Below, in pieces: positions 1 through 64,000 of a stretch of DNA of 64,000 nucleotides. Where the stretch lies: the sequence record OQ703618.1, one strand, 5' to 3'. Both the position numbers and the translations under genes were made by a program. The notes beneath the pieces were generated by a model. The model was not told the origin of the DNA. It saw only the letters and a program-made list of their open reading frames with translations, and searched no databases. How positions within the stretch are numbered: position 1 is the first letter of the stretch; every line of letters starts with the position of its first letter. The DNA comes from Escherichia phage GADS24.

Positions 1-1
1 T

Positions 2-562
2 CTTCCAGTTGGCGCTATTACAATGTGGGCTGCAGATAGTTTACCGAGTTCTGACTGGCGCTTCTGTCACGGTGGGACCGTTTCTGCTTCAGAATGTCCA
101 GTATATGCTTCCAGAATTGGGACACGATATGGTGGTAGTTCTTCTAACCCAGGCTTGCCTGATATGCGTGGATTATTTGTTCGCGGCTCAGGACGTGGTA
201 ACCATTTAACTAACCCTAATGTTAATGGTAATGACCAATTCGGTAAGCCTCGTCTGGCGGTAGGTTGTACCGGTGGATATGTTGGTGAAGTGCAAAAACA
301 ACAGATGTCATATCATAAGCATGCTGGCGGTTTTGGTGAACATGACGATGCAGGAGCATTCGGTAATACTCGTCGTTCAAACTTTGTTGGTACTCGTAAA
401 GGACTTGACTGGGATAACCGTTCGTATTTTACTAACGATGGATATGAAATTGATCCAGCGTCTCAGCGTAACTCTAAATATACCCTGAATCGTCCAGAAT
501 TAATTGGAAATGAAACTCGCCCATGGAATATTTCTTTAAACTATATCATTAAGGTAAAATAA
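2..562 (+). CDS. 12: Short tail fiber gp12, C-terminal part (5' end lies upstream of window)
   Basis: Open frame from window start; translation LPVGAITMWAADSLPS...NISLNYIIKVK closely matches my recollection of the T4 gp12 C-terminal domain; stop overlaps wac ATG. Confidence 0.9.
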   Translation, partial: LPVGAITMWAADSLPSSDWRFCHGGTVSASECPVYASRIGTRYGGSSSNPGLPDMRGLFVRGSGRGNHLTNPNVNGNDQFGKPRLAVGCTGGYVGEVQKQQMSYHKHAGGFGEHDDAGAFGNTRRSNFVGTRKGLDWDNRSYFTNDGYEIDPASQRNSKYTLNRPELIGNETRPWNISLNYIIKVK

Positions 563-2010
563 TGACTGATATAACTCTGGTAGATTTACCATATGTTGAC
601 GGCCCGCCAGACGCGGGTCAGAGTCGTATTGAATGGATTAAAAACGATGAAGAAATAACAGGTGCTGACACAAAATACGGTTCTGAAGGTGTAATGAACC
701 GTCCTATTGTTGAAGTTCAACGTAACGTAGAAGCGTTAGATGTTAATATTAAAACTATAGCATCTTCTTTGAATACAGCCAATGAAGATATCAAAGCTAT
801 TCAAGGTATTTTAGATGTTTCTGGGGATGTTGATGCTCTTGCACAGATAGGCCAGAACACCCAAGATATCGATGTCATTAAAGTCACAGTTCAAACCCAT
901 GCTAGTGAATTGAATGATTTGAATGAACATATTGATGCGAATACTGATGATATTGGTGTTTATAATCAGGAAACAGATTCAGTTTATAGAACGGTTCGTA
1001 ACGACCTGCTTTGGATTAAAAATGAATTAGGACAATATACCGGTCAAGATATTAATGGGGTTCCTACTCCAGGAAATGATAGCACTGGTATGAAACGCCG
1101 TATTATGACTAATAGCTCCGTAATTGTTGACCACGGTGTTCGATTAACTGATTTAGAAACTAAATTTGCTGATTCTGACGTCGGCTCTTTAACTATTGAA
1201 GTCGAACACTTGCGCGAAGAAATGGGGCCTCGCACTTCTTTCACTACTCCAGTGTTTAGTCGTCTTTCCGGTATTGATTTAACTTTGTCGCGTCAAAATG
1301 CTGACTTGGATGGCATTAAACAGTCTATTGGGTATCCTAATACGACTTCTATTATTACTACCACTAATGCAAATAGTTCAGCAATAAATGACATTAATCT
1401 TGAGCTCAATCAATCAGGTGGTATTAAACCTCGTTTGACTACGGTAGAAACTGCCATTGGCGCTGATGATTTGCCTACTACAATCCAAGGACGTATTAAA
1501 CTCAATACTGATGCTATCGGAGCATTGAATACTGTTGTCGGCTCTGATTCTTCGTCAGGATTGCGTTTTAATGTGTCATGGTTAAATAACGTAGTTGGTG
1601 TTGACGCTTCAGGTGGGAAACCGGAACCAGACGGCTCTTTGCTTTATCGTACTCGAGAGCTTGAAGGAACTATCGGTGGGCTGAGTAATGACATTCAGAA
1701 CATTCAAACTGATGTTGGGACTAATTCCACAGGAATTAAGGGTTCTGTAAACACATTAAATACTCTTATAAATGGCACCAACCCAAATGGTTCGACTGTT
1801 GAAGAACGCGGTATATTGCCTACAGTTAAAAGTCATGATACGACAATTAATGGTTTAACTTCTAGAATTGCTACTCTTGAAACTGATTTGGCCGCTGCAG
1901 AAGCTGAAATCCAAACTCTTAAGGACGCTGGATATATTGAAGATGCTCCTTCAGACGGTAAATTCTATGTTCGCAAAGATGGTGCATGGGTTGAACTTCC
2001 TACAGCTTAA
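562..2010 (+). CDS. wac: Fibritin (whisker/neck fibre)
   Basis: 482 aa; C-terminal foldon-like motif GYIEDAPSDGKFYVRKDGAWVEL; position after gene 12. Confidence 0.92.
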   Translation: MTDITLVDLPYVDGPPDAGQSRIEWIKNDEEITGADTKYGSEGVMNRPIVEVQRNVEALDVNIKTIASSLNTANEDIKAIQGILDVSGDVDALAQIGQNTQDIDVIKVTVQTHASELNDLNEHIDANTDDIGVYNQETDSVYRTVRNDLLWIKNELGQYTGQDINGVPTPGNDSTGMKRRIMTNSSVIVDHGVRLTDLETKFADSDVGSLTIEVEHLREEMGPRTSFTTPVFSRLSGIDLTLSRQNADLDGIKQSIGYPNTTSIITTTNANSSAINDINLELNQSGGIKPRLTTVETAIGADDLPTTIQGRIKLNTDAIGALNTVVGSDSSSGLRFNVSWLNNVVGVDASGGKPEPDGSLLYRTRELEGTIGGLSNDIQNIQTDVGTNSTGIKGSVNTLNTLINGTNPNGSTVEERGILPTVKSHDTTINGLTSRIATLETDLAAAEAEIQTLKDAGYIEDAPSDGKFYVRKDGAWVELPTA

Positions 2011-2016
2011 TGAAAA

Positions 2017-2030
2017 GGGCCTTCGGGCCC
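2017..2030 (+). terminator. Hairpin GGGCC-UUCG-GGCCC after wac
   Basis: Perfect 5-bp GC stem with UUCG tetraloop. Confidence 0.6.
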
Positions 2031-2042
2031 TAAAGGATTTAT

Positions 2043-2969
2043 ATGTCAGGTTATAATGCACAAAACCCTAAAGAATTAAAGGATGTAATATTACGTCGTT
2101 TAGGCGCTCCTATTGTAAATGTTGAATTAACTACAGATCAAATTTATGATTGTATTTCACGAGCGTTAGAACTTTATGGCGAATACCATTTTGACGGGTT
2201 GAATAAAGGTTTCCATGTATTTTTTGTTGATGACGAAGAAAAATACCGTCACGGCGTATTTGATATGCGTGGTTCTAACGTATTTGCTGTAACAGGAATT
2301 ATAAGAACAAACGTTGGCTCTATTACTTCAATGGATGGTAATGCAACTTATCCATGGTTCACTGATTTCCTTTTAGGAATGGCCGGTGTTTCAGGTGGTA
2401 TGGGTAGTAATTGCGGTAAATTCTACGGGCCAAACGCTTTTGGCGCTGATCTCGGGTATTATTCTCAATTAGTATCTTATATGGGTATGCTTCAAGATAT
2501 GATTGCTCCTCTTCCAGATTTTTGGTTTAACTCTGCAAACGAGCAATTAAAAGTAATGGGTAACTTTAGACAGAAAGATGTCATTATCGTTGAATCGTAT
2601 GTTCGCTCTTATATCGAGACCCATAAGATGGTAGGAAATACAGTAGGGTACGGTCAAGTAGGTCCTCGTGATTCATGGTCTATTTCTGAACGTTATGATA
2701 ATCCAGACCATAATTTGGTCGGACGTCGAGTTGGTGAAGATCCTGCAACTAAACAAGGCGCATATAACAACCGCTGGGTTAAAGATTATGCAACTGCATT
2801 AGCTAAAGAGCTTAATGGACAAATTCTTGCTAAACATCAAGGTATGATGTTACCCGGTGGTGTCACTGTTGATGGTGTTCGATTAATTGAAGAAGCTCGT
2901 TTAGAGAAAGAAGCTTTACGAGAAGAGTTATATTTACTGGACCCTCCTGCAGGTATTTTGGTAGGTTAA
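2043..2969 (+). CDS. 13: Neck protein gp13
   Basis: 308 aa, T4 gene order and size match (T4 gp13 ~309 aa). Confidence 0.88.
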
Positions 2970-2970
2970 T

Positions 2971-3735
2971 ATGGCAACTTATGATAAAAATCTTTTCGCC
3001 AAACTAGAAAATCGCGGTGGGTATTCTCAGACAAATGAGACTGAAATTCTCAATCCATTTGTCAATTTTAATAACTATGAGAATAGTCAGACATTAGCCG
3101 ATGTTCTAGTGGCAGAAAGCATACAGATGCGCGGTATTGAATGTTTTTATGTTCCACGTGAATATGTTGCCGTGGACCTTATCTTTGGTGAGGACCTTAA
3201 AAATAAATTTACTAAAGCATGGAAATTTGCTGCATATCTGAACTCTTTTGAAGGTTATGAAGGAGCGAAATCGTTCTTCAGCAACTTCGGAATGCAAGTT
3301 CAAGACGAAGTTACATTATCTATTAACCCGGGTCTTTTCAAACACCAGGTCAACAATCAGGAGCCTAAGGAAGGTGATTTAATATACTTCCCAATGGACA
3401 ACAGTTTGTTTGAGATTAACTGGGTTGAACCATATGACCCATTCTATCAAGTAGGTAAAAATGCGATTCGTAAAATTACTGCAGGCAAGTTTATTTACTC
3501 TGGTGAAGAAATCAATCCGGTGCTTCAGAAAAATGAAGGTATCAATATACCTGAATTTAGTGACTTGGAACTTAACCCTGTTAGAAATCTTGACGGTATC
3601 CATGACATTAATATCGATGAATATTCTGAAGTTGAGCAAATCAATTCAGAGGCAAGTGAATACGTTGAGCCGTACGTAGTAGTTAACAACCGTGGTAGAC
3701 AAAATTCACCATTTGACGATGGGTTTATGAATTAA
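2971..3735 (+). CDS. 14: Neck protein gp14
   Basis: 254 aa, synteny and size match T4 gp14. Confidence 0.88.
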
Positions 3736-3758
3736 TAAATAGATAAGATAAAGCAAAC

Positions 3759-3776
3759 ACCGGTCGAAAGGCCGGT
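3759..3776 (+). terminator. Hairpin ACCGGUC-GAAA-GGCCGGU between genes 14 and 15
   Basis: 7-bp stem with GNRA tetraloop. Confidence 0.5.
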
Positions 3777-3784
3777 TAGGAGAA

Positions 3785-4609
3785 ATGATGTTTGGCTATT
3801 TTTACAACTCGTCGTTCAGGCGATATATCACAATGATGGGCGATTTGTTTTCAAATATCCAAGTTAACCGTCAATTGTCTACAGGCAATAAATTAATTAG
3901 AGTTCCTATTACGTATGCATCTAAAGAGCACTTTATGATGAAACTTAATAAATGGACCTCTATAAACTCACAAGAAGATGTGGCTAAAGTCGAAACTATT
4001 CTACCACGTATAAATCTCCAAATGGTAGATTTCGTTTATAACCCAACGTTTAAAACGAATATATTGAATAACTCTCTTTTGAGTAAATCGACTAAGGATA
4101 TTGTAGACCAATACAACCCATCACCAATTAAAATGATTTTTGAACTGAGCATCTTTACTCGTTATGAAGATGATATGTTCCAAATCGTTGAGCAAATTAT
4201 TCCATATTTTCAGCCGCATTTTAATACGACTATGATTGAGCAATATGGGCAGGATATTCCATTTGAAAGGGATATTAAAGTCGTATGGATGGCAGCAGCA
4301 ATGGATGAACAAATAGACGGTGATAATTTATCTCGTCGACGTTTAGAGTGGTCATTAACATTTGAAGTAAATGGATGGATGTATCCTCCGGTAGGCGCAG
4401 CTGAAGGCCTTATTAAAACGACTTATCTTGATTTTCATGCTAATGAACGAGACCTTCAAACAGCCGCCAGCGTTTTTGAATCAGTTGATACAGAAATTAA
4501 ACCGAGAGACGTTGAAGCACAAGATTGGAATGGTGAAGTTGAACAAACTTATACTCATGATATTCCAATCCCGACTCCACCAACCCCTCCTGGTCCTAGA
4601 AAACAATAA
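3785..4609 (+). CDS. 15: Tail sheath stabiliser / tail terminator gp15
   Basis: 274 aa beginning MMFGYFYNSSFRRY, matching my recollection of the T4 gp15 N-terminus; true start may be the second Met. Confidence 0.88.
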   Translation: MMFGYFYNSSFRRYITMMGDLFSNIQVNRQLSTGNKLIRVPITYASKEHFMMKLNKWTSINSQEDVAKVETILPRINLQMVDFVYNPTFKTNILNNSLLSKSTKDIVDQYNPSPIKMIFELSIFTRYEDDMFQIVEQIIPYFQPHFNTTMIEQYGQDIPFERDIKVVWMAAAMDEQIDGDNLSRRRLEWSLTFEVNGWMYPPVGAAEGLIKTTYLDFHANERDLQTAASVFESVDTEIKPRDVEAQDWNGEVEQTYTHDIPIPTPPTPPGPRKQ

Positions 4610-6935
<2,326 letters not shown>

Positions 6936-6962
6936 AAATAAAGCAAATTAAGAGGAATTAAA

Positions 6963-8945
6963 ATGGCACTTCTCTCTCCGGGCGTTGAGCTCAAAGAAAC
7001 TACCGTACAGAGTACTGTAGTTAATAACTCCACTGGTACTGCTGCCCTGGCTGGAAAATTCCAATGGGGACCTGCATTCCAGATTAAACAAATCACTGAT
7101 GAAGTTGCATTGGTTGATATGTTTGGTACTCCTAATACGGATACAGCAGATTATTTCATGTCTGCTATGAACTTCCTTCAATACGGTAATGACCTTCGTG
7201 TTGTACGCGCAGTTGATCGTGATACTGCTAAGAACTCATCTCCTGTAGCAGGCAATATTGAATTCACAATCTCTGCTGCTGGTAGTAACTATGCAGTTGG
7301 TGATAAAATTATCGTTAAGTATTTGACCGAAACTGTTGAAGCAGATGGTTATGTCACTTCAGTTGATGTCGATGGTAAAATTCTTAACATTTATATCCCA
7401 ACTGGTAAAATTATTGCTCGTGCAAAAGAAATTAATGAATATCCGGCATTGGGTTCTAACTGGACCGCCGAAGTTGCCAGTTCTTCTTCTGGACTTTCTG
7501 GCGTTATTACAATTGGTTCTATCGTAACCGATTCGGGTATTCTGTTAACTGAAGTTGAAACTTCTGAAGAAGCTATTACTTCTCTAACTTTCCAAGAATC
7601 TATTAAAAAATATGGTGTCCCAGGCGTAGTTGCTCTTTATCCTGGTGAACTTGGTGACCAGCTCGAAATTGAAATCGTATCTAAAGCAGACTATGACAAA
7701 GGTGCTTCAGCCCAGTTAAAAATTTATCCTGATGGTGGTACTCGTGCATCTACGGCTAAAGCAATCTTTGGGTATGGCCCACAAACTGATGACCAATATG
7801 CAATTATCGTTCGTCGTAACGATGCAGTAGTTCAGAGCGTAGTTCTTTCTACTAAACGTGGTGAACGCGATATCTATGGTAGTAATATCTTTATTGATGA
7901 TTTCTTTGCTAAAGGCGCAAGCAATTATATTTTCGCTACTGCACAAGGTTGGCCAAAAGGTTTCTCCGGCGTAATCAAATTGGGTGGTGGCTTATCATCT
8001 AATGAAACGGTTGACGCTGGTGATTTAATGGAAGCTTGGGATTTGTTTGCCGACCGCGAATCTGTTAATGCGCAGTTGTTTATTGCCGGTTCTTGTGCAG
8101 GTGAATCTTTAGAAGTTGCTTCTACAGTTCAGAAACATGTTGTAGCAATTGGTGATTCTCGCCAAGATTGTTTGGTTCTTTGCTCACCGCCACGTGCAAC
8201 TATAGTCGGTATTCCTGTTAATCGTGCAGTTGATAATCTGGTTGATTGGCGTACTGCGTCAGGAACTTACACTGATAATAACTTTAATGTAAGTTCTACT
8301 TATGCTGCTATTGACGGTAACTATAAATATCAATATGACAAATATAATGATGTGAATCGTTGGGTTCCATTAGCTGCTGATATTGCTGGTCTTTGTGCTC
8401 GCACAGACAATATTTCTCAGCCTTGGATGTCTCCTGCTGGTTATAACCGTGGACAAATTCTTAACGTTATTAAGCTTGCAATTGAAACTCGTCAACCGCA
8501 GCGTGATCGTTTGTATCAGGAAGCTATTAACCCTGTTACTGGTACAGGTGGTGATGGGTATGTTCTGTATGGCGATAAAACTGCCACTTCTGTTCCTTCA
8601 CCGTTTGACCGTATTAACGTTCGTCGTTTGTTCAATATGGTTAAAACGAACATTGGTTCAGCATCTAAATATCGTCTGTTTGAATTGAACAACGCATTTA
8701 CCCGTTCTTCTTTCCGCACAGAGACTTCTCAATATCTACAGGGTATTAAAGCTCTTGGTGGTGTATATAACTTTAAAGTTGTTTGTGATACTACCAATAA
8801 CACCCCAGCAGTTATCGACCGTAATGAATTTGTAGCTACTTTCTACTTACAACCTGCCCGCTCGATAAATTATATTACGTTGAACTTTGTAGCAACAGCA
8901 ACTGGTGCCGATTTCGACGAACTAATTGGTGCTGTAGGTGGCTAA
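6963..8945 (+). CDS. 18: Contractile tail sheath protein
   Basis: 660 aa (T4 gp18 659 aa); late promoter TATAAATA immediately upstream. Confidence 0.95.
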   Translation: MALLSPGVELKETTVQSTVVNNSTGTAALAGKFQWGPAFQIKQITDEVALVDMFGTPNTDTADYFMSAMNFLQYGNDLRVVRAVDRDTAKNSSPVAGNIEFTISAAGSNYAVGDKIIVKYLTETVEADGYVTSVDVDGKILNIYIPTGKIIARAKEINEYPALGSNWTAEVASSSSGLSGVITIGSIVTDSGILLTEVETSEEAITSLTFQESIKKYGVPGVVALYPGELGDQLEIEIVSKADYDKGASAQLKIYPDGGTRASTAKAIFGYGPQTDDQYAIIVRRNDAVVQSVVLSTKRGERDIYGSNIFIDDFFAKGASNYIFATAQGWPKGFSGVIKLGGGLSSNETVDAGDLMEAWDLFADRESVNAQLFIAGSCAGESLEVASTVQKHVVAIGDSRQDCLVLCSPPRATIVGIPVNRAVDNLVDWRTASGTYTDNNFNVSSTYAAIDGNYKYQYDKYNDVNRWVPLAADIAGLCARTDNISQPWMSPAGYNRGQILNVIKLAIETRQPQRDRLYQEAINPVTGTGGDGYVLYGDKTATSVPSPFDRINVRRLFNMVKTNIGSASKYRLFELNNAFTRSSFRTETSQYLQGIKALGGVYNFKVVCDTTNNTPAVIDRNEFVATFYLQPARSINYITLNFVATATGADFDELIGAVGG

Positions 8946-8956
8946 TAAGACGCCTG

Positions 8957-8978
8957 ATGGGCTATTTCGGTAGCCCAT
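8957..8978 (+). terminator. Hairpin ATGGGCTA-tttcgg-TAGCCCAT after gene 18
   Basis: 8-bp stem immediately before the late promoter. Confidence 0.55.
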
Positions 8979-8985
8979 ATAAATA
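8978..8985 (+). promoter_or_regulatory. Late promoter TATAAATA for gene 19
   Basis: Exact TATAAATA within CCATATAAATATAACTATA. Confidence 0.75.
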
Positions 8986-9058
8986 TAACTATATCGTTTA
9001 AAAATTAATTCTATGGGCATCCGGTTAATCCTGAGCCCATATTACTACAGAGGCTAAT

Positions 9059-9550
9059 ATGTTTGTAGATGACGTAACTCGTGCCTTCGAATCAGGTGAT
9101 TTCGCTCGCCCTAACCTATTCGAAGTAGAAATCTCTTATCTTGGGCAAAACTTTAGCTTCCAGTGTCGTGCTACGGCTCTTCCTGCTGCGATCGTTGAAA
9201 AGGTTCCTGTTTCTTATATGAACCGTAAAATTAACGTGGCTGGTGATCGTACATTCGATGATTGGACTATTACAGTAATGAACGATGATGCTCATAGCAT
9301 TCGTCAGAAATTTGTTGATTGGCAAGGTATTGCAGCAGGACAAGGTAATGAAATTACCGGCGGTAAACCTGCTGAATATAAAAAGACTGCTATCGTTCGT
9401 CAATTTGCTCGTGATGCTAAAACGGTCACTAAAGAAGTTGAAATTGTTGGCTTGTGGCCTACTAACGTTGGTGAAGTATCTCTTGACTGGGACAGCAATA
9501 ACGAGATTGAAACGTTCGAAGTAACTCTTGCTCTTGATTGGTGGGAATAA
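9059..9550 (+). CDS. 19: Tail tube protein
   Basis: 163 aa, same length and position as T4 gp19. Confidence 0.95.
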   Translation: MFVDDVTRAFESGDFARPNLFEVEISYLGQNFSFQCRATALPAAIVEKVPVSYMNRKINVAGDRTFDDWTITVMNDDAHSIRQKFVDWQGIAAGQGNEITGGKPAEYKKTAIVRQFARDAKTVTKEVEIVGLWPTNVGEVSLDWDSNNEIETFEVTLALDWWE

Positions 9551-9556
9551 TCTGGT

Positions 9557-9572
9557 TGGGGAGAAATCCCCA
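9557..9572 (+). terminator. Hairpin UGGGGA-GAAA-UCCCCA after gene 19
   Basis: 6-bp stem with GAAA tetraloop. Confidence 0.55.
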
Positions 9573-9598
9573 GCTTCCCGTGATGACGGAGAAGTCCA

Positions 9599-9606
9599 TA
9601 TAAATA
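9599..9606 (+). promoter_or_regulatory. Late promoter TATAAATA for gene 20
   Basis: Exact TATAAATA within CCATATAAATATAACTATA, near-identical to the gene 19 copy. Confidence 0.75.
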
Positions 9607-9634
9607 TAACTATAATTCCCATTCGGAGAATACA

Positions 9635-11206
9635 ATGAAATTTAATATCTTAAGTTTGTTTGCTCCATGGGCAAAAATGGACGAACGTGATTACAAAGAC
9701 CAAGAAAAAGAAAATTTAGAATCTATCACCACACCAAAATTGGACGATGGCGCTAAAGAATATGAAGTATCTGAAAATGAAGCACAGCAAACATATAATG
9801 CTATGTTTCAGAGAATGTTCGGTAGTCAAGAACCAGGGCTCAAGTCAACCCGTGAATTAATCGATACGTATCGAAATTTGATGACGAACTATGAAGTGGA
9901 TAACGCGGTCTCTGAAATAGTTTCTGATGCTATCGTATATGAAGATGATACAGAAGTCGTTTCTATAAATTTAGACAACACAAAATTTAGTCCAAATATC
10001 AAATCAATGATGTTGGATGAATTTAACGAAGTGTTAAATCATTTATCTTTCCAACGTAAAGGTTCAGATCATTTTAGACGTTGGTATGTGGATTCTCGAA
10101 TTTTCTTCCATAAAATTATTGACCCTAAACGCCCTAAAGAAGGTATTAAAGAGCTTCGTCGTTTAGACCCACGTCAAGTTCAATATGTCCGTGAAGTTAT
10201 TACAACCACTGAAGCTGGTGTTAAAATAGTCAAGGGTTATAAAGAATATTTCATTTATGACACATCACACGAATCTTATGCTTGTGATGGTCGCATATAT
10301 GAAGCTGGCACAAAAATAAAAATCCCTAAAGCCGCGATTGTTTATGCCCATTCTGGTTTAGTTGATTGTTGTGGTAAAAATATCATCGGTTATTTGCATC
10401 GGGCTATTAAGCCAGCAAACCAATTAAAACTTCTTGAAGATGCTGTTGTAATTTATCGTATTACTCGTGCTCCCGATCGTCGTGTATGGTACGTTGACAC
10501 AGGTAATATGCCTTCAAGAAAAGCAGCAGAACATATGCAACATGTTATGAATACAATGAAAAACCGTATTGCATATGATGCTACTACAGGCAAGATTAAA
10601 AACCAGCAGCATATTATGTCGATGACCGAAGATTATTGGTTACAACGACGTGATGGTAAAGCAGTAACAGAAGTTGACACATTACCAGGTGCAGATAATA
10701 CTGGAAATATGGAAGATGTACGTTGGTTCCGTAATGCGCTTTATATGGCTTTACGTATTCCTATTACCCGTATTCCAAGTGACCAAGGTGGTATACAGTT
10801 TGATGCTGGTACTTCTATTACACGAGATGAATTGTCATTTGGTAAATTTATTCGTGAACTGCAACATAAATTTGAAGAGATATTCCTAGACCCGCTTAAA
10901 ACTAATTTAATTCTTAAAGGAATTATTACAGAAGATGAGTGGAATGATGAAATAAATAATATTAAGATAAAATTTCATCGGGATAGTTATTTCTCGGAAT
11001 TAAAGGATGCTGAGATTCTGGAGCGTCGCATTAATATGCTTCAGATGGCCGAACCATTTATTGGTAAATATATTTCTCACAGAACAGCTATGAAAGATAT
11101 TCTTCAGATGTCTGACGAGGAAATTGAACAAGAGGCTAAGCAAATTGAAGAAGAGTCGAAAGAGGCTCGTTTCCAAGACCCCGACCAAGAACAAGAGGAT
11201 TTTTAA
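9635..11206 (+). CDS. 20: Portal vertex protein
   Basis: 523 aa (T4 gp20 524 aa); late promoter upstream. Confidence 0.95.
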
Positions 11207-11442
11207 TGGACGATTTAATTCAAGCTATTAAATCAAACGACCTCGTTGCTACTCGAAAGTTTTTTGAAAGTGCAATGGCAGAAAAAACGGTTCGTTTGAT
11301 TGAAGCACGCAAAGCAGAAATCGCTTCTCAATTTTTGATTGAAGGCGAAGAACCTGAAGAAGAAAAGAAAGCTAAAGCTTCGGAAGACGACGCTGATGAA
11401 GGCGATGACGATGAAGACGAAGATGATGAGGACGATGAATAA
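11206..11442 (+). CDS. 67: Prohead core protein gp67
   Basis: 78 aa with acidic D/E-rich C-terminal tail, matching my recollection of T4 gp67. Confidence 0.85.
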
Positions 11443-11867
11443 TGTATCTTATCCCTGAATCTTATGAATTGGTACTCGAAAATGTCGAAGCACTTATTCC
11501 TGAAGCACAGGGCCGAATCGATGCATTGTCTTCTGCTCTCGATATTGACGATATAAATACTATTATCGAGAACATGCTTGAAACTGAAACGGATTTAGCT
11601 GTTGCAATGGCTTCCATTATTAATGAAGAACAGTTAAATGAGTTTATCGTTAAACATGTTTCTTCTCGTGGTGAAGTCACCCGCACTAAAGACCGTAAAA
11701 CTCGTGAACGTAACGCGTTCCAAACAACTGGTCTTTCTAAAGCAAAACGTAGACAAATCGCTCGTAAGGTCGTTAAAGCTAAAAAAGCTAACCCTTCAGG
11801 CCAAGTTAAAGGCTTGCGTAAGCGTAAAAAAGCTCTTAAACGTCGTAAAGCATTAGGATTAAGCTAA
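11442..11867 (+). CDS. 68: Prohead core protein gp68
   Basis: 141 aa, basic C-terminus, T4 synteny. Confidence 0.85.
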
Positions 11868-12508
11868 TGAATAAACCCGAGTTACTTATTGAAACTTGGG
11901 GTCAACCTGGTGAGATTATTGATGGCGTTCCAATGTTGGAATCTCATGATGGAAAAGATTCTGGCTTAAAACCAGGGCTTTATATAGAAGGTATTTTTCT
12001 TCAGGCAGAGGTTGTTAACCGAAATAAACGTTTATATCCTAAACGTGTTTTGGAAAAAGCCGTAAGCGACTATATTAAAGAACAAGTCGCAACCAAACAA
12101 GCCCTTGGAGAATTAAATCATCCACCTCGTGCAAATGTTGACCCTATGCAAGCCGCTATCATTATTGAAGATATGTGGTGGAAAGGAAACGATGTATATG
12201 GACGTGCTAGAATTATTGAAGGTGACCATGGCCCCGGCGATAAATTAGCTGCTAATATACGAGCTGGTTGGATTCCAGGTGTTTCCTCTCGTGGTCTTGG
12301 TTCTTTAACCGACACCAATAAAGGGTACCGTATCGTGAACGAAGGATTTAAATTAACCGTCGGTGTAGATGCCGTATGGGGTCCTTCTGCTCCAGATGCT
12401 TGGGTTACTCCTAAACAAATATCAGAATCAGAAAATTCGGTGGAAATCACCAAAAACAGTGCTGACGAAGCATTTAAAGCTCTCGCAGAGAGTTTAAAAG
12501 CATTATAA
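11867..12508 (+). CDS. 21: Prohead core protease
   Basis: 213 aa (T4 gp21 212 aa), position between 68 and 22. Confidence 0.9.
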   Translation: MNKPELLIETWGQPGEIIDGVPMLESHDGKDSGLKPGLYIEGIFLQAEVVNRNKRLYPKRVLEKAVSDYIKEQVATKQALGELNHPPRANVDPMQAAIIIEDMWWKGNDVYGRARIIEGDHGPGDKLAANIRAGWIPGVSSRGLGSLTDTNKGYRIVNEGFKLTVGVDAVWGPSAPDAWVTPKQISESENSVEITKNSADEAFKALAESLKAL

Positions 12509-12510
12509 AT
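12503..12510 (+). promoter_or_regulatory. Late promoter TATAAATA for gene 22
   Basis: Exact motif overlapping the gene 21 stop. Confidence 0.65.
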
Positions 12511-12541
12511 AATAATGTAATCTAAACCACAGGACACTAAA

Positions 12542-13354
12542 ATGATCAAAGAACAACTTTTGAAAGAAGCTCAGAACATCGAGACTTCAGTTGCTCTTAA
12601 TAGTGTTTTCGAATCAGTAGAACTGTCTCCGGACGTTAAAGCTAATTTCAGCACTGTATTCGAAGCCACCGTTAAGCAGGAAGCAGTCAAACTGGCTGAA
12701 TCTCATATCAAAGCCATCGCCGAAAAGGCCGAAGAAGAAGTTGAAAAGGCTAAAGAAGATGCTGAAGAGAAAGCTGATAAAAAATTGGCTGAACAAGCTT
12801 CTAAATTCCTGGACCATCTTGCAAAAGAATGGCTCGCAGAAAACCAAATCGCAGTTGATAAAGGCATTAAAGCTGATTTGTTCGAATCCATGCTTGGTGG
12901 TCTGAAAGAACTGTTTGTTGAACATAACGTTGTTGTTCCAGAAGAATCTGTAGATGTTGTAGCAGAAATGGAAGAAGAGCTGGCCGAACATAAAGAAGAA
13001 ACCGCTCGTTTGTTCGAAGAAGTTACCAAACGTGATGCATATATCAATTACGTTCAGCGTGAAACCGCTATTAATGAAAGCGTAAAAGACCTGACTGAAT
13101 CTCAGAAAGAAAAAGTTATTGGCCTGGTTGAAGGTATGGATTATTCTGACGCATTTGGTACTAAGTTAACTGCTATTGTAGAAATGGTTAAAGGTTCTAC
13201 TAAAGAAGAAGCCGCTATTACCGAAAGTATAAATACAGTTGACAATGACGCTGCCGGTCTTAATTTTGTTGCCGAAGCAGTTGACACTACCACAACTCAG
13301 GTAGAACAGAATTCTAATGTAAGTTTATATGCGAAAGTCGCATCTCGTTTCTAA
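12542..13354 (+). CDS. 22: Prohead scaffold protein
   Basis: 270 aa, highly charged helical E/K/A-rich sequence typical of scaffold; T4 synteny. Confidence 0.9.
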   Translation: MIKEQLLKEAQNIETSVALNSVFESVELSPDVKANFSTVFEATVKQEAVKLAESHIKAIAEKAEEEVEKAKEDAEEKADKKLAEQASKFLDHLAKEWLAENQIAVDKGIKADLFESMLGGLKELFVEHNVVVPEESVDVVAEMEEELAEHKEETARLFEEVTKRDAYINYVQRETAINESVKDLTESQKEKVIGLVEGMDYSDAFGTKLTAIVEMVKGSTKEEAAITESINTVDNDAAGLNFVAEAVDTTTTQVEQNSNVSLYAKVASRF

Positions 13355-13371
13355 TTTAAAGGTTAACACAA

Positions 13372-14940
13372 ATGACTACTATCAAAACTAAAGCTCAGCT
13401 CGTAGACAAATGGAAAGAACTGCTGGAAGGTGAAGGCCTGCCGGAAATCGCTAATAGCAAGCAGGCTATTATCGCTAAAATCTTCGAAAACCAGGAAAAA
13501 GATTTCGAAGTATCCCCTGAATATAAAGACGAGAAAATCGCTCAGGCATTTGGTTCTTTCTTGACCGAAGCTGAAATTGGTGGTGACCACGGTTATAATG
13601 CTCAGAACATCGCAGCAGGTCAAACCTCTGGTGCGGTAACCCAGATTGGGCCAGCAGTTATGGGTATGGTTCGTCGTGCTATTCCTAATCTGATCGCTTT
13701 TGATATTTGTGGTGTTCAGCCTATGAACAGCCCTACCGGTCAGGTATTTGCTCTCCGTGCAGTATATGGTAAAGACCCTATCGCTGCTGGCGCTAAAGAA
13801 GCTTTCCATCCGATGTATGCCCCAGACGCGATGTTCTCTGGTCAGGGTGCTGCTAAGAAATTCCCAGCTCTGGCTGCTGACACTACTACTGTTGTAGGTG
13901 ATATCTATACTCACTTCTTCCAAGAAACTGGTACTGTATATCTGCAAGCTTCTGCTATCGTAACACTTGATTCTGGTGCAACTGATGCAGCTAAATTAGA
14001 TGCAGAAGTTAAGAAACAAATGGAAGCTGGTGCACTGGTAGAAATCGCTGAAGGTATGGCTACTTCTATCGCTGAACTCCAGGAAGGTTTCAACGGTTCT
14101 ACCGATAACCCATGGAACGAAATGGGCTTCCGTATCGATAAACAAGTTATCGAAGCTAAATCTCGCCAGCTGAAAGCTGCTTACTCTATCGAATTAGCAC
14201 AAGACCTCCGTGCAGTACACGGTATGGATGCTGATGCTGAACTGAGCGGTATTCTTGCTACTGAAATTATGCTAGAAATCAACCGTGAAGTTGTTGATTG
14301 GATTAACTACTCGGCACAGGTTGGTAAATCTGGTATGACCCTGACTCCGGGTTCTAAAGCTGGCGTATTTGACTTCCAGGACCCGATTGATATCCGTGGT
14401 GCTCGTTGGGCCGGTGAAAGCTTTAAATCTCTGTTGTTCCAGATTGATAAAGAAGCAGTTGAAATTGCTCGTCAAACCGGTCGTGGTGAAGGTAACTTCA
14501 TTATCGCTTCCCGTAACGTAGTTAACGTACTGGCTTCAGTTGACACTGGTATTTCTTACGCTGCACAGGGTCTGGCTTCTGGTTTTAATACCGACACTAC
14601 TAAGTCCGTATTTGCCGGTGTACTTGGTGGTAAATACCGCGTATACATCGACCAGTATGCTAAACAGGATTACTTCACCGTTGGTTACAAAGGCGCTAAC
14701 GAAATGGATGCAGGTATTTACTATGCTCCTTACGTTGCACTTACCCCACTGCGTGGTTCCGATCCTAAGAACTTCCAGCCGGTAATGGGCTTTAAAACTC
14801 GTTACGGTATCGGTGTTAACCCGTTTGCTGAAAGTTCCCTGCAGGCTCCAGGTGCTCGCATCCAGTCCGGTATGCCGTCTATCCTGAACAGCCTTGGTAA
14901 GAACGCTTACTTCCGCCGTGTATATGTAAAAGGCATCTAA
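13372..14940 (+). CDS. 23: Major capsid protein
   Basis: 522 aa, closely matching my recollection of T4 gp23 along its length. Confidence 0.97.
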   Translation: MTTIKTKAQLVDKWKELLEGEGLPEIANSKQAIIAKIFENQEKDFEVSPEYKDEKIAQAFGSFLTEAEIGGDHGYNAQNIAAGQTSGAVTQIGPAVMGMVRRAIPNLIAFDICGVQPMNSPTGQVFALRAVYGKDPIAAGAKEAFHPMYAPDAMFSGQGAAKKFPALAADTTTVVGDIYTHFFQETGTVYLQASAIVTLDSGATDAAKLDAEVKKQMEAGALVEIAEGMATSIAELQEGFNGSTDNPWNEMGFRIDKQVIEAKSRQLKAAYSIELAQDLRAVHGMDADAELSGILATEIMLEINREVVDWINYSAQVGKSGMTLTPGSKAGVFDFQDPIDIRGARWAGESFKSLLFQIDKEAVEIARQTGRGEGNFIIASRNVVNVLASVDTGISYAAQGLASGFNTDTTKSVFAGVLGGKYRVYIDQYAKQDYFTVGYKGANEMDAGIYYAPYVALTPLRGSDPKNFQPVMGFKTRYGIGVNPFAESSLQAPGARIQSGMPSILNSLGKNAYFRRVYVKGI

Positions 14941-14964
14941 TCTTAATTGATTAAATCTTATTTT

Positions 14965-14982
14965 GGGAGACTTCGGTCTCCC
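14965..14982. terminator. Hairpin GGGAGAC-UUCG-GUCUCCC between gene 23 and the antisense ORF (bidirectional)
   Basis: 7-bp GC-rich stem with UUCG loop, T-run on the plus side. Confidence 0.7.
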
Positions 14983-14992
14983 ATTTTTGGTT

Positions 14993-15262
14993 TTATTTCT
15001 GTGCAATTTCAATGTAAGTTTTCAAAATATTTTGCCAATTAGGCATACCTTCTTGGACATATGCCGGAGAACCATCTTTGTTTTTGAATGACGCAAGTTT
15101 ATCAGTGGCCCAATAACCTTTAGCTCGAGCTTCGGAATCAACTTTCATCCATACTTTGTTGAAGGCATTACCATTAACTTTTGCACCATATTTTTCTACT
15201 AACTTAACTGCTTCAGCTTCCAGAACTTTTAAAGTATCTCGTAAGAAACGTGCTTTAGTCAT
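14993..15262 (-). CDS. Hypothetical 89-aa protein, antisense to the flanking capsid genes
   Basis: Intact ORF on the opposite strand between genes 23 and 24, preceded by an early-promoter-like element and followed by a hairpin terminator; no family recognised. Confidence 0.5.
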   Translation of the reverse strand: MTKARFLRDTLKVLEAEAVKLVEKYGAKVNGNAFNKVWMKVDSEARAKGYWATDKLASFKNKDGSPAYVQEGMPNWQNILKTYIEIAQK

Positions 15263-15292
15263 TTTGTTTACTCCTCTGTAGTTGATAAGTCT

Positions 15293-15322
15293 ATAGTATC
15301 ACATACCAAATACGTTGTAAAC
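15293..15322 (-). promoter_or_regulatory. Early-type promoter driving the antisense 89-aa ORF
   Basis: Minus strand GTTTAC, 17 nt, TGATACTAT, then GAGGAG ribosome-binding site. Confidence 0.6.
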
Positions 15323-15328
15323 AATCTT

Positions 15329-15336
15329 TATAAATA
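15329..15336 (+). promoter_or_regulatory. Late promoter TATAAATA for gene 24
   Basis: Exact motif about 28 nt upstream of the gene 24 ATG. Confidence 0.75.
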
Positions 15337-15363
15337 ATCTATATCACATAAGGAAAAAATGCA

Positions 15364-16647
15364 ATGAGTAAAATCCAAAAATTATTGCGTGAATCTACAA
15401 CGTCTACTAGCAACTCAGTTGGTCGCCCAAATCTCGTTGCTTTGACTCGCGCTACGACTAAATTAATATATTCTGACATTGTAGCAACACAAAGAACTAA
15501 TCAACCTGTTGCTGCTTTTTATGGTATCAAATATCTTAACCCAGATAACGAATTCACATTTAAAACTGGTGCTACTTATGCAGGCGAAGTTGGATATGTG
15601 GACCGAGAAAAAATTACTGAGCTCACAGAAGAATCAAAAGTCACACTAAATAAAGGCGATTTTTTCAAATATAATAATATCGTCTATAAAGTGTTAGAAG
15701 ATACACCATTTGCAGATATTCAAGAAAGTGATCTAGAATTAGCTCTTCAGATTGCAGTCGTTCATTTAAAGGTACGGTTATTTTCAGATGCAGCGGTAAC
15801 AAGCAAATTTGAAAGCTCTGATAGCGAAATTTCTGATGCAAGATTCCAGATTAATAAATGGCAAACTTCAGTCAAATCTCGTAAACTTAAAACCGGCCTC
15901 ACGGTTGAATTAGCGCAAGATTTGGAAGCGAATGGATTTGATGCCCCTAACTTCTTAGAAGATTTGCTTGCTACTGAAATGGCTGATGAAATTAATAAAG
16001 ATATCCTTCAGTCTTTAATTACTGTATCGAAACGTTATAAAGTTACTGGAATTACTGACACCGGATTTATTGACTTGAGCTATGCATCCGCTCCAGAAGC
16101 AGGTCGTTCATTATATCGAATGGTGTGTGAAATGGTATCACACATTCAAAAAGAGACAACTTATACTGCAACGTTTTGTGTAGCCTCAGCTCGTGCAGCT
16201 GCTATTCTTGCTGCTTCTGGTTGGTTAAAACATAAGCCAGAAGATGACAAGTATCTTTCACAAAATGCTTATGGATTCTTGGCAAATGGATTACCTCTTT
16301 ACTGCGATACCAACAGTCCGTTAGATTATGTTATTGTGGGTGTTGTAGAAAATATCGGCGAAAAAGAAATTGTAGGGTCCATCTTTTATGCTCCATACAC
16401 TGAAGGAGTAGATTTAGATGACCCGGAACATGTTGGTGCATTTAAAGTTGTAGTTGATCCAGAAAGCTTGCAACCGTCTATCGGATTATTGGTTAGATAT
16501 GCTTTATCAGCAAATCCTTACACAGTAGCAAAAGACGAAAAAGAAGCGAGAATAATTGATGGTGGGGACATGGATAAAATGGCAGGACGTTCAGACTTGT
16601 CTGTTTTACTCGGTGTTAAATTGCCTAAAATTATTATAGATGAATAA
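15364..16647 (+). CDS. 24: Capsid vertex protein
   Basis: 427 aa, same length as T4 gp24; late promoter TATAAATA upstream. Confidence 0.95.
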   Translation: MSKIQKLLRESTTSTSNSVGRPNLVALTRATTKLIYSDIVATQRTNQPVAAFYGIKYLNPDNEFTFKTGATYAGEVGYVDREKITELTEESKVTLNKGDFFKYNNIVYKVLEDTPFADIQESDLELALQIAVVHLKVRLFSDAAVTSKFESSDSEISDARFQINKWQTSVKSRKLKTGLTVELAQDLEANGFDAPNFLEDLLATEMADEINKDILQSLITVSKRYKVTGITDTGFIDLSYASAPEAGRSLYRMVCEMVSHIQKETTYTATFCVASARAAAILAASGWLKHKPEDDKYLSQNAYGFLANGLPLYCDTNSPLDYVIVGVVENIGEKEIVGSIFYAPYTEGVDLDDPEHVGAFKVVVDPESLQPSIGLLVRYALSANPYTVAKDEKEARIIDGGDMDKMAGRSDLSVLLGVKLPKIIIDE

Positions 16648-16657
16648 ACAAAAAAAA

Positions 16658-16673
16658 GGGACCGTAAGGTCCC
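16658..16673. terminator. Bidirectional hairpin GGGACC-GUAA-GGUCCC between gene 24 and rnlB
   Basis: A-run upstream and T-run downstream of a 6-bp stem. Confidence 0.75.
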
Positions 16674-16681
16674 TTTTTTTG

Positions 16682-17680
16682 TTATGATACTAATTCAATC
16701 CATGCAGGACGCAGAACATCTTGCACCATTCGGACTAATTCTTTCTTAACAAGATTCGGATTATCAGATGATGTTAATACAATACCTTCACGAGAAGTTT
16801 CTTCCAGAATATCTTGAACAGTCAATCCCATCACTTTACCAAAATCTTTTGGCGTTACAGTCCCAATCTTAGAAATCACATTATTAACACGATTTAATGT
16901 AACATAACAAGCTAGAACATCAAGCAAGTTTTTGTCAATTTCGGTTAATGGAACCTGAGTTTTAACAGGCTTATCAGACTTTTTCTTTTCACTGAATTTA
17001 GAGTTCTTGCACTTAATAGCTACACGAGTACCGTTTGGCAGCCATTTAGGGAAACAAGGCTTCAGAACATAACCTTCTGCAGTATTATCACCAATAACAT
17101 TAGCATCAAATACGCAATTATTTGCTTCGACAAGGTCTTCTGACGCAGTAGCATTATAAGCGGCTAAGACAGAATCAAGGTCGTTTGGAATCATGATAAG
17201 AGCATCAAATGTGCCACGTCCAAGCATTGGTGCCATTTTAAAACCGAATTCATTACAGAAATCTTGCATTTCGTAATCGGTCAAATACGTATTATCACCA
17301 CTTTCTGTATTGATAAGGATATCGAACACATAAAAATCTTTTTCACCGTAGTCAACACCTTTCTGGATTCCACCACCAGCGAATTCACCGAATACTTGAT
17401 ATGATACTGCTCGAGCCGTGTGCATGAATTCCTGAACGGCTTTAATAGCTTTATCATACTTCTTGAGTACGATTTCATAACCATAAAAATCTTCTGCTGG
17501 AAGAATAGGGCCTGTGCGCTTGGCGCATGTGACGTTGTCACGTTCAATTATTAACGAGAAGTTAGTCCCATGGATTTTCTCACGTGCTACCCAAACACCA
17601 GTAGTCAAACCATTAGTGTAGAGTTTTTCAATAAACTTAGAGTTGTAGTGGTTTTCAAGACTGCTGTATTTCTTAAACAT
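16682..17680 (-). CDS. rnlB: RNA ligase 2
   Basis: 332 aa with nucleotidyltransferase motif I KIHGTN; position after gene 24 as in T4. Confidence 0.9.
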
Positions 17681-17768
17681 AAATCACCATTATAAATAAT
17701 ATCAAAATAATTAGCAGAGACTCTGTCTCTGACCCGATGTTTAATTTGAATGGGTATAACCTAGATTC

Positions 17769-17794
17769 ATTATACCATCAAAAAATGTAAAGCA
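17769..17794 (-). promoter_or_regulatory. MotA-type middle promoter upstream of rnlB
   Basis: Minus strand reads TGCTTTA, 13 nt, TATAAT. Confidence 0.6.
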
Positions 17795-17796
17795 TA

Positions 17797-18048
17797 TTAG
17801 AACTTGATTTCTATCCAATGACCATCACGCTGGTCGTGATTAATTTTATACTGAAAGCCATTATCACGTAACCACTGCCCGACTTGCTCGGTGATAGTTA
17901 AATCATTCTTTGATGGATAGTACGTGAATTGTGTCTGACCTTTGTCAGCGGCTTTCTCTGCCATCACAGAGAAGTTAGTAATAAAATCACTCAACAAATT
18001 AGCTTTAGTGGCCAGAGCCCTTTCTCTTAATTCCTGTGCAAAACTCAT
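17797..18048 (-). CDS. Hypothetical protein (T4 24.2-like position)
   Basis: 83-aa ORF in the syntenic position. Confidence 0.6.
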   Translation of the reverse strand: MSFAQELRERALATKANLLSDFITNFSVMAEKAADKGQTQFTYYPSKNDLTITEQVGQWLRDNGFQYKINHDQRDGHWIEIKF

Positions 18049-18251
18049 TTCTTCACCTTTTTGTTAATCAAACGTTTACGGTATACAACTTTTTCTTTTG
18101 CTTTAAACTTTGACCGAGCTGTCTCGGCTTTAGTCCATAGTAATCCAACTTCTTTAGGTTGTAAACCAATTTTTTGAGCAATTTCTACGAATGAAAATCC
18201 CGCCTCGTGTAATGTATAAACTTCAACTTCAGCTCTCATAATCAATCCCAT
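18045..18251 (-). CDS. Hypothetical small protein, possibly helix-turn-helix (T4 24.3-like position)
   Basis: 68-aa ORF overlapping the upstream gene; basic C-terminus. Confidence 0.55.
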   Translation of the reverse strand: MGLIMRAEVEVYTLHEAGFSFVEIAQKIGLQPKEVGLLWTKAETARSKFKAKEKVVYRKRLINKKVKK

Positions 18252-18320
18252 ATTATTTGGTTTGTGCCATTATATACATCAATCTCAAGTTGTGTTTTGT
18301 ATGCTTTAAAAACGAAGAAA

Positions 18321-18334
18321 GGGGCCGAAGCCCC
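18321..18334 (-). terminator. Hairpin GGGGC-CGAA-GCCCC downstream of hoc
   Basis: 5-bp GC stem with tetraloop. Confidence 0.5.
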
Positions 18335-18340
18335 TTACGA

Positions 18341-19471
18341 TTATGGATATGTATAGATGATACCAGTTTCCAAAGCAGTTTTATGGATGATGTATCCATT
18401 ACGTGATTCTTGAACATCAACTTCCGGATAATCTTTCATCATCTTCTGAAGCGTGTAACGATGCAAGTAGTACTTACTATCTGGATCTTCAGTTTTCCAA
18501 TCTTTACCTTCTTCAGCCATTTTTTGGATTTCATCCATAACCCACCATCCGCACCAGATGTAAGCTGAAGTACGATGTGGAAGAGGATGAACATAAGGTA
18601 GTTCACCTTCTGGTTCTGGAGCAACTTTATCAGTTACCTGAACTTGACCTTCTGCTGTAATAGTTTTGCTATCGTAATCAGTTGCTGTAATAGTTGCAGT
18701 AACTTCAATAGTTTGACTTCCAATAGATGAGGTATCAACAGTATATACATTAGTTGACCCTTCTACAGGAGAAGAATCTTTCTTCCACGAGTAAGTAATT
18801 TGTGCTGCGTCAGGTGCGCCAGTCACATTAGCCGTAAATGTAGCCGAAGCATCTTGTTGAACATTAATAGAAGGAGGAGTCAATGTAATCTGTGGATTCA
18901 TTGTCTTCTTATTAACAGTCAGTGATACTTCATTAGAAGTAACGCTCAGCGCATCATAATTTGCTGCAGTTACTTGAGCTACACACTTGATTTTTTTAAC
19001 TCCGCTTGTGGCAGGAGTGTAATTGAATGTAGCGCTAGTCGCTTCGCTCACAGGAGAATCGTCAACATACCATTGATACGTAGCAGATGCACCTGATGGC
19101 TGCGAAGCCAAAGCAGCAGTAAATTTAACAGCTGTTCCAATTACTCCTGCTGGAGGACTATTGGGAGTTACGGCTAATGTAGTCGTCTGGGTTTTGTTTT
19201 TGACTGTAATAGTTGTACTAATTTCAGCTGTTTCAGCTTCACTGTCAGGAACTGGATTTGTTGCAACTACTTTAATAGTTTTTTGTCCAGCAGGACCCTT
19301 TAATACATAACTAAAAGTTGCTGATGTTTCTTCCTGTGGAGCACCGTCTACAGTCCAAGCATATGTAATAGGACCATCTCCAGTTTGACCGCTGGGTGTA
19401 GCAGTAAACTGCTTAGTCTGATCTATAACTCCAGTAGGCGTTTTAGGAGTTATATCAACTGTAAAAGCCAT
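18341..19471 (-). CDS. hoc: Highly immunogenic outer capsid protein (Ig-like repeats)
   Basis: 376 aa, same length as T4 Hoc; repeated Ig-like segments rich in T/S/V. Confidence 0.9.
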   Translation of the reverse strand: MAFTVDITPKTPTGVIDQTKQFTATPSGQTGDGPITYAWTVDGAPQEETSATFSYVLKGPAGQKTIKVVATNPVPDSEAETAEISTTITVKNKTQTTTLAVTPNSPPAGVIGTAVKFTAALASQPSGASATYQWYVDDSPVSEATSATFNYTPATSGVKKIKCVAQVTAANYDALSVTSNEVSLTVNKKTMNPQITLTPPSINVQQDASATFTANVTGAPDAAQITYSWKKDSSPVEGSTNVYTVDTSSIGSQTIEVTATITATDYDSKTITAEGQVQVTDKVAPEPEGELPYVHPLPHRTSAYIWCGWWVMDEIQKMAEEGKDWKTEDPDSKYYLHRYTLQKMMKDYPEVDVQESRNGYIIHKTALETGIIYTYP

Positions 19472-19480
19472 AAGTTATCC

Positions 19481-20149
19481 TTATTTTAATGTTACGAAAG
19501 AAGAATTACGAGTTTCACGAATTAGAACTGATCCATCGCGATTAATATAATAAATTAAGCTAAATAATGTTTGGTGTGCAGACGCATGTTCAAAACTGGT
19601 TGGGCGAGATTTCCAATCAGGTGTTTCGGCTATCCATTGATAAATCCACCAAGGAACAGTAACATACCCTGGGCCTTTGCCTAATTTAATGAGTGTAGGA
19701 CTAAAATTTTCAGGCAGAACAAAATTTACTTCTTTATTTACTTCTGGCTCAGGCTCTTTTTCAGATTCAACAACCTGAGTAATTGCTTCTTCGAATTTAT
19801 CATGGTCGAATTCTTTTTCTTGTTCGACAACTTCTAATACTTCAACTTGTTCTGTTGGAGAATCAAACAACAGAATAGCTTCTTCTTTAACTTCTTCGTT
19901 GGTGAAATTAACACCGTCCACATCATCTGCGGCAGTAATTAAATCAGTGATAGATAATCCATCAGTTTCAGGTAATGGTTCATTAGCCAGTGCGTTAAGA
20001 GCTTCTTCGATATCAATAACAATATTATCGAATGATTTTGTTTTCTTAACACTAATACCAAATTGTGCCGCGTATTCAAACAGTTTAGCTTTGGCTTCCT
20101 TTTTATCAGAAAGAGCACGTAACTCTTCAATATAGTCTTTATCGATCAT
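19481..20149 (-). CDS. inh: Inhibitor of prohead protease
   Basis: 222 aa, acidic; position between hoc and uvsW as in T4. Confidence 0.8.
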   Translation of the reverse strand: MIDKDYIEELRALSDKKEAKAKLFEYAAQFGISVKKTKSFDNIVIDIEEALNALANEPLPETDGLSITDLITAADDVDGVNFTNEEVKEEAILLFDSPTEQVEVLEVVEQEKEFDHDKFEEAITQVVESEKEPEPEVNKEVNFVLPENFSPTLIKLGKGPGYVTVPWWIYQWIAETPDWKSRPTSFEHASAHQTLFSLIYYINRDGSVLIRETRNSSFVTLK

Positions 20150-20162
20150 GGTATTTCCTCAT

Positions 20163-20170
20163 TATAAATA
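20163..20170 (+). promoter_or_regulatory. Late promoter TATAAATA for uvsW
   Basis: Exact motif within ATTATAAATATAACTATA. Confidence 0.7.
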
Positions 20171-20199
20171 TAACTATATTTATTACATGGTAATTTGAC

Positions 20200-21714
20200 A
20201 TGACTGACATTAAAGTACATTTTTATGATTTTAGTCACGTGCGCATTGAATGCGACGAAAGTACGTTTTACGAACTTCGTGACTTTTTTAGCTTTGAAGC
20301 TGACGGGTATAAATTTAACCCAAAATATCGCTATGGGCAATGGGATGGTAGAATTCGACTTTTAGATTACAATCGTTTGTTACCATATGGGCTTGTAGGA
20401 CAAATAAAAAAGTTCTGTAACAATATGAGTTATTCTGTATGGATTGACCCTAAAATCTTTGAGACCGAAGACCTTACCAGGGAAGATTTTGACGCATGGC
20501 TTTCTAAACAAGAAATTTATTCGGGCAACTCCAAAATCGAACCACATTGGTATCAAAAAGATGCAGTATATGAAGGATTAGTTAATCGTCGTCGAATTTT
20601 AAACCTTCCGACATCAGCAGGTAAATCACTAATCCAAGCACTTTTAGCTCGATATTATCTAGAGAACTATGAAGGTAAAATTCTCATTATCGTCCCTACA
20701 ACAGCATTGACAACCCAGATGGCTAATGATTTTGTTGATTATCGCTTGTTTAGCCATTCGATGATTAAGAAAATTGGCGGCGGTGCTGATAAAGCGGACA
20801 GAGCTAAAAACGACGCTCCAATTATTGTTGGCACATGGCAAACGGTAGTTAAGCAGCCTAAAGAATGGTTCTCTCAGTTCGGTATGATGATGAACGATGA
20901 ATGCCACTTAGCAACAGGCAAAAGTATTTCTTCAATCATCTCTGGATTAAATAATTGCATGTTTAAATTCGGTTTATCTGGCTCATTAAGAGACGGAAAA
21001 GCCAACGTAATGCAGTACGTAGGTATGTTCGGCGAAATCTTCCGTCCTGTTAGCACGTCTAAATTAATGGAAGACGGGCAGGTAACTGAGCTTAAGATTA
21101 ATAGTATTTTCCTTCGTTATCCGGACGAATTCACCGTTAAATTAAAAGGTAAAACATACCAAGAAGAAGTTAAAATTATTACCGGACTAAAACGACGTAC
21201 AAAGTGGATTGCTCAACTTTCAGTCAAATTGGCTAAGAAAGACGAGAACGCCTTTGTAATGTTTAAACACGTTACGCACGGTAAAGAAATATTTGAAGCT
21301 ATTAAAGAGCTTGGATACGAAAAAGTTTATTACGTATCAGGTGAAGTTGATACTGAAACACGTAACGCGCTTAAAGTCATGGCAGAAAATGGCAAAGGCA
21401 TTATTATTGTCGCATCATATGGAGTATTCTCTACTGGTATTTCAGTCAAGAATCTTCATCATGTTATTTTCGCCCATGGTGTTAAATCAAAAATTATCGT
21501 ACTTCAAACCGTAGGTCGCGTGCTTCGTAAGCATGGGTCTAAAGCTGTTGCTACAGTTTGGGATCTCATCGATGACGCAGGTGTAAAACCTAAATCATTA
21601 AATACTAAAAAGAAGTATACTCATCTTAATTACTTGTTAAAACACGGTATTGATCGTATCCAACGTTACGCTGATGAGAAATTTAACTATGTAATGAAAA
21701 CAATTAATTTATAA
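20200..21714 (+). CDS. uvsW: UvsW DNA/RNA helicase
   Basis: 504 aa; helicase Walker A-type motif PTSAGKS; late promoter upstream. Confidence 0.92.
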   Translation: MTDIKVHFYDFSHVRIECDESTFYELRDFFSFEADGYKFNPKYRYGQWDGRIRLLDYNRLLPYGLVGQIKKFCNNMSYSVWIDPKIFETEDLTREDFDAWLSKQEIYSGNSKIEPHWYQKDAVYEGLVNRRRILNLPTSAGKSLIQALLARYYLENYEGKILIIVPTTALTTQMANDFVDYRLFSHSMIKKIGGGADKADRAKNDAPIIVGTWQTVVKQPKEWFSQFGMMMNDECHLATGKSISSIISGLNNCMFKFGLSGSLRDGKANVMQYVGMFGEIFRPVSTSKLMEDGQVTELKINSIFLRYPDEFTVKLKGKTYQEEVKIITGLKRRTKWIAQLSVKLAKKDENAFVMFKHVTHGKEIFEAIKELGYEKVYYVSGEVDTETRNALKVMAENGKGIIIVASYGVFSTGISVKNLHHVIFAHGVKSKIIVLQTVGRVLRKHGSKAVATVWDLIDDAGVKPKSLNTKKKYTHLNYLLKHGIDRIQRYADEKFNYVMKTINL

Positions 21715-21739
21715 GGGCTTCGGCCCTTAGGAGATAAAA

Positions 21740-21973
21740 ATGGTACTTGAATTTAAACAATTTTTATACGAAGCATCTATTGACGAATTCATGGGTAAAA
21801 TTGCTAGTTGTCATACCTTAGAAGGGCTTGAAGAATTGGAAGCTTATTATAAGAAACGTATAAAAGAAACGGAATTAAAAGATACAGATGATATTTCTGT
21901 CAGGGATGCCTTAGCAGGTAAGCGTGCCGAACTTGAAGGCGACGATGATGAGGATGAGGAAGAAGACTTCTAA
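21740..21973 (+). CDS. uvsW.1: UvsW.1 small acidic protein
   Basis: 77 aa directly downstream of uvsW, separated by a short hairpin; acidic C-terminus. Confidence 0.8.
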   Translation: MVLEFKQFLYEASIDEFMGKIASCHTLEGLEELEAYYKKRIKETELKDTDDISVRDALAGKRAELEGDDDEDEEEDF

Positions 21974-22030
21974 TTAAAAAAAGGCCCGACCTTTTTGGAA
22001 GGGCCAAAACCATAGGCAAAAAAGGTAACA

Positions 22031-22198
22031 CTATAGTAAAAGTTGGGTTTCGTTCAATTGCTCTTCTGAACTTTCTGAAACCGGCATTTGTTGGACATAA
22101 TTATAACAAGGCCCAGGATGTGCCGGACCTTTGTCTGTTTCAACAACCAATGCAGAATCGATTGGAGTTTTACAGACAACACAAATCTTATCTGACAT
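22031..22198 (-). CDS. Small Cys-containing protein (uvsY.-2-like), 55 aa
   Basis: ORF translated by hand (MSDKICVVCKTPIDS...CYNYV...); below the 60-aa cutoff of the supplied ORF track. Confidence 0.5.
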   Translation of the reverse strand: MSDKICVVCKTPIDSALVVETDKGPAHPGPCYNYVQQMPVSESSEEQLNETQLLL

Positions 22199-22230
22199 GA
22201 TTGCCTCCTAAGTTGAAATTACATATCTAT

Positions 22231-22455
22231 TTATACCACTCGCATGCACATATCGATACCCATATCTTTTGTATAAAAATACTCGTCGATGTATCCAGCA
22301 AACTTCCCTTTAATATAAAGGACGTCTTCGCCACAAGGATGGTCTGCCAGAATACGAATATCCTGGCGACGTAGACGATACTTTTCCATTAAGAATTTAA
22401 TTTCGGTTTCAAATTCTTCATCATTATTAAAGGCATCTTCAATTGAATAACGCAT
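22231..22455 (-). CDS. Hypothetical protein (uvsY.-1-like)
   Basis: 74 aa; its ATG overlaps the uvsY stop (TAATG). Confidence 0.6.
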   Translation of the reverse strand: MRYSIEDAFNNDEEFETEIKFLMEKYRLRRQDIRILADHPCGEDVLYIKGKFAGYIDEYFYTKDMGIDMCMRVV

Positions 22456-22868
22456 TATTGCCCCGCTTCAAATTCTCGCATATCTTGGATATGTTTAAGT
22501 GCAAAACTACGAGACTTAACTGCGTCAAGTGCACCACTACAGAACTCAAGTAAAATTCCCCAGTATTGTAAAGTAGTCTCTATTTTAAGCACATCTTTAT
22601 CTGCAGCCAGGACAGTTTTCATTTCAGATTTCTCGTATCGGTCCATACTGAATTCATCACCGTCACCTCGTCCCGAGTAGTAGTCTAATCTTGCTTTTAG
22701 AGCAGTTTTCTTCTGAGTCTCTATACGCAACATTTCTTTACGAATAAATGAATGCTTACGTAGCCATTTGCTGTATAACTTAACATTATTCGCCGTCTCA
22801 TATTGCAACTTTGTCGTATCAATAGCTAAGTCTGCGTCTAACTCTTCCTGTAAATCTTCCAGCTTCAT
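22455..22868 (-). CDS. uvsY: UvsY recombination mediator
   Basis: Internal Met of the 164-aa ORF gives 137 aa (MKLEDLQEEL...), the T4 UvsY length; MotA-type middle promoter upstream. Confidence 0.85.
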   Translation of the reverse strand: MKLEDLQEELDADLAIDTTKLQYETANNVKLYSKWLRKHSFIRKEMLRIETQKKTALKARLDYYSGRGDGDEFSMDRYEKSEMKTVLAADKDVLKIETTLQYWGILLEFCSGALDAVKSRSFALKHIQDMREFEAGQ

Positions 22869-22923
22869 AATGTTCTCTCTTTTAACTAATAATCTCCCGG
22901 CTGTATCGGAAGGACCTAAAACC

Positions 22924-22949
22924 ATTATACATAGGTTGCCTTGAAGCAT
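22924..22949 (-). promoter_or_regulatory. MotA-dependent middle promoter of uvsY
   Basis: Minus strand reads aATGCTTCA (MotA box), 13 nt, TATAAT. Confidence 0.7.
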
Positions 22950-23347
22950 TACACTCTATTGCTTGATGCTAACTGAAGTTTGATTTGTTCGATATCATCA
23001 GGGTTATCTACGACCGAAAATCTAATCTCTACTATAACCGTATAGTCATCATATACTGGCGTTACACTTACAGAAAGTTTGTCGATGCGTGGCTCATAGT
23101 TACGGACGGCTGCCTGGATATTACGCTCAATCGTATCGGCTGTAAGTGGTGTCATGTTCTCGAAAAGTTCATCAACCAAATCGCATCCAAATTCAGGGTC
23201 GAAGGGGCGTGAGCCTTTTCTAGTTGTCACTATACCAAGAAGACTATTTTTAATAGAACGAAGTCCTACAGAACGAGCAACGTCCTTGTTCCAATCCATA
23301 CGCATTTCTGGGTCGATATCTGAATAAAGTTTATTGATATTGGACAT
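22949..23347 (-). CDS. 25: Baseplate wedge protein gp25
   Basis: 132 aa, same length as T4 gp25. Confidence 0.9.
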   Translation of the reverse strand: MSNINKLYSDIDPEMRMDWNKDVARSVGLRSIKNSLLGIVTTRKGSRPFDPEFGCDLVDELFENMTPLTADTIERNIQAAVRNYEPRIDKLSVSVTPVYDDYTVIVEIRFSVVDNPDDIEQIKLQLASSNRV

Positions 23348-23973
23348 TATAATAACTCAAAGAATTCTTTGAGGCCTCGTATTGTGTGAACGTGTGACGC
23401 CCCACATTTGGGACATTTAATAGGGGTTGCCAGATAAATTGATGGCGATACTAAAAGATTTTTAATATTGATCATGTCATCTTCTGTTATAAGGCCGTAA
23501 AGGTCGTTTATTTCTGCTTCAGTTAAATCTTCAACAGGGATGGACTCTCCATTGACAAAAACTGCCTCAATACATGAAGCAATCATTAATGCGATATTTT
23601 TATCGTCAAATAATTTAGGTTGACGGAACTTAATTTTAATACCACTGAACGAATACCAGGGATCGGCCTGTTCATCTAATTGAGTGTGCAATAAATTCAT
23701 ATAGACTTGAAATGAATGCCCACAGGAACAATTCCAGGTGTGTTCTTGATTCACTTCACCTAATGAATGTGCCCACAGATTTACCAACAATAACTCGGCT
23801 TCTTGTTTAGTCAAGTTTTTAGCGTTAGAGCAATTAGTGATAATATTGTTCACTGCTGATTCAATAGTACCGGTAGCGCGCGCACCTATGAGTCCTAAAT
23901 ATTCTTTTAAAGTAAAGGCTCTACAATTCACTTCTTTATCGCCTAAACGTACGGTAAACGTATATTTGTACAT
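23347..23973 (-). CDS. 26: Baseplate hub protein gp26
   Basis: 208 aa, same length as T4 gp26. Confidence 0.85.
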   Translation of the reverse strand: MYKYTFTVRLGDKEVNCRAFTLKEYLGLIGARATGTIESAVNNIITNCSNAKNLTKQEAELLLVNLWAHSLGEVNQEHTWNCSCGHSFQVYMNLLHTQLDEQADPWYSFSGIKIKFRQPKLFDDKNIALMIASCIEAVFVNGESIPVEDLTEAEINDLYGLITEDDMINIKNLLVSPSIYLATPIKCPKCGASHVHTIRGLKEFFELL

Positions 23974-23991
23974 GTTAACTCCTTTATTGAG

Positions 23992-24003
23992 TATTTATAA
24001 ATA
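23992..24003. promoter_or_regulatory. Overlapping divergent late promoters for gene 26 (minus) and gene 51 (plus)
   Basis: TATTTATAAATA contains TATAAATA on both strands, sitting between divergent genes. Confidence 0.65.
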
Positions 24004-24020
24004 ATAGAAAAGGAGTAATT

Positions 24021-24773
24021 ATGGCTAATATAATTCGTTGTAAATTACCGGATGGTGTTCATCGTTTTAAGCCGTTCACTGTGGCGGATTATAGAGACTT
24101 TTTACTAGTTAGAAATGATATCGAACATCGTTCGCCGCAAGAACAAAAAGAAATAATTGCCGATCTGATTGATGATTATTTTGGCGAGTACCCTAAAACA
24201 TGGCAACCATTTATATTCCTGCAAGTTTTTGCAGGCTCTATAGGCAAAACAAAAGTTCCCGTTATTTTCACTTGCCCTAAATGCTCTAAAGAAAAAACTG
24301 CACCATTTGAGATATATCAAAAAGAATTAGTCGAACCTGAACTTGATGTTGCTGGTATAAAAATACGTTTTTCTTTCCCTGAAAAGTTTTATGACAATAA
24401 AGCATTAATGATAAGTGAAAACATAAAAGAAATATATTATAATGACGAATGGTACCCATGGAATGATTTGACTGAAGAGAACCAAATCCAAGTAATAGAA
24501 GCAATAGACATTGACTCGCTCGAGAAGGTTATTGCTTCTATGAACCCTATTAATTTGACCCTTAGATTAGGTTGTTGTGAACGTCATGTTAAAACATATA
24601 CTGATATCTTAGAGGTTTTTAAATTGTTAGTTAACCCTGATGAGATTTTTACATTCTATCAGATAAACCATTCACTAGTAAAGAGTCAATACACATTGGA
24701 TTCTATTATGCAAATGATTCCTGTTGAACGTGGTATTGCTTTAACATTAGTAGAAAAGGACCATAAAAAATGA
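24021..24773 (+). CDS. 51: Baseplate hub assembly protein gp51
   Basis: 250 aa, divergent from 26 as in T4. Confidence 0.85.
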
Positions 24774-25942
24774 CAGTATTCCAACGTCCAGGATATCCTA
24801 ACTTAAGCGTTAAATTATACCAAGATTATTCGGCTTGGCAAGAAAATAGATACGTTGAACTCGCAGCAACAATAACAACTTTAACCATGCGAGATTCGTT
24901 ATATGGAAGAAATGAAGGGATTCTTCAATTTTATGACACTAAAAACATTCACACTAAAATGGACGGTAGACAGATAGTCCAAATCTCTGTTTCAAATTCA
25001 AACACACCTCTCCAAGTTAGAACTCGAATTTACGGATGTAGACATTATTCTGTGTCTGTGGACTCAAAAGGTGACAATATTATTGCAATTGAGCTTGGAA
25101 CAATACATTCTATAGAGAACCTTAAATTTGGGCGACCATTCTTCTCAGACGCAGGAGAATCTATACGTGAAATGTTAGGTGTCATATATAAAGACCGTAC
25201 GTTAATTACTCCGCCAATAAACACTATTAACGCTTATGTTCCTGATATTCCTTGGACAAGCACATTTGATGATTATTTGGCATATGTCAGAGAATTAGGA
25301 CTTGCTACAGCGAGTGATAAGTTCGTATTCGTATGGCAAGATATTTTAGGCGTAAACATGATTGACTATGATACTCTTATTGGTCAGGAAGGCATTAAGA
25401 TGATTGTAGGCGAGCCAAATACTGTAGGTCAGTATATTCAAGAGCTTGAGTATCCATTAGTATGGGATTTCACCTGGATGACTAAAGCTAACCAATTTAC
25501 AAGAGACCCTATTAAAAACGCCACGATATTCGCTCATTCATTTTTAGATACATCTATTCCGGTTATTGTTACAGGTGATGGTGATAATGCTATTCTTGTG
25601 TCAAGATCCGGTGGATATTCCGAAATGACCTATCGTAATGGATTTGAAGAAGCAAGTCGTCTTCAGACAATGGCTCAATATGATGGATATGCTAAATGCA
25701 CTACTACAGGTAATTTTAACATAACGCCTGCTACTAAAATTATATTTGTTGACCAAAAGAACCAATTCAAATCCGAATTTTACGTCGATGAAGTTATTCA
25801 TGAGTTATCAAATAACAACTCACAAACTCATCTGTACATGTTTACCAACTCAATGGTGTTAGAACCTGTTAACCCAGTTAAGGTTAAAAATGAACTTAAA
25901 TCTGATTCTACCTCTAAAGAAAATAATTCTACCACAGTCTAA
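24770..25942 (+). CDS. 27: Baseplate hub protein gp27
   Basis: 390 aa (T4 391 aa). Confidence 0.9.
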
Positions 25943-26423
25943 TAAAAAGGTAATGATTCCCAAATTAGGGCTCAAACATTATAATCTTTTAAAGGACGTT
26001 AAAGGTCCTGACGAAAACATGAAAATCTTAGCTGATTCTATTTGTAAAAATATGAGTCCTGCAGATTTTGATTTTGCATGTCTACACATATTGGAATTTA
26101 ATAACAAACTTAAGTCTGAAGTTGAAAAAGACGGATTCACTTATAAACTAGATGACGTCTACGTATGCCAACGAACAGAATTCCAATTTCAAGGTAATAC
26201 TTTTTATTTTAGACCACCAGGTAAATTTGAACAATTCGCTACAATTAGTGAAATGCTATCAAATTGCTTAATAAAAGTTAATGACGAAGAGAAAGAAATT
26301 TCTTTCCTTGAGATGCCTGCTTTTGTAATCAAATGGGCAGAAGACCTTTCGACAACTATTGCTATTCCAGGCCCTAATGGCCCTATTAAGGGTATAGCAG
26401 AAATTATTGGATTGCTTGAATGA
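25890..26423 (+). CDS. 28: Baseplate hub distal protein gp28
   Basis: 177 aa, same length as T4 gp28; start overlaps gene 27. Confidence 0.8.
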
Positions 26424-28192
26424 AACCTGAAGAAATGAAATCCATGCGTAGAAATAAGGTCATTGCCGATAATAAACCACAAAAAGTAGCTGCAACAGCA
26501 GCTACCGATTCATTAGAAGCATTGAATGACATTTCAACAAAACTAGACGATGTCCAAGCCGCGTCTGAACTCACATCACAAAGTGTAGAAGATAAAGGCA
26601 ATGGAATTATTGAATCGATTGGAGACTTAAAGAATTCGACAGATAATACTGCTGAAGGCACAGAGCTTATCGCAGAAGTTATTGAAAAACAAACTGAAGT
26701 CGCTAAAAGTATAAACGAAGTTTCTAGTGCAATAAGCTCTAAGTTAGATCGATTAGCTACATTATTAGAGCAAAAATTACAAACATCTACCGCTATTCAA
26801 AATACAGGAGGCACCTCTCTTGAAGTAATTGAGAACGCAATACCTGTTAAAGTGGTTGAGAATGAAACTTCTGATGAGCTGTTTAAAGCATTACCTACGC
26901 CTGAAAAGATTGATAATAAGCCAGACGAAGATTTCTTCCCGGCCCCGGTTCAAGAAAGTGCTAATTCTACTTCCGATTCTAAAGGCGGAATTAGTTTTAA
27001 ATTGAGCGATAAAATTGCAATGCTCACCAAAACAGTTCAAACCGGGTTTAATAAATCAATATCAATTTCAGACAGAATTGCTGGAATGCTTTTCAAATAC
27101 ACTATAACGGCTGCTATTGAAGCAGCAAAAATGGCCGCACTTATTCTTGGTATTGTTATCGGTATTGATTTATTGATAGTCCATTTCAAATATTGGACAG
27201 ACAAGTTCACTTCTGCCTGGGATTTATTTGATGAAAACTTTACTAAATTCTCCGATGAAGCTAAAGAGTGGGGTAAATTCTTAAGTGATATATTCACTTC
27301 TATTGACTCGATAAAACAATTGTGGGAAGCTGGAGACTGGGGCGGTTTAACAGTTGCTATTGTCAAAGGTGTAGGAACAGCATTAATGAACTTAGGCGAA
27401 CTAATTCAATTAGGAATGGCTAAACTCTCCGCGTCTATATTGCGTGCTATAGGTTTTGGTGATACCGCGGACGAAATAGAAGGACGTGCTTTGGAAGGAT
27501 TCCAAGAAACTACTGGGAACAAATTAAAGAAAGAAGACCAAGAGAAAGTCGCTAAATATCAAATGAAACGTGACGATGGGGAATTAGGAACCGTTTCTAA
27601 AGGTCTTGATATGTTACAACGCGGCAAAACATTCGTTACTAACTGGGTTCGTGGTAATGACAATAAAGAAGAGTTTAGTACAAGCGATGAGCGTGCTGCG
27701 GAATCAGCAAAATTAAAAGAGTTACCTGAAGAGGAGCGTAAAGAGGCGTATATAAAAGCTAATGAAACTCGTGCGGCACTGGTTAGATTTGAGGATTATA
27801 TCGATAAAATCGATATGACTAATCCGGAAAATGCTAAAAACGTCGAGAAGTCTTATGCTGATTTAAGTAAACTTATTAAAGACCCTGAACTTAATAAAAC
27901 TCCTGTTGTTAAAAAGGAATTAGATGCTAGATTTGAAAAGCTAAATAATAAAATGGCTGAAGCCAAAAAGGCTCAGACGACAGTTAAGCCTGAATCTTCG
28001 ACTAAATCTCCGGAAGCAAAACAAGTTCAGTCAATAGAGAAAGGACGTGCTTCTGAATCTAAACAACAGCAACCGGTAGCGGCGATTAGTAACACAAATA
28101 ATGTCGTCAAAAAGAATACCGTAGTCCAGAATATGACCCCTGTAACAAGTACAACGGCTCCTGGAATTTTCCATGCCACCGGTGTTAATTAA
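26420..28192 (+). CDS. 29: Tail length tape measure / baseplate hub protein gp29
   Basis: 590 aa, same length as T4 gp29. Confidence 0.9.
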   Translation: MKPEEMKSMRRNKVIADNKPQKVAATAATDSLEALNDISTKLDDVQAASELTSQSVEDKGNGIIESIGDLKNSTDNTAEGTELIAEVIEKQTEVAKSINEVSSAISSKLDRLATLLEQKLQTSTAIQNTGGTSLEVIENAIPVKVVENETSDELFKALPTPEKIDNKPDEDFFPAPVQESANSTSDSKGGISFKLSDKIAMLTKTVQTGFNKSISISDRIAGMLFKYTITAAIEAAKMAALILGIVIGIDLLIVHFKYWTDKFTSAWDLFDENFTKFSDEAKEWGKFLSDIFTSIDSIKQLWEAGDWGGLTVAIVKGVGTALMNLGELIQLGMAKLSASILRAIGFGDTADEIEGRALEGFQETTGNKLKKEDQEKVAKYQMKRDDGELGTVSKGLDMLQRGKTFVTNWVRGNDNKEEFSTSDERAAESAKLKELPEEERKEAYIKANETRAALVRFEDYIDKIDMTNPENAKNVEKSYADLSKLIKDPELNKTPVVKKELDARFEKLNNKMAEAKKAQTTVKPESSTKSPEAKQVQSIEKGRASESKQQQPVAAISNTNNVVKKNTVVQNMTPVTSTTAPGIFHATGVN

Positions 28193-28200
28193 GGATTATT

Positions 28201-29310
28201 ATGATTAGTGTAAAAGAAATAGTAGTAGATGCAAAGGATTTAAATAAAGCAATCCCAGTCTCAGAAAGTGCTGGGCAAAGCACTAAAACCGAAACAACTA
28301 CTAAAACTTATGTTGCTCAATTTCCTACAGGAAGAGCAGCCGGAAATGACTCCACAGGAGACTTCCAGGTAACAGACCTTTATAAGAATGGATTATTATT
28401 TACCGCGTACAATATGTCTGCACGCGATTCAGGATCCCTCAGGAATTTACGTCCAGCATATGCCGGCACTTCATCTAATGGTATCATATCAGATTTAACT
28501 GATAATGTGAAAGATGCAGTGACTAAATTCTCTAATGGGTTGCTTCCTGCTGGAGCTAATAAACCTACTATAAATAAAACTCCTGTTGCTAATATACTTT
28601 TGCCACGTTCCAAATCTGATGTTGATACAACTTCACATCGTTTTAATGATATCGGCGATAGCCTTATTACTAAAGGTGGAGGTACTGCTACGGGTGTTTT
28701 AAGTAACATTGCTTCTACTGCAGTTTTTGGTGCATTAGATTCTATTACTCAAGGGCTTATGGCTGATAATAACGAACAGATTTATACGACTTCTCGTAGT
28801 ATGTATGGCGGTGCTGAGAACCGTACTAAAGTCTTTACATGGGATTTAACTCCGCGTTCAACTGAAGACCTTATGGCTATTATAAACATTTACCAGTATT
28901 TTAACTATTTCTCATATGGTGAGACCGGTAAATCACAGTACGCCCAAGAGATTAAAAGTTATTTAGACGAATGGTACCGTTCAACGTTTATTGAGCCTAT
29001 GACGCCAGACGATGCAGTAAAAAATAAGACATTGTTTGAAAAGATTACTGCGTCATTAACAAATGTATTAGTTGTAAGCAACCCTACAATTTGGATGGTT
29101 AAAAACTTTGGTTATACGTCTAAATTTGATGGATTAACTGATGTATTTGGCCCATGTCAAATTCAAAGCGTACGTTTTGATAAAACTCCAAACGGACAAT
29201 TTAATGGACTCGCTGTTGCTCCTAACTTACCGTCAACATTTACGTTAGAGATAACAATGCGAGAAATTATTACATTAAACCGTTCTTCACTTTATGCGGG
29301 GACTTTCTAA
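28201..29310 (+). CDS. 48: Baseplate-tail tube junction protein gp48
   Basis: 369 aa, T4 synteny. Confidence 0.9.
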   Translation: MISVKEIVVDAKDLNKAIPVSESAGQSTKTETTTKTYVAQFPTGRAAGNDSTGDFQVTDLYKNGLLFTAYNMSARDSGSLRNLRPAYAGTSSNGIISDLTDNVKDAVTKFSNGLLPAGANKPTINKTPVANILLPRSKSDVDTTSHRFNDIGDSLITKGGGTATGVLSNIASTAVFGALDSITQGLMADNNEQIYTTSRSMYGGAENRTKVFTWDLTPRSTEDLMAIINIYQYFNYFSYGETGKSQYAQEIKSYLDEWYRSTFIEPMTPDDAVKNKTLFEKITASLTNVLVVSNPTIWMVKNFGYTSKFDGLTDVFGPCQIQSVRFDKTPNGQFNGLAVAPNLPSTFTLEITMREIITLNRSSLYAGTF

Positions 29311-30272
29311 TGTACTCTTTAGAAGAATTTAATAACCAAGCTATAAATGCAGATTTCCAACGAAACAATATGTTTAGTTGTGTATTTGCTACTACACCAT
29401 CGACTAAATCATCTTCACTAATTTCGTCAATTGGTAGTTTTGCTTATAATAACTTAGGGTTGAATTCTGATTGGTTAGGATTGACTCAAGGTGATATCAA
29501 TCAGGGCGTAACAACCCTGATTACAGCAGGAACACAGAAATTAATTCGAAAATCAGGTGTAAGTAAATATCTGATTGGAGCAATGAGTCAACGTACGGTA
29601 CAAAGCTTGTTAGGTGAGTTCACAGTAGGAGCTTATCTGATAGACTTCTTCAATATGGCATATAATAATACAGGTTTAATGATTTATTCTGTAAAAATGC
29701 CTGAGAACCGATTATCTTATGAAACAGATTTCAACTATAACTCACCGAACATCCGAATTACCGGTCGTGAAATGGACCCGTTAGTAATAAGCTTTAGAAT
29801 GGATTCTGAGGCATCTAACTTTAGAGCAATGCAAGACTGGGTAAACTCAGTCCAAGACCCTGTAACAGGTCTTCGTGCTTTACCACAAGACGTCGAAGCA
29901 GATATTCAGGTTAATTTACATGCACGAAATGGTTTACCACATACCGCTGTCATGTTCACCGGATGTATTCCTGTTAGTGTCTCTTCTCCTGAGTTAACGT
30001 ATGATGGTGATAATCAGATAACAGTTTTTGATGTAACATTTGCTTATCGCGTTATGCAATCAGGTGCTGTAAATAGACAGGCTGCTTTAGAATGGCTGGA
30101 ATCAGGACTTATTAGTAGTGTTTCAGGAATGTTTGGAAATAATCAGAATGATTCTGGTCTAGGAAGCGCAGTATCAAGACTTTCTAGATTAGGTGGGACT
30201 GCTGGAGGTGTGTCTAATATAAACACATTGACAGGTGTGGTGAATTCTGCGTCAAGAGTTTTAGGACTATAA
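29310..30272 (+). CDS. 54: Baseplate-tail tube initiator gp54
   Basis: 320 aa, same length as T4 gp54. Confidence 0.9.
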   Translation: MYSLEEFNNQAINADFQRNNMFSCVFATTPSTKSSSLISSIGSFAYNNLGLNSDWLGLTQGDINQGVTTLITAGTQKLIRKSGVSKYLIGAMSQRTVQSLLGEFTVGAYLIDFFNMAYNNTGLMIYSVKMPENRLSYETDFNYNSPNIRITGREMDPLVISFRMDSEASNFRAMQDWVNSVQDPVTGLRALPQDVEADIQVNLHARNGLPHTAVMFTGCIPVSVSSPELTYDGDNQITVFDVTFAYRVMQSGAVNRQAALEWLESGLISSVSGMFGNNQNDSGLGSAVSRLSRLGGTAGGVSNINTLTGVVNSASRVLGL

Positions 30273-30279
30273 GAAAAAG

Positions 30280-30296
30280 GGAGACAACGTCTCCCT
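30280..30296. terminator. Bidirectional hairpin GGGAGAC-aac-GUCUCCC between gene 54 and the convergent minus-strand gene
   Basis: 7-bp stem flanked by A-run and T-run. Confidence 0.7.
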
Positions 30297-30304
30297 TTAG
30301 GGGT

Positions 30305-30598
30305 TTATTTACGGAATGAAAGGAATGCCGGTGCTCGGAATGGAGTATCATCTTTAGAGTATTTAACTAATACGACCATTGGTACCTCTGTTTCTAAATG
30401 ACCTGTCACTACACCCATAAAAATTTGATCAGTGTGCTCAGGGTCACGAAAGTTTTTAAGAGGTTCCATAGCAATATGGAATGCACCTGGGAATACTCGA
30501 TTCAATTCGTCAATCACAGCTTCGTTAAAAACATCATCCGCTGGGATAGCATCTTCAACTACTAGTTCTTGACCATTAAAGCGAAGCATAGATTTCAT
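30305..30598 (-). CDS. Hypothetical protein downstream of alt
   Basis: 97 aa from the internal Met that follows the early-promoter-like element and a GAGGA ribosome-binding site; the 121-aa track ORF extends into alt. Confidence 0.55.
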   Translation of the reverse strand: MKSMLRFNGQELVVEDAIPADDVFNEAVIDELNRVFPGAFHIAMEPLKNFRDPEHTDQIFMGVVTGHLETEVPMVVLVKYSKDDTPFRAPAFLSFRK

Positions 30599-30627
30599 AA
30601 CGTTTTCCTCATGTTGTTGATGGGATG

Positions 30628-30657
30628 ATAGTATCACACATCCATGTGTTTGTAAAC
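30628..30657 (-). promoter_or_regulatory. Early-type promoter (GTTTAC / TGATACTAT family)
   Basis: Same conserved element followed by GAGGAAA and ATG. Confidence 0.6.
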
Positions 30658-32744
30658 TATCCTTGGACAAATTTAAACGGAACTGATTCTAAATCCATTA
30701 AAGATGCTAACAATTTCAATCCTTTAGGAGCACTAGTTTTTTCTACAAATGAGGAGAACGATACCGGCTCATCTGATTCGATTTCACCCGTCATAGCAAC
30801 CACCTCGCCTGTTTCCATGAGAACATCACCATCGTAAATGACAGCTTCGTCCAACTGGTCCGAGGACATGACTTCAGCTTGAATAAATTTAAGGTTGGAT
30901 TCTAAACCTGCACCAGTGTCAGATGACGCATCTGTAATTTTATTTATCTGCAAGAGAATGCCTCTAGGCAAAATAATTTCTTGCTCATTAGGGTGATTAC
31001 TCAACTGTCCCGGATAAATCACGTTAACTTTATGGGCGCCATCAATAGCCCATCCAACGTTAACACGGATTTGTTCTGGTGCATGCATAGCTGTTCTTAC
31101 TTGGCTAGGAGAAATAGTAACACCTTCGTCATTATTATCAATGTTAAGCTCTTTGCGAACTTCTTCAGGAGCAAGTCCAAGGGCAACGTTCTCTTTAAAC
31201 CCGCCGAAAATAATAGGAGCTAGTGAAGTGGAAACATAGTTTCTGAAGTAGAATACCTTATTTTTAACCATTGCTTCGTAAATAGGCATTCTGATAGACT
31301 GAGCTCTATATAACGTTAGTCCTTCAGGTAAACGGTCTCCATTTAAAAACGCTGAATCAAGACCATCAATAGCGCGTTTAACTTCATCTTCATCTGCAAC
31401 ATCGTAAAAATCCGGTTTATAACGACCTAACAACATATTATTGATATCGATATACGCAGAAGAGGCATATTCACGAATAGCTCGTTTTTCAGCAACAGAG
31501 TATTGTTTAGGGTCCCGATTCATTGTTATATTAAAGGTGCCTCTAGCCGATTCTCGTGCATAAGTATACATCACATTAGACAAGAACGCTGATTTACGTT
31601 GTTTCCAAGTTCTTTCAGATACTTCAGCTAAAACGTCGTCAGGCAGTTGGAAATTATCGCGTCTAAAATCTTCAAACCATTCGTCTTTAATAGAGTCTGC
31701 AATTTCATTTGCAGCTTCAACAAAAGCAGCTAATGCTTTAACAGATGTTGTTTTTTCGGTTTTAATTTTCTTAGCAAACTTTTCTAAAGTCGGCTTAATA
31801 ACACTACCATAAGAAACTTCATCGGCAAATTTAAAGGATTCATCAATACGATTATAAATCTTATTTTCGATATCAGCAACTAAAGTGCCTTTTGCTGTGG
31901 ACGATGCTTGAGCTAGTACAATTTCATATGCTTCAGGAAGTAATTCGGCTGTAGCTGGGCCACTAACTTCTTTAGCAGAATTTTCATATTTCTGGAATAA
32001 CTCACCTTCTTGGCGGTCAGCTTCTAAAGATTGACTTGCTGCAATAGCACGACGAGAAATTTTAGTGCGAGCAATAACAGGCTTATCTTTACGTTTTTCT
32101 TCTACAGCAGCAATAGAACCAGCGATAGCCGTTTCTTTGGTGACCTTTTCGCCAGTCTTTTTACTCACATAAACTTCGCCAACATCAGAATCTACTTTCG
32201 TGTACAACTCTGTGTTAATGTTAGGGATGCCTTTAATATCTTCAATGTTGGCATTTTTACGGACCATCATCACATAGGTGTGTTTACCTGTGAATTGATA
32301 CATTGCCGACAATACTTTAAAACGACCACCGGTTTTAGTAGAAACTAAACGAGCAAGAAGAGTTTGAAGTTGCTGTCCGCGTCCTTTCAATTTCTTGGTA
32401 GGGAATCGGAACAGAACTGCATCCATACGAAGAGCTTTAACCTGCTCATATACTGTATTGAAAATGGTGTTGATTGCATCAATAGGAGCAGGACCAAGGC
32501 CATTTTTCAATTCAGCGAGATTACCCTTTTCAGACAGACTCATAATAACAACATGAGCGTATTTGTCGCCAAGTTTAACTTGTTTTACAGCATCGCCTTC
32601 AGAAAGGTAAGAGAATAAGCGAACTACGATGTTTGTATCAACATCACCAATTTTCCAGACTTGCGGAACTTTAGCTTTAGGGTTCAAATTGACGACAGGA
32701 AGACTGCCTTCAGATTCAAACACTTCATTTAATTGTTCAGACAT
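30657..32744 (-). CDS. alt: Alt ADP-ribosyltransferase (packaged in the head)
   Basis: 695 aa; position next to gene 30; C-terminal region carries ART-like motifs (YVSTS, EQE). Confidence 0.85.
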   Translation of the reverse strand: MSEQLNEVFESEGSLPVVNLNPKAKVPQVWKIGDVDTNIVVRLFSYLSEGDAVKQVKLGDKYAHVVIMSLSEKGNLAELKNGLGPAPIDAINTIFNTVYEQVKALRMDAVLFRFPTKKLKGRGQQLQTLLARLVSTKTGGRFKVLSAMYQFTGKHTYVMMVRKNANIEDIKGIPNINTELYTKVDSDVGEVYVSKKTGEKVTKETAIAGSIAAVEEKRKDKPVIARTKISRRAIAASQSLEADRQEGELFQKYENSAKEVSGPATAELLPEAYEIVLAQASSTAKGTLVADIENKIYNRIDESFKFADEVSYGSVIKPTLEKFAKKIKTEKTTSVKALAAFVEAANEIADSIKDEWFEDFRRDNFQLPDDVLAEVSERTWKQRKSAFLSNVMYTYARESARGTFNITMNRDPKQYSVAEKRAIREYASSAYIDINNMLLGRYKPDFYDVADEDEVKRAIDGLDSAFLNGDRLPEGLTLYRAQSIRMPIYEAMVKNKVFYFRNYVSTSLAPIIFGGFKENVALGLAPEEVRKELNIDNNDEGVTISPSQVRTAMHAPEQIRVNVGWAIDGAHKVNVIYPGQLSNHPNEQEIILPRGILLQINKITDASSDTGAGLESNLKFIQAEVMSSDQLDEAVIYDGDVLMETGEVVAMTGEIESDEPVSFSSFVEKTSAPKGLKLLASLMDLESVPFKFVQG

Positions 32745-32786
32745 AGTGTTTTCCTTTTAGTAATAATTTATATTTATGCCAAAAAA

Positions 32787-32800
32787 GAGCCCGAAGGCTC
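32787..32800 (-). terminator. Hairpin GAGCC-CGAA-GGCUC upstream of alt
   Basis: 5-bp stem with tetraloop, followed by a T-run on the minus strand. Confidence 0.55.
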
Positions 32801-32989
32801 TTAATCTACAATCGGGAGCAAAGTACGATAAACTTCAAAATTAGGGCCTTTTTCGTACTTATCAAAATTGTCCATAAAAATACGATAGGAATCATTATTA
32901 GGAAAATCTAATACAATTTGGGAACAAGAGGTGGAAACATTGCGACCATCTTTATTAGCGACAACTACTGTTTCTAAATAAGCTTTCAT
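32801..32989 (-). CDS. Hypothetical 62-aa protein translationally coupled to DNA ligase
   Basis: ATG overlaps the ligase stop (TAATG); followed by a hairpin terminator. Confidence 0.45.
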   Translation of the reverse strand: MKAYLETVVVANKDGRNVSTSCSQIVLDFPNNDSYRIFMDNFDKYEKGPNFEVYRTLLPIVD

Positions 32990-34482
32990 TATAAACCTGT
33001 CTGGGACCACGGTCCAAATACGTCTTCAAATGAATCCGCTTCTGTTTTATCAAAACGGAACCCTTTAATAATTGGAAGGAAAATACCTACAGTACCTTCA
33101 CGGCCTTTAGAATGAACCCAACCATTGCATTCGCAATCGGCGATACGTCCAATTAATTTACCTTCACGAGCTTCTGTCATTAATCGTTCACGGTCTAAAT
33201 CATGACGCTCGTCTAAAGGAATAAGAACCTTTACACCATCAACTGTTTTATGAGTTGTATCTTTAAAACCTGAACCACAATCGGTTGTAATACGACGACA
33301 ACGTGATACGAGTTCGACACCACCTAATTTGTTAGGGTCTTTAGAGTGTTCATAGTATCCTACAACTTCTAAAGCGATATCAATAACTTCTTTAAATTTA
33401 ATTAGGTTCTTAGAGCGTTTGTTTTCCCAATATGAATCACGGTTTTTAAGGATAATACCTTCAAGACCTTGGTCAACATATTTTTTATAAACCACTTTAG
33501 CTTCGTCAAGATTACGAACTAACTGATTTTCAATTGGCTCAATTCGCTTAAAGCCTTCAGCCATATTTTCAAGAGCAGCAAAACGAACATCGTATTTCTG
33601 ACCTTTAATTTTGCCATCAGAATAGACTTCATCTAAAGGAACATAGTCCCAGGCTTGAAGAACCATACCTTCCGCTTCTTTAGGAGAAATAGTCCCTTGA
33701 AGAGATTTATTTGCTAAACCATTTGAAGTGCTACGGTCTGCAACTTGTACTTCTTCGGATTCTTCATTATCACCAAATAAGAACGACAGATCATTTCCTG
33801 AGCTCACAGCCTTTTTAATATCGAATGAATGATAAACTAATTCACCATCGATTAAAACCCCATTAGGGTGTCTTTCACGAGCTTCTTTAGTCATTTCCAT
33901 TAGTTCATCCGCTAATAGAGTAAGACCGTGATATTCGTTACCGGCACGAGAAAAGAATTGAACACCATCATCGCGAACTTCAGCGAAACAACGAGCACCA
34001 TCTGCTTTTAATTGGGCAAATGCAGGCCATTTAATATTTTTAGTAATTAATTTCTCATCATATGCAGATGCTAACATCTGTGGTTGCAATTGAATAAGTC
34101 CAGGCCACACCTTATTCGCGATAGACACTGAAGCACCTACTTCAAGGTCGCGCATCATTACACGACGAAGGACTTCTACATCATCAGGTTTACCATCAGC
34201 TATATACCACATGAGCTCTTTAATTGCAGCATTACCAGTGAGTTTACGAGTGGCTAATGTGAACTCAATAAAATCCAACATGTCATCTAATTCAAGAAGT
34301 CCGTACGCTTGAGACCTTTCACCAGGTCCTGGCCATTTCTTAATATAATACTGGATACCACGTGCATATGTTAAACGATACACACGTTCAAGTAATTTGT
34401 TGTCCTTATTTTTCTTAAGGATTTCTTGTTTTGTTTTAGTAGAACCGATCGCAGCTATTTGGTTTAAAATATCTAAAATCAT
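32989..34482 (-). CDS. 30: ATP-dependent DNA ligase
   Basis: 497 aa; adenylation motif KADGARC. Confidence 0.95.
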   Translation of the reverse strand: MILDILNQIAAIGSTKTKQEILKKNKDNKLLERVYRLTYARGIQYYIKKWPGPGERSQAYGLLELDDMLDFIEFTLATRKLTGNAAIKELMWYIADGKPDDVEVLRRVMMRDLEVGASVSIANKVWPGLIQLQPQMLASAYDEKLITKNIKWPAFAQLKADGARCFAEVRDDGVQFFSRAGNEYHGLTLLADELMEMTKEARERHPNGVLIDGELVYHSFDIKKAVSSGNDLSFLFGDNEESEEVQVADRSTSNGLANKSLQGTISPKEAEGMVLQAWDYVPLDEVYSDGKIKGQKYDVRFAALENMAEGFKRIEPIENQLVRNLDEAKVVYKKYVDQGLEGIILKNRDSYWENKRSKNLIKFKEVIDIALEVVGYYEHSKDPNKLGGVELVSRCRRITTDCGSGFKDTTHKTVDGVKVLIPLDERHDLDRERLMTEAREGKLIGRIADCECNGWVHSKGREGTVGIFLPIIKGFRFDKTEADSFEDVFGPWSQTGL

Positions 34483-34748
34483 TTGATGTCCTCGATTTTG
34501 GTTACGGTTCTATTATAAGCCACTTCATCTAGAAGCGATTTCAGCGTTTTCTGATAAGTGGTAATCCATTTACCAAGACCTTCAACATAATATTCTGAAA
34601 TGTAGATGAACCCTTGTTCAACACACTCTTTAAATATTTCTGCGTCTTTTACTGAACGAAACACTGGCCAATCTCGAAAGAACATGTTAACGTGACCGTA
34701 GTCACGCGTTGTGTTTTTGCCATCTGTAATATCATGAACTACAAACAT
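34479..34748 (-). CDS. Hypothetical protein (30.1 position)
   Basis: 89-aa ORF, synteny. Confidence 0.6.
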   Translation of the reverse strand: MFVVHDITDGKNTTRDYGHVNMFFRDWPVFRSVKDAEIFKECVEQGFIYISEYYVEGLGKWITTYQKTLKSLLDEVAYNRTVTKIEDIK

Positions 34749-34757
34749 AATTAACCC

Positions 34758-35573
34758 TTAACAATTTACAGACCAAGTCCATTTGGACGAATCTAAAGGA
34801 AAGTTTTGAATCGTCCACCATGGCTGCATATTGGTTGGTCCTGGGGTTCGCCAGGTATACGGATTCGACGGAGTGCCAATTTGATTAGGCCATGCACCTG
34901 GACTTGTTGCACCAGATTCTTTAAGCAAATCCGCCAATCGTTTTAAAAGGTCTTCACGATCTGAATCTGAATTACGCTCTGGTGGAACCAAACGAGATTC
35001 AATATCATCCCATGTGTGTACGCGTTGTGCAGTACGAGGAATATCATCACGTTCACCACGAGCCAACCAATAAATCGGTACATTAAGAATTTCTGCTGCA
35101 TGGTCACAGTGATGAGCTAAATCGTCAACGTAACAAATCACGTTATATTTTGTTTTAGCTAGTTCGAATAATTGTTCCTTTGAAGAATCATGTCCACACA
35201 TCATTACTTCAGAAAAGGCGCCTGGGAACAAAGCATTCAAATTAAATTGTCTATTCAATCGAGCATCAATTGAATCACCTAGCGCCGTCACGGCTACAAA
35301 ATTATAGTCTTCTTTTAGTTTATTGATAACTCGAAGAGCATCCGAATAAGGCGCTAAGTAACGAATAAAATCAGAGCGATTATATTTTTCTATTAATTGT
35401 TTACCGAGGTTATCGTCGGTATTGAATAGTTTACCAGGAGAAATAAATTTTTCGTCCTGAATCATTTTTAAAATATGTTCTAATGGAAGATTATATTTTT
35501 GGGCAAAATAAGGAAGTCCAGATTGCCAGCTTAAACATACACCATCAATATCGGTCAAAATAGTAGGCTTCAT
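34758..35573 (-). CDS. Hypothetical protein (30.2 position), possible HAD-like fold
   Basis: 271 aa; N-terminal DIDGV motif. Confidence 0.6.
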   Translation of the reverse strand: MKPTILTDIDGVCLSWQSGLPYFAQKYNLPLEHILKMIQDEKFISPGKLFNTDDNLGKQLIEKYNRSDFIRYLAPYSDALRVINKLKEDYNFVAVTALGDSIDARLNRQFNLNALFPGAFSEVMMCGHDSSKEQLFELAKTKYNVICYVDDLAHHCDHAAEILNVPIYWLARGERDDIPRTAQRVHTWDDIESRLVPPERNSDSDREDLLKRLADLLKESGATSPGAWPNQIGTPSNPYTWRTPGPTNMQPWWTIQNFPLDSSKWTWSVNC

Positions 35574-36037
35574 AGAGAGTCTCTTAATAGGTTTAACACA
35601 TCAATAAATTCAGCTTCGGTTAGTATTGTATCATCTTTTGTTAGACCACTAGCCATGCTGTGCTTCAAAATTTTTCCTTTAGAGGCTTGTAATGCATCGC
35701 GAAAGCCCTTGTTTTGGATCGCTGCTTCAAAATATGCATTTGTATACAACTCTTTCCATGCTGCAGAGTATCTTGAAAAGGGAACTCCAATCCAGAAGAG
35801 GGTCCCACGGTCCTGAGCTCTAGCATAAGCTCGCCCAGCTTGTTGGGCGGCAAGCCCGGATAACCCAAATATACGTCTTTGTTGTTCAACATTTTTCACC
35901 TTACATCCTTGGAGAAATCCTTCAAGACCTCCGAATTGAATACCATCCATAACAAAAGGCCATTGGGCGAAATTACTTAATGCGCATGACGGCCATTTGA
36001 AATTGCTTCTTATTTCTAATTCACACATCTTTAACAC
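35570..36037 (-). CDS. NADAR/YbiA-family (DUF1768-like) protein
   Basis: 155 aa; motif ALSNFAQWPF...EGFLQGCKV resembles the YbiA/NADAR signature FSNFAAWPI...EHYFQAQKF. Confidence 0.6.
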   Translation of the reverse strand: MLKMCELEIRSNFKWPSCALSNFAQWPFVMDGIQFGGLEGFLQGCKVKNVEQQRRIFGLSGLAAQQAGRAYARAQDRGTLFWIGVPFSRYSAAWKELYTNAYFEAAIQNKGFRDALQASKGKILKHSMASGLTKDDTILTEAEFIDVLNLLRDSL

Positions 36038-36239
36038 TTATAATTTCAACATCGGCCCAATGACCGTATCCAGGTATACGGTCTTCGATAGATAAATTTC
36101 CGTCATTTTTAGGCATTTTAATTGACGTAACGTATGGTTCTAAACGGTTTTCTGCATAATATGGAAAAACGTCTGTTACACGATAAGTAACTTCGATCAT
36201 TTCCGTACCAAACAATTTCTGGATTAATTTATTCAACAT
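36021..36239 (-). CDS. Hypothetical protein
   Basis: 72-aa ORF in the co-directional operon. Confidence 0.5.
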   Translation of the reverse strand: MLNKLIQKLFGTEMIEVTYRVTDVFPYYAENRLEPYVTSIKMPKNDGNLSIEDRIPGYGHWADVEIISVKDV

Positions 36240-36426
36240 GTTTCAACCCTTTAATAGGAGATAACTCTTTACCCATACGTATGTCAGAAGTCCAATCAAC
36301 CCATTGAACAGCATACGCTTCATTGATAATTCCAGCGGCGGTTTTAAATTCAGGGAGAACTTTAAAAATCACCCCAGGAATTCCAACACCTTTTAATTGG
36401 ACTGTTTGTGCTATTAAAAATTTCAT
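36229..36426 (-). CDS. Hypothetical protein
   Basis: 65-aa ORF in the co-directional operon. Confidence 0.45.
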   Translation of the reverse strand: MKFLIAQTVQLKGVGIPGVIFKVLPEFKTAAGIINEAYAVQWVDWTSDIRMGKELSPIKGLKHVE

Positions 36427-36480
36427 ATTTTTCCACTTACTAAAGAAATCATTATACTCTAATCCATCCTTGGATGTAAA

Positions 36481-37095
36481 CTACTTAATGAAATTAATTT
36501 CTACCGGATGAACAACAGGTTGAGCAGTGATATATTGAGTAATTGCTTTCATGACTAGAGCTTCAGAACCAGGATTTTTCTCAACGAATTCACGTGCTTG
36601 GTTATGAGCTTCAAGTTCACTTAGTAAACCACTTCGTTGGCATCCACGGTCTTGAGTACCTTGTTCAGATAAAAAGACGACGATGTATTTTTCATCGTCA
36701 TACGGTTTAGACGGTTGAGCAAATGTTCCTTTACTTCCAAAAGGAGAGTTATGACGCCACATCACGCCGTGAGGAGTTTCAACCTTCGTATATTCATGCG
36801 GGCCATTTTTCTTAGTTTCTTGATGTGGAACTTCGTGGACCTTAGGGTTAGGACATTCAATAAAATGCTCATCTAAATCGGTCGAGAATATTAAAGTAAA
36901 ACAATTACTAAATTTACCAACACCTGCCTGATAAATTTTACCTTCAGAAGTTCTAATTTCACAAACTGAGCCAGCATCAGTAACTTCTAAAACTTCAAAA
37001 GGCTCGATAAGGTCATATGAGAACATGTTTTTAAGGCGTGGAGTAATATCCCCATTTTTAAAATTCATTTTATAAAAAGTATTAACTTTAAACAT
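36481..37095 (-). CDS. Hypothetical protein
   Basis: 204-aa ORF followed upstream by a hairpin terminator. Confidence 0.6.
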   Translation of the reverse strand: MFKVNTFYKMNFKNGDITPRLKNMFSYDLIEPFEVLEVTDAGSVCEIRTSEGKIYQAGVGKFSNCFTLIFSTDLDEHFIECPNPKVHEVPHQETKKNGPHEYTKVETPHGVMWRHNSPFGSKGTFAQPSKPYDDEKYIVVFLSEQGTQDRGCQRSGLLSELEAHNQAREFVEKNPGSEALVMKAITQYITAQPVVHPVEINFIK

Positions 37096-37107
37096 AATTT
37101 CCTCAAT

Positions 37108-37123
37108 GGGAGCCGAAGCTCCC
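37108..37123 (-). terminator. Hairpin GGGAGC-CGAA-GCUCCC
   Basis: 6-bp stem with tetraloop between minus-strand genes. Confidence 0.55.
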
Positions 37124-37130
37124 AGTTAAA

Positions 37131-37496
37131 TTAGATATCAAATTCGTTAAGAACTACATCAAAGATTGCTTCGAGATGTTCAGGTTTAGCTCGGTTACTC
37201 AGGATATGACGAATCCAAGTTTTAACCAGAAGTTTACGATTAACACCATTCCAGCAAGGATGAGTACCTAAATCACGTTGACGGAAATCATCATCTAATG
37301 CAATTTTGAAGTTGGAACCTTCCATTGTGATTGAAACCGTGATGCCATTTTCAAATCGCATATAAACATAATTAGGAGTCATATACTGCTCAATTTCACA
37401 TACTGAACCATTTTTATGCTTCCACAAACAAACCATATCGATAGAACCAGCGATACCGTTAGAAACATATTTACGTTCGAAGTTGATGTAGTTCAT
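37131..37496 (-). CDS. Hypothetical protein
   Basis: 121-aa ORF with its own early-promoter-like element. Confidence 0.6.
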   Translation of the reverse strand: MNYINFERKYVSNGIAGSIDMVCLWKHKNGSVCEIEQYMTPNYVYMRFENGITVSITMEGSNFKIALDDDFRQRDLGTHPCWNGVNRKLLVKTWIRHILSNRAKPEHLEAIFDVVLNEFDI

Positions 37497-37535
37497 TTTA
37501 TTCTCCAGATGTTTAAGTTGTTTGTTGGTACAGGT

Positions 37536-37566
37536 CTATAATAACATAACCTGTACCAAAGTAAAC
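37536..37566 (-). promoter_or_regulatory. Early-type promoter (family member)
   Basis: GTTTAC, 17 nt, TATTAT, then GGAGAA ribosome-binding site. Confidence 0.55.
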
Positions 37567-37569
37567 TGT

Positions 37570-37938
37570 TTATGCAACTTTAATCCAATTGTCTAAATTT
37601 AAAACACCTTTGGCTTTCATTTTTTCTATCAGGTTATCTGCTGTAATGCGTCCATTTTGATACCATGTAACATCTTCAGAGTAACCAGTTTCTTCGTCAA
37701 CGTATGTTTCTGAACGAATTTTACCGGTAATAATAGTTTTTAATTCGTATGTGTCACCTGTGAAAAAGTTTGCTAACACAATTTTCCAAGAGAAATCATC
37801 AGAAGGACCTTCAGGGGTCATACAACCTACGAACTCAAATTGCTCTTTGTATAACATCCACTGGAATTCTTTAATTTCGATAGCTTTATAACCATCGTGG
37901 TCTTTACATTTGATGTATGAGTTCAGATTGATTTTCAT
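37570..37938 (-). CDS. Hypothetical protein
   Basis: 122-aa ORF with its own early-promoter-like element. Confidence 0.6.
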   Translation of the reverse strand: MKINLNSYIKCKDHDGYKAIEIKEFQWMLYKEQFEFVGCMTPEGPSDDFSWKIVLANFFTGDTYELKTIITGKIRSETYVDEETGYSEDVTWYQNGRITADNLIEKMKAKGVLNLDNWIKVA

Positions 37939-37978
37939 TTTGTTCTCCAGGTGGTTTTATTGATTAGATGGTACAAGT

Positions 37979-38009
37979 CTATAGTAACACATCCTACAGG
38001 AGAGTAAAC
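37979..38009 (-). promoter_or_regulatory. Early-type promoter (family member)
   Basis: GTTTAC, 17 nt, TACTATAG, then GGAGAA ribosome-binding site. Confidence 0.55.
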
Positions 38010-38045
38010 ATCTTTTTAAACTTTTTCTGCCCTAAACGCACAAAA

Positions 38046-38063
38046 GGGAGACCGAAGTCTCCC
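38046..38063 (-). terminator. Hairpin GGGAGAC-CGAA-GUCUCCC after the small basic ORF
   Basis: Identical 18-mer to the copies at 14965, 53127 and 61453. Confidence 0.6.
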
Positions 38064-38068
38064 TAAAA

Positions 38069-38248
38069 TTATGCAACAACCTTTCCAAAACGAGAAGCAT
38101 CATCTCGAAGAACTGCACGTGCTCTGCGCATGATCTTCTCAACTGTTTGATTAATACGAGAGTTCGACCCACGCTTGTATCCAGCGCGTTTAGAGGTACC
38201 ATCAACTTTCTTTTCGACTGCTTTCTTTGCTTTAGCTTGTTTTGCCAT
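38069..38248 (-). CDS. Small basic protein, 59 aa (MAKQAKAKKAVEKK...)
   Basis: Hand-translated ORF below the track cutoff; Lys/Arg-rich; followed by a GGGAGACCGAAGTCTCCC hairpin terminator. Confidence 0.45.
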   Translation of the reverse strand: MAKQAKAKKAVEKKVDGTSKRAGYKRGSNSRINQTVEKIMRRARAVLRDDASRFGKVVA

Positions 38249-38613
38249 TATAAATTCTCTTTAAATGAAAATGCAGGACTTATTGACATTGCCTGCTCAA
38301 GCCCTCAAGGGGAACATAGGTTTTGGATATTTAACGACAGGATAACCATAAACCCGTCATCATACCTTATAGCTCTTATCTGTTGCACACCGTTAGCTTA
38401 AAGGTTCCGGGTCCGATTTCTCGAGGATAAGATATATACTGATGGATATATAGGCCTTGAGGCGTACTCCCGATTGGCCATCACCTCGGGGTAGCATGCA
38501 CTTACCGCTATAAGAACCACATTCAAGAGGTACACCGTAAAATTGTCGGGGTCTTAAAACTATAATGATTCGCAAATCATTAATCAGACAATTCGACGGC
38601 TCCTCGATTTAAC

Positions 38614-38862
38614 TTACTTCAGGGTAATAACAAAATGACGAACTGCTTTGCGTGCTGCAGAAGCCAGAGGCTTAGCATATTTCAATTCATCTTTCTGGAC
38701 CAGGATATCGCGAAGATCGGCTTGTGCTGGATTCAGATGTTTGAAATACTGTAAGATTTCAAGAGCTTCGGCTTCAACATCAATAGATGCACCGTAATTG
38801 TCATGACCATTATTCCATGCATGGCGTTGCAGTTCAAGAGCGTGTTGTAATTGTTTAGTCAT
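38614..38862 (-). CDS. rIII: rIII lysis inhibition accessory protein
   Basis: 82 aa, same length as T4 RIII, located next to gene 31. Confidence 0.8.
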   Translation of the reverse strand: MTKQLQHALELQRHAWNNGHDNYGASIDVEAEALEILQYFKHLNPAQADLRDILVQKDELKYAKPLASAARKAVRHFVITLK

Positions 38863-38986
38863 TTTAAATTCTCAATTCGAGATAATATTTAGTAGCCACG
38901 TTCTTCTGAATTTCACCTTCTTTCGACAAGTCTCTCAGTTGTAGGCTACTGCTTAGAAGAGTGTTCTCTTCATATAGTTATTTATA

Positions 38987-39319
38987 TCACTTATAAAGAC
39001 ATGGAATAGCTTTATAGTGGCATGTTACGAATTTCTGTTTAATTTCTTTAGGTTGTTTAAGTCCTAAAGCCACAAATGGATGTGGAACATTTCGAATTTG
39101 TCCAACTGGTAGTGGAGTCAAATCACCGACTTCAACAAAACCTTCAGGAACATCAGGACCTACAGAATGAACTACACATAGTTCAGGAACTTCACCTTGA
39201 ACACGTTTACCGATCACAAGTCCTGATTCTGTAACTTCTTCATCACCTGCTTGAGCGGGTTCAGAAACCAGAATGACATATTCACCAACAGCACGAATTG
39301 GGAGTTGTACTTCAGACAT
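38987..39319 (-). CDS. 31: Co-chaperonin for GroEL (GroES analogue)
   Basis: 110 aa (T4 gp31 111 aa); middle promoter upstream. Confidence 0.85.
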
Positions 39320-39349
39320 CTTATTTCCTTGTTGTTTGACGATAGATTA

Positions 39350-39374
39350 ATAATACCATACTATTCGTAAAGCA
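39350..39374 (-). promoter_or_regulatory. MotA-type middle promoter upstream of gene 31
   Basis: Minus strand reads TGCTTTA, 12 nt, TATTAT. Confidence 0.55.
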
Positions 39375-39376
39375 TA

Positions 39377-39673
39377 TTACATAAGAAGCAAACGTTCTAC
39401 CGGAGTACCATCAACCGAAATTACTTTATCAAGGCGGAAAGAACGCCACTGACCTAACTTGGTATCGAATGCTCGAACTGATTCACGAGGTTCATAACGA
39501 ACTTCTGTTGCCGGATTGTTATTTTCGTATTTGACTTCAAGTTCATCGCGCGAAGCAAACATAGTGCGTACCTCGCCGTTAGCTTTTTCAAATACAACAC
39601 AATGAACGCCTACAGACAGAATAGTTTTAATACGTTCACGAAGAACCATAGTTTCTTTTTCAGTTAAAATCAT
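39377..39673 (-). CDS. Hypothetical protein (31.1/31.2 position)
   Basis: 98 aa from the first ATG; the track ORF begins at an upstream GTG. Confidence 0.55.
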   Translation of the reverse strand: MILTEKETMVLRERIKTILSVGVHCVVFEKANGEVRTMFASRDELEVKYENNNPATEVRYEPRESVRAFDTKLGQWRSFRLDKVISVDGTPVERLLLM

Positions 39674-39674
39674 A

Positions 39675-40256
39675 TTATTCACCACAAAAGTTTCGGATTT
39701 GTTCCCAATTCAGAGAACGAAGATTATTACGAGAGTACTGAATTACTTCAATACCGGCTTGTTTAAGAATGTCTGCCCAATTTTCAGGAGATCGGTCATA
39801 TAATTCTGCATATACAACCTTTTTAATACCTGACTGTGTAATAGCTTTAGTGCAATCAGGACATGGAGAAAGTGTCGTATACAACGTAGCACCTTCAATA
39901 GAATTACCTTTACGAGCTGCAAACAAAATTGCATTCAATTCTGCATGGATTTCGTTATTAGCAGACCATGCACTATGAGCGGCCCGATGTTCTTTAGCCA
40001 AAACAAAATTATCTACCCGTCCAAATGCTGTAGTGCCTTCTTTATGTCCAGCAACTATGACCGGGCTTGGTTTATTCTTCAACCAACCATTTTCTGATGC
40101 GTGTTCACAACAGTTAACGCCACCTGCTGGTGAGCCATTATATCCAGTAGAGATAATGCGTCCATCTTTTTCAATGACGGCACCAACTTTCCATGAACAA
40201 CATTTTGATTCTTGAGAAATCAGATATGCAATCTGAAGGTATGTGCTAGCTTTCAT
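39675..40256 (-). CDS. cd: dCMP deaminase
   Basis: 193 aa; zinc-binding deaminase motifs HAELNAI and PCPDC. Confidence 0.92.
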   Translation of the reverse strand: MKASTYLQIAYLISQESKCCSWKVGAVIEKDGRIISTGYNGSPAGGVNCCEHASENGWLKNKPSPVIVAGHKEGTTAFGRVDNFVLAKEHRAAHSAWSANNEIHAELNAILFAARKGNSIEGATLYTTLSPCPDCTKAITQSGIKKVVYAELYDRSPENWADILKQAGIEVIQYSRNNLRSLNWEQIRNFCGE

Positions 40257-41248
40257 TATTGAACCTTATTAATATGAGTTAACAGCTCTTTAGTTTGTTC
40301 CCAACTGATGCACGCATCGGTAACGGAAACGCCATAGGACATATTATCAGAAATTTTTTGATTTCCTTCATGTAGGAATGATTCTATCATAATTCCTTTG
40401 ACCAAATCATTAGCTGCTAAATTTTTACCAATACCAATTTGATTGCTATAATGCCCATCAGCGTTTGCATGGCTACAGTCAACCATTACATAATGATTCA
40501 GACCTACTGCCCTTGCTTTGTTAGAAGCTTCTTGAATATCAGAAGAATGATAGTTCGGGCCGTTGGTCCCGCCACGCAATACGATATGCGTATTCTGATT
40601 ACCTTCAGCTTCAACAATGCCTACAGTACCATCGACGTCCATACCCATATACCGATGAGGCCAGGCGGCACTATACATCGCGTCTGTAGCTACTTTAATA
40701 GAACCATTGGTTGCGTTCTTGAAGCCTACGCACATCGGTAGACCTGAAGCAATTTCACGATGTGTCTGACTTTCAGTCGTACGGGCGCCAATAGCAACCC
40801 ATGAGAAAATACCAGAAAGATACTTAATCGTGAATGGGTCTAATACTTCAGTTGCTAATGGAAGTCCCATACGTAGAAGTTTACGACACAATGTTCGTGC
40901 AACTATAAGACCGTGGTTCATATCAAAACTTCCGTCAAGATATGGATCATTTACAAGACCTTTCCAACCTACGGTAGTTCGAGGCTTTTCAAAATAAACG
41001 CGCATCACTAACAGAACATTAGGAAGACGAGTTTGAAGTTCAGCCAGACGTTTGCCGTATTCAACAGCAGCAATAGGGTCATGAATTGAACAAGGACCTA
41101 CAACAATAAGTTTGCGTGGGTCTTCACCGTTCATAATCGAATTAACTTGTTCGCGATGAGAAGCCACTTGTGATGCGTAAGCTTCCGACAAAGGAATAAT
41201 CTCAGCCAGTTCTTTTGGAGAAATAAGTTTTCCGACGACAGGTAACAT
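40256..41248 (-). CDS. 3-deoxy-D-arabino-heptulosonate-7-phosphate (DAHP) synthase, class I, AroH-like
   Basis: 330 aa; strong matches to E. coli AroG/AroH motifs (GPCSIHD, MRVYFEKPRTTVGWKGL, IGARTTESQ, VGFKN, DCSHAN, ESFLHEGNQ); GC content visibly above flanking phage genes. Confidence 0.9.
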   Translation of the reverse strand: MLPVVGKLISPKELAEIIPLSEAYASQVASHREQVNSIMNGEDPRKLIVVGPCSIHDPIAAVEYGKRLAELQTRLPNVLLVMRVYFEKPRTTVGWKGLVNDPYLDGSFDMNHGLIVARTLCRKLLRMGLPLATEVLDPFTIKYLSGIFSWVAIGARTTESQTHREIASGLPMCVGFKNATNGSIKVATDAMYSAAWPHRYMGMDVDGTVGIVEAEGNQNTHIVLRGGTNGPNYHSSDIQEASNKARAVGLNHYVMVDCSHANADGHYSNQIGIGKNLAANDLVKGIMIESFLHEGNQKISDNMSYGVSVTDACISWEQTKELLTHINKVQ

Positions 41249-41370
41249 AACAATCCTTAGGAGATATAAACAGATTCTGATTCAACAATACCTTTAACCA
41301 GATTAGACAGGCTAAGTTGGTAGTGCCTCAAGATTTATGACCATTCTCGATAGTAATGAGATAGCTCTCA

Positions 41371-41607
41371 TTATAGTGTTCCATATACTCGAGTTGCTTC
41401 AACAAGACCATCACTGCCTAATTTAAGATTAGTAATTTGGTCACCATCTTTAGGATTAACGATTATGAGAAAAGAACGTGGAGATTCTTGAATAACTCGT
41501 AATGTTGCATCTTGGAAACGTTCAGACACTTTATTGATGAGTGCTTGAGCAAATTCTTTTACTTTAATCTGAAATTCGTGTACTGTAATTGGGTTTTCAC
41601 TTAGCAT
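41371..41607 (-). CDS. Hypothetical protein
   Basis: 78-aa ORF between DAHP synthase and pseT. Confidence 0.5.
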   Translation of the reverse strand: MLSENPITVHEFQIKVKEFAQALINKVSERFQDATLRVIQESPRSFLIIVNPKDGDQITNLKLGSDGLVEATRVYGTL

Positions 41608-41634
41608 TTCTATTTCCTCATTTGTTGGTAGAGT

Positions 41635-41665
41635 TATAGTATCACAACTCCACCATGTTGTAAAC
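41635..41665 (-). promoter_or_regulatory. Early-type promoter (family member)
   Basis: GTTTAC / TGATACTATA with GAGGAAA ribosome-binding site. Confidence 0.55.
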
Positions 41666-41667
41666 CA

Positions 41668-41943
41668 TTAAATTGCTTTGCATTCAATTTTTTGTGTACC
41701 AAAATTGATATCACATTGGATAACTAAATCGCCGTCAAGATCAAATACCACTATGGCGTGTGCAGACCCAGGGAGAAGAGTAATAGCAATAGAATCTACT
41801 TGGTCCGGGAGCAAAGCATTGAGTACATGAGTTAGCTGAGCATGAACTCTGAGTTCGGCTGCATTATCAAGCACTTCAAACATATTATTAGCAATAATCT
41901 GACTGAAGACTACCTTTACAATTTCAGAATAAGTTGGGAACAT
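41668..41943 (-). CDS. Hypothetical protein
   Basis: 91-aa ORF with an early-promoter-like element upstream. Confidence 0.5.
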   Translation of the reverse strand: MFPTYSEIVKVVFSQIIANNMFEVLDNAAELRVHAQLTHVLNALLPDQVDSIAITLLPGSAHAIVVFDLDGDLVIQCDINFGTQKIECKAI

Positions 41944-41950
41944 AATTACC

Positions 41951-42175
41951 TCAGTGTACAGTATTTACTTTAACTCGAACAACAAATCGCTCGGTCGGTT
42001 CACCTACAGGAACAAACTCTACATGATATTCGCCTTTGTAACGAGTATTCAGATCATTACGAATTCCTGCGAGTTTGTTGATTAATGTAGGACTCATATT
42101 AAGTCCCACTAATTTACGAAGCATTTTGTATGCTTCATCTTCGATTTCATGATGTTTATCGTACATAGTTTTCAT
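41951..42175 (-). CDS. Hypothetical protein
   Basis: 74-aa ORF. Confidence 0.5.
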   Translation of the reverse strand: MKTMYDKHHEIEDEAYKMLRKLVGLNMSPTLINKLAGIRNDLNTRYKGEYHVEFVPVGEPTERFVVRVKVNTVH

Positions 42176-42346
42176 TTAACCATTCAATTGCCTGGTCGAC
42201 GTTATCAAATATACCGCCGTCCAACCATTCTTCATGTTCATAGTCCAGCACATCAATACCGAACCGTCCATTTACTAAAGGCCATACTACAAACAAATAT
42301 TCTTTATGCTGTTCGATGACCTCAATCACTTCATATAATCGTTTCA

Positions 42347-42347
<1 letters not shown>
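42156..42347 (-). CDS. Hypothetical protein
   Basis: 63-aa acidic ORF overlapping the pseT stop. Confidence 0.45.
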
Positions 42348-43433
<1,086 letters not shown>

Positions 43434-43434
<1 letters not shown>

Positions 43435-43733
43435 TATTTTATTCCTAAGAAAGTTTCAAGAATACGAATGTTATGCTCGCGCCGGTCTTTATTAATTTCA
43501 GCAACGTTTTTATTAATTGACTTACTTCTAACGTTTGAAGAAATAAATTTAATCATATGACTTTTGAGTTGTTGCAAATCCAACCCTTTTTCTTTAGCAG
43601 CTTTACGAAGAGCTTTACCAGCTTCATCTAGTGCCTTTGCTGCATCTTTGTCATAATTGGCAAGTGACATTCCACGGCAGATATCAATATACTCATCAGA
43701 CCGTTTGATGTAATTCTCTAGTAATGTTTTCAT
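43434..43733 (-). CDS. Hypothetical protein
   Basis: 99-aa ORF with an early-promoter-like element upstream. Confidence 0.5.
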
Positions 43734-43761
43734 TTAGATTTCCTCAATTATCCATAGGAGC

Positions 43762-43791
43762 ATTATACTCTGCTCCCGAGAGTTTGTAAAC
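43762..43791 (-). promoter_or_regulatory. Early-type promoter (family member)
   Basis: GTTTAC, 17 nt, GTATAAT. Confidence 0.55.
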
Positions 43792-44015
43792 TATTTTACT
43801 AAAGATTCAATATACTCATGAAGAGCTTTAGTCGCTACTGCCCACTTATTCTGATATTCATTTTTCAGATTAGCACGAGACTGAACTAACAAGCGGTCAT
43901 TAGTCGGAGGCAAAGATTCTAATCGTTGAATCTGTCGCCCGTAAATCATGGCCGCCATTTCAGATTCATAGATAAGCCCTTTAATGTATTCATGCTGTTC
44001 TTTAGTCATTGGCAT
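43791..44015 (-). CDS. Hypothetical protein
   Basis: 74-aa ORF. Confidence 0.5.
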   Translation of the reverse strand: MPMTKEQHEYIKGLIYESEMAAMIYGRQIQRLESLPPTNDRLLVQSRANLKNEYQNKWAVATKALHEYIESLVK

Positions 44016-44296
44016 TTTTCCTCTTTTAAACCACTACGATAATAACATAACATAGTCTTCTGGTCATGTACATATCTTTTTACGTCGTTTAACCAGATAC
44101 GAAATTCTTGAGAGTCTTCAAACGGCATTCCAACCCACGGATTACCATCAATAACCTTTACTTGCCATTTCTGGTTATATTCAACAATAGATTCAGGCCA
44201 TGGTGGATGTAAAGTTTCTTTAGGGCTTAAGGGCACATCCTGGGCACATCCGGCTAAAATGCCAATAGATAATACAACTGTGGTTAATTTAATCAT
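44006..44296 (-). CDS. pseT.2: Outer-membrane spanin lipoprotein (o-spanin)
   Basis: 96 aa; signal peptide with lipobox LAGC; sits directly downstream of the i-spanin-like gene. Confidence 0.65.
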   Translation of the reverse strand: MIKLTTVVLSIGILAGCAQDVPLSPKETLHPPWPESIVEYNQKWQVKVIDGNPWVGMPFEDSQEFRIWLNDVKRYVHDQKTMLCYYRSGLKEEKCQ

Positions 44297-44649
44297 TCTG
44301 AGAGCTTCCTGAGGTCTTCTGCAAAGGAATCGAAGGACCTGTTGATTTGTTTTTCGACCAATCCTGGTTTACTTGCCACCACGTTCTTCTTCTTCGAATC
44401 CTTACGGAGCTTTTCATTTTCGGCCTTAAGTTGGTCAACTAAAACACGGTTCTTATAAGTCATTTCTTCGATTGACTGATATTGAGCCTTGAAGTCGTCT
44501 AATACTTTAGCATTGTTTTTAGCGGTCTCTTTGACAGAAGCTAATTCAGTATTCAACGAATCAATTTTGTTGTTTAAGACAACTATTGTTACCGTAGAAA
44601 CTAGAGCAAAAGCTGCTACTATAGCATAAATCGGATTTACTTTAAGCAT
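44293..44649 (-). CDS. pseT.3: Inner-membrane spanin (i-spanin)
   Basis: 118 aa; N-terminal transmembrane helix followed by coiled-coil-like periplasmic domain. Confidence 0.65.
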   Translation of the reverse strand: MLKVNPIYAIVAAFALVSTVTIVVLNNKIDSLNTELASVKETAKNNAKVLDDFKAQYQSIEEMTYKNRVLVDQLKAENEKLRKDSKKKNVVASKPGLVEKQINRSFDSFAEDLRKLSE

Positions 44650-45137
44650 GTTTTAATAATCTCAATGATTTCGTCTCGGGATAATCCGTTGATAAGAACG
44701 GTTTTCGGACCATCACACTGGATTTTGTACGATTCAAACAATACACACAACTCTTCTGCTGTATGATAAGGACTTGAGATTCCGAGGCGGTTGAATTTGT
44801 CGGTAAGAGGGTCGCAAATAATGTAGAATTTTATACCTGCGATATGTACGTTTGGTTGACTAATATTAATGAACACATTAGCGTCATATTTAGTCAAATT
44901 GTTTTGAAGAAATTCTACCATGGTGTTAACTGCTTCTGGCATCGCTTCGCGTTTCTCTTCAGCGTATCGGGTGGAATATTCCTTTTGCTTTAACTTCTTT
45001 TTAGCATTTTTCGCTAGAGTAGTACGAAGGTCAGTAAGATAACCAACTGCACGGCCTTTCTTAAAGACCCGGATTCCATCTGTAGAATCACCAAATGCTG
45101 CCACAACCATATCGTTAGTAATCAATTGCATATTCAT
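44637..45137 (-). CDS. alc: Alc-like protein (host transcription unfolding), assigned by position
   Basis: 166 aa from the internal Met that follows an early-promoter-like element and GAGGAGA ribosome-binding site; lies between spanin and rnlA as alc does in T4. Confidence 0.6.
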   Translation of the reverse strand: MNMQLITNDMVVAAFGDSTDGIRVFKKGRAVGYLTDLRTTLAKNAKKKLKQKEYSTRYAEEKREAMPEAVNTMVEFLQNNLTKYDANVFINISQPNVHIAGIKFYIICDPLTDKFNRLGISSPYHTAEELCVLFESYKIQCDGPKTVLINGLSRDEIIEIIKTCLK

Positions 45138-45167
45138 AATTTTCTCCTCGTGTTGTTGATAAAAGCC

Positions 45168-45198
45168 ATAGTAACACCTTCCTTGGTGTTTGTAAACC
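45168..45198 (-). promoter_or_regulatory. Early-type promoter upstream of alc
   Basis: GTTTAC / TGTTACTAT with GAGGAGAAA ribosome-binding site. Confidence 0.55.
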
Positions 45199-45199
45199 A

Positions 45200-46333
<1,134 letters not shown>

Positions 46334-46380
46334 TCAGTTAGTTTTTTTAAATTGTACCACAATCCTTGTGGTATGTAAAA

Positions 46381-46791
46381 CTACTTTTTCTTATGTTGGA
46401 TATTCCAAGGCGGGTTGAACTTTTTGATAAAAAGCGGTTCTTCAAGGTCCATTGTTGCGATGGTCATTGAACCAAGTTCGTTGGTGACTGAAAGGTCAAA
46501 ACATTGGCGGGCCCAGAATTCAACCTTTTTGCCTTGCATTAAGGCATCCAAAATCATAAGAGATTTTCTTGAATCTGAAGTCTGGTCTTTTCGATTTATA
46601 GCTGTTCGATAATAGTTAATGCGTTTCTTTAAATTCTTGGTTTTACCAATATACACAAGTTCGTCATCTATAGCAATAGCGTATATGACATTTTTCTTAT
46701 TAGGGACATCAACTGTTTTAATTGTTGCATCTTCTAATAGCTCCAATTCTGTATATTTAATAAAGGAATATTCGGCGGCAATATCTTTCAT
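46381..46791 (-). CDS. denA: Endonuclease II
   Basis: 136 aa, closely matching my recollection of T4 DenA throughout (VIYAIAI-DELVYIGKTKNL-KRINYY). Confidence 0.9.
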   Translation of the reverse strand: MKDIAAEYSFIKYTELELLEDATIKTVDVPNKKNVIYAIAIDDELVYIGKTKNLKKRINYYRTAINRKDQTSDSRKSLMILDALMQGKKVEFWARQCFDLSVTNELGSMTIATMDLEEPLFIKKFNPPWNIQHKKK

Positions 46792-46799
46792 AATAAAGT

Positions 46800-46813
46800 G
46801 GGACCGAAGTCCC
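46800..46813 (-). terminator. Hairpin GGGAC-CGAA-GUCCC between nrdB and denA
   Basis: 5-bp stem with tetraloop. Confidence 0.5.
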
Positions 46814-46817
46814 GTCC

Positions 46818-47996
46818 TTAGAAATATTTTTTGTATGAATTGATTACATTTTGGTCTACATCATTATCAATTTGTGCGACAAGATAAGAACTGATTTCAA
46901 CTTCCTGAGGAGCTGCTTGAACTAAATCAGAGTTCAGATATTCACGAATCCAAGGATACGGATGCTTGGACGGAGCATCAGTGATTGGGCATGGCAAACC
47001 GCACTGTTTCATACGAGACACAGTCAAGTAATCAACAAAAGCACACATACTCTGCGTATTGATACCTGGACATGTACCATCTTTAAAGAGGTGTGCAGCC
47101 CATTCCTTCTCTTGACTATTTACTTCCATAAAAATGTCAACTGCTTCTTGTTCACATTCTTTAGCAATTTGAACCCACTCATCACCGTCGGTACCAGATT
47201 GAAGTTGACGGATAATGTACTGAGTACCCTTGAGATGGAGTTGTTCGTCACGAGCAATGAACTTCATAATCTTTGCATTACCTTCCATAATTTCCATATT
47301 TTTATGGAAGTTGAAAGTACATGCAAATGATACGTAAAAACGAATAGCTTCTAAGGCGTTGATAACATGCAAACAGAGATAAAGAGACTTCATTAGGTCA
47401 TGTTTACATTCTTCCATGTGCATAAGACTATTTGAATACGCATCTAAATCATATTCATTTTCGGAAAAACATTTAAAAATTTCTTTAGCATTTTCCCATT
47501 CACGGGTTTTAATCAGAACGTCATCATAATAACGTCCAATGGATTCAGCTCGTTTCATGATTGCTTCGTCTAATACAATCTCATCAAATACTTTGGATGG
47601 ATCGGTATAAAGATTTCGCATAATATGAGTGTACGAACGAGAGTGAATAGTTTCACTGAATGTCCATGTTGCAACCCACGTATCTAATGAAGGGTCAGAA
47701 ATCAGTGCCATAAGTACCGCAGATGGGGCCCTGCCTTGGATAGAATCCAATAATGATTGATACTTAAGATTGTTTGTAAAGATGTCCTGTTGGAACTGAG
47801 GAAGCTTATTGAACTGCGCAGAGTCCAACATCAAGTTTACCTCTTCTGGGCGCCAGAAAAACGACAATTGCTTTTCAATAAGTTCTTCAAAAACTTTATG
47901 TCGCTGAATATCATAACGTGCGAGGCCAAGACCAGAACCAAAGAACATCGGTTCATTCAAAACATCGACTTGTTGCGTGTTAAAAACTGTACTCAT
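46818..47996 (-). CDS. nrdB: Ribonucleotide reductase beta subunit (uninterrupted)
   Basis: 392-aa continuous ORF; no intron interrupts the frame. Confidence 0.95.
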   Translation of the reverse strand: MSTVFNTQQVDVLNEPMFFGSGLGLARYDIQRHKVFEELIEKQLSFFWRPEEVNLMLDSAQFNKLPQFQQDIFTNNLKYQSLLDSIQGRAPSAVLMALISDPSLDTWVATWTFSETIHSRSYTHIMRNLYTDPSKVFDEIVLDEAIMKRAESIGRYYDDVLIKTREWENAKEIFKCFSENEYDLDAYSNSLMHMEECKHDLMKSLYLCLHVINALEAIRFYVSFACTFNFHKNMEIMEGNAKIMKFIARDEQLHLKGTQYIIRQLQSGTDGDEWVQIAKECEQEAVDIFMEVNSQEKEWAAHLFKDGTCPGINTQSMCAFVDYLTVSRMKQCGLPCPITDAPSKHPYPWIREYLNSDLVQAAPQEVEISSYLVAQIDNDVDQNVINSYKKYF

Positions 47997-48051
47997 TATA
48001 TTTTCTCACTTAGTTATTAACTCATCCATGAGTAAATTATAATCAAAAGTC

Positions 48052-50307
48052 TTAAAGCTTACAAGCAGAACAATCTTCAGCTTTAGGTGTTTCTAATTCA
48101 TAGTCATCTGTACCTGACCCATCACGAGTGTTATGATAGTAGAGGTTTTTTCCGCCAAAGTACCAGAAGTAAAGCAGATCGTCAAGCATTACCGACATTG
48201 GCACTTTACCTTTCTCAAATACTGCAGGGTCATAGTAAGTATTAGCAGAAGCAGATTGGCACACCCATTTCAACATGATAGCAACTTGGGTCAAATAAGG
48301 TTTATTACCTTTCTTAGCAAGTTTCCACGCGTAGTCGTAAAGATTCATGTTATGTTCGATATTAGGAACAACCTGACGGAAGTTGCCTTCTTTAGATTCT
48401 TTAATACTCACTGGACCACGCGGCGGTTCAATCCCGTTTGTAGAGTTTGATACTTGACTGCTTGACTCACAAGGCATGAGTGCAGACAACGTTGAGTTAC
48501 GAATTCCATGTTCTTTGAGTTCAGCTCGAAGTTCTTCCCAATCACATACGTAGTTCGGGGCTGCGATTTGGTCAATCTTTTTATTGTACCAGTCGATAGG
48601 TAATTCGCCTCTAGACCATTTAGTGTCTGAATAATACTCGCAACATCCTTTTTCTTTGGCGAGTTTGATTGAAGCTTTGATAAGGCCATATTGCAATCTC
48701 TCAAACAATTCATGAGTCAAATCGTTAGCGTCTTCATATGAAGCGAAGTTAGAAGCTAACCATGCAGCATAGTTCGTAACACCAACACCAAGATTACGAC
48801 GCTTTTTGGCTTTTAAAGCTTCTGGAACCGGATAATCTTGATAGTCTAACAGATTATCAAGTGCACGTACTTGTACTTCAGCAAGTTCATTAATTTTATC
48901 TTGATCTTGCCAATCAAATTTATCTAATACAAAAGCAGATAATGTGCATAAACCAATTTCAGCATCAGGACCATTCACATCATTAGTTGGAATAGCGATT
49001 TCACAACATAAGTTACTCTGACGAATTGGAGCTTTTTCACGAATAAACGGAGTGTAGTTATTCGTGTTATCAACAAACTGTGGATAAATTCGAGCAGTAC
49101 CAGAACGTTCAGTCATGAACAATTCAAAGAGTTCTAGTGCTTTGATTCTTTTCTTTCTGATTGTTGGGTCTTTTTCAGCTTTCTCATAAAGCTCACGGAA
49201 TTTATTTTGATCTTCAAAGAACGAGTAGTATAGTTCGCCTGACATTTCGTGAGGGCTAAATAAAGTAATATAATCATTTTTACCAAGGCGTTCCATCATA
49301 AGGTCATTAATCTGAATTCCGTAGTCCATATGACGAATACGGTTTTCATCCACGCCTTTGTTATTTTTCAGAACTAATAGGTTCTCTACTTCTAAGTGCC
49401 ACATCGGATAATACGCTGTAGCAGCACCACCACGAATACCACCTTGAGAACAAGATTTTACTGCAGTTTGGAAATGTTTCCAGAATGGAATAACACCTGT
49501 ATGTCGAACTTCACCCATACCGATCTTAGAACCTTCTGCACGAAGCATACCAACGTTGATACCGATACCAGCTCGTTTAGAAATATATTCAATAATTGAT
49601 GCTGAAGTTTTGTTAATAGATTTTAACGAATCACCGGCTTCAATAACTACACAACTAGAGAACTGGCGAGTCGGAGTACGAGCACCTGCCATAATTGGGG
49701 TAGGCAACGAAACTTGATGAGTAGAAACGGCATCATAAAAACGAATAATATGTTTCAAACGGTCATGAGTTTCGTCTTGATGTAAGGCCATGCCGATAGC
49801 CATGATAGCAAACTGAGGAGTTTCATAAATCTTCCCAGTTGTTTTATCTTTAACTAGATATTTTTCTTTAAGCTGCATAGCACCAGCATAAGTCAGGTCA
49901 AAATCTCGCTCGTGTTTAATCCGAGAATCAAGATAAATGATTTCTTCCGCAGAATATCTAGACAACAACTCAGGATCGTATTTGCCTTCATTAACACAAT
50001 ACGAGATATGGTCGATAAAAGCAGGAGGTTCAAACTGCCCGTATACATCTTTACGAAGTGCAAACATTAGCCCTTTGGCGGCGACATACTGATAATCAGG
50101 TTCTTCGACAGAAATCGAGTTAGCTGCAACTTTAATACAAATCTTCTGAATATCTTTGGTGCTCATCCCGTCAACAAGATGGGTCTTAATTTCTTCGTAC
50201 AATTCGTATGGGTCAATTTGTGTTCCTTCACATTGCCAAGTTAAGACTTGAATAATTTTCTGTGCATCAAAATTTTGGGATACACCACTGCTCTTAGTTA
50301 CTTGCAT
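48052..50307 (-). CDS. nrdA: Ribonucleotide reductase alpha subunit
   Basis: 751 aa, closely matching my recollection of T4 NrdA. Confidence 0.95.
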   Translation of the reverse strand: MQVTKSSGVSQNFDAQKIIQVLTWQCEGTQIDPYELYEEIKTHLVDGMSTKDIQKICIKVAANSISVEEPDYQYVAAKGLMFALRKDVYGQFEPPAFIDHISYCVNEGKYDPELLSRYSAEEIIYLDSRIKHERDFDLTYAGAMQLKEKYLVKDKTTGKIYETPQFAIMAIGMALHQDETHDRLKHIIRFYDAVSTHQVSLPTPIMAGARTPTRQFSSCVVIEAGDSLKSINKTSASIIEYISKRAGIGINVGMLRAEGSKIGMGEVRHTGVIPFWKHFQTAVKSCSQGGIRGGAATAYYPMWHLEVENLLVLKNNKGVDENRIRHMDYGIQINDLMMERLGKNDYITLFSPHEMSGELYYSFFEDQNKFRELYEKAEKDPTIRKKRIKALELFELFMTERSGTARIYPQFVDNTNNYTPFIREKAPIRQSNLCCEIAIPTNDVNGPDAEIGLCTLSAFVLDKFDWQDQDKINELAEVQVRALDNLLDYQDYPVPEALKAKKRRNLGVGVTNYAAWLASNFASYEDANDLTHELFERLQYGLIKASIKLAKEKGCCEYYSDTKWSRGELPIDWYNKKIDQIAAPNYVCDWEELRAELKEHGIRNSTLSALMPCESSSQVSNSTNGIEPPRGPVSIKESKEGNFRQVVPNIEHNMNLYDYAWKLAKKGNKPYLTQVAIMLKWVCQSASANTYYDPAVFEKGKVPMSVMLDDLLYFWYFGGKNLYYHNTRDGSGTDDYELETPKAEDCSACKL

Positions 50308-50394
50308 ATATTCCTCAGTATAGGTTGATAGACATTACTCCAAACGGGATAGTATTTATCCCGTTAATTTATTATACACTTTTAAACTGAAGCG

Positions 50395-50649
50395 TTAATT
50401 ATCCTCAGCAATAATTTCTTCGTATTCTTTAGGTGTCAAGACTGTGATATTGAAATAAACCAATGGTTCTTTTTCCATACCGTAACCACCACAAAATTCA
50501 CGATAGTCATAAATCCGTTCATGCGAATAGCAAATGAATCGTTCACCTTTAACTGTGATTTCACTATTCGGTGAAGGGATATCCAGTTCACTAGGATTTT
50601 TCATTTCAAAAATTGTGGTGCCATATGAATTAATAAAACGTAAAATCAT
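50395..50649 (-). CDS. Hypothetical protein (nrdA.1 position)
   Basis: 84-aa ORF between td and nrdA. Confidence 0.55.
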   Translation of the reverse strand: MILRFINSYGTTIFEMKNPSELDIPSPNSEITVKGERFICYSHERIYDYREFCGGYGMEKEPLVYFNITVLTPKEYEEIIAEDN

Positions 50650-50650
50650 T

Positions 50651-52336
<1,686 letters not shown>

Positions 52337-52338
52337 AA

Positions 52339-52587
52339 TTATTTCCTCAGATTTTTCTTAACAACTTTCCAATCAGCTTTAAACTGTTCAACATCAGAAT
52401 GGTAAATCCAGAATCCTGCGCTTTCTCCATCTTCGTAGAGCGGACATCCATCACATTCTTCGTTCCAACCCATTTCACGCAAAAGACGTTCAGCTTTTTC
52501 AACAAGTTCAGAATCTTTACCGATGATATTAAAATACCATTTACCTCTAACTTCTGAATCTTTAATGCTCTGGCGTTGCAATCTCAT
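52339..52587 (-). CDS. Hypothetical protein (frd.2 position)
   Basis: 82-aa ORF with an early-promoter-like element upstream. Confidence 0.55.
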   Translation of the reverse strand: MRLQRQSIKDSEVRGKWYFNIIGKDSELVEKAERLLREMGWNEECDGCPLYEDGESAGFWIYHSDVEQFKADWKVVKKNLRK

Positions 52588-52614
52588 TTTATTCTCCTCA
52601 GTAGTTGATAGGGT

Positions 52615-52646
52615 AATAGTATCACACTACTACCCTTCTGTAAACT
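52615..52646 (-). promoter_or_regulatory. Early-type promoter (family member)
   Basis: GTTTAC / TGATACTATT with GAGGAGAA ribosome-binding site. Confidence 0.55.
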
Positions 52647-53037
52647 ACTTTTTGAAAGTTTTTTGCAAAAGTTCGATGACTTCGTCGACGTTGGTTTCAT
52701 CTACGATACAATGGATTTTTGTTACACCTAAAGTTATACCTTCGTTAGTAGGTTGAGGCTTTACTAAATCTACCTCAGTAAAGTATTTGAACTCGTCAGG
52801 ATAAATCTCAAAATAAGTTTCAATTTCGCCGCCGGCAGAACATACAGTACCATCTTCCATAGTTACACTTACTACGTTTGACGTATCGCTATCATAATCA
52901 GGTTCCATTCCGTTTACAACAAAACTAGGCCCGTGGAGTTCAATCAATTTTAACATCTTAGCGTTATTGTGTGGTGCTTCTTGAACAAAGACGTCTTTAA
53001 ATAAAGGATTAATGATATAAGATTTTCCGATTTTCAT
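52645..53037 (-). CDS. Hypothetical protein (frd.3 position)
   Basis: 130-aa ORF with an early-promoter-like element upstream. Confidence 0.55.
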   Translation of the reverse strand: MKIGKSYIINPLFKDVFVQEAPHNNAKMLKLIELHGPSFVVNGMEPDYDSDTSNVVSVTMEDGTVCSAGGEIETYFEIYPDEFKYFTEVDLVKPQPTNEGITLGVTKIHCIVDETNVDEVIELLQKTFKK

Positions 53038-53063
53038 TTTGATTTCCTCATGTTGTTGATAGA

Positions 53064-53095
53064 ACTATAATATCACATCTAGTGAAGAAGTAAAC
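53064..53095 (-). promoter_or_regulatory. Early-type promoter (family member)
   Basis: GTTTAC / TGATATTATAG with GAGGAAA ribosome-binding site. Confidence 0.55.
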
Positions 53096-53126
53096 AACTT
53101 TTTTGGCAATTTACAGATACTCAAAA

Positions 53127-53144
53127 GGGAGACCGAAGTCTCCC
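53127..53144 (-). terminator. Hairpin GGGAGAC-CGAA-GUCUCCC downstream of gene 32
   Basis: Identical 18-mer family member. Confidence 0.6.
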
Positions 53145-53150
53145 GATTTA

Positions 53151-54053
53151 TTATAGACCAGCTAACAGGTCATCTAGGTCGCCATCATCAGAGGATGAGG
53201 TAGAGCTCATGAAGTCATCTTCAGTTTTTGCAGAACTAAAGGCTTCCATGTCTTTATCAAAATCGTCAAGGTCAGAAGCAACTTTATCTGCAACAGAAGC
53301 TGCTGCGGCTGCTGCACCGCCCAGAGCGGCAGTACCAAGAACCTTAGCGAAAGATTCATTTAATTTTTCAAAGGATTTGAACTGGTCTTTAGCCGTCAAA
53401 GTAGTAAGGTCTACCATCTGGTCATATAGTTCTTTCTGGAATGCTTCGTCATTAATACGAGGAATTTCAGATTGACCCAAGAATTTAGATTCGTCATAGT
53501 TGCTAAAACCAGAAACCTGCTTAGCTTTCAGAACGAAGTTAGCACCTTCAAACGGGCAAGTAACATCAACCGGAGTTTCACCCATTTCGGTATCAACTGC
53601 AATCATTGCATTGATTTTGTCCCAAATCTTTTTACCGAAACGATATTTAAATACTTTACCTTCATTATCTGGAGCTTGAGGGTCTTTAACAACCAGAATA
53701 TTAGCCCAATAAGAAGTTTTACGTTTCAGTTGAGAATATTCAGTTTTGTTGGTATTGTACAGGTCATTTTTACTAATGTACTGACATACAGGACAAGAGT
53801 CATAATCACCATGTGTAGAAGAGCAATTTTCAATATACCATTTACCATTTTTCTTGAAACCGTGGTTAACAAGAATTGCAAATGGTAGTGCATCATCAGT
53901 TTTTGCTGGCAAGAAACGAATTACCGCTTGACCATTACCGGATGCATCTAGCTTCAGCTTCCATTCGCCTTTATCTTCTGAAGAGAAACCTTTGTTACCA
54001 TTCAGTTTAGCCATTTGAGCAGCGAGGTCAGCAGTAGATTTACGTTTAAACAT
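53151..54053 (-). CDS. 32: Single-stranded DNA-binding protein
   Basis: 300 aa; zinc-site residues in [12 protein letters not shown]; acidic C-terminal tail. Confidence 0.95.
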
Positions 54054-54125
54054 GGATTATTACCTTTATTTAGATTATTTAATTTATTTACAGTTGGTTG
54101 CTACGACACTTATACCTCGTAGCTG
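54054..54125 (-). promoter_or_regulatory. Gene 32 translational operator (structured element plus A/U-rich leader)
   Basis: Minus-strand leader has GCTACGAGG...GTAGC pairing followed by TAAATAAATTAAATAATCTAAATAAAGG before the ATG; gp32 is known to autoregulate through such a leader. Confidence 0.6.
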
Positions 54126-54133
54126 GTATGATT

Positions 54134-54141
54134 TATTTATA
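54134..54141 (-). promoter_or_regulatory. Late promoter TATAAATA for gene 32
   Basis: Plus-strand TATTTATA is TATAAATA on the minus strand, upstream of gene 32. Confidence 0.6.
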
Positions 54142-54170
54142 AAGTAATTTTAACACACAAGAAATAAAGC

Positions 54171-54824
54171 TTAATACTTACATGATTTGATTGTTTCTAT
54201 GAACAATTTCTTAGCAGCATTTCCATCGATTTGAAGTATTTTTCGATATGCCTTTAATTTGGTAGAATAATTTTGCCAGACTAAATTGTCAGTAAGTTCG
54301 TCGTGCTTATCTATAATATTCAAAAATGAGTCCAACAATAAGAAAGTCTCAAATGAAATTATATTGCTTTGTAGCAATTTGAATATGTAGCTCGACTGAA
54401 CGTTGTTATTATAATCAAATATCTCTTGAAGCGCACTAACTTCAACTTTCTTACTGAAATAATAGATGTTACGTACGTCTTCAGCAAACGTCTCCTTGGC
54501 TTGTTTGAGACGTCCAATATATTCCCTATAGAAAACTAATGCATCAGCGTCTGATATCTCACCAATCCATGCGTCTTGGTTAGCAACTAAGTTGCTTATG
54601 AATATCAAGGTGAGTTCCTTCAATTTATATTTCTCTGCTAGTTTTTCAAAGAAATATTTATCTCGGCGTTTTTGATACGCATTATCCGAAACACGCATGC
54701 ACCAGTTATATTTGATTACGTCATACCGACCATTAAAATGTTGTTTGCACATCAAGTATAGTTTGTATACCGATTTTCCGTTAATATAACGTTCTCCATC
54801 AGGAGGCATGCGTATTTTAATCAT
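54171..54824 (-). CDS. 59: Helicase loader gp59
   Basis: 217 aa, same length as T4 gp59, adjacent to gene 32. Confidence 0.85.
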   Translation of the reverse strand: MIKIRMPPDGERYINGKSVYKLYLMCKQHFNGRYDVIKYNWCMRVSDNAYQKRRDKYFFEKLAEKYKLKELTLIFISNLVANQDAWIGEISDADALVFYREYIGRLKQAKETFAEDVRNIYYFSKKVEVSALQEIFDYNNNVQSSYIFKLLQSNIISFETFLLLDSFLNIIDKHDELTDNLVWQNYSTKLKAYRKILQIDGNAAKKLFIETIKSCKY

Positions 54825-55159
54825 AATAAGAAATCTAACGTATTAGTTTTTTCACCACGAGCAACTGATGGACGAAGCATGTTTTCGTCAATTGCTTCGC
54901 TTGTAATTTTTTCAACAATTCCTGTAGGAATAAATTTAGCAAATTGTGTTTCTGGAATAGAATTTTCTTCCAAGAAAGCAGTTGTTGCTTCTAAATAAGA
55001 CATACCAAATTGTTCAACCATGGATTCGATAATGAATCCGTTTTCTTGACGGTCAAGCAATTTAGCGATATCATCTTTATCGTGTTTTACTGCTAATTCT
55101 TGTTCAGATAAACCGGCCTCATCGACCGGTTTAATATCACTTAGTGAAAACTGTGTCAT
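54821..55159 (-). CDS. 33: Late transcription co-activator gp33
   Basis: 112 aa, same length as T4 gp33. Confidence 0.8.
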   Translation of the reverse strand: MTQFSLSDIKPVDEAGLSEQELAVKHDKDDIAKLLDRQENGFIIESMVEQFGMSYLEATTAFLEENSIPETQFAKFIPTGIVEKITSEAIDENMLRPSVARGEKTNTLDFLL

Positions 55160-55424
55160 AAAGCTCGACTACCTCTTCGTTTTCAGCTTCAAATTGATCA
55201 CGAGCGTCTTTATGATAAAGAGCTAACAAACGATTAAACATTTTTCCATCAACGCCAAGCTCTTCTTTAGCACGAGTACGAATGTCTTTAATCAGTTCGT
55301 TATAACCAGAAATTTTAAGTTTGTTATCGGAAGCTTCCTTGACTAGTTTAGCCAGTTCTTCACCATGCACATCTTGATTAAATTCAACTGCTTCTTTCTT
55401 AGCCATGTTTACCTCAGAATTCAT
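55137..55424 (-). CDS. dsbA: DsbA double-stranded DNA-binding protein
   Basis: 95-aa ORF between rnh and 33. Confidence 0.75.
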   Translation of the reverse strand: MNSEVNMAKKEAVEFNQDVHGEELAKLVKEASDNKLKISGYNELIKDIRTRAKEELGVDGKMFNRLLALYHKDARDQFEAENEEVVELYDTVFTK

Positions 55425-56331
55425 TAATTACACTTGTTAATTTAGAAAGACCAGATTTTACAAAGTATGAATAAATCTTGCCTTTAGGTTGTGGTTTATA
55501 TGAGTTATAATACTCTATAATGGTTGAAGCAATATTATCAGGGATATAATCAAAATCAATGAGAACCAAATTTTCTTGATACCGTTTATATTCTTCAGCA
55601 CTTAATAATACTTCAGCTTGAGAACGGTCGTTAGCAATTGCTTCAATAATTGATGTTTTCATGCTCGGAGTTCGTTCACCATCAACTCTAGTAAACCAGA
55701 AGTCGCCACGAACTCGAACAGATGCAACACCATCCTTACGGTCGCCTTTAAGAATTTTAGTCATGCAATCAATTTCAGCAGAACCGTTCTTAATTTTAAC
55801 CCATTTTTTCTGTGGTGGCGACCACTGTTTAACGTTAGGATATTTATGTAATTGTGTAAAGTCACCATCTGATGCAACAATACATACCTTATGTCCAGCT
55901 AATGACAAATATTTGGTTAATACACCAATATGGTCATCCGCTTCATACTTGTCAATATCCATTACAACGTATGGCATGTATTTCTTAATCTCATCAACAA
56001 CTTGATGGAGTGCAGTAAAATATCCTTCCCAATCCCACTTTGAAGCTTCACGATCGGTTTTACGATTTTTCTTGTAATAGTAAGCAAAGTCACGACGCCA
56101 ATAACCTGAAGTAGCATTATCCATACACAATACAAATTTTGTATAGCCTTGCTTACGGAACATCACTACGTTTTTACGAATTGAATTCAAGATTACATGG
56201 CGAACCATCGGAACAGTAATTTTATCGCCATCTTCAAAGTTGTTTAATGCAGCTGCCAATGCAATGTTACTAAAGTCGGCAAGTGCAATACCTTCTTTGT
56301 AATCTTCATCCAACATCATTTCTAAATCCAT
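55414..56331 (-). CDS. rnh: RNase H (5'-3' exonuclease / flap endonuclease)
   Basis: 305 aa, same length as T4 RNase H. Confidence 0.9.
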   Translation of the reverse strand: MDLEMMLDEDYKEGIALADFSNIALAAALNNFEDGDKITVPMVRHVILNSIRKNVVMFRKQGYTKFVLCMDNATSGYWRRDFAYYYKKNRKTDREASKWDWEGYFTALHQVVDEIKKYMPYVVMDIDKYEADDHIGVLTKYLSLAGHKVCIVASDGDFTQLHKYPNVKQWSPPQKKWVKIKNGSAEIDCMTKILKGDRKDGVASVRVRGDFWFTRVDGERTPSMKTSIIEAIANDRSQAEVLLSAEEYKRYQENLVLIDFDYIPDNIASTIIEYYNSYKPQPKGKIYSYFVKSGLSKLTSVINEF

Positions 56332-56361
56332 ATGAACCTCTTGTTCAGTTAGTCAACTTGT

Positions 56362-56393
56362 CTATAGTAACATACTCATTTGAAAGCGTAAAC
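56362..56393 (-). promoter_or_regulatory. Early-type promoter upstream of rnh
   Basis: GTTTAC / TGTTACTATAG; sits back-to-back with the gene 34 late promoter. Confidence 0.55.
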
Positions 56394-56396
56394 TGG

Positions 56397-56404
56397 TATA
56401 AATA
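56397..56404 (+). promoter_or_regulatory. Late promoter TATAAATA for gene 34
   Basis: Exact motif about 30 nt upstream of the gene 34 ATG. Confidence 0.75.
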
Positions 56405-56435
56405 AGTATTATTGAAACAATAAAGGAAAAAACGA

Positions 56436-59400
56436 ATGGCCGACATCAAACGTAAGTTCAGAGCCGAAGACGGTCTGGACGCCGGTGGCGACAAGATTGT
56501 TAACGTAGCATTAGCCGACCGTACAGTAGGTACTGATGGCGTAAACGTTGACTTCCTGGTACAAGAAAACACCGTTCAAGTATATGATTCTACGCGTGGA
56601 TATAACAAAGGATTTGTTGTTCTTTATGACAACCGTTTATATCAAGCAATAAATGATATCGTGTCTCCTTCCGGGGCATTTAACCTTTTACAATGGCGTG
56701 CAGTTCGTACCGATGCACAATGGATAACTGTCGCTTCTGGGACTTATCAACTTTCTTCAGGTGAATCGATTTCGGTTAACACTGGTGCCGGCAATGATAT
56801 GGTTTTCACGTTGCCAAATGCGCCGGTTGATGGTGATACTGTTGTTTTGGCTGATATTGGTGGAAGAACCGGTACAGTTAAAGTACAGATTAACGCGTCT
56901 GTGCAGAGTATTTTAAACTTTAGAGGTGAACAAGTTCGTACAGTTTTAATGACGCGTCCGCGTTCACAACTATTGTTTGTGTTTAGTAATCGTTTGTGGC
57001 AGATGTATATTACCGATTATGGTAAAGAATCAATCACTGTTACACCTGCGGCACCATATCAAGCACAAGCAAATGATTTTATCGTTCGTCGTTTTACTAG
57101 TGCAGCACCAATCAACATTACACTTCCACGTAATGCTAACAATGGTGATATAATCAGCCTAGTCGATTTAGATGGATTAAACCCACTGTATCATACAATT
57201 GTTAAAACATTTGATGATACAACGTCTATTGGCGAAGTCGGGACTCATATTGCCGAAGGCAGAAATGACTCTGACGCGTTTTTTGTTTTTGATGCTGCAA
57301 GTAGTTTATGGCGTATATGTGAAGGCGACCAGAAATCGCGTCTTCGTATTATCCGTGCGGATTCAAATATTCGTCCAAATGAAGAAGTTCTTATTTTTGG
57401 CACAAATAACGCTACAACCGGAACTATTAATCTTACGCTGCCTACCGGAATTTTGAGTGGTGACACTGTTAAAATTTCAATGAACTACATGCGTAAAGGC
57501 CAAACAGTAAAAATTAAAGCTGCCGAAGGTGATACAATTGCTTCTTCTGTTGCATTGCTTCAGTTCCCTAAACGTTCTGAATATCCACCTGATGCTCAAT
57601 GGGTCTCTGTTACTGAACTAGAATTCAATGGCACTACTTCATATGTTCCTGTATTAGAATTAGCGTATATCGAAGACACCGATTCTGACACTCATTATTG
57701 GGTTGTGCAACAGAATGTCCCTACGGTAGAACGTGTTGATGCTGGATCTGATGCTACACGAGCTCGTTTAGGTGTTATTGCTCTTGCTACTCAAGCGCAA
57801 GCAAATGTTGATTTAGAGAATACTCCAGCTAAAGAAGTTGCTATTACTCCTGAAACGTTGGCAAATCGTACAGCAACTGAATCTCGACGTGGTATCGCCA
57901 AAATTGCTACAACAGCGCAAGTTAACCAGAATTCCACAGCATCATTTGTGGACGATACTATTGTTACGCCTAAAAAACTAAATGAGCGTACAGCAACTGA
58001 AACTCGTCGCGGTCTTGCTGAAATTGCTACTCAGACTGAAACCGATGCTGGTCTTGATGACACAACGATTATTACACCTAAGAAATTGCAGGCACGCCAG
58101 GGTTCTGAAACGCTGTCTGGTATAGTTAAATATGTATCAACTACTTCTGCTACTCCTGCTGAAACTCGTGGTGCCGCAGGCACTAATGTTTATAATAAAA
58201 CCATAAATAATTTAACTATTTCTCCTAAAGCCCTTGACCAATATAAAGCAACTTATGCTCAACAAGGTGCGGTAATTTTAGCTGTTGATAGTGAAGTAAT
58301 TGCTGGTCAATCACAAGCAGGTTATTCTCACGCTGTAGTAACTCCTGAAACACTACATAAGAAAACTTCTACTGATGGACGTATTGGTTTAATTGAAATT
58401 GCTACGCAAGCAGAAACTAATGCTGGGACTGATTATACACGTGCAGTAACGCCTAAGACGTTAAATGATAGGAGAGCGACGGAAGGATTATCCGGCATAG
58501 CCGAAATTGCTACGCAAGTTGAATTTGATACTGGAACTGATGATACTCGTATCTCGACTCCACTGAAAATTAAAACTCATTTTGATTCTTCTGACCGTAC
58601 CAGTGTTAATTCTGATTCCGGACTTATTGAAGAAGGAACCTTGTGGAACCATTATACTCTTGATATTTCTAAAGCAAATGAAACACAACGTGGTACACTT
58701 CGCGTAGCGACCCAGGCAGAATCTAATGCAGGAACTTTAGATGATGTTCTTATTACTCCTAAAAAGCTTTTAGGGACTAAGTCCACTGAAACGTCTGAAG
58801 GCGTAATTAAGGTTGCTACTCAGGCTGAAACTGTAACAGGAACGTCAGCAAATACTGCTGTATCTCCTAAGAATTTAAAATGGATTGTCCAGTCTGAACC
58901 AACATGGGCTGCTACTACGGCGATAAGAGGTTTTGTTAAAACTTCATCTGGTTCAATTACATTCGTTGGTAATGATACAGTCGGTTCTACACAGAACTTA
59001 GAGCTATACGAGAAAAATAGCTATGCAGTATCACCATATGAATTAAACCGTGTACTTGCTAACTATTTGCCATTAAAAGCAAAAGCTGCTGACGCAAATT
59101 TATTAGATGGCCTAGATTCATCTCAGTTCATTCGTAGGGACATTGCACAGACGGTTAATGGTTCACTAACCTTAACCCAACAAACGAATCTGAGTGCCCC
59201 TCTTGTATCATCTAGTACCGCTACGTTTGGTGGATCAGTTTCGGCAAATAGTACATTAACTATTTCTAATACTGGAACGGCAACTCGTCTGATTTTTGAA
59301 AAAGGACCTCAGACTGGAACTAACCCAGTACAGACGATGACTATCAGAGTTTGGGGAAATCAGTTTGGTGGTGGTTCAGATACAACACGTTCTACCGTAT

Positions 59401-60311
59401 TTGAAGTTGGCGATGAAACGTCTAATCACTTTTATTCTCAACGTAATAAAGCTGGTAATATAACGTTTAGCATTAATGGTACTGTAATGCCAATAAATGT
59501 TAACGCTTCGGGTTCATTGAATGCGAATGGCGTAGCAACATTTGGTAGTTCAGTTACTGCTAATGGCGAATTCATCAGCAAGTCTGCAAATGCTTTCAGA
59601 GCAATAAACGGTGATTACGGATTCTTTATTCGTAATGATGCTGCTAATACCTATTTTATGCTCACTGCATCAGGTGATCAGACTGGCGGATTTAATGGAT
59701 TACGTCCTTTAGCTATTAATAACGCATCTGGTCAAGTAACGATTGGTGAAAGCTTAATCATCGCCAAAGGTGCTACTATAAATTCAGGTGGTTTAACTGT
59801 TAACTCGAGAATTCGTTCTCAGGGTACTAAAACATCTGATTTATATACCCGTGCACCAACATCTGATACTGTAGGATTCTGGTCAATAGATATTAACGAT
59901 TCAGCCACTTATAACCAGTTCCCAGGTTATTTTAAAATGGTTGAAAAAACTAATGAAGTGACTGGACTTCCATACTTAGAACGTGGTGAAGAAGTTAAAT
60001 CTCCTGGTACATTGACTCAGTTTGGTAATACGCTTGATTCGCTTTACCAAGATTGGATTACTTATCCAACAACTCCGGAAGCACGTACCACTCGCTGGAC
60101 ACGTACATGGCAGAAAACTAAAAATTCTTGGTCAAGTTTTGTTCAGGTATTTGATGGTGGAAACCCTCCTCAACCTTCTGATATTGGCGCTTTACCTTCT
60201 GATAATGCAACAATCGGAAACTTGACAATAAGGGATTTCTTAAGGATTGGTAATGTCCGCATTATTCCAGACCCTGTGAATAAATCTGTTAAATTCGAGT
60301 GGATTGAATAA
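56436..60311 (+). CDS. 34: Long tail fibre proximal subunit
   Basis: 1291 aa (T4 gp34 1289 aa); late promoter upstream; internal repeated motifs. Confidence 0.95.
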   Translation: MADIKRKFRAEDGLDAGGDKIVNVALADRTVGTDGVNVDFLVQENTVQVYDSTRGYNKGFVVLYDNRLYQAINDIVSPSGAFNLLQWRAVRTDAQWITVASGTYQLSSGESISVNTGAGNDMVFTLPNAPVDGDTVVLADIGGRTGTVKVQINASVQSILNFRGEQVRTVLMTRPRSQLLFVFSNRLWQMYITDYGKESITVTPAAPYQAQANDFIVRRFTSAAPINITLPRNANNGDIISLVDLDGLNPLYHTIVKTFDDTTSIGEVGTHIAEGRNDSDAFFVFDAASSLWRICEGDQKSRLRIIRADSNIRPNEEVLIFGTNNATTGTINLTLPTGILSGDTVKISMNYMRKGQTVKIKAAEGDTIASSVALLQFPKRSEYPPDAQWVSVTELEFNGTTSYVPVLELAYIEDTDSDTHYWVVQQNVPTVERVDAGSDATRARLGVIALATQAQANVDLENTPAKEVAITPETLANRTATESRRGIAKIATTAQVNQNSTASFVDDTIVTPKKLNERTATETRRGLAEIATQTETDAGLDDTTIITPKKLQARQGSETLSGIVKYVSTTSATPAETRGAAGTNVYNKTINNLTISPKALDQYKATYAQQGAVILAVDSEVIAGQSQAGYSHAVVTPETLHKKTSTDGRIGLIEIATQAETNAGTDYTRAVTPKTLNDRRATEGLSGIAEIATQVEFDTGTDDTRISTPLKIKTHFDSSDRTSVNSDSGLIEEGTLWNHYTLDISKANETQRGTLRVATQAESNAGTLDDVLITPKKLLGTKSTETSEGVIKVATQAETVTGTSANTAVSPKNLKWIVQSEPTWAATTAIRGFVKTSSGSITFVGNDTVGSTQNLELYEKNSYAVSPYELNRVLANYLPLKAKAADANLLDGLDSSQFIRRDIAQTVNGSLTLTQQTNLSAPLVSSSTATFGGSVSANSTLTISNTGTATRLIFEKGPQTGTNPVQTMTIRVWGNQFGGGSDTTRSTVFEVGDETSNHFYSQRNKAGNITFSINGTVMPINVNASGSLNANGVATFGSSVTANGEFISKSANAFRAINGDYGFFIRNDAANTYFMLTASGDQTGGFNGLRPLAINNASGQVTIGESLIIAKGATINSGGLTVNSRIRSQGTKTSDLYTRAPTSDTVGFWSIDINDSATYNQFPGYFKMVEKTNEVTGLPYLERGEEVKSPGTLTQFGNTLDSLYQDWITYPTTPEARTTRWTRTWQKTKNSWSSFVQVFDGGNPPQPSDIGALPSDNATIGNLTIRDFLRIGNVRIIPDPVNKSVKFEWIE
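57860..58880 (+). repeat. About seven tandem degenerate copies of a 33-45 aa motif inside gene 34 (consensus T-E-x-R-R-G-I/L-A-E-I-A-T-Q-A-E-T-N-A-G-x-D-D-T...TPKKL)
   Basis: Repeats visible in the gp34 translation: RGIAKIATTAQ, RGLAEIATQTE, GLIEIATQAE, GIAEIATQVE, GTLRVATQAE, GVIKVATQAE. Confidence 0.8.
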
Positions 60312-60319
60312 GAGGTATT

Positions 60320-61447
60320 ATGGAAAAATTTATGGCTAAGTTTGGACAAGGATACGTCCAAACGCCATTTTTATCGGAAAGCAATTCAGTACGATTTAAA
60401 TTAAGCATAGCGGGATCTTGCCCGCTATCAACATCTCCTGCTTATATTAAGTTTCAAGATAATCCACTTGGGTCCCAGGTTTTTTCCGTTGGATTAAACG
60501 TTCGTGTAATAAATCCTACAACAGGTGCAGTAGTTGAATCTAAGTCATATAATTTCTCTACTGAAAACGACGCCACGTCAAGTGCATTTGTTACTTACAT
60601 GGACACATATGCTTCAAATTTTATATTTGCTCTTGTTACTAACGCTAAAACAAACTTTCCACCTGAAGTTCTCGCATGGTTTACTAAAGCTGGGAGTTCT
60701 GTTATTCCATTAGCTCAACAAGTTTTAAATATAGTGGACATTTCTTATTCAGCATTTTATATTTCTGGTAAGAATGCTATAGCACTAGAACATATTAAGT
60801 ATAGTAATAAGAAAACTTCAACCGACTATAGTACACCACTTGATGTTGTGTACGACACGATTGATGATATTGGTGCTACCGGCTTCCCTAGACGTACGTA
60901 TGAATCGTCAGACACATTTTTATCTGCTGTTGGAGGTACTAATAATGAAATTAAAAGGATGCCTACAACATCCATTATTACACCTCTCGCTGGGTATAAA
61001 TTGAAGCCTGGAGATTTCCTTTATATGAAATTCCAACTAATGGCCGATGCTGATTTGTTAGCACAAGGGACGACACGACTTTCTATTCGTTTCTTTAAAT
61101 CTCCTTCTACTTCACCTATTTCATTTAAGGATATAAACTTTGATGGGGGCGCAGGTGAATGGAAGATATATGAAGACTACATAGAAATTCCTGGTGGTGC
61201 TGATGGGTTCACGATTTATTGTTATCGTACGGCTCCAGTCGGGCAAGGTGGATTAAGAAACGTTATATTCACTGAAGTATCATGTAATGGAAGCGTTTCA
61301 AAACCTGCCGAGTTTGGTATAAATGGTATTCGTGTAAATTACGTTTCAGAATCTTTAAGTGCTCCAGACATAATGACATTACCTACTCAATCTTCAACCG
61401 ATACTGGTAAGGTATTTGGTCAAGAATTTAAAGAAGCATCAGAATAA
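60320..61447 (+). CDS. 35: Long tail fibre hinge connector
   Basis: 375 aa, T4 synteny. Confidence 0.9.
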   Translation: MEKFMAKFGQGYVQTPFLSESNSVRFKLSIAGSCPLSTSPAYIKFQDNPLGSQVFSVGLNVRVINPTTGAVVESKSYNFSTENDATSSAFVTYMDTYASNFIFALVTNAKTNFPPEVLAWFTKAGSSVIPLAQQVLNIVDISYSAFYISGKNAIALEHIKYSNKKTSTDYSTPLDVVYDTIDDIGATGFPRRTYESSDTFLSAVGGTNNEIKRMPTTSIITPLAGYKLKPGDFLYMKFQLMADADLLAQGTTRLSIRFFKSPSTSPISFKDINFDGGAGEWKIYEDYIEIPGGADGFTIYCYRTAPVGQGGLRNVIFTEVSCNGSVSKPAEFGINGIRVNYVSESLSAPDIMTLPTQSSTDTGKVFGQEFKEASE

Positions 61448-61452
61448 ATTTA

Positions 61453-61470
61453 GGGAGACTTCGGTCTCCC
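61453..61470 (+). terminator. Hairpin GGGAGAC-UUCG-GUCUCCC after gene 35
   Basis: Identical 18-mer followed by a T-run. Confidence 0.7.
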
Positions 61471-61477
61471 ATTTTTG

Positions 61478-61485
61478 TATAAATA
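61478..61485 (+). promoter_or_regulatory. Late promoter TATAAATA for gene 36
   Basis: Exact motif after the hairpin terminator and before gene 36. Confidence 0.75.
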
Positions 61486-61509
61486 TGGTATACATATAAG
61501 GAGACAACT

Positions 61510-62172
61510 ATGGCCGATTTAAAAGCTGGTAGTACAACTGGCGGTGCTGTCATATGGCATCAAGGTAATTTCCCTTTAATGCCAGCAGGTGATGACGTCC
61601 TGTATAAAACGTTTAAACTCTATTCAGAATATAATAAACCACAAGCTGCTGATAACGATTTCGTTTCTAAAGCTAATGGTGGTACTTACGCTGCAACTGT
61701 TCGATTTAATGGAGGCGTACATGTTCCTACTGTAGGTAGTAGTCAACAATGCGGTGTTTATCCAGGTAACGGTGATGCAGCTACTTTTGCTATGGCAAAT
61801 ATTGACATCGTTTCGTGGAATGGTATTGGTTTTAAGTCATCACAAGGTTCAGCCGACCGAACTGTTGTAATTAATGCACGTAATGGTGATATTAGTACAA
61901 AAGGCGTTGTGTCAGCAGTAGGTCAAATAAGAAGTAATGCAGTTGCTCCAGTTGCAGCAAATGATCTCACAAGAAAAGATTATGTTGATGGACGAATAAA
62001 TATTGTTACGGATAACGCAAATTCTCGTGTATTGCGTAAAGGCGATACCATGACTGGTACTTTAACAGCACCAAACTTTTTCTCACAGAATCCGGCGTCT
62101 GAGGCTAATCATGTTCCTCGTTTCGACCAGATTGTAATTAAGGATTCTGTTCAAGATTTCGGCTATTATTAA
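61510..62172 (+). CDS. 36: Long tail fibre distal connector subunit
   Basis: 220 aa; late promoter upstream. Confidence 0.9.
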
Positions 62173-62180
62173 GAGGACTT

Positions 62181-64000
62181 ATGGCTACTTTAAAACAAAT
62201 ACAATTTAAAAGAAGCAAAATCGCAGGTGCCCGTCCTGCTGCTTCAGTATTAGCCGAAGGTGAATTGGCTATAAACTTAAAAGATAGAACAATTTTTACT
62301 AAAGACGATTCAGGAAATATCATCGATTTAAGCATTTCCGCTGGCGGTAATATCAGTGGAAATGTAACTATTGACGGAACTTTACGCGTCAATGGACCAA
62401 TAAACAATTTTGGAAATTTTTCCACAAGTGGCCAGATTACCGCTGGTAGTAGTATTTCAGCTCAAGTTTTTAGAGCATTGCAAGGTTCATTTTATACAAG
62501 AGCAACAAACGATACTGCAAATGCCCATCTTTGGTTTGAAAATACAAATGGATCGGAGAGAGGTGTTTTATATTCAAAACCACAGTCTGAAAATGAAGGC
62601 GTAATTACAATGCGTGTTCGCCAAGGAACCGCAGCAGGGGCTCAAAATTCAGAATTTCATTTCATTTCTACTGATGGTGGTATTTTCCAGGCACGCAAGT
62701 TAACTGCTTTAACTTCTATTAGTACACCAACTATTAGTGTTAATTTAATTAATCACGATTCTAAAGCCTTTGGACAATATGATTCTCAATCTTTGGTCAA
62801 CTATGTTTATCCTGGCACCGGTGAAACGAATGGTGTAAACTATCTTCGTAAAGTTCGTGCTAAATCCGGTGGCACTATGTGGCATGAGCTTTGTACTGCT
62901 CAGACAGGGCAAGCTGATGAAATGTCTTGGTGGACAGGTAATACCCCACAGTCAAAACAGTATGGTATTCGTAACGATGGTCGAATAGCTGGACGTAATA
63001 GCCTTGCATTAGGTACATTCACTACAGATTTCCCGTCTAGTGATTATGGTAACGTCGGTGTAATGGGCGATAAGTATCTTGTTCTCGGTGACACTGTAAC
63101 TGGCTTGTCATACAAAAAAACTGGTGTATTTGATCTAGTTGGTGGTGGATATTCTGTTGCTTCTATTACTCCTGACAGTTTCCGTAGTACTCGTAAAGGT
63201 ATATTTGGACGCTCAGAAGATCAAGGTACAACATGGATTATGCCTGGAACGAACGTTGCATTTTTATCAGTTCAAACCCAAGCTGATGAAAACACTGCTG
63301 GAGACGGTCAGACACATATTGGCTATAACTCAGGCGGAAAAATGAACCACTATTTCCGTGGTAAAGGCAAAACTAATATTAATACTCAAGAAGGCGTGGA
63401 AGTTAACCCGGGTATTTTGAAATTGGTAACTGGCTCGAATAATGTAATGTTTTATGCTGATGGCGGTATTACATCTGTTAAGCAGCTTTCAATATATAAC
63501 GGAATATATTTAGCAGCTAATAATTCTACTGCTGGGCTAACATTCGCTCCAACTACTACAGTTGATGGCACTAAGCAAATTTTGTGGGAAGGTGGTACTC
63601 GTGCTGGGCAGAATAAAAGCTATGTAACTGTTAAAGCGTGGGGTAATTCATTTAATGCATCTGGTGATCGTAATCGTGAAACAGTTTTTGAAGTAGCTGA
63701 CGGACAAGGTTATTATTTTTATTCCCAACGCGTAGCCCCAAGCGGCTCCGAAACTACTGGTCCTGTTGTAACCCAGTTTGCTGGAGCTGTTAATGCTAGA
63801 GGAAGTATTATTACTGACGGAAGTTTTAAAGTTAATGGATTAAGCACTTTAGTCGGTAATGTTACCATGTCTAATGGTTTGTTTGTTCAAGGTGGTTCTT
63901 CTATTACTGGACAAGTTAAAATTGGTGGAACAGCTGATGCATTAAGAATTTGGAATGCTGAATACGGGGCTATTTTCCGTCGTTCTGAAGATAAGCTTTA
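62181..64000 (+). CDS. 37: Long tail fibre distal subunit, N-terminal part (3' end beyond window)
   Basis: Open frame from ATG at 62181 to the window end; N-terminus [16 protein letters not shown] matches my recollection of T4 gp37; absent from the ORF track because no stop is reached. Confidence 0.92.

Follow-up and report, generated by a model that had tools for sequence, protein, structure and literature searches.

The 64,000-nt stretch of the Escherichia phage GADS24 genome analyzed here (OQ703618.1; hereafter, the window) belongs, as judged by sequence identity, to a Mosigvirus, a T4-type phage of the RB69/JS09/PhAPEC2 kind; the region of interest is its head-gene cluster, and the 1.1 kb around the locus discussed below show 98.7–99.6% identity to dozens of Mosigvirus genomes. 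The window encodes gp20, gp67, gp68, gp21, gp22, gp23, and gp24 as plus-strand open reading frames (ORFs), and after gp24 come rnlB, 24.2, 24.3, and hoc, all of them on the minus strand. Positions 14941–15363 correspond exactly to the spacer between genes 23 and 24, which opens after the gp23 stop codon at 14940 and closes before the gp24 start codon at 15364, and the minus-strand, 89-aa ORF that an earlier, sequence-only reading had placed within this spacer is present in the ORF list (Table 1). The late promoter of gene 24, TATAAATA, is divergent from the early promoter of this ORF and abuts its upstream side, and its AT-rich sequence sits at the position that an UP element of the early promoter would take.

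Table 1. Features of the gene 23–gene 24 spacer of the window and of its flanks.
Feature	Position	Strand	Basis
Gene 23, major capsid protein (borders the slot on the left)	13372..14940	+	522-aa ORF; annotation in 99%-identical phages
Gene 23 intrinsic terminator: stem-loop GGGAGAC-UUCG-GUCUCCC (14965–14982) plus T-run	14965..14998	+	Terminator scan
89-aa ORF, RB69ORF188c homologue, PHROG 6003	14993..15262	-	ORF call and profile match
Shine-Dalgarno GAGGAG, 8 nt 5' of the ATG	15271..15276	-	Sequence
T4-type early (sigma-70) promoter: -35 GTTTAC(A) (15317–15322), extended -10 TGATACTAT (15293–15301)	15293..15322	-	Consensus scan
Gene 24 late promoter TATAAATA	15329..15336	+	Found 18 times in the window (7 expected)
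Gene 24, capsid vertex protein (borders the slot on the right)	15364..16647	+	427-aa ORF; annotations in relatives
Hairpin between rnlB and gene 24	16651..16680		13-bp stem, A/T runs on both sides

Translated searches (tblastn) locate the 89-aa ORF in 239 phage records, 237 of which align over at least 80% of its length. About 120 of these records are Mosigvirus copies with at least 95% identity, many of them encoding a protein 100% identical to that of the window, and about 119 are Dhakavirus and Gaprivervirus copies at about 30–38% identity, while two metagenomic T4-like lineages carry the ORF in the same arrangement at 61 and 70% identity. In every T4-like carrier examined, the ORF lies antisense between genes 23 and 24. 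The encoded protein matches PHROG 6003 along its entire length (E = 2.1e-45, residues 1–89 against profile positions 1–90 of 90) and is identical to PhAPEC2_170, which is annotated as "similar to RB69ORF188c". The gene is hence already annotated, as RB69ORF188c or PHROG 6003, and is listed as hypothetical in more than 200 genomes; VR7ORF190c is a further member of this family of hypothetical proteins, and no mention of the RB69ORF188c/PHROG 6003 family was found in the searchable literature.

Selection on the ORF was analyzed through Nei-Gojobori (NG86) pairwise counts, with omega quoted for unsaturated pairs. The window and PhAPEC2 copies are separated by five synonymous (Sd = 5) and zero nonsynonymous (Nd = 0) differences. 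Omega amounts to 0.07 for both WG01 and 04086 when compared with LF82-1, to 0.14 between WG01 and 04086, and to 0.16 between the window and a 173-kb metagenomic phage, and pS is larger than pN in all the pairs compared. The sequence-only reading had staked the existence of the gene beforehand on the presence of coding-type conservation in related phages and, since pS exceeds pN throughout and omega stays within 0.07–0.16, the objection that such conservation is lacking fails. On this pattern of substitutions, the 89-aa ORF is a genuine protein-coding gene under purifying selection, and its distribution identifies it as a long-resident gene across Mosigvirus, Dhakavirus, Gaprivervirus, and the two metagenomic lineages. 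The ORF nonetheless appears to be accessory and non-essential, because it is split by a frameshift (possibly a sequencing error) in the viable Mosigvirus mogra and is absent from both T4 and RB32; the tblastn search yielded no match in any Tequatrovirus. A scenario in which the ORF is a recent or alternative occupant that replaced segD was also considered, and it was discarded in view of its retention across genera and its coexistence with SegD-like genes in some lineages.

The region upstream of the ORF is read by the promoter scan, on the minus strand, as TTTACA-17-TACTAT with a TG preceding the -10 element, and in this arrangement the GTTTAC hexamer is separated from TGATACTAT by a 15-nt spacer. 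The composite pattern GTTTAC-N15-18-TGNTANNAT occurs six times in the 64 kb, where 0.03 occurrences are expected, and always on the minus strand. Its copies have a common leader, …ATCAAC[A/T]AC[A/T]GAGGAG…, with the ATG located 28–32 nt past the -10 element, and two of them precede homologues of Alc, an inhibitor of host transcription, and of RNase H (rnh). Both alc and rnh are early genes in T4, and the early promoters of this phage conform to a consensus composed of a GTTTAC(A) -35 element, a spacer of approximately 17 nt, an extended -10 element (TGnTAnnAT), and AT-rich upstream sequence. The promoter of the 89-aa ORF displays each of these elements (-35, spacer, extended -10, and AT-rich upstream region).

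Comparative data provide additional insight into this promoter. In an alignment of eight lineages, including T4, that spans from the gene 24 start to the start of the cargo gene, the reverse complement of TATAAATA (TATTTAT), the -35 element (T-TAC-A), and the extended -10 element (G..A..AT) are invariant, and the GGAG of the Shine-Dalgarno (SD) sequence is conserved, while the sequence of the spacer between the -35 and -10 elements varies freely. The association of invariant -35 and -10 elements with a freely varying spacer constitutes the footprint of a functional promoter. The claim that a conserved early-promoter family and a GAGGAG sequence lie ahead of the ORF is thus upheld by the overrepresentation of the pattern, by the identity of its alc and rnh members, and by its invariance in eight lineages.

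The attribution of the downstream hairpin in the sequence-only reading fared differently. The hairpin, GGGAGACTTCGGTCTCCC, lies 10 nt past the ORF stop codon on the minus strand, and it had been interpreted as the ORF's own terminator. A GC-rich hairpin is indeed present downstream of the stop codon, with a fold energy of -13.5 kcal/mol on the minus strand, but the T-run ATTTTTGGTTTTATTT follows the hairpin on just one strand, the plus strand, and it is this strand, with a fold energy of -16.1 kcal/mol (z = -4.3), that the terminator scan scores. The ORF strand reads the hairpin as GGGAGACCGAAGUCUCCC and then AAAAUAAG, and its continuation past the hairpin, AAAAUAAGAUUU, is devoid of the U-tract that a terminator belonging to the ORF would carry. 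The hairpin as first written is therefore the plus-strand RNA, and its assignment to the ORF cannot be maintained.

Several observations point instead to gene 23. The identical hairpin is present in four copies in the window, against 0.03 expected, and in all four copies the strand that bears the UUCG loop, the plus strand for the copy at 14965, has a co-oriented stop codon shortly before the hairpin and a T-run after it. Both the hairpin and its T-run are kept in slots that carry no antisense gene, such as those of RB32, Kanagawavirus IME523, Klebsiella phage Mexia, and Karamvirus RZH, and in these empty slots TATAAATA and the gene 24 SD sequence follow about 10 nt beyond. Moreover, the stem displays compensatory changes among phages (GGGAGAC/GTCTCCC in the window, GGGAACC/GGTTCCC in T4, GGGAGCC/GGCTCCC in Mexia, and GGGACC…GGTCCC in RB32 and VR20), and T-runs on both sides of the hairpin are seen in VR20 only. 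The plus-only T-run, the presence of the hairpin in empty slots, the recurrent layout of its four copies, and the compensatory changes in the stem identify it as the terminator of gene 23, which is older than the cassette. The antisense transcript may use this hairpin for the stabilization of its 3' end or as a partial polymerase stop, a role distinct from that of a canonical terminator.

The absence of the early promoter from empty slots indicates that promoter, leader, and ORF jointly constitute an insert, flanked by the terminator of gene 23 and the late promoter of gene 24, and its junction with the late promoter is the same in all carriers. The proposal that the slot is a plasticity hotspot is substantiated by cross-genome comparison, which uncovers five cargo states. 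The slot holds the ORF alone in Mosigvirus, WG01, and VR20, the ORF together with a SegD-like endonuclease in LF82-1, mobillu, JM10, and 04086, SegD alone in T4, an unrelated large endonuclease in phiR1-RT, and no cargo in RB32, IME523 (Kanagawavirus), Mexia (Klebsiella phage), and RZH (Karamvirus). The occupation of the T4 slot by segD, an antisense, minus-strand gene for a GIY-YIG endonuclease, had been put forward in the sequence-only reading, and it is directly visible in the T4 sequence. In the paired arrangement, the start codon of the SegD-like gene lies 4 bp past the ORF stop codon, in the same orientation, and the SegD-like protein of LF82-1 is 57% identical to T4 SegD.

The boundaries of cargo exchange can be delineated in LF82-1, which has a Mosigvirus backbone. 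LF82-1 and the window share 94.8% identity until 8 nt before the ORF ATG, and identity resumes, at 97.9%, at the very end of the endonuclease gene and continues from the hairpin onward. The 930 nt between these breakpoints are unmatched in the window; their matches lie in Dhakavirus sequences, with 04086 aligning over both genes and WG01 over the ORF, and in T4 segD, inside the endonuclease gene. The gp24 protein is 97.9% identical between both phages, whereas the small protein is only ~32% identical. The location of the LF82-1 breakpoints at the SD/ATG and at the hairpin designates the promoter-leader and the hairpin as exchange points. Judging from these alignments, the cassette of LF82-1 was cleanly exchanged between the SD sequence and the hairpin, an event possibly helped by homing-endonuclease co-conversion.

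Homologues of the ORF are also found beyond the T4-like phages. Distant members, with 35–45% identity, are encoded by the Vequintavirinae phage ABPH49 and by a similar, rV5-like 35-kb contig, in both cases amid long runs of small co-oriented genes, and a copy in a siphovirus-like contig has the tail module on one side and a divergent replication module on the other. Each distant copy has its own sigma-70-like -35 and -10 elements and a downstream GC hairpin, and in the L017 copy a terminator hairpin immediately precedes the promoter. These arrangements suggest that the family spreads as stand-alone promoter-ORF-hairpin units among unrelated virulent phages.

Cassettes of this type are known. 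Promoter-early/stem-loop (PeSL) ORFan cassettes have been reported from RB49/phi1, T4/PST, and KVP40/nt-1, in genome regions that are hyperplastic and non-structural (Arbiol et al., 2010, PMC2839356; Comeau et al., 2014, PMC4122927). As in PeSLs, a repeated early promoter with AT-rich upstream sequence and a GC stem-loop bracket a single ORFan in the window, the boundaries of the replacement seen between LF82-1 and the window fall at these motifs, and the L017 copy presents the canonical layout of a stem-loop followed by a promoter. The window cassette departs from PeSLs in being antisense within the core head-gene cluster, in that the stem-loop at the 3' end of its ORF is the resident gene 23 terminator and lies outside the cassette, and in having a promoter of the T-even GTTTAC early type instead of a plain sigma-70 consensus. 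PeSLs have also been reported to form excised mini-circles during infection (PMC2839356).

The closest counterpart of the window arrangement is the segD locus of T4. Both loci occupy the same slot in antisense orientation and show TATTTATAAAG followed by (A/G)TTTAC-N15-TGATA(C/T)TAT and an SD sequence upstream of the gene, with a terminator hairpin downstream. In T4, specifically, segD is preceded by TATTTAT-AAAGTT-ATTTAC-N15-TGATATTAT, and then by GGAG and the segD ATG. The two loci differ in their cargo within a common socket, as the 89-aa protein lacks a GIY-YIG domain. In earlier work, segD was considered to have no promoter of its own, its transcript levels were described as "vanishingly low", and polymerases reading on from the rnlB/24.2 promoters were proposed to transcribe it (Edgell et al., 2010, PMC2988022). 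In a time-resolved dual-omics analysis of T4, segD was classified as "early-RNA, middle-protein", and SegD peptides were quantified by mass spectrometry with rising intensity (PMC9697503). These kinetics run against the inference of Edgell et al. (PMC2988022), but rnlB, 24.2, and 24.3 share the expression class of segD in the dual-omics data (PMC9697503), and the early segD RNA signal could consequently stem from upstream read-through rather than from a local promoter. In the window, read-through from the rnlB side would be limited by the hairpin located between rnlB and gene 24 (16651–16680). No transcript or protein data for the ORF, or for any Mosigvirus, were found in the literature search. 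The match to the T4 consensus, the alc and rnh members of the promoter family, and, by homology, the T4 segD data make it reasonable to infer that the ORF is expressed early in GADS24.

The product of the ORF is a hydrophilic, soluble protein with a pI of ~9.6 and no Cys residues. Despite identities of ~30%, all its homologues are hydrophilic and Cys-free, and eight out of nine are basic (pI 9.5–9.8). An AlphaFold2 model derived from a six-sequence alignment (pLDDT 84.7, pTM 0.73) predicts a helical bundle with a beta-hairpin, composed of helices at residues 3–25, 31–48, and 76–88 and a beta-hairpin at residues 56–70. Among the positions that do not vary in the six aligned T4-like sequences are F6, L14, the N30-G31-N32-A33-x-N35 motif, which maps to the start of the second helix, W51, which is replaced by F in the rV5-like relatives, G64, and Q70.

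The sequence-only reading had described this protein as resembling nothing recognizable and as not being a GIY-YIG endonuclease, and both statements withstand profile and structure searches, none of which (Pfam, NCBIfam, PADLOC, PDB, and BFVD) returned a characterized relative. Neither GIY-YIG nor any other Pfam domain was found at threshold in the 89-aa protein, and SegD, with 223 aa, has no sequence similarity to it. A partial Pfam match to DUF4859 (17.9 bits, E = 0.0029) falls below the gathering threshold of 22.6 bits and was rejected, and the NCBIfam matches (E 0.015–0.04, against cutoffs of 500–600 bits) were dismissed as noise. Foldseek comparison of the model with the PDB gave no significant match, the sole match in the BFVD fold search is an unnamed 88-aa family member, the PDB sequence-profile search returned nothing meaningful, and PADLOC, which covers defense proteins, had no match for the protein; no similarity to a characterized anti-defense protein emerged from the PDB and BFVD fold, PDB sequence, or PADLOC searches. 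The family appears to be small, since HMMER, run exhaustively against 1.84 billion representatives, produced only 10 matches and a word-indexed protein search detected few relatives. Two giant proteins, P0013 (1347 aa, eight matching stretches) and P0016 (3916 aa, 11 stretches), were ruled out as homologues and constitute repeat artifacts. They are surface proteins of the Big_2/LRR and filamin/CBM type, and their matches involve all-beta Ig-like repeats with a W-x-[ST]...D-G-x-x-x-V/Y-x-x-E-G motif, with scores summed over the repeats.

The interpretation that we favor, with a probability of roughly 60%, is that the spacer holds a self-contained antisense cassette for early expression, the cargo of which is exchangeable and, in the window, encodes a small, basic protein that has been kept and most likely binds a host or defense macromolecule. 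Under this model, host sigma-70 RNA polymerase would start at GTTTAC/TGATACTAT right after infection and transcribe the 89-codon gene leftward into the gene 23 hairpin, which would there probably act as a 3'-stabilizing hairpin or a weak stop. The product would be small, basic, and cytoplasmic, with a fold made up of helices and a beta-hairpin; non-essential and yet under purifying selection, it would most likely act early by binding a host or defense macromolecule, be it a protein or a nucleic acid. Late in infection, the early promoter would fall silent, and opposing transcription of genes 23 and 24 would pass over and around it. The promoter-leader and the hairpin would double as homology blocks for cargo exchange, allowing the slot to alternate between this ORF, a divergent allele of it, a SegD-type homing endonuclease, or nothing. 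The molecular target and the role of the 89-aa protein are the speculative components of the model. The protein has no similarity to any characterized protein, domain, or fold from which binding could be argued, and its long retention at one locus in three genera, less typical of anti-defense genes with their rapid turnover, could also denote a housekeeping-like phage role.

More specific functions can be contemplated for the protein. Its early-type promoter, its small size, and its hotspot position are what one might expect of a counter-defense or host-takeover effector directed against a particular immunity system or host function, as are the horizontal spread of the stand-alone cassette in unrelated virulent coliphages and the apparent dispensability of the gene on K-12. 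In being small, non-essential, and patchy in distribution, and in having an early promoter of the family that also drives the alc homologue of the window, it resembles Alc, MotB, and the counter-defense proteins of T-even phages, but no sequence or fold relationship to them was found. The lack of likeness to known anti-defense or takeover proteins and of literature on the family, together with a stable place in three genera and a low omega, when many anti-defense genes are patchy, weigh against this assignment, and the prior for it is modest, because most small early genes of T4-type phages have unknown and diverse functions; we regard it as possible, but tentative. A role as a small, basic protein that binds phage or host DNA or RNA, instead of a defense protein, and that works like T4 MotB as a regulator or nucleoid-associated modulator would account for the high pI (9.5–9.8) shared by eight of nine homologues and would agree with very weak Foldseek matches to winged-helix and other DNA-binding domains (DnaD-N, ORC2 WH, and transcription factors), and we consider it rather unlikely. 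The head-cluster position and a non-significant match to a PHROG "internal virion protein" profile (E = 0.09) are the sole indications of a capsid assembly or virion-associated factor. Against such a factor, the ORF is antisense and has a promoter of early, rather than late, type, the annotation of PhAPEC2 marks the neighbors of the ORF, but not the ORF itself, as structural virion proteins, its homologues elsewhere lie outside head modules, and it is absent from T4 and from many T4-like phages with the same capsid. We hence reject it as a virion protein and deem a capsid-related role extremely improbable.

Two further explanations shift the emphasis away from the protein. The adjacency and common orientation of the ORF and a SegD-like gene, swapped in together in LF82-1, the same pairing in mobillu and JM10, and the residence of T4 segD in the same socket could signify that the ORF is a co-converted passenger of a homing endonuclease, or else a modulator or protector linked to SegD. 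Yet most carriers (~120 Mosigvirus records, WG01, and VR20) have no endonuclease beside the ORF, the rV5-like and siphovirus-context homologues adjoin none either, and purifying selection operates on the ORF protein itself, making this link improbable. The relevant product could, on the other hand, be an antisense RNA that enters the 3' end of gene 23 and modulates the expression or timing of the capsid gene, an idea encouraged by the hairpin side without a U-tract on the minus strand of both the window and T4, and by the head-to-head disposition of the early promoter and the gene 24 late promoter. Because it leaves the strong protein-level constraint unexplained, an RNA effect could be no more than an addition to the role of the protein; the homologues in other phages are antisense to nothing, and many T4-like phages manage with an empty slot, so that we find this explanation quite improbable.

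A broader extension of this reading can be advanced tentatively, and we hold it to be possible rather than likely. In it, the 89-aa protein would be an early effector with a new fold, for counter-defense or host takeover, that travels as a promoter-ORF-hairpin cassette between unrelated families of virulent coliphages (T4-like, rV5-like, and siphovirus-like), and the gene 23–24 spacer would operate as a dedicated antisense "expression socket" that exchanges its cargo by way of the conserved promoter-leader and terminator hairpin and also explains the expression of segD. The window cassette is among the few early units that lie antisense inside the core capsid cluster, and its long retention under purifying selection recommends the ORF for functional studies over most ORFans. 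Together, the common socket and the segD promoter that it predicts furnish a testable answer to the question of how segD is expressed, a gene for which the T4 literature had identified no promoter. The corresponding experiments would be cheap, given that natural variants exist in the form of the mogra frameshift, the LF82-type allele swap, and the empty slots.

Directly 5' of the homing endonuclease gene segD in T4 lies an early-type promoter-like sequence, ATTTAC-N15-TGATATTAT followed by GGAG (L010, NC_000866, 5734-5823, minus strand), which on alignment is positionally homologous to the promoter of the 89-aa antisense ORF in the window. According to a 2010 review, a promoter specific to segD could not be identified in T4 (Edgell et al., 2010; PMC2988022), and published T4 omics data class segD as early in RNA and middle in protein, with the SegD protein detected (PMC9697503). 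In the window, five further early promoter-leader units belong to the same stereotyped family, at least four of them sharing the leader ...A[T/C]CAAC[A/T]A... and a Shine-Dalgarno sequence (SD). The genes behind three of these units encode small uncharacterised proteins (PHROGs 1739, 1504, and 1254), and the other two units drive an Alc homologue and an RNase H homologue, respectively.

The hairpin GGGAGAC-UUCG-GUCUCCC occurs in four identical copies in the window, against an expectation of 0.03, and on the UUCG strand every copy has a stop codon immediately 5' and a T-run 3'. It appears to be a terminator module used repeatedly. Downstream of the copy at 61453 lies TATAAATA, an arrangement also seen in gene 23-24 spacers that lack an antisense gene.

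Coordinates of repeated features in the window and of comparison loci with tandem gp24 paralogues
Feature	Sequence	Coordinates	Strand
GGGAGAC-UUCG-GUCUCCC hairpin	window	14965-14982	
GGGAGAC-UUCG-GUCUCCC hairpin	window	38046-38063	
GGGAGAC-UUCG-GUCUCCC hairpin	window	53127-53144	
GGGAGAC-UUCG-GUCUCCC hairpin	window	61453-61470	
Early promoter-leader unit	window	30598-30657	minus
Early promoter-leader unit	window	41607-41665	minus
Early promoter-leader unit	window	45137-45197	minus
Early promoter-leader unit	window	52587-52645	minus
Early promoter-leader unit	window	56331-56393	minus
Tandem gp24 paralogues	L002	1-2394	
Tandem gp24 paralogues	L003	1-2399	
Tandem gp24 paralogues	L007	1337-3901	
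Tandem gp24 paralogues	L013	1501-4063	

Phage LF82-1 (L006 2994-3926) carries, on a Mosigvirus backbone, a Dhakavirus-type allele and a SegD-like endonuclease in place of the resident ORF, and the same replacement on such a backbone occurs in mobillu, JM10, and 04086, the breakpoints in phages of this type falling at the SD and the hairpin. In the 04086 record (L004), the annotation of gene 23 is partial, and the endonuclease is apparently unannotated. In phage mogra (L018 301-569), a frameshift divides the ORF into pieces of 38 and 51 aa, which reflects either an error in sequencing or a gene knocked out naturally in a phage that remains viable; its close relative moha retains an intact ORF, and the pair would provide a comparison ready to hand.

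Two tandem gp24 paralogues (vertex proteins I and II) are present in Dhakavirus, Gaprivervirus, Kanagawavirus, and one metagenomic lineage, and gp24 is single-copy in the window, T4, and LF82-1. Between gene 24 (+) and rnlB (-), which converge, the window has a long hairpin (16651-16680) with a 13-bp stem, AAAAAAAGGGACC-TTAC-GGTCCCTTTTTTT, and flanking A/T runs on both sides. This hairpin resembles a bidirectional terminator; at this position, PhAPEC2 is annotated with terminators on both strands. The junction may be another variable one beside the capsid genes. A DprA-like gene lies between gene 24 and rnlB in Klebsiella phage Mexia (L014 2812-3360) and Karamvirus RZH (L015 2817-3362), where the window has the bidirectional hairpin only.

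Follow-up and report, generated by a model that had tools for sequence, protein, structure and literature searches.

The gene examined here, adfN, lies on the minus strand of the window, by which we mean the whole 64,000-nucleotide stretch of Escherichia phage GADS24 (OQ703618.1) that was analysed (Table 1). A first-pass annotation had pointed to an ORF at 35570-36037 with an LSNFAQWPF sequence and a downstream E-x-F-x-Q motif. This minus-strand ORF is present, with 155 aa counted from the GTG at 36037, and both motifs are found in it: CALSNFAQWPF is followed 11 residues on by LEGFLQGCK. However, the start is likely to be the ATG at 36028 rather than the GTG, giving a protein of 152 aa. This choice is supported by alignment with gene 30.3 of T4 and RB69, yields the T4 numbering for E36 and K43, and gives the same 8-nt overlap with the stop of the preceding 30.4 homologue that is seen in T4. 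An internal out-of-frame ORF within adfN, 30.3', is weakly conserved. Records closely related to the window still call adfN a "hypothetical protein".

Table 1. Features of the adfN-alt interval, in coordinates of the window
Feature	Position	Strand	Remarks
alt, packaged protein ADP-ribosyltransferase	30657..32744	-	PF03496 E=1.7e-27; PHROG 802 E=2.9e-261
Late-promoter-like box ATAAATATAAATT	32765..32777	-	20 nt upstream of alt ATG; aligns with canonical T4 TATAAATA
Hairpin AAGAGCC-UUCG-GGCUCUU, then U-tract	32781..32802	-	just after alt.1; -11.2 kcal/mol, z=-2.7
Gene 30.2 homologue, HAD-fold hydrolase	34758..35573	-	ATG overlaps adfN stop as ATGA; context
adfN (gene 30.3 orthologue)	35570..36028	-	152 aa + stop; predicted NADAR-superfamily ADP-ribosyl-guanine glycohydrolase, putative anti-DarTG1 factor
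C-terminal helix, residues 138-152	35573..35617	-	intact here; abolished in RB69 by an inserted T (1 nt)
H123 codon, last beta-strand	35660..35662	-	invariant, 58 homologues; replaces YbiA-family Glu / DarG1-family Asp
E36-G-F-L-Q-G-C-K43, catalytic Glu and phosphate-binding Lys	35900..35923	-	invariant, 58 homologues
LSNFAQWPF motif, residues 17-25	35954..35980	-	aligned E. coli YbiA segment: FSNFAAWPI
Gene 30.4 homologue	36021..36239	-	8-nt overlap of its stop with the adfN start; context

The genes flanking adfN in the window are homologues of T4 genes 30.4 and 30.2, with no ADP-ribosyltransferase (ART) gene adjacent, and the surrounding gene order matches that of T4 and RB69. The gene is probably carried in one transcription unit, 30.5-30.4-adfN-30.2-30.1-30-alt.1, whose members overlap at their ends. 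Thus, expression of adfN would precede or accompany DNA replication. A single feature, a consensus promoter match at 36480-36451, suggests that adfN is transcribed early. The hairpin after alt.1 was folded directly, as a generic terminator scan had not listed 32781..32802. This structure also exists in T4, with compensatory changes, and the 30.x-30-alt.1 transcription unit probably ends there.

Family, fold and catalytic residues

The Pfam model PF08010 (Phage_30_3) matches the adfN product over profile positions 1-138 of 138 (E=1.2e-68), with a score of 229.7 bits where the gathering cut-off is 36 bits, and PHROG 652 matches it with E=2.7e-50. When the protein is used as a single sequence, the Pfam NADAR model PF08719 gives no match even at E<=10, phmmer against the PDB returns nothing at E<=10, and NCBIfam yields no match. 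At the level of the family, PF08719 is matched by 23 of the 58 members at E<=0.1 (best E=1.5e-7), and YbiA (PDB 2b3w) is found by a profile of the adfN family with E=0.006, the match spanning LSNF...EGFLQ..K. The link between the adfN protein and the Pfam NADAR model is transitive, by way of the family profile and the fold, and not direct.

The first-pass annotation had called for a structure prediction to be compared with YbiA. The AlphaFold2 model, for which the homologue alignment was built without the T4 sequence, has a pLDDT of 93 and a pTM of 0.88. It includes strands at residues 3-6, 25-27, 30-32, 76-79, 82-85 and 120-123, six main helices, and a C-terminal helix at 138-151. Foldseek matches the model to YbiA 2b3w at probability 1.00 (E=4e-5, TM 0.66, 18% identity). 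The only PDB entries reaching a probability of at least 0.98 are 2b3w, 8bau (a Phytophthora NADAR with ADP-ribose) and 8bat (the Geobacter lovleyi DarG1-NADAR), and the next match stands at 0.04. The protein consists of the core domain alone, as its 152 residues begin the first strand at residue 3 and the N-terminal extension is absent.

NADAR enzymes carry a conserved catalytic Glu/Lys pair, represented by E43 and K50 in PnNADAR and by E36 and K43 in T4 AdfN (PMC11543638, PMC11825919). A His in the last strand is a signature of gp30.3-type phage NADARs (PMC11125620, PMC11543638). In the LSNFAQWPF region, residues A16, L17, S18, N19, F20 and F25 are invariant within the family, and the FSNFA...EHYFQAQK region of E. 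coli YbiA (2b3w) aligns with LSNFA...EGFLQ..K of the adfN protein. Taken together, the profile matches and the model indicate that the adfN product belongs to the NADAR superfamily. Its PF08010 match and last-strand His further identify it as a gp30.3-type phage NADAR, predicted to be YbiA-like in fold only. The NADAR assignment of the gp30.3 family goes back to de Souza and Aravind (2012), as cited in later papers. The earlier description of the protein as "NADAR/YbiA-like" therefore holds for the superfamily and for the YbiA fold. It does not extend to the YbiA subfamily, since the last-strand Glu of E. coli YbiA, a protein with a housekeeping role, is His123 here.

Relationship to AdfN of T4 and RB69

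The T4 protein gp30.3, or AdfN(T4) (NP_049816; Johannesman et al., Nat Commun 2025; Schuller et al. 2023; Toxins 2024), is 95% identical in amino acid sequence across all 152 residues. E36, K43, H123, the C-terminal helix and the location between 30.4 and 30.2 are common to both phages, and the 8-nt and 4-nt gene overlaps around adfN are the same. The window protein differs from that of T4 by seven conservative substitutions (S2C, R11K, S67A, L80I, P89A, V120I and I125M), two of which, V120I and I125M, flank H123. At the nucleotide level, adfN and T4 30.3 are 92.6% identical and differ at 23 synonymous and 7 nonsynonymous codons, whereas alt and ligase show 66-72% nucleotide identity to T4. 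Because synonymous differences predominate and identity is so much higher than for alt and ligase, the sequences indicate that adfN is under purifying selection.

The window belongs to a Mosigvirus close to RB69, whereas T4 falls on the Tequatrovirus side. The 7.2 kb around adfN in RB69 are 96.6% identical to the window, and the naturally truncated RB69 gp30.3 (NP_861905) has 96% protein identity over 137 common residues. In RB69 30.3, an extra T shifts the reading frame and the last 15 residues, which form the C-terminal helix, are gone. C-terminal truncation reduces activity, and RB69 is sensitive to DarTG1 (PMC11825919). In contrast, the window gene lacks the insertion and is full-length. 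This absence of the RB69-type inactivating frameshift means that the allele is intact.

Gene 30.3 of T4 was renamed adfN in 2025, with AdfN standing for anti-DarT factor NADAR. [quoted passage not shown] DNA modified by DarT1 loses its ADP-ribose when treated with purified T4 AdfN, and the E36A and K43A changes impair the enzyme (PMC11825919). In vitro, the T4 NADAR cleaves G-ADPr but not T-ADPr (PMC11125620), and it does not cleave C-ADPr (PMC12945103). In addition, a transposon screen found 30.3/adfN to be conditionally essential on DarTG1 hosts (bioRxiv 10.1101/2025.11.20.689424).

We conclude that the minus-strand ORF at 35570-36028 is, with little room for doubt, the orthologue of T4 gp30.3/AdfN, a core-only NADAR-fold N-glycosidase acting against DarTG1. 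By analogy, the window allele would be expected to behave as T4 AdfN does. The earlier suggestion of a plausible anti-DarT factor that removes ADP-ribose from guanine agrees with what the 95%-identical T4 orthologue has been demonstrated to do on both counts (PMC11825919, PMC11125620). In the proposed mechanism, host DarT1, of the DarTG1 system, would attach ADP-ribose to guanine N2 as the phage DNA replicates. AdfN would then hydrolyse the ribosyl-guanine bond, releasing ADP-ribose and restoring a usable template, and it is proposed that the phage thereby escapes abortive infection. E36 is predicted to position the distal ribose and K43 to bind the diphosphate, while H123 may stand in for the last-strand acidic residue.

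The DarG1 antitoxin NADAR (BC4488 family; G. lovleyi 8bat, E. coli C7) has the same fold and Glu/Lys catalytic pair as the phage protein, and its substrate, the guanine-N2-ADP-ribose made by DarT1, is also that of T4-type AdfN. However, DarG1 has a last-strand Asp, an N-terminal extension and a gene located beside DarT1, whereas the phage protein has a His at this position, lacks the extension and is encoded without a toxin gene alongside. The two also differ in that T4 AdfN does not neutralise DarT1 when E. coli is uninfected, and its rescue of non-T-even phages is only weak (PMC11125620, PMC11825919). A free-standing eraser is thus not the full explanation. As the T4-type protein fully works only during T-even infection, a phage-encoded potentiating factor is implied (PMC11825919). 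AdfN(Bas32), AdfN(Bas60), AdfA and AdfM (Tk.4) are, like AdfN(T4), phage counter-measures against DarT toxins. The Bas32 and Bas60 proteins represent NADAR clades other than the T4 type and do not need T-even infection to function, AdfA is not a NADAR, and AdfM is a macrodomain directed against DarTG2 (thymine-ADPr).

Alternative substrates and partners

The main substrate of AdfN in vivo could be guanine-ADP-ribose in RNA, or soluble ADP-ribose-derived immune signals or toxins, instead of DNA. Proposals of such substrates for phage NADARs predate the DarT work (Iyer et al.), and removal of G-ADPr from RNA in vitro has been reported for all four NADAR families, the T4 enzyme included (PMC12945103). 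We nevertheless consider this reading unlikely, as the sole demonstrated phenotype is DarTG1 counter-defence with a lost DNA ADP-ribose signal (PMC11825919), and no soluble-signal substrate has been demonstrated.

Linkage between adfN and the neighbouring gene 30.2 persists in T4-like phages that are more distant and have no alt nearby (loci L037, L038 and L040), and the gene 30.2 product has an invariant DxD and resembles 5'(3')-deoxyribonucleotidases. It is quite improbable that gene 30.2 supplies the T-even potentiating factor of AdfN or, as a second reading, that guanine-ADP-ribose in RNA or the marks of other ADP-ribosylating defences are further targets of AdfN. As a candidate for the missing co-factor, gp30.2 is unsupported, and 30.3/adfN is the one DarTG1 hit named in the text of the T4 transposon screen (bioRxiv 10.1101/2025.11.20.689424).

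The first-pass annotation had placed Alt about 3 kb from the NADAR-like gene in the same early region and had proposed that the phage both writes and erases ADP-ribose. The ORF at 30657-32744 on the minus strand is an Alt orthologue, which PHROG 802 ("Alt-like RNA polymerase ADP-ribosyltransferase") matches over its full length, and the distance is correct, with 2.8 kb between the adfN stop (35570) and the alt start (32744). However, "early region" is imprecise, because the hairpin and the late-promoter-like box precede alt. These two elements set adfN and alt apart together with five genes as counted, namely 30.2, 30.1, 30, alt.1 and, upstream, 30.4.

Alt makes arginine-ADP-ribose on proteins. 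If AdfN were the eraser partner of Alt (and of ModA/ModB), it would remove this modification from host or phage proteins, or clear off-target marks. Consistent with such a role, alt and adfN lie on the same strand within 5.4 kb. A co-occurrence of NADAR genes with ARTs in T4-like phages, where they are expressed together, was noted in 2022 (Iyer et al. 2022, PMC9503650).

Among 80 phage loci with a gp30.3-type NADAR, however, an Alt-like ART is found within 8 kb in only 15, each of which shows the complete T-even gene order. Searches with tblastn and an HMM from 15 Alt homologues returned the same 15 loci, although very divergent ARTs could be missed, and no Alt-like ART was found near the NADAR gene in 47 distant loci having at least 7 kb on both sides. 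Clustering of the ORFs within 3 kb of the NADAR gene in 63 distant phage loci revealed no real family in more than 7 loci, and thus no conserved operon partner outside T-even synteny. Larger clusters of 18, 10 and 8 loci proved to be spurious ORFs overlapping the NADAR gene itself. Conserved adjacency or co-transcription, as expected of an Alt-NADAR module, is not supported, given the few linked loci and the hairpin and late-promoter box that divide alt from the upstream unit.

Furthermore, the NADAR activities reported in the literature consulted all act on nucleobase N-glycosidic bonds, and the T4 adfN-deletion phenotype is specific to DarTG1 hosts (PMC11825919; bioRxiv 10.1101/2025.11.20.689424). 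We therefore regard a partnership of AdfN with Alt as highly improbable. What stands of the earlier proposal is the presence of two unrelated activities in one genome. The implied functional pairing is not supported, given the limited linkage and the difference in target, which is protein arginine for Alt and guanine-ADP-ribose for the T4 NADAR. Alt would instead be a separate virion-packaged enzyme, driven by a late promoter and acting on host proteins, that takes no part in the AdfN mechanism.

It is scarcely credible that the protein is a housekeeping N-glycosidase of the YbiA type, with adfN serving as an auxiliary metabolic gene to detoxify intermediates of the riboflavin pathway, because although E. 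coli YbiA is the best structural match and JGI names some homologues "YbiA (DUF1768 family)", the YbiA-defining last-strand Glu is replaced by an invariant His, the T4 clade is nearest the DarG1 NADARs in published trees (PMC11825919), and Pfam and PHROG searches indicate that riboflavin genes are absent nearby.

The anti-DarT function of gp30.3/AdfN, which we favour for the window gene, is already published, as are the family, the NADAR assignment, the enzymology (2023-2026) and the biological role (2025). As this activity has been reported for T4, the gene described here is not a discovery. The practical value of our analysis lies in annotating a gene whose counterparts in related records are now labelled as hypothetical. 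It also leads to a prediction: this Mosigvirus, whose adfN is intact in contrast to that of the closely related RB69, should form plaques on hosts with DarTG1.

The adfN gene and its NADAR product

The reverse-strand open reading frame at 35570-36037, which the first-pass annotation described as YbiA/NADAR-like, is real and carries both motifs (LSNFAQWPF and E-x-F-x-Q) on which that description rested. Its product covers the whole of Pfam profile PF08010 ('Bacteriophage protein GP30.3', E = 1.2e-68), matches PHROG 652, and is 95% and 96% identical in amino acid sequence to gp30.3 of phages T4 and RB69, respectively. Alignment with these two proteins places the start at ATG 36028 (152 amino acids) rather than at the GTG further upstream. 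From this predicted start, adfN overlaps the 30.4 stop codon by 8 nucleotides and the 30.2 start codon by 4 nucleotides (ATGA), and T4 has identical overlaps around 30.3. An out-of-frame ORF inside adfN corresponds to an annotated T4 gene. Its open stretch (76 codons) is intact in 11 of the 13 closest relatives examined and interrupted in RB69 and L013 (L numbers denote loci among 80 fetched phage loci encoding a gp30.3-type NADAR), and the start methionine is absent in L003 and L009. Thus, its conservation as a gene is doubtful.

Features in and around the adfN region
Feature	Position	Strand	Remarks
alt	30657-32744	-	
Late-promoter-like box ATAAATATAAATT	32765-32777	-	20 nt before alt ATG; aligns with T4 late-promoter box
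Hairpin, then U-tract	32781-32802	-	between alt.1 and alt; -11.2 kcal/mol, z = -2.7
Gene 30.2 homologue	34758-35573	-	HAD-superfamily hydrolase (AlphaFold2 model, invariant D8 and D10); 'hypothetical' in related records
adfN (30.3)	35570-36028	-	
ORF inside adfN	35665-35892	-	75 codons, out of frame; T4 gene 30.3'
Sigma-70-like match	36480-36451		11/12 positions
204-aa ORF	36481-37095	-	PHROG 17531
30.7 homologue	37131-37496		

Searched with the single AdfN sequence, neither the Pfam NADAR/DUF1768 model named as a check in the first-pass annotation (even at E ≤ 10) nor the PDB gave a match, but the NADAR relationship is solid when the family profile and the fold are considered. A 59-member family profile matches E. 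coli YbiA (2b3w; E = 0.006) across LSNFA...EGFLQ..K. In an alignment rebuilt from 58 members with the T4 row removed, every member scanned individually matches PF08010, and 23 of the 58 also match PF08719 (best E = 1.5e-7). Several homologues carry the JGI label 'YbiA (DUF1768 family)'. The AlphaFold2 model of AdfN, built from the family alignment (pLDDT 93, pTM 0.88), has three convincing Foldseek matches in the PDB, each with a probability of at least 0.98: YbiA, 8bau (a Phytophthora NADAR bound to ADP-ribose), and 8bat (the DarT1-associated NADAR of Geobacter lovleyi); the fourth match scores 0.04. Residues E36, K43 and H123 do not vary in the 58-member alignment. The model places H123 in its last beta-strand (residues 120-123), where the YbiA family has Glu and the DarG1 family Asp (PMC11125620, PMC11543638). 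Together with the profile and fold matches, these features establish AdfN as a NADAR of the gp30.3 subfamily, so the superfamily assignment holds and the YbiA subfamily assignment does not.

The relation between Alt and AdfN

Alt itself was correctly assigned (PF03496, E = 1.7e-27; PHROG 802, full-length, E = 2.9e-261). Its proposed pairing with AdfN as writer and eraser of ADP-ribose marks is unsupported, given the hairpin and late box between the genes, the lack of linkage in distant loci, and the different chemistry. Among the 80 loci, tblastn and an HMM built from Alt homologues both detect an Alt-like ADP-ribosyltransferase (ART) within 8 kb in just 15, all of them T-even-like genomes in which the entire block is preserved. 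The 63 more distant loci (36-44% identity) include 47 with flanks of 7 kb or more on each side, and an Alt-like gene is absent from all 47; across the 63, no genuine gene family adjoins the NADAR gene in more than 7. In seven loci of related T-even-like phages (L005, L006, L011-L014 and L063), two full-length Alt-like ART genes stand in tandem, at about positions 11.1-15.4 kb of the locus (6.3-10.4 kb in L006), whereas the window, RB69 and T4 have a single alt, accompanied in T4 only by the remnants alt.-1 and alt.-2.

Alt forms arginine-linked ADP-ribose on proteins. The NADAR activities reported in the cited literature (including PMC11125620 and PMC12945103) are all on nucleobase linkages, and therefore the chemistry also counts against a pairing. 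The juxtaposition is not new, because the expression of NADARs together with ARTs in T4-like phages was pointed out by Iyer et al. 2022 (PMC9503650).

T4 carries an equivalent of the hairpin before alt, with compensatory changes, followed by a canonical late-promoter box, TATAAATA; a generic terminator scan overlooked the hairpin in the window. This arrangement is consistent with the T4 record, which describes Alt as a protein carried in the capsid and delivered together with the DNA. We infer that Alt acts early but would be made late, from its own transcription unit. For 30.5 through alt.1, a possible promoter is the best sigma-70-like site ahead of adfN, a consensus match only.

Genome setting

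Many T4-like phages of Escherichia and Shigella in the genus Mosigvirus, among them AV117, SF and JN02, share 97-98% identity with the 5.4-kb region, and 29001-36242 is 96.6% identical to RB69. All genes lie on the minus strand in the order alt.-3, alt, alt.1, 30 (DNA ligase), 30.1, 30.2, 30.3, 30.4, which is also the order in the annotated records of T4 and RB69. Similarity to both phages is interrupted at 36243-37088, which looks like a small variable cassette within the 30.x region. The 204-aa ORF there occupies the place of 30.6 in those phages, has no Pfam match, and is found in only one of the 80 related loci (L004).

DarTG1 resistance and the window allele

The guess that this protein counters DarT was correct, and its function is already published for the T4 orthologue, which makes the finding an ordinary one. 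Gene 30.3, renamed adfN, was mapped with RB69 x T2/T4 chimeras as the source of T-even DarTG1 resistance (Johannesman et al., Nat Commun 2025, PMC11825919). In that study, T4 and T2 no longer formed plaques on DarTG1 hosts once adfN was deleted, adfN expression rescued RB69, purified T4 AdfN stripped ADP-ribose off DarT1-modified DNA, and E36A and K43A weakened the protein. The T4 enzyme cleaves guanine-ADP-ribose and not thymine-ADP-ribose (PMC11125620) or cytosine-ADP-ribose (PMC12945103), and a T4 transposon screen found 30.3/adfN conditionally essential on DarTG1 (bioRxiv 10.1101/2025.11.20.689424). Because of this published function, the window AdfN would be an orphan antitoxin-like eraser that hydrolyses the guanine-N2-to-ribose bond put on phage DNA by DarT1.

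Uninfected E. coli is not protected from DarT1 by T4 AdfN, and non-T-even phages gain only a weak benefit from it, which the authors of that study read as the need for an additional T-even factor (PMC11825919). It is conceivable that this factor is the product of gene 30.2, whose ATG overlaps the adfN stop codon (ATGA); neither the present analysis nor the text of the transposon screen (bioRxiv 10.1101/2025.11.20.689424) supports the idea. The 30.2 protein has an N-terminal DIDGV motif with invariant D8 and D10, and matches Pfam HAD_2 with just E = 0.02. Its model (pLDDT 84, C-terminal ~50 aa disordered) matches 5'(3')-deoxyribonucleotidases and other HAD hydrolases with a probability of 1.00.

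Conservation in adfN is far higher than in its flanks. Its identity to T4 is 92.6% in nucleotide sequence and 95% in amino acid sequence (23 synonymous versus 7 nonsynonymous codon changes), whereas alt and ligase (30657-34482) align with T4 at just 66-72%. Likewise, in L003 and L005-L007, AdfN identity is 94-96% against 42-46% for Alt and 63-64% for ligase. The 30.7 homologue shows the same pattern (96-97% amino acid identity in the three of these loci that have it). For adfN, the pattern fits strong purifying selection and possibly recombinational exchange; taken with 30.7, it suggests either mosaic exchange or unusually strong constraint.

In RB69, the closest well-studied relative, a one-base T insertion costs gp30.3 its last 15 residues, and with them the C-terminal helix, and renders the phage DarTG1-sensitive (PMC11825919). 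The window adfN is without this insertion, and its product keeps the helix in full (residues 138-151, from alignments and the model). Thus, we predict that the allele is functional and that the phage would be DarTG1-resistant.

Follow-up and report, generated by a model that had tools for sequence, protein, structure and literature searches.

The 365-base gap between rIII and gene 30.9 of Escherichia phage GADS24 holds a 147-nt element, hereafter the core or module B, which comparison of related phages shows to be a strand-specific, compactly folded and non-coding RNA domain under purifying selection. In its modeled form, a four-way junction gives rise to two coaxial stacks, which a 6-bp kissing loop holds next to each other. 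Set against Rfam 15 and the literature, it is a previously undescribed putative RNA family for which the comparative evidence is exceptionally strong, although the catalogue of PMC10690425 may include the motif. All coordinates refer to the window, the whole 64,000-nt stretch of DNA that was analyzed. A preliminary description made from the letters of the window had read the gap as a transcribed, non-coding, structured RNA and not a gene, and this reading is strongly backed by covariation in the core and in two flanking modules, A and C.

The DNA is that of a T4-like (Tequatrovirus-type) phage in which the genes around the gap all lie on the minus strand, and the gap is co-transcribed with them (Table 1). 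As described earlier, the gap is flanked by the minus-strand genes rIII and 30.9, and no other uncovered stretch inside the window is as long, the runner-up being 124 bp, where an uncovered stretch is one with no ATG ORF of at least 50 aa on either strand. The two reading frames previously pointed out there are also present, namely, a TTG-start 60-aa ORF at 38393-38575 (minus strand) and a plus-strand 84-aa ORF at 38147-38401 that overlaps gene 30.9. The gap had been called noticeably GC rich; its GC content is indeed raised, at 41.6% overall and 46.3% in the central 147 nt, but the enrichment over the window (38.1%) is modest. A consensus scan agreed that the gap has no sigma-70-like promoter. 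No canonical terminator was found in the gap by a consensus scan, which also missed the strong terminator directly after gene 30.9.

Several features of the neighboring DNA were recorded as well. The terminator after gene 30.9 explains weak Rfam matches to the terminator parts of BSR0709 and PhrS, and just 3' of it the motif GTTTAC...TACTAT resembles, by eye, a T4 early promoter for gene 30.8. In the position taken in T4 by cd.1 and the genes that follow it, directly 5' of the dCMP deaminase gene, lies a gene for a DAHP synthase, an auxiliary metabolic gene of aromatic amino acid synthesis that reference T4 does not have at this position. Gene 31.1 lies upstream of the RNA modules at a distance of two genes, and its product matches WYL_2 (E = 2e-9), which has an Sm-like SH3 beta-barrel fold. 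Folds of this kind often bind RNA or small ligands. Gene 31.1 is also present in T4 and is therefore not specific to phages with the core.

Table 1. Genes, RNA modules, and structural elements in and around the rIII-30.9 gap (window coordinates)
Feature	Coordinates	Strand	Remarks
DAHP synthase gene	40256-41248	minus	330 aa; Pfam DAHP_synth_1, E = 5e-75
dCMP deaminase gene	39675-40256	minus	
Gene 31.1 (gp31.1)	39377-39685	minus	
Gene 31 (co-chaperonin gp31)	38987-39319	minus	
Module E hairpin	38890-38952	minus	in the 124-bp gap between gene 31 and rIII
rIII	38614-38862	minus	82 aa
rIII-30.9 gap	38249-38613	minus	365 bases, non-coding; at least five independently folding RNA modules
Module A	38520-38609	minus	irregular long hairpin, 90 nt; stems GAGG/CCUC, GCCGU/ACGGU, GAAUUGUC/GACAAUUU
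Core RNA domain (module B)	38367-38513	minus	147 nt; covariance model, covariation
P1	38507-38511/38369-38373	minus	closing stem
P2	38504-38506/38453-38455	minus	
P3	38484-38495/38462-38477	minus	long hairpin
Kissing loop, 5' half	38478-38483	minus	UGAUGG in the P3 apical loop; pairs with CCAUCA
P4	38446-38452/38433-38439	minus	7-bp hairpin, six-base loop
Kissing loop, 3' half	38440-38445	minus	CCAUCA, the six-base P4 loop
P5	38426-38432/38374-38380	minus	
P6	38421-38424/38413-38416	minus	GAAA loop in the window
P7	38408-38412/38387-38392	minus	conserved 15-nt loop
Module C	38319-38358	minus	H-type pseudoknot; stem 1 GACGGG/CCUGUC, stem 2 GGUU/AACC
Module D	38298-38315	minus	small hairpin GUUCCCC-UUGA-GGGCUUG; one exact match in the window
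Hairpin T	38263-38296	minus	GCAGG/14-nt loop/CCUGC, then AUUUUCAUUU; just 5' of the 30.9 ribosome-binding site
Shine-Dalgarno and AUG of gene 30.9	38246-38262	minus	AAAGAG; from sequence and ORF list
Gene 30.9	38069-38248	minus	basic protein, 59 aa
Strong hairpin terminator	~38040-38063	minus	GGGAGAC-UUCG-GUCUCCC, then UUUUGU
Gene 30.8	37570-37938	minus	

Within the core, a four-way junction with zero unpaired bases joins helices P1, P2, P4, and P5, a three-way junction joins P5 to P6 and P7, and P2 leads through a conserved 8 x 6-nt internal loop into P3. P6 is mostly capped by GAAA, with GUAA, UAAA, and UAAU also occurring. The junction strands AAG.GCAU, CCUCAAG, and GCAACA are nearly invariant, as is the P7 loop, GGA.CC...GCUAA. 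Variation is found mainly in the stems, and most of the junction and loop columns are invariant, which, as far as the alignment indicates, is the pattern expected of an RNA with a single-stranded tertiary core or binding site. A search for further tertiary pairs among the unpaired columns of the core gave nothing convincing, there being too little variation in them.

An alignment of 19 distinct copies of the core (A4) was analyzed with RNAalifold, which returned 44 pairs, 20 of them with compensatory double changes. Aligned cells were paired in 98.3% of cases, against 28-43% in slid controls, and none of 500 shuffles reached the observed covariation, although the core sequences are so closely related (the effective sequence number of the covariance model is 0.98) that the shuffle controls overstate the significance. 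With the kissing loop included, in an alignment that had been fitted to the nested pairs (A5), 24 of 49 pairs showed compensatory double changes, 99.4% of cells were paired (29-41% in slid controls), and again 0 of 500 shuffles matched the observed values. The closing stem P1 itself covaries, with AU, UA, and GC occurring at the same positions (AU in 21 and UA in 6 cases at one, AU in 16 and GC in 10 at another). The covariance model built for the core, R1, scored 173.7 bits on the window (E = 3.5e-39) and 122-182 bits on the other full-length copies.

The kissing loop was first spotted by eye and was absent from the covariance model used for aligning. Its six pairs are nonetheless formed in 100% of 28 distinct sequences, three of them with double changes, the variants being UGAUGG/CCAUCA, CGAUGG/CCAUCG, CUAUGG/CCAUAG, and CAAUGA/UCAUUG. 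The result was repeated on a structure-blind MAFFT alignment of 19 distinct sequences, in which pairing was again 100%. The P4 loop is closed by U-G in 27 of 29 rows, and P3 has a G-U pair in 10 rows; because these pairs would be C-A mismatches on the opposite strand, they place the fold on the transcribed minus strand. When the window sequence was folded by itself, in contrast, it was no better than its shuffled versions (minus strand, z = -1.0; plus strand, z = -0.9). The evidence for structure thus comes solely from the comparison of related phages, and it is this comparative folding that bears out the structure proposed earlier.

The particular pairings quoted in the preliminary description fared less well. 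The complementary blocks are present in the sequence as quoted, but they differ from the pairs that evolution has conserved. CCTCAAGG near 38303, said to pair with CCTTGAGG near 38453, sits in the small local hairpin of module D, and CCTTGAGG contributes a junction and the 3' strand of P2 in the core. Likewise, CTCGAGG near 38420 pairs locally in the tetraloop-capped P6 and not with CCTCG near 38604, which pairs inside module A.

Conservation in related phages, the lack of which was to count against the earlier reading, was found for both sequence and structure. A blastn search matched the gap in approximately 995 of 50,697 phage records, with 179 of the matches being nearly full length. The core alone was found in 407 GenBank phage records, at one place per record among the matches listed. 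Its carriers span at least eight genera of T4-like phages of Enterobacterales and include Tequatrovirus, Dhakavirus (JS98), Moonvirus (Merlin), Karamvirus, Klebsiella phages of approximately 167 kb, Muldoonvirus, Roskildevirus (Cronus), and Kagamiyamavirus (EcS1). At all loci examined, the core follows the rIII stop codon and precedes the 30.9 start codon, always in one orientation, and the stretch that holds it has been left empty by careful annotators. The core nucleotides are more conserved than the neighboring genes: across genera, identity to the window is 72-98% for the core, compared with 66-81% for rIII, 61-80% for 30.9, and 60-78% for gene 31. Between Tequatrovirus and Dhakavirus, the core is 98.5% identical and rIII 81%.

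The core is not found in all relatives. In T4, the flanks are alike but the central 153 nt, corresponding to 38364-38517 of the window, are missing, and R1 gave no match in the T4 rIII region. Among the Escherichia phage records that matched the gap, 130 of 567 (approximately 23%) carry the core. Twenty further loci that encode 30.9, searched with filters off, had no core and held the empty allele or other cassettes instead. No homologue of the core was found in E. coli genomes or plasmids, so there is no mimicry of a host RNA at the sequence level. An 18-mer of the core had 10 matches in unrelated MAG contigs; none fits R1, and they were attributed to chance. The records compared show the core RNA to be optional and, on this evidence, restricted to phages.

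The modules around the core are structured as well. Module A contains an inner 8-bp hairpin with a UGCG loop, and comparison of 14 variants from Tequatrovirus and Dhakavirus shows compensatory double changes in 5 of its 25 predicted pairs; module A is also present in T4 and absent from most genera. In the pseudoknot of module C, likewise present in T4, the GGUU in the loop of stem 1 pairs with a downstream AACC, and the third loop, GUUAAAUAUCCAA, is A rich and conserved. Both stems are kept through differing sequences in 18 of 19 variants, with GUGGA/UCCAC, GUC.UAG/CUAGAC, and GAC.UGG/CCAGUC found in stem 1 and UGUUGGUU/AACCAACG, GUAGU/ACUAC, GUGAG/CUCAC, and UCAAGGUU/AAUCUUGG in stem 2. The stem changes in module D, read by eye, are also compensatory (variants CCCUAUGGGG, CCUCUUAGAGG, CCCUUAGGGG, and CCCUUCGAGG). 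Hairpin T was not called by the terminator scan; its possible roles are those of a weak terminator, an attenuator, or a 5' stabilizer, and other genera have a hairpin of unrelated sequence with a U-rich run in its place.

The order of the modules differs among genera. In the window the order is A-B-C-D-T, compared with F-C-G-B-D-E in the Klebsiella phages, D-B-C-T in Karamvirus, B-C-D-E in Merlin, C-B-D-T in Muldoon, and D-B-C-H in EcS1, and the distances from the core to both flanking genes vary. Three alleles with shared boundaries occur in the slot between modules A and C: empty (as in T4), an unrelated structured cassette of 45 nt, and the 147-nt core. The cassette of approximately 45 nt, module H (CUAUCACGCGUCAGAAAAAGGUUAUCUGUCUAAGUCGUGGUUGG), fills the core's slot between A and C at four loci (L070, L076, L077, and L084). 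Related forms of it occur at L057, L083, L011, and L090, and in some genera a motif related to module H forms the tip of the hairpin just before 30.9. A further hairpin, module E, has a base stem that covaries (GUAGC/GCUAC, GGUAGU/ACUACC, GGUGGA/UCCACC, GGGAGC/GCUCCC, and GGCGA/UCGCC) and a conserved internal loop, UACAAC / GAAGAACGUG, after which come a small hairpin containing the Shine-Dalgarno sequence and the start codon. Present in one copy per phage, module E is located 5' of rIII in Tequatrovirus and Dhakavirus and 5' of 30.9 in Merlin, the Klebsiella phages, and Cronus, and from its placement it looks like a movable 5'-UTR operator.

The region was compared with known RNA families. 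When the 4227 covariance models of Rfam 15 were run on a 1.1-kb region, the gap gave just two matches at E <= 10, both attributable to chance: mir-1275, with 17.3 bits against a gathering threshold of 71, and mcrA, with 10.9 bits against 57.6. The core alone had zero matches to Rfam 15 at E <= 10, and no Rfam match was obtained in the gap of six other genera or of T4. ARAGORN called no tRNA or tmRNA gene in the whole window. In the full-text literature searched, including PMC3014915 (a review of post-transcriptional control in T4), PMC9697503 (T4 multi-omics), and PMC9409239 (RIII), no description of an RNA element between rIII and 30.9 was found.

Other RNAs resemble the core in part. The small stable RNAs rnaC and rnaD (species 1 and 2) of T4, which are encoded in the tRNA cluster and are approximately 120-140 nt long, are like it in phage group and size; however, their locus differs, and T4 has them without having the core. 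Kinship was rejected when the best score of R1 in the T4 tRNA region, with filters off, was 8.3 bits (E = 0.28). GOLLD and ROOL are large ornate RNAs, and the core is much smaller than either. The aptamers of the lysine (L2-L3), purine (L2-L3), and cobalamin (L5-L13) riboswitches combine a multi-helix junction with a loop-loop kissing contact. The core shares with them a closing P1, a multi-way junction, conserved junction strands, two arms clamped by a kissing contact, a length within approximately 100-200 nt, and a location upstream of a gene on the same strand; unlike them, it has no Rfam match and no adjacent expression platform, permuted modules lie between it and the gene, and the downstream gene is unchanged in phages without it. 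The pseudoknot in T4 gene 32 mRNA is an operator for autogenous translational repression (PMC3014915). Module C is likewise an H-type pseudoknot in a T-even 5' leader, in this case upstream of 30.9. In module C, however, the unstructured run of UUAAA repeats that leads to the ribosome-binding site is replaced by hairpins D and T, and in some genera module C is upstream of the core and far from 30.9; the gene 32 leader, in turn, has no counterpart of the 147-nt core. More than 10,000 candidate structured RNAs have been catalogued in phage and virus genomes (PMC10690425), and the orphans among them are, like the core, phage borne, supported by covariation, and without an assigned function; the main text of that paper mentions neither T4-like phages nor rIII.

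With regard to function, the elaborate fold and the invariant junction strands suggest partner binding or catalysis. The favored proposal, which stands at about an even chance, is that the core may be an autonomous, partner-binding RNA and not a classical riboswitch coupled to the 30.9 start. The core would work as an RNA, and independently of its neighbors, through the binding of one specific protein or small molecule. Most likely, a stable core fragment would be released from the mRNA at AU-rich linkers and would act in trans, titration of a host or phage factor being one example, and the near-invariant junction strands would suit a preorganized binding or active site. AU-rich linkers flank the core in every genus, and the core is closed by a covarying stem of its own, P1. 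Autonomy is favored over a riboswitch wired to 30.9 because the module order is permuted, the spacing to the genes varies, and gp30.9 is unchanged in the absence of the core. A link between the presence of the core and a variant of gp30.9 was likewise ruled out, the proteins of T4, which has no core, and of the window being 95% identical. Several points go against the favored proposal. First, T4 and about three quarters of the gap-matching Escherichia phage records are without the core, which is therefore dispensable, at least on laboratory hosts. Second, the core is always found upstream of 30.9 in one orientation, and its P1 is short and AU rich, as in riboswitch aptamers. Third, the folding energy of the single sequence is unremarkable, and the shuffle controls are weakened by the relatedness of the copies.

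A more far-reaching version of the proposal is possible, though tentative. In it, a new class of functional RNA would begin with the core, whether as a ribozyme or as an aptamer for a ligand or protein, and T-even-type phages would carry it as an exchangeable cassette in a locus of shuffled modules around rIII. One example would be an RNA decoy or sponge that neutralizes a host factor or defense in Klebsiella, Enterobacter, Citrobacter, and some E. coli.

The same upstream position and constant orientation would be explained by a leader acting in cis, in which the core, as the aptamer of a riboswitch, senses a metabolite or protein and controls either read-through of hairpin T or translation of 30.9. 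The core has the P1-closed domain with conserved junction nucleotides that define an aptamer, together with multi-helix junctions and a kissing loop, 30.9 is preceded in every genus by a hairpin, a U-rich run, and a small hairpin that includes the Shine-Dalgarno sequence, and the gene 32 pseudoknot operator (PMC3014915) is a precedent in T4. An expression platform coupled to P1 was not found, however, since modules C and D, whose order and spacing vary, intervene between the core on one side and hairpin T and the ribosome-binding site on the other. The distance between core and 30.9 varies, with one to three independently folding modules in between, and the permutation of these modules means that P1 could not be coupled to one fixed platform. 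Given also that gp30.9 is nearly the same in T4 without the core, that 30.9 offers no clue to a ligand, and that no riboswitch model was matched, a cis-acting leader is considered rather unlikely.

A less probable candidate is a new class of catalytic RNA, self-cleaving or otherwise, with a role in processing the rIII-30.9 transcript. The hairpin and hammerhead ribozymes use junction arms joined by a tertiary loop-loop contact, and self-cleaving ribozymes are common in phage intergenic regions; the core, too, is compact and intergenic, with the arms of its four-way junction held by a loop-loop contact and with invariant junction bases. Nevertheless, no known self-cleaving ribozyme (hammerhead, hairpin, twister, twister-sister, pistol, hatchet, or HDV-like) was matched in Rfam, including at E <= 10 with the core alone, no cleavage site can be inferred, and there is no multicopy or rolling-circle context.

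To a similarly low degree, the modules might serve in a generic way as stabilizers or insulators that do no more than keep host RNases, or RegB, from attacking rIII mRNA at its 3' end or 30.9 mRNA at its 5' end. The site, which is both the 3' UTR of rIII and the 5' UTR of 30.9, and the hairpin-rich array would fit such a role, and mRNA decay in T4 is heavily regulated, with structure known to shield GGAG sites from RegB (PMC3014915). For protection of this kind, a fold of 147 nt complete with kissing loop and invariant single-stranded junctions is unnecessary, as is nucleotide conservation above that of coding genes, and the T4 allele without the core retains the other hairpins.

A relic without present function, either MITE-like or a degenerate group I intron, is highly improbable. 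The preliminary description had listed a degraded intron or mobile-element remnant among its suggestions. In its favor, the core is a clean 153-nt indel relative to T4 and is bounded by an inverted repeat, CTTATAGC...GCTATAAG, and the identity of 98.5% between the Tequatrovirus and Dhakavirus cores, against 81% in rIII, could mean recent transfer. The suggestion does not hold up, however, against the single copy per genome at a constant locus, a terminal repeat that covaries as an RNA stem (AU, UA, and GC) instead of keeping the fixed sequence of a transposase site, and compensatory changes throughout, which imply continuing selection on the fold. A MITE-like element was rejected on the first two of these grounds. 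The Intron_gpI model had no match, the T4 allele without the core remains non-coding and intergenic, and the core does not lie within an ORF whose frame it would interrupt.

A gene for a small protein, the TTG-start 60-aa ORF, is the least credible explanation and can practically be dismissed: the ORF exists and is annotated as hypothetical in several relatives in GenBank, but it starts with TTG and has no ribosome-binding site, it takes its N terminus from module A, which is missing in most genera, it matches no family in Pfam or PHROG, each of the six frames of the core is closed by at least one stop in 28 of 28 full-length distinct variants, and the substitutions are compensatory in pairs and not patterned by codon position. 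The conserved small protein that was to count against a structured RNA was accordingly not found in these computations. Spurious coding sequences have been placed over the RNA region in MZ170040, MZ681930, MT630408, OR352951, LR597657, and other records (at 1697-1879 in L001 and L002 and at 1504-1629 in L005), where they are labeled as a hypothetical protein (the 60-aa TTG ORF) or as "1,4-alpha-glucan (glycogen) branching enzyme, GH-13-type," and in some records the start of 30.9 has been extended upstream into the RNA modules.

The core, with a fold as intricate as that of a riboswitch aptamer, is present without annotation in more than 400 sequenced relatives, although few viruses have been studied as intensively as the T4-type phages; the empty allele of T4 itself is the probable reason why the core was overlooked. 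The core RNA outconserves the genes, is optional, and shares its locus with covarying modules that are shuffled among genera, which suggests that phages exchange functional RNA cassettes in the way that they exchange accessory genes. If the core is indeed the founding member of a new functional RNA class, the locus would be an accessory island of RNA and not of protein genes. The natural alleles at the slot (empty, 45-nt cassette, and 147-nt core) suit a direct genetic test. Should the partner of the core prove to be a host defense or a metabolite, the core would represent a new class of phage RNA effector or sensor.

Follow-up and report, generated by a model that had tools for sequence, protein, structure and literature searches.

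Gene content and expression signals at the locus

The window, by which we refer to the whole stretch of 64,000 nucleotides from Escherichia phage GADS24 (OQ703618.1) that was analysed, contains an ATG-start open reading frame at positions 40256..41248 on the minus strand, which codes for a protein of 330 amino acids. Based on the reading frame, profile matches and alignment, the protein was identified as a type I-alpha DAHP synthase (3-deoxy-7-phosphoheptulonate synthase, abbreviated DAHPS below) of the phage clade PHROG 5045. [quoted passage not shown] The gene is located between cd (39675-40256) and a cd.2-like ORF (41371-41607), with pseT at 42347-43246. The downstream neighbour, cd, codes on the minus strand for a dCMP deaminase of 193 amino acids, the start codon of which overlaps with the stop codon of the DAHPS gene (TAATG). 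The upstream neighbour, the cd.2-like ORF, is also on the minus strand, codes for a protein of 78 amino acids with a DUF7320 domain, and is assigned to the same transcription unit.

The first-pass annotation had given the whole interval 40256-41370 as DAHP synthase. The part at 40256-41248 is indeed the coding sequence, while the remainder at 41249..41370 is noncoding for DAHPS and represents a 122-nt spacer upstream of the gene, on the same strand, with a ribosome-binding site (AAGGA) at 41258-41254. Neither a sigma-70-like promoter nor a late promoter (TATAAATA) was found in this spacer, which agrees with the earlier remark that the region upstream of the gene lacks the early-promoter element. 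RNA structure in the spacer was not significant (z -0.29), and it had no match in Rfam. A small ORF is annotated at the spacer in phages ST0 and JK45, and is split by a 2-nt indel in the GADS24 window. With no promoter, RNA fold or Rfam match, and with the small ORF broken, the spacer was rejected as a candidate functional element.

An early-promoter-like site, composed of TTTACA and TACTAT separated by 17 nt, with TG, was identified at 41636..41664 on the minus strand, between the cd.3-like and cd.2-like ORFs. Read from 41664 to 41636, it aligns almost base for base with Pe133295, the annotated early promoter of T4 at cd.3/cd.2. This site is the probable start of a transcript that covers cd.2, the DAHPS gene and cd, and the three genes are likely to be co-transcribed early.

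Enzyme family and isozyme type

The protein matched the Pfam family DAHP_synth_1 (PF00793; E 5e-75, 252 bits, cutoff 25.5), the NCBIfam model TIGR00034 for aroFGH (429 bits, cutoff 173), the NCBIfam subfamily NF009395 (456 bits, cutoff 343) and PHROG 5045, named "phospho-2-dehydro-3-deoxyheptonate aldolase" (E 5.4e-182), with residues 1-330 aligned to positions 8-337 of the 341 positions in the profile. These Pfam, NCBIfam and PHROG matches bear out the proposal that the gene codes for a full-length class I DAHP synthase. The AlphaFold model of the monomer has a pLDDT of 91.8 and adopts the predicted (beta/alpha)8 barrel fold of the DAHPS/KDO8PS superfamily; in a Foldseek search, it superimposed on the I-alpha DAHPS structures of N. 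meningitidis and E. coli with a TM score of 0.95 and an rmsd of 1.7 A.

All four catalytic motifs that had been described as intact were located in the translation: GPCSIHD at residues 51-57, KPRTTVGWKGL at 88-98, IGARTTESQ at 153-161 and DCSHAN at 257-262. Alignment to AroG, AroF and AroH showed that the catalytic residues are retained, with the metal ligands C53, H260, E289 and D311 corresponding to C61, H268, E302 and D326 in AroG. Likewise, the residues that bind PEP and phosphate, R83, K88, R90, R156, K177 and R225, correspond to R92, K97, R99, R165, K186 and R234 in AroG. The metal-binding and PEP/phosphate-binding residues are invariant across 123 homologues, in which a total of 65 columns are invariant. 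Judging from these residues, the product of the phage gene is probably competent for catalysis as a type I-alpha DAHP synthase.

The protein had been labelled AroH-like, and this part of the annotation did not stand. Among the E. coli isozymes, AroF is the most similar (51% identity), followed by AroG (47%) and AroH (44%), and the best match among sequences in PDB is E. coli AroF (6AGM, E 3e-105). The AroH-specific NCBIfam model NF009396 scored 386.5 bits, which is below its cutoff of 463, and the AroH label was rejected on this score and on AroH being the least similar of the three isozymes. The score for the AroG-specific NCBIfam model was also below its cutoff. The position that separates Tyr-specific from Phe-specific enzymes (S211 in AroG, G226 in yeast Aro4) is Gly202 in the phage protein, as in the Tyr-type enzymes, and in a neighbour-joining tree the phage clade was placed inside the Gly-type (AroF-like) group, apart from AroG and AroH. 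By sequence comparison, the phage DAHPS is of the AroF type. It has the fold, the metal and PEP ligands and the glycine at the specificity position in common with E. coli AroF, a Tyr-sensitive type I-alpha enzyme (PDB 6AGL/6AGM). However, AroF is longer by 26 residues: its residues 1-10, among them N8, have no counterpart in the phage protein, which also shows two short deletions within the chain and ends in a shorter C-terminal part. The phage protein also has I-K in place of P151-Q152, P in place of S181 and Y in place of F210.

Distribution and age of the gene

The gene is already known, having been catalogued as an auxiliary metabolic gene in many T4-like phages of enterobacteria. PHROG 5045 is placed in the category "moron, auxiliary metabolic gene and host takeover", and the GADS24 protein belongs to this family together with the aldolases annotated in GenBank for T4-like phages (JS09, HX01, ST0, NHEP10, phi25-307, PEi20, X20, PM2 and EI), with which it has its locus in common. 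A tblastn search identified DAHPS in 212 phage records, of which 139 showed at least 95% identity and represent Mosigvirus phages of the JS09/HX01/ST0 type; the protein from NHEP10 is 100% identical to that of GADS24. Other records from the search, with 57-77% identity, were from T4-like phages of Enterobacter, Edwardsiella, Erwinia, Klebsiella, Serratia, Proteus and others. A DAHP synthase annotation is already present in most of the matching records, which amounts to more than 100 phage records in GenBank. Published mentions of phage DAHPS are brief and at the level of annotation, and describe a putative auxiliary metabolic gene (PMC11845039; PMC8022965); no functional study of any phage DAHP synthase (assay, expression or mutant phenotype) was found in the searchable literature. 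The gene is accessory and uncharacterised, rather than a universally conserved and already characterised core gene of this phage group.

In RB69, cd.2 directly overlaps with cd and the DAHPS gene is absent. Alignment of RB69 to the window showed a clean indel of 1115 nt, which is identical to the interval 40256-41370 and is flanked by a 12-nt direct repeat. The left copy, TAATGAGAGCTA, at 41362..41373 on the minus strand, lies at the indel edge and contains the cd.2 stop codon plus a pseudo-start resembling the start of cd; the right copy, TAATGAAAGCTA, at 40247..40258 on the minus strand, contains the DAHPS stop codon overlapping the true start of cd. Each copy of the repeat thus joins a stop codon to an ATG. 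An empty site was observed in about 11 Mosigvirus records, including RB69 (2), ECO111 5-P, JK36, JK42, moha and mar005P1 (5). T4 has cd, cd.1, cd.2 and, further on, pseT at the locus and no DAHPS gene, in line with the statement in the first-pass annotation that only small cd.x ORFs are present in T4 at this position.

The annotation had also described the gene as inserted between cd and pseT, and a recent insertion at this site is not borne out by the comparison to other phages. The order pseT, small ORFs, DAHPS, none to two ORFs, and cd was common to all five lineages sampled, namely Mosigvirus, Kanagawavirus Entb_45, Marfavirus EI, Bragavirus PM2 and Winklervirus X20 (four genera of the Straboviridae plus Marfavirus). 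The gene has the same position between pseT and cd on a divergent metagenomic T4-like contig. Relative to the window, the identities of DAHPS, cd and pseT were 76%, 84% and 57% in Entb_45, 66%, 79% and 64% in EI, 58%, 65% and 45% in PM2, and 68%, 71% and 56% in X20, such that the divergence of DAHPS tracks that of the neighbouring cd and pseT.

In the neighbour-joining tree, which was calculated from Kimura distances in numpy, the 18 sequences of the phage clade were monophyletic with 100% bootstrap support, and no bacterial sister of the clade was resolved (51% bootstrap support). A specific bacterial donor was not found: the nearest bacterial homologues, from Planctomycetota, Pontiella and Pseudomonadales along with AroF from Enterobacterales, are all approximately 50-55% identical and taxonomically scattered. 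The GC content of the gene, which had been estimated to be visibly higher than in its neighbours (about 48%), reaches 48% locally in one 300-nt stretch, but is only 41.4% for the whole gene, as compared to 38.1% for the window (ORF mean 38.4, sd 2.7; +1.1 SD). The GC excess is confined to codon positions 1 and 2. At third codon positions, the GC content is 29.6% versus a phage mean of 30.9%, and base composition as a sign of recent transfer was rejected since GC3 is fully ameliorated. The conserved gene order, the monophyly of the phage proteins, the tracking divergence and the GC3 value therefore suggest a single old acquisition rather than a recent insertion. These patterns describe a gene that would have co-evolved with the phage backbones since then and have been lost in some lineages.

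Within Mosigvirus, variation in this block is much lower than in its surroundings. Between the window and ST0, the DAHPS gene shows a single synonymous difference and 6 nonsynonymous ones (pS 0.004), as compared to 145 synonymous and 65 nonsynonymous differences in 18 neighbouring genes (pS 0.105; Fisher p = 0.005). Over the central 600 nt of the gene, ST0, JK45 and phi25-307 show 99.7-100% identity, whereas the identity of the adjoining cd is 93-97%. Differences between the close Mosigvirus alleles are mostly nonsynonymous, with only 0-3 synonymous changes per pair, too few for dN/dS to serve as a measure of constraint within Mosigvirus. What little amino-acid variation there is clusters at residues 2-6, in the vestigial N-terminal part. 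It looks as if one DAHPS allele has spread recently by recombination among the Mosigvirus phages, as opposed to being in decay.

A gene with this patchy distribution could be a dispensable passenger that at present has hardly any function in GADS24, or none. Its absence from T4, as well as from RB69, JK36, JK42, moha, mar005P1 and ECO111 5-P, and a pN/pS of about 1 within Mosigvirus would be expected from such a gene, although the latter ratio rests on 0-3 synonymous changes and the low pS relative to the flanks points to the recently spread allele. We consider a passenger gene highly improbable, given that none of the 139 close relatives has a disrupted ORF, that the catalytic residues are invariant in proteins with identities down to 55%, and that the position of the gene is conserved.

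Inhibitor site and proposed function

To our knowledge, all type I-alpha DAHP synthases that have been characterised are regulated by end products. The inhibitor-site positions of E. coli AroG, 13 in total, were fixed beforehand on the basis of the literature and of background knowledge, and compared to the phage protein. The inhibitor-contact residues Pro150, Gln151, Ser180 and Phe209 of AroG are replaced by Ile141, Lys142, Pro171 and Tyr200, respectively, D155 is replaced by G146, and D6 and D7 are absent from the phage protein. In an alignment of 123 proteins, K or R at position 142, P171 and Y200 were present in every one of the 25 proteins from the phage clade, while the 98 bacterial homologues without exception have Gln, Ser/Thr and Phe/Leu at these positions. 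The change from Pro150 to Ile141 is likewise clade-wide in the phages and absent from the bacterial proteins. Only 8 columns in the entire protein are fixed differently in phages and bacteria, and 4 of these are among the 13 positions chosen beforehand (hypergeometric p 9e-5); the D155 column is the fifth of the 8 clade-diagnostic columns. In AroG, Q151 and S180 (Q152 and S181 in AroF) bind the main chain of the inhibitor, the substitutions P150L and S180F confer feedback resistance, and D155 serves as a stabiliser of the inhibitor site (PMC9529685).

The alignment also confirmed that the N-terminus is shorter than in E. coli AroG and AroH, as had been noted from the sequence; it is 9-11 residues shorter than in AroF, AroG and AroH. 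A longer N-terminus is impossible because the ORF already begins at the first ATG, GTG or TTG past the upstream stop codon. The number of residues ahead of a conserved proline is 8-12 in all 25 phage proteins versus 16-53 (median 19) in the 98 bacterial proteins, and the D/N-D/N motif of the N-terminal extension is missing from the phage clade. In AroG, this N-terminal segment contains D6, D7, I10 and I13, which complete the inhibitor site of the partner subunit (structure 1KFL). Zhang et al. reportedly obtained feedback-resistant DAHPS in 2014 by engineering of the N-terminal domain, and the phage protein resembles AroG and AroF enzymes engineered in this manner in being without the N-terminal segment.

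The changes in the phage proteins affect positions that are also hit in feedback-resistant alleles from the laboratory (AroG P150L, S180F and D146N; yeast ARO4 Q166K), in that P150, Q151 and S180 are all altered. K142 occupies the position of Q166 in yeast Aro4 (sequence from PDB 1HFB). As Q166 is part of the same "SPQY" motif, the phage lysine reproduces the ARO4 Q166K change, which has a feedback-resistant phenotype. ARO4 Q166K is listed among the standard deregulated alleles (PMC7214760). At the other two positions the phage residues differ from those in the laboratory alleles (Ile at P150 and Pro at S180), and their effect is extrapolated from P150L and S180F in other enzymes. Unlike the laboratory alleles, the phage clade combines several such changes, and these are evolutionarily fixed.

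Since the inhibitor site has been remodelled and the N-terminal regulatory segment deleted, escape from feedback inhibition by aromatic amino acids is most likely. We infer that the phage lineage very probably lacks the response to Tyr or Phe seen in its bacterial relatives. The earlier hypothesis of a feedback-insensitive enzyme thereby gains in silico support, from clade-wide changes at feedback-resistance positions combined with the missing N-terminal segment. An ordinary, still regulated Tyr-type enzyme, which would replace the host enzyme when this is no longer made after shut-off, is an unlikely explanation. The similarity to AroF, the glycine at the specificity position and the strong conservation of the pocket residues in the phage clade are compatible with such an enzyme, as is the beta6a/6b regulatory hairpin between alpha5 and beta6, which is retained in the phage protein with no deletion in the alignment and with strands at residues 198-203 and 209-214 in the model. 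Yet throughout the clade, other amino acids have taken the place of three residues with a role in inhibitor contact or in the shape of the site, in one case through a known desensitising change from Gln to Lys, and the segment that would complete the site in the partner subunit is missing clade-wide.

The phage-clade proteins are 55-98% identical to one another, and I141, K142, G146, P171 and Y200 are 94-100% conserved among them, as compared to an average of 72% for the protein. The altered residues thus vary less than an average column does, which means that the pocket is under selection in its remodelled form. An abandoned pocket is expected to drift, while a conserved one may still bind something or serve a structural purpose. 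The altered pocket may be locked or have a role in the dimer interface, and it is less likely that it has been tuned to another ligand. If retuned to a different small molecule, the pocket would provide the phage with its own control knob on aromatic and central-carbon metabolism in the host. The near-fixation of the five residues in such a diverse clade would fit a new binding site, and the substitutions bring in a positive charge and a hydroxyl group, which is beyond simple filling of a cavity. We nevertheless regard retuning as quite improbable: there is no known ligand to propose, the conservation could also stem from the dimer interface or from packing by which the active state is locked, and the loss of the N-terminal lid speaks against a closed binding site.

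The explanation that we favour, and hold to be somewhat more probable than its negation, is that GADS24 carries an AroF-type DAHPS of a phage-only lineage, which escapes feedback inhibition, is transcribed early, and feeds carbon to the shikimate pathway of the host. The gene would be transcribed early from the cd.3/cd.2 promoter, jointly with cd.2 and cd, and the enzyme would sustain the supply of carbon to the host pathway, from which aromatic amino acids and further products of chorismate are made. Flux would in this manner be maintained after shut-off of host aro expression and at levels of aromatic amino acids that would inhibit the host isozymes. The product at stake may be aromatic amino acids, as building blocks for virion protein in a large burst, or else something other that is made from chorismate. 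The suggestion in the first-pass annotation that the enzyme serves folate synthesis in particular is unsupported because T4 and RB69 both have td and frd and lack the DAHPS gene.

The genomic context has also to be considered in relation to nucleotide metabolism, since the gene is located in, and probably co-transcribed with, a cluster with such functions (cd, pseT, nrdAB, td and frd within 10 kb). By analogy to the pentose-phosphate auxiliary genes of cyanophages, an unregulated DAHPS might act as a drain that pulls E4P and PEP, for example to push the non-oxidative pentose-phosphate pathway towards pentoses for nucleotides. Deregulation is consistent with a sink of this kind. However, E4P is itself needed for the conversion of hexoses to pentoses, which implies a carbon cost, and the region examined contains neither a transketolase nor a transaldolase gene; we judge a substrate drain to be very unlikely.

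Auxiliary metabolic genes in T4-like phages include talC and other pentose-phosphate genes in cyanophages and genes for NAD salvage in KVP40. The DAHPS gene resembles these in that a host-derived enzyme of central metabolism is encoded among the early genes of a lytic myovirus. It differs in the pathway concerned, and in being marked by a remodelled allosteric site, which goes beyond mere possession of the enzyme. What our analysis adds to a known gene is a clade-wide signature of feedback resistance, from which a sharp prediction follows. The phage lineage resembles a type I-alpha DAHP synthase that evolved feedback resistance in nature, through multiple substitutions. Deregulating changes of the same kind are made by mutagenesis in industry, and the phage proteins would, if the prediction is true, represent ready-made deregulated enzymes for metabolic engineering. 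The presence and absence of the gene within Mosigvirus (139 records with the gene and about 11 with an empty site) provides natural controls for fitness comparisons. If the prediction is true, the gene would show a lytic phage overriding the main control point of aromatic biosynthesis.

Sequence uniformity and edges of the DAHP synthase segment

Among the Mosigvirus genomes, the segment that contains the phage type I-alpha DAHP synthase gene and the cd.2-cd.4 ORFs (window 40256-42347) is far more alike than the flanking segments on either side, which correspond to the dCMP deaminase gene cd (39675-40256) and to pseT (42347-43246). The pS value between the window and phage ST0 is 0.004 for the DAHP synthase gene, as compared to 0.105 for the pooled neighbours, and the identity of ST0, JK45 and phi25-307 to a 600-nt segment of the window (41173-40574) is 99.7-100%. 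The uniformity of the block suggests an allele that spread recently, or a recombination block.

Compared with RB69, a Mosigvirus with an empty site, the window shows a presence/absence indel of 1115 nt, whose edges are marked by a 12-nt direct repeat, TAATGA(G/A)AGCTA, located at window positions 41362-41373 and 40247-40258. Beyond the left repeat copy (41362-41373), the sequence goes on to resemble the 5' end of cd in part. The repeat could represent the scar of an insertion; alternatively, it could have mediated a deletion in the lineage of RB69. The RB69 reference genome (NC_004928) also contains a stop codon inside the cd frame (7671-8252) near the C-terminus (..ADILKPSWY*SNSV..), and the annotated Cd protein is 169 rather than 193 amino acids long, which reflects either a sequencing error or a true lesion.

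Small ORFs, a promoter-like site and an ORF-poor stretch

A small ORF in the spacer, annotated with a length of 41 amino acids in ST0 and 50 amino acids in JK45, is split by a 2-nt indel into pieces of 28 and 24 amino acids in the window (41257-41414, minus strand). Probably it is not a genuine gene, or else it is a pseudogene in the window. Between the cd.3-like ORF and the cd.2-like ORF lies a promoter-like site (41636-41664), which is almost the same as the early promoter Pe133295 in the annotation of T4 and as the RB69 sequence. Outside the block, a 365-nt stretch between the 30.9-like and rIII genes (38249-38613) is without a credible ORF, and has both the highest local GC content (43%) and the lowest identity to the relatives (81-88%) in the region. 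No tRNA gene was found within the 64,000-nt window.

Taxonomic and functional labels in the databases

Shigella phage JK45 (NC_054940) is classified as a Tequatrovirus in the record taxonomy, yet the 13 kb around its DAHP synthase gene have the Mosigvirus gene order and are mostly 90-99% identical to the window. Gene names in this neighbourhood are also untrustworthy: in the annotations of phi25-307 and the T4-like phage Entb_45, cd is mislabelled as "ribD riboflavin biosynthesis protein" or "tRNA-specific adenosine deaminase", and pseT is labelled as "AAA family ATPase". Likewise, the representative of the phage DAHP synthase cluster (P0001) is labelled as Escherichia coli, although it is located on a contig of 170,875 bp.

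The pseT-cd interval in other phages

The most divergent DAHP synthase of the phage clade, P0022, has the signature PKGPYG, with proline retained at the P150 position. It is encoded by two metagenomic contigs, one of which was obtained from a crustacean-associated metagenome. On these contigs the neighbourhood differs and cd is not adjacent; the gene instead adjoins one for a 394-amino acid protein with a faint Zeta_toxin-like match. In Klebsiella phage EI, the DAHP synthase gene is flanked by SegB-like and MobE-like homing endonuclease genes (1981-2575, 4510-5048), and a homing endonuclease gene also adjoins pseT in Proteus phage PM2. The interval between pseT and cd is a plasticity hotspot, which could serve as a route for the transfer of the cassette between co-infecting phages.
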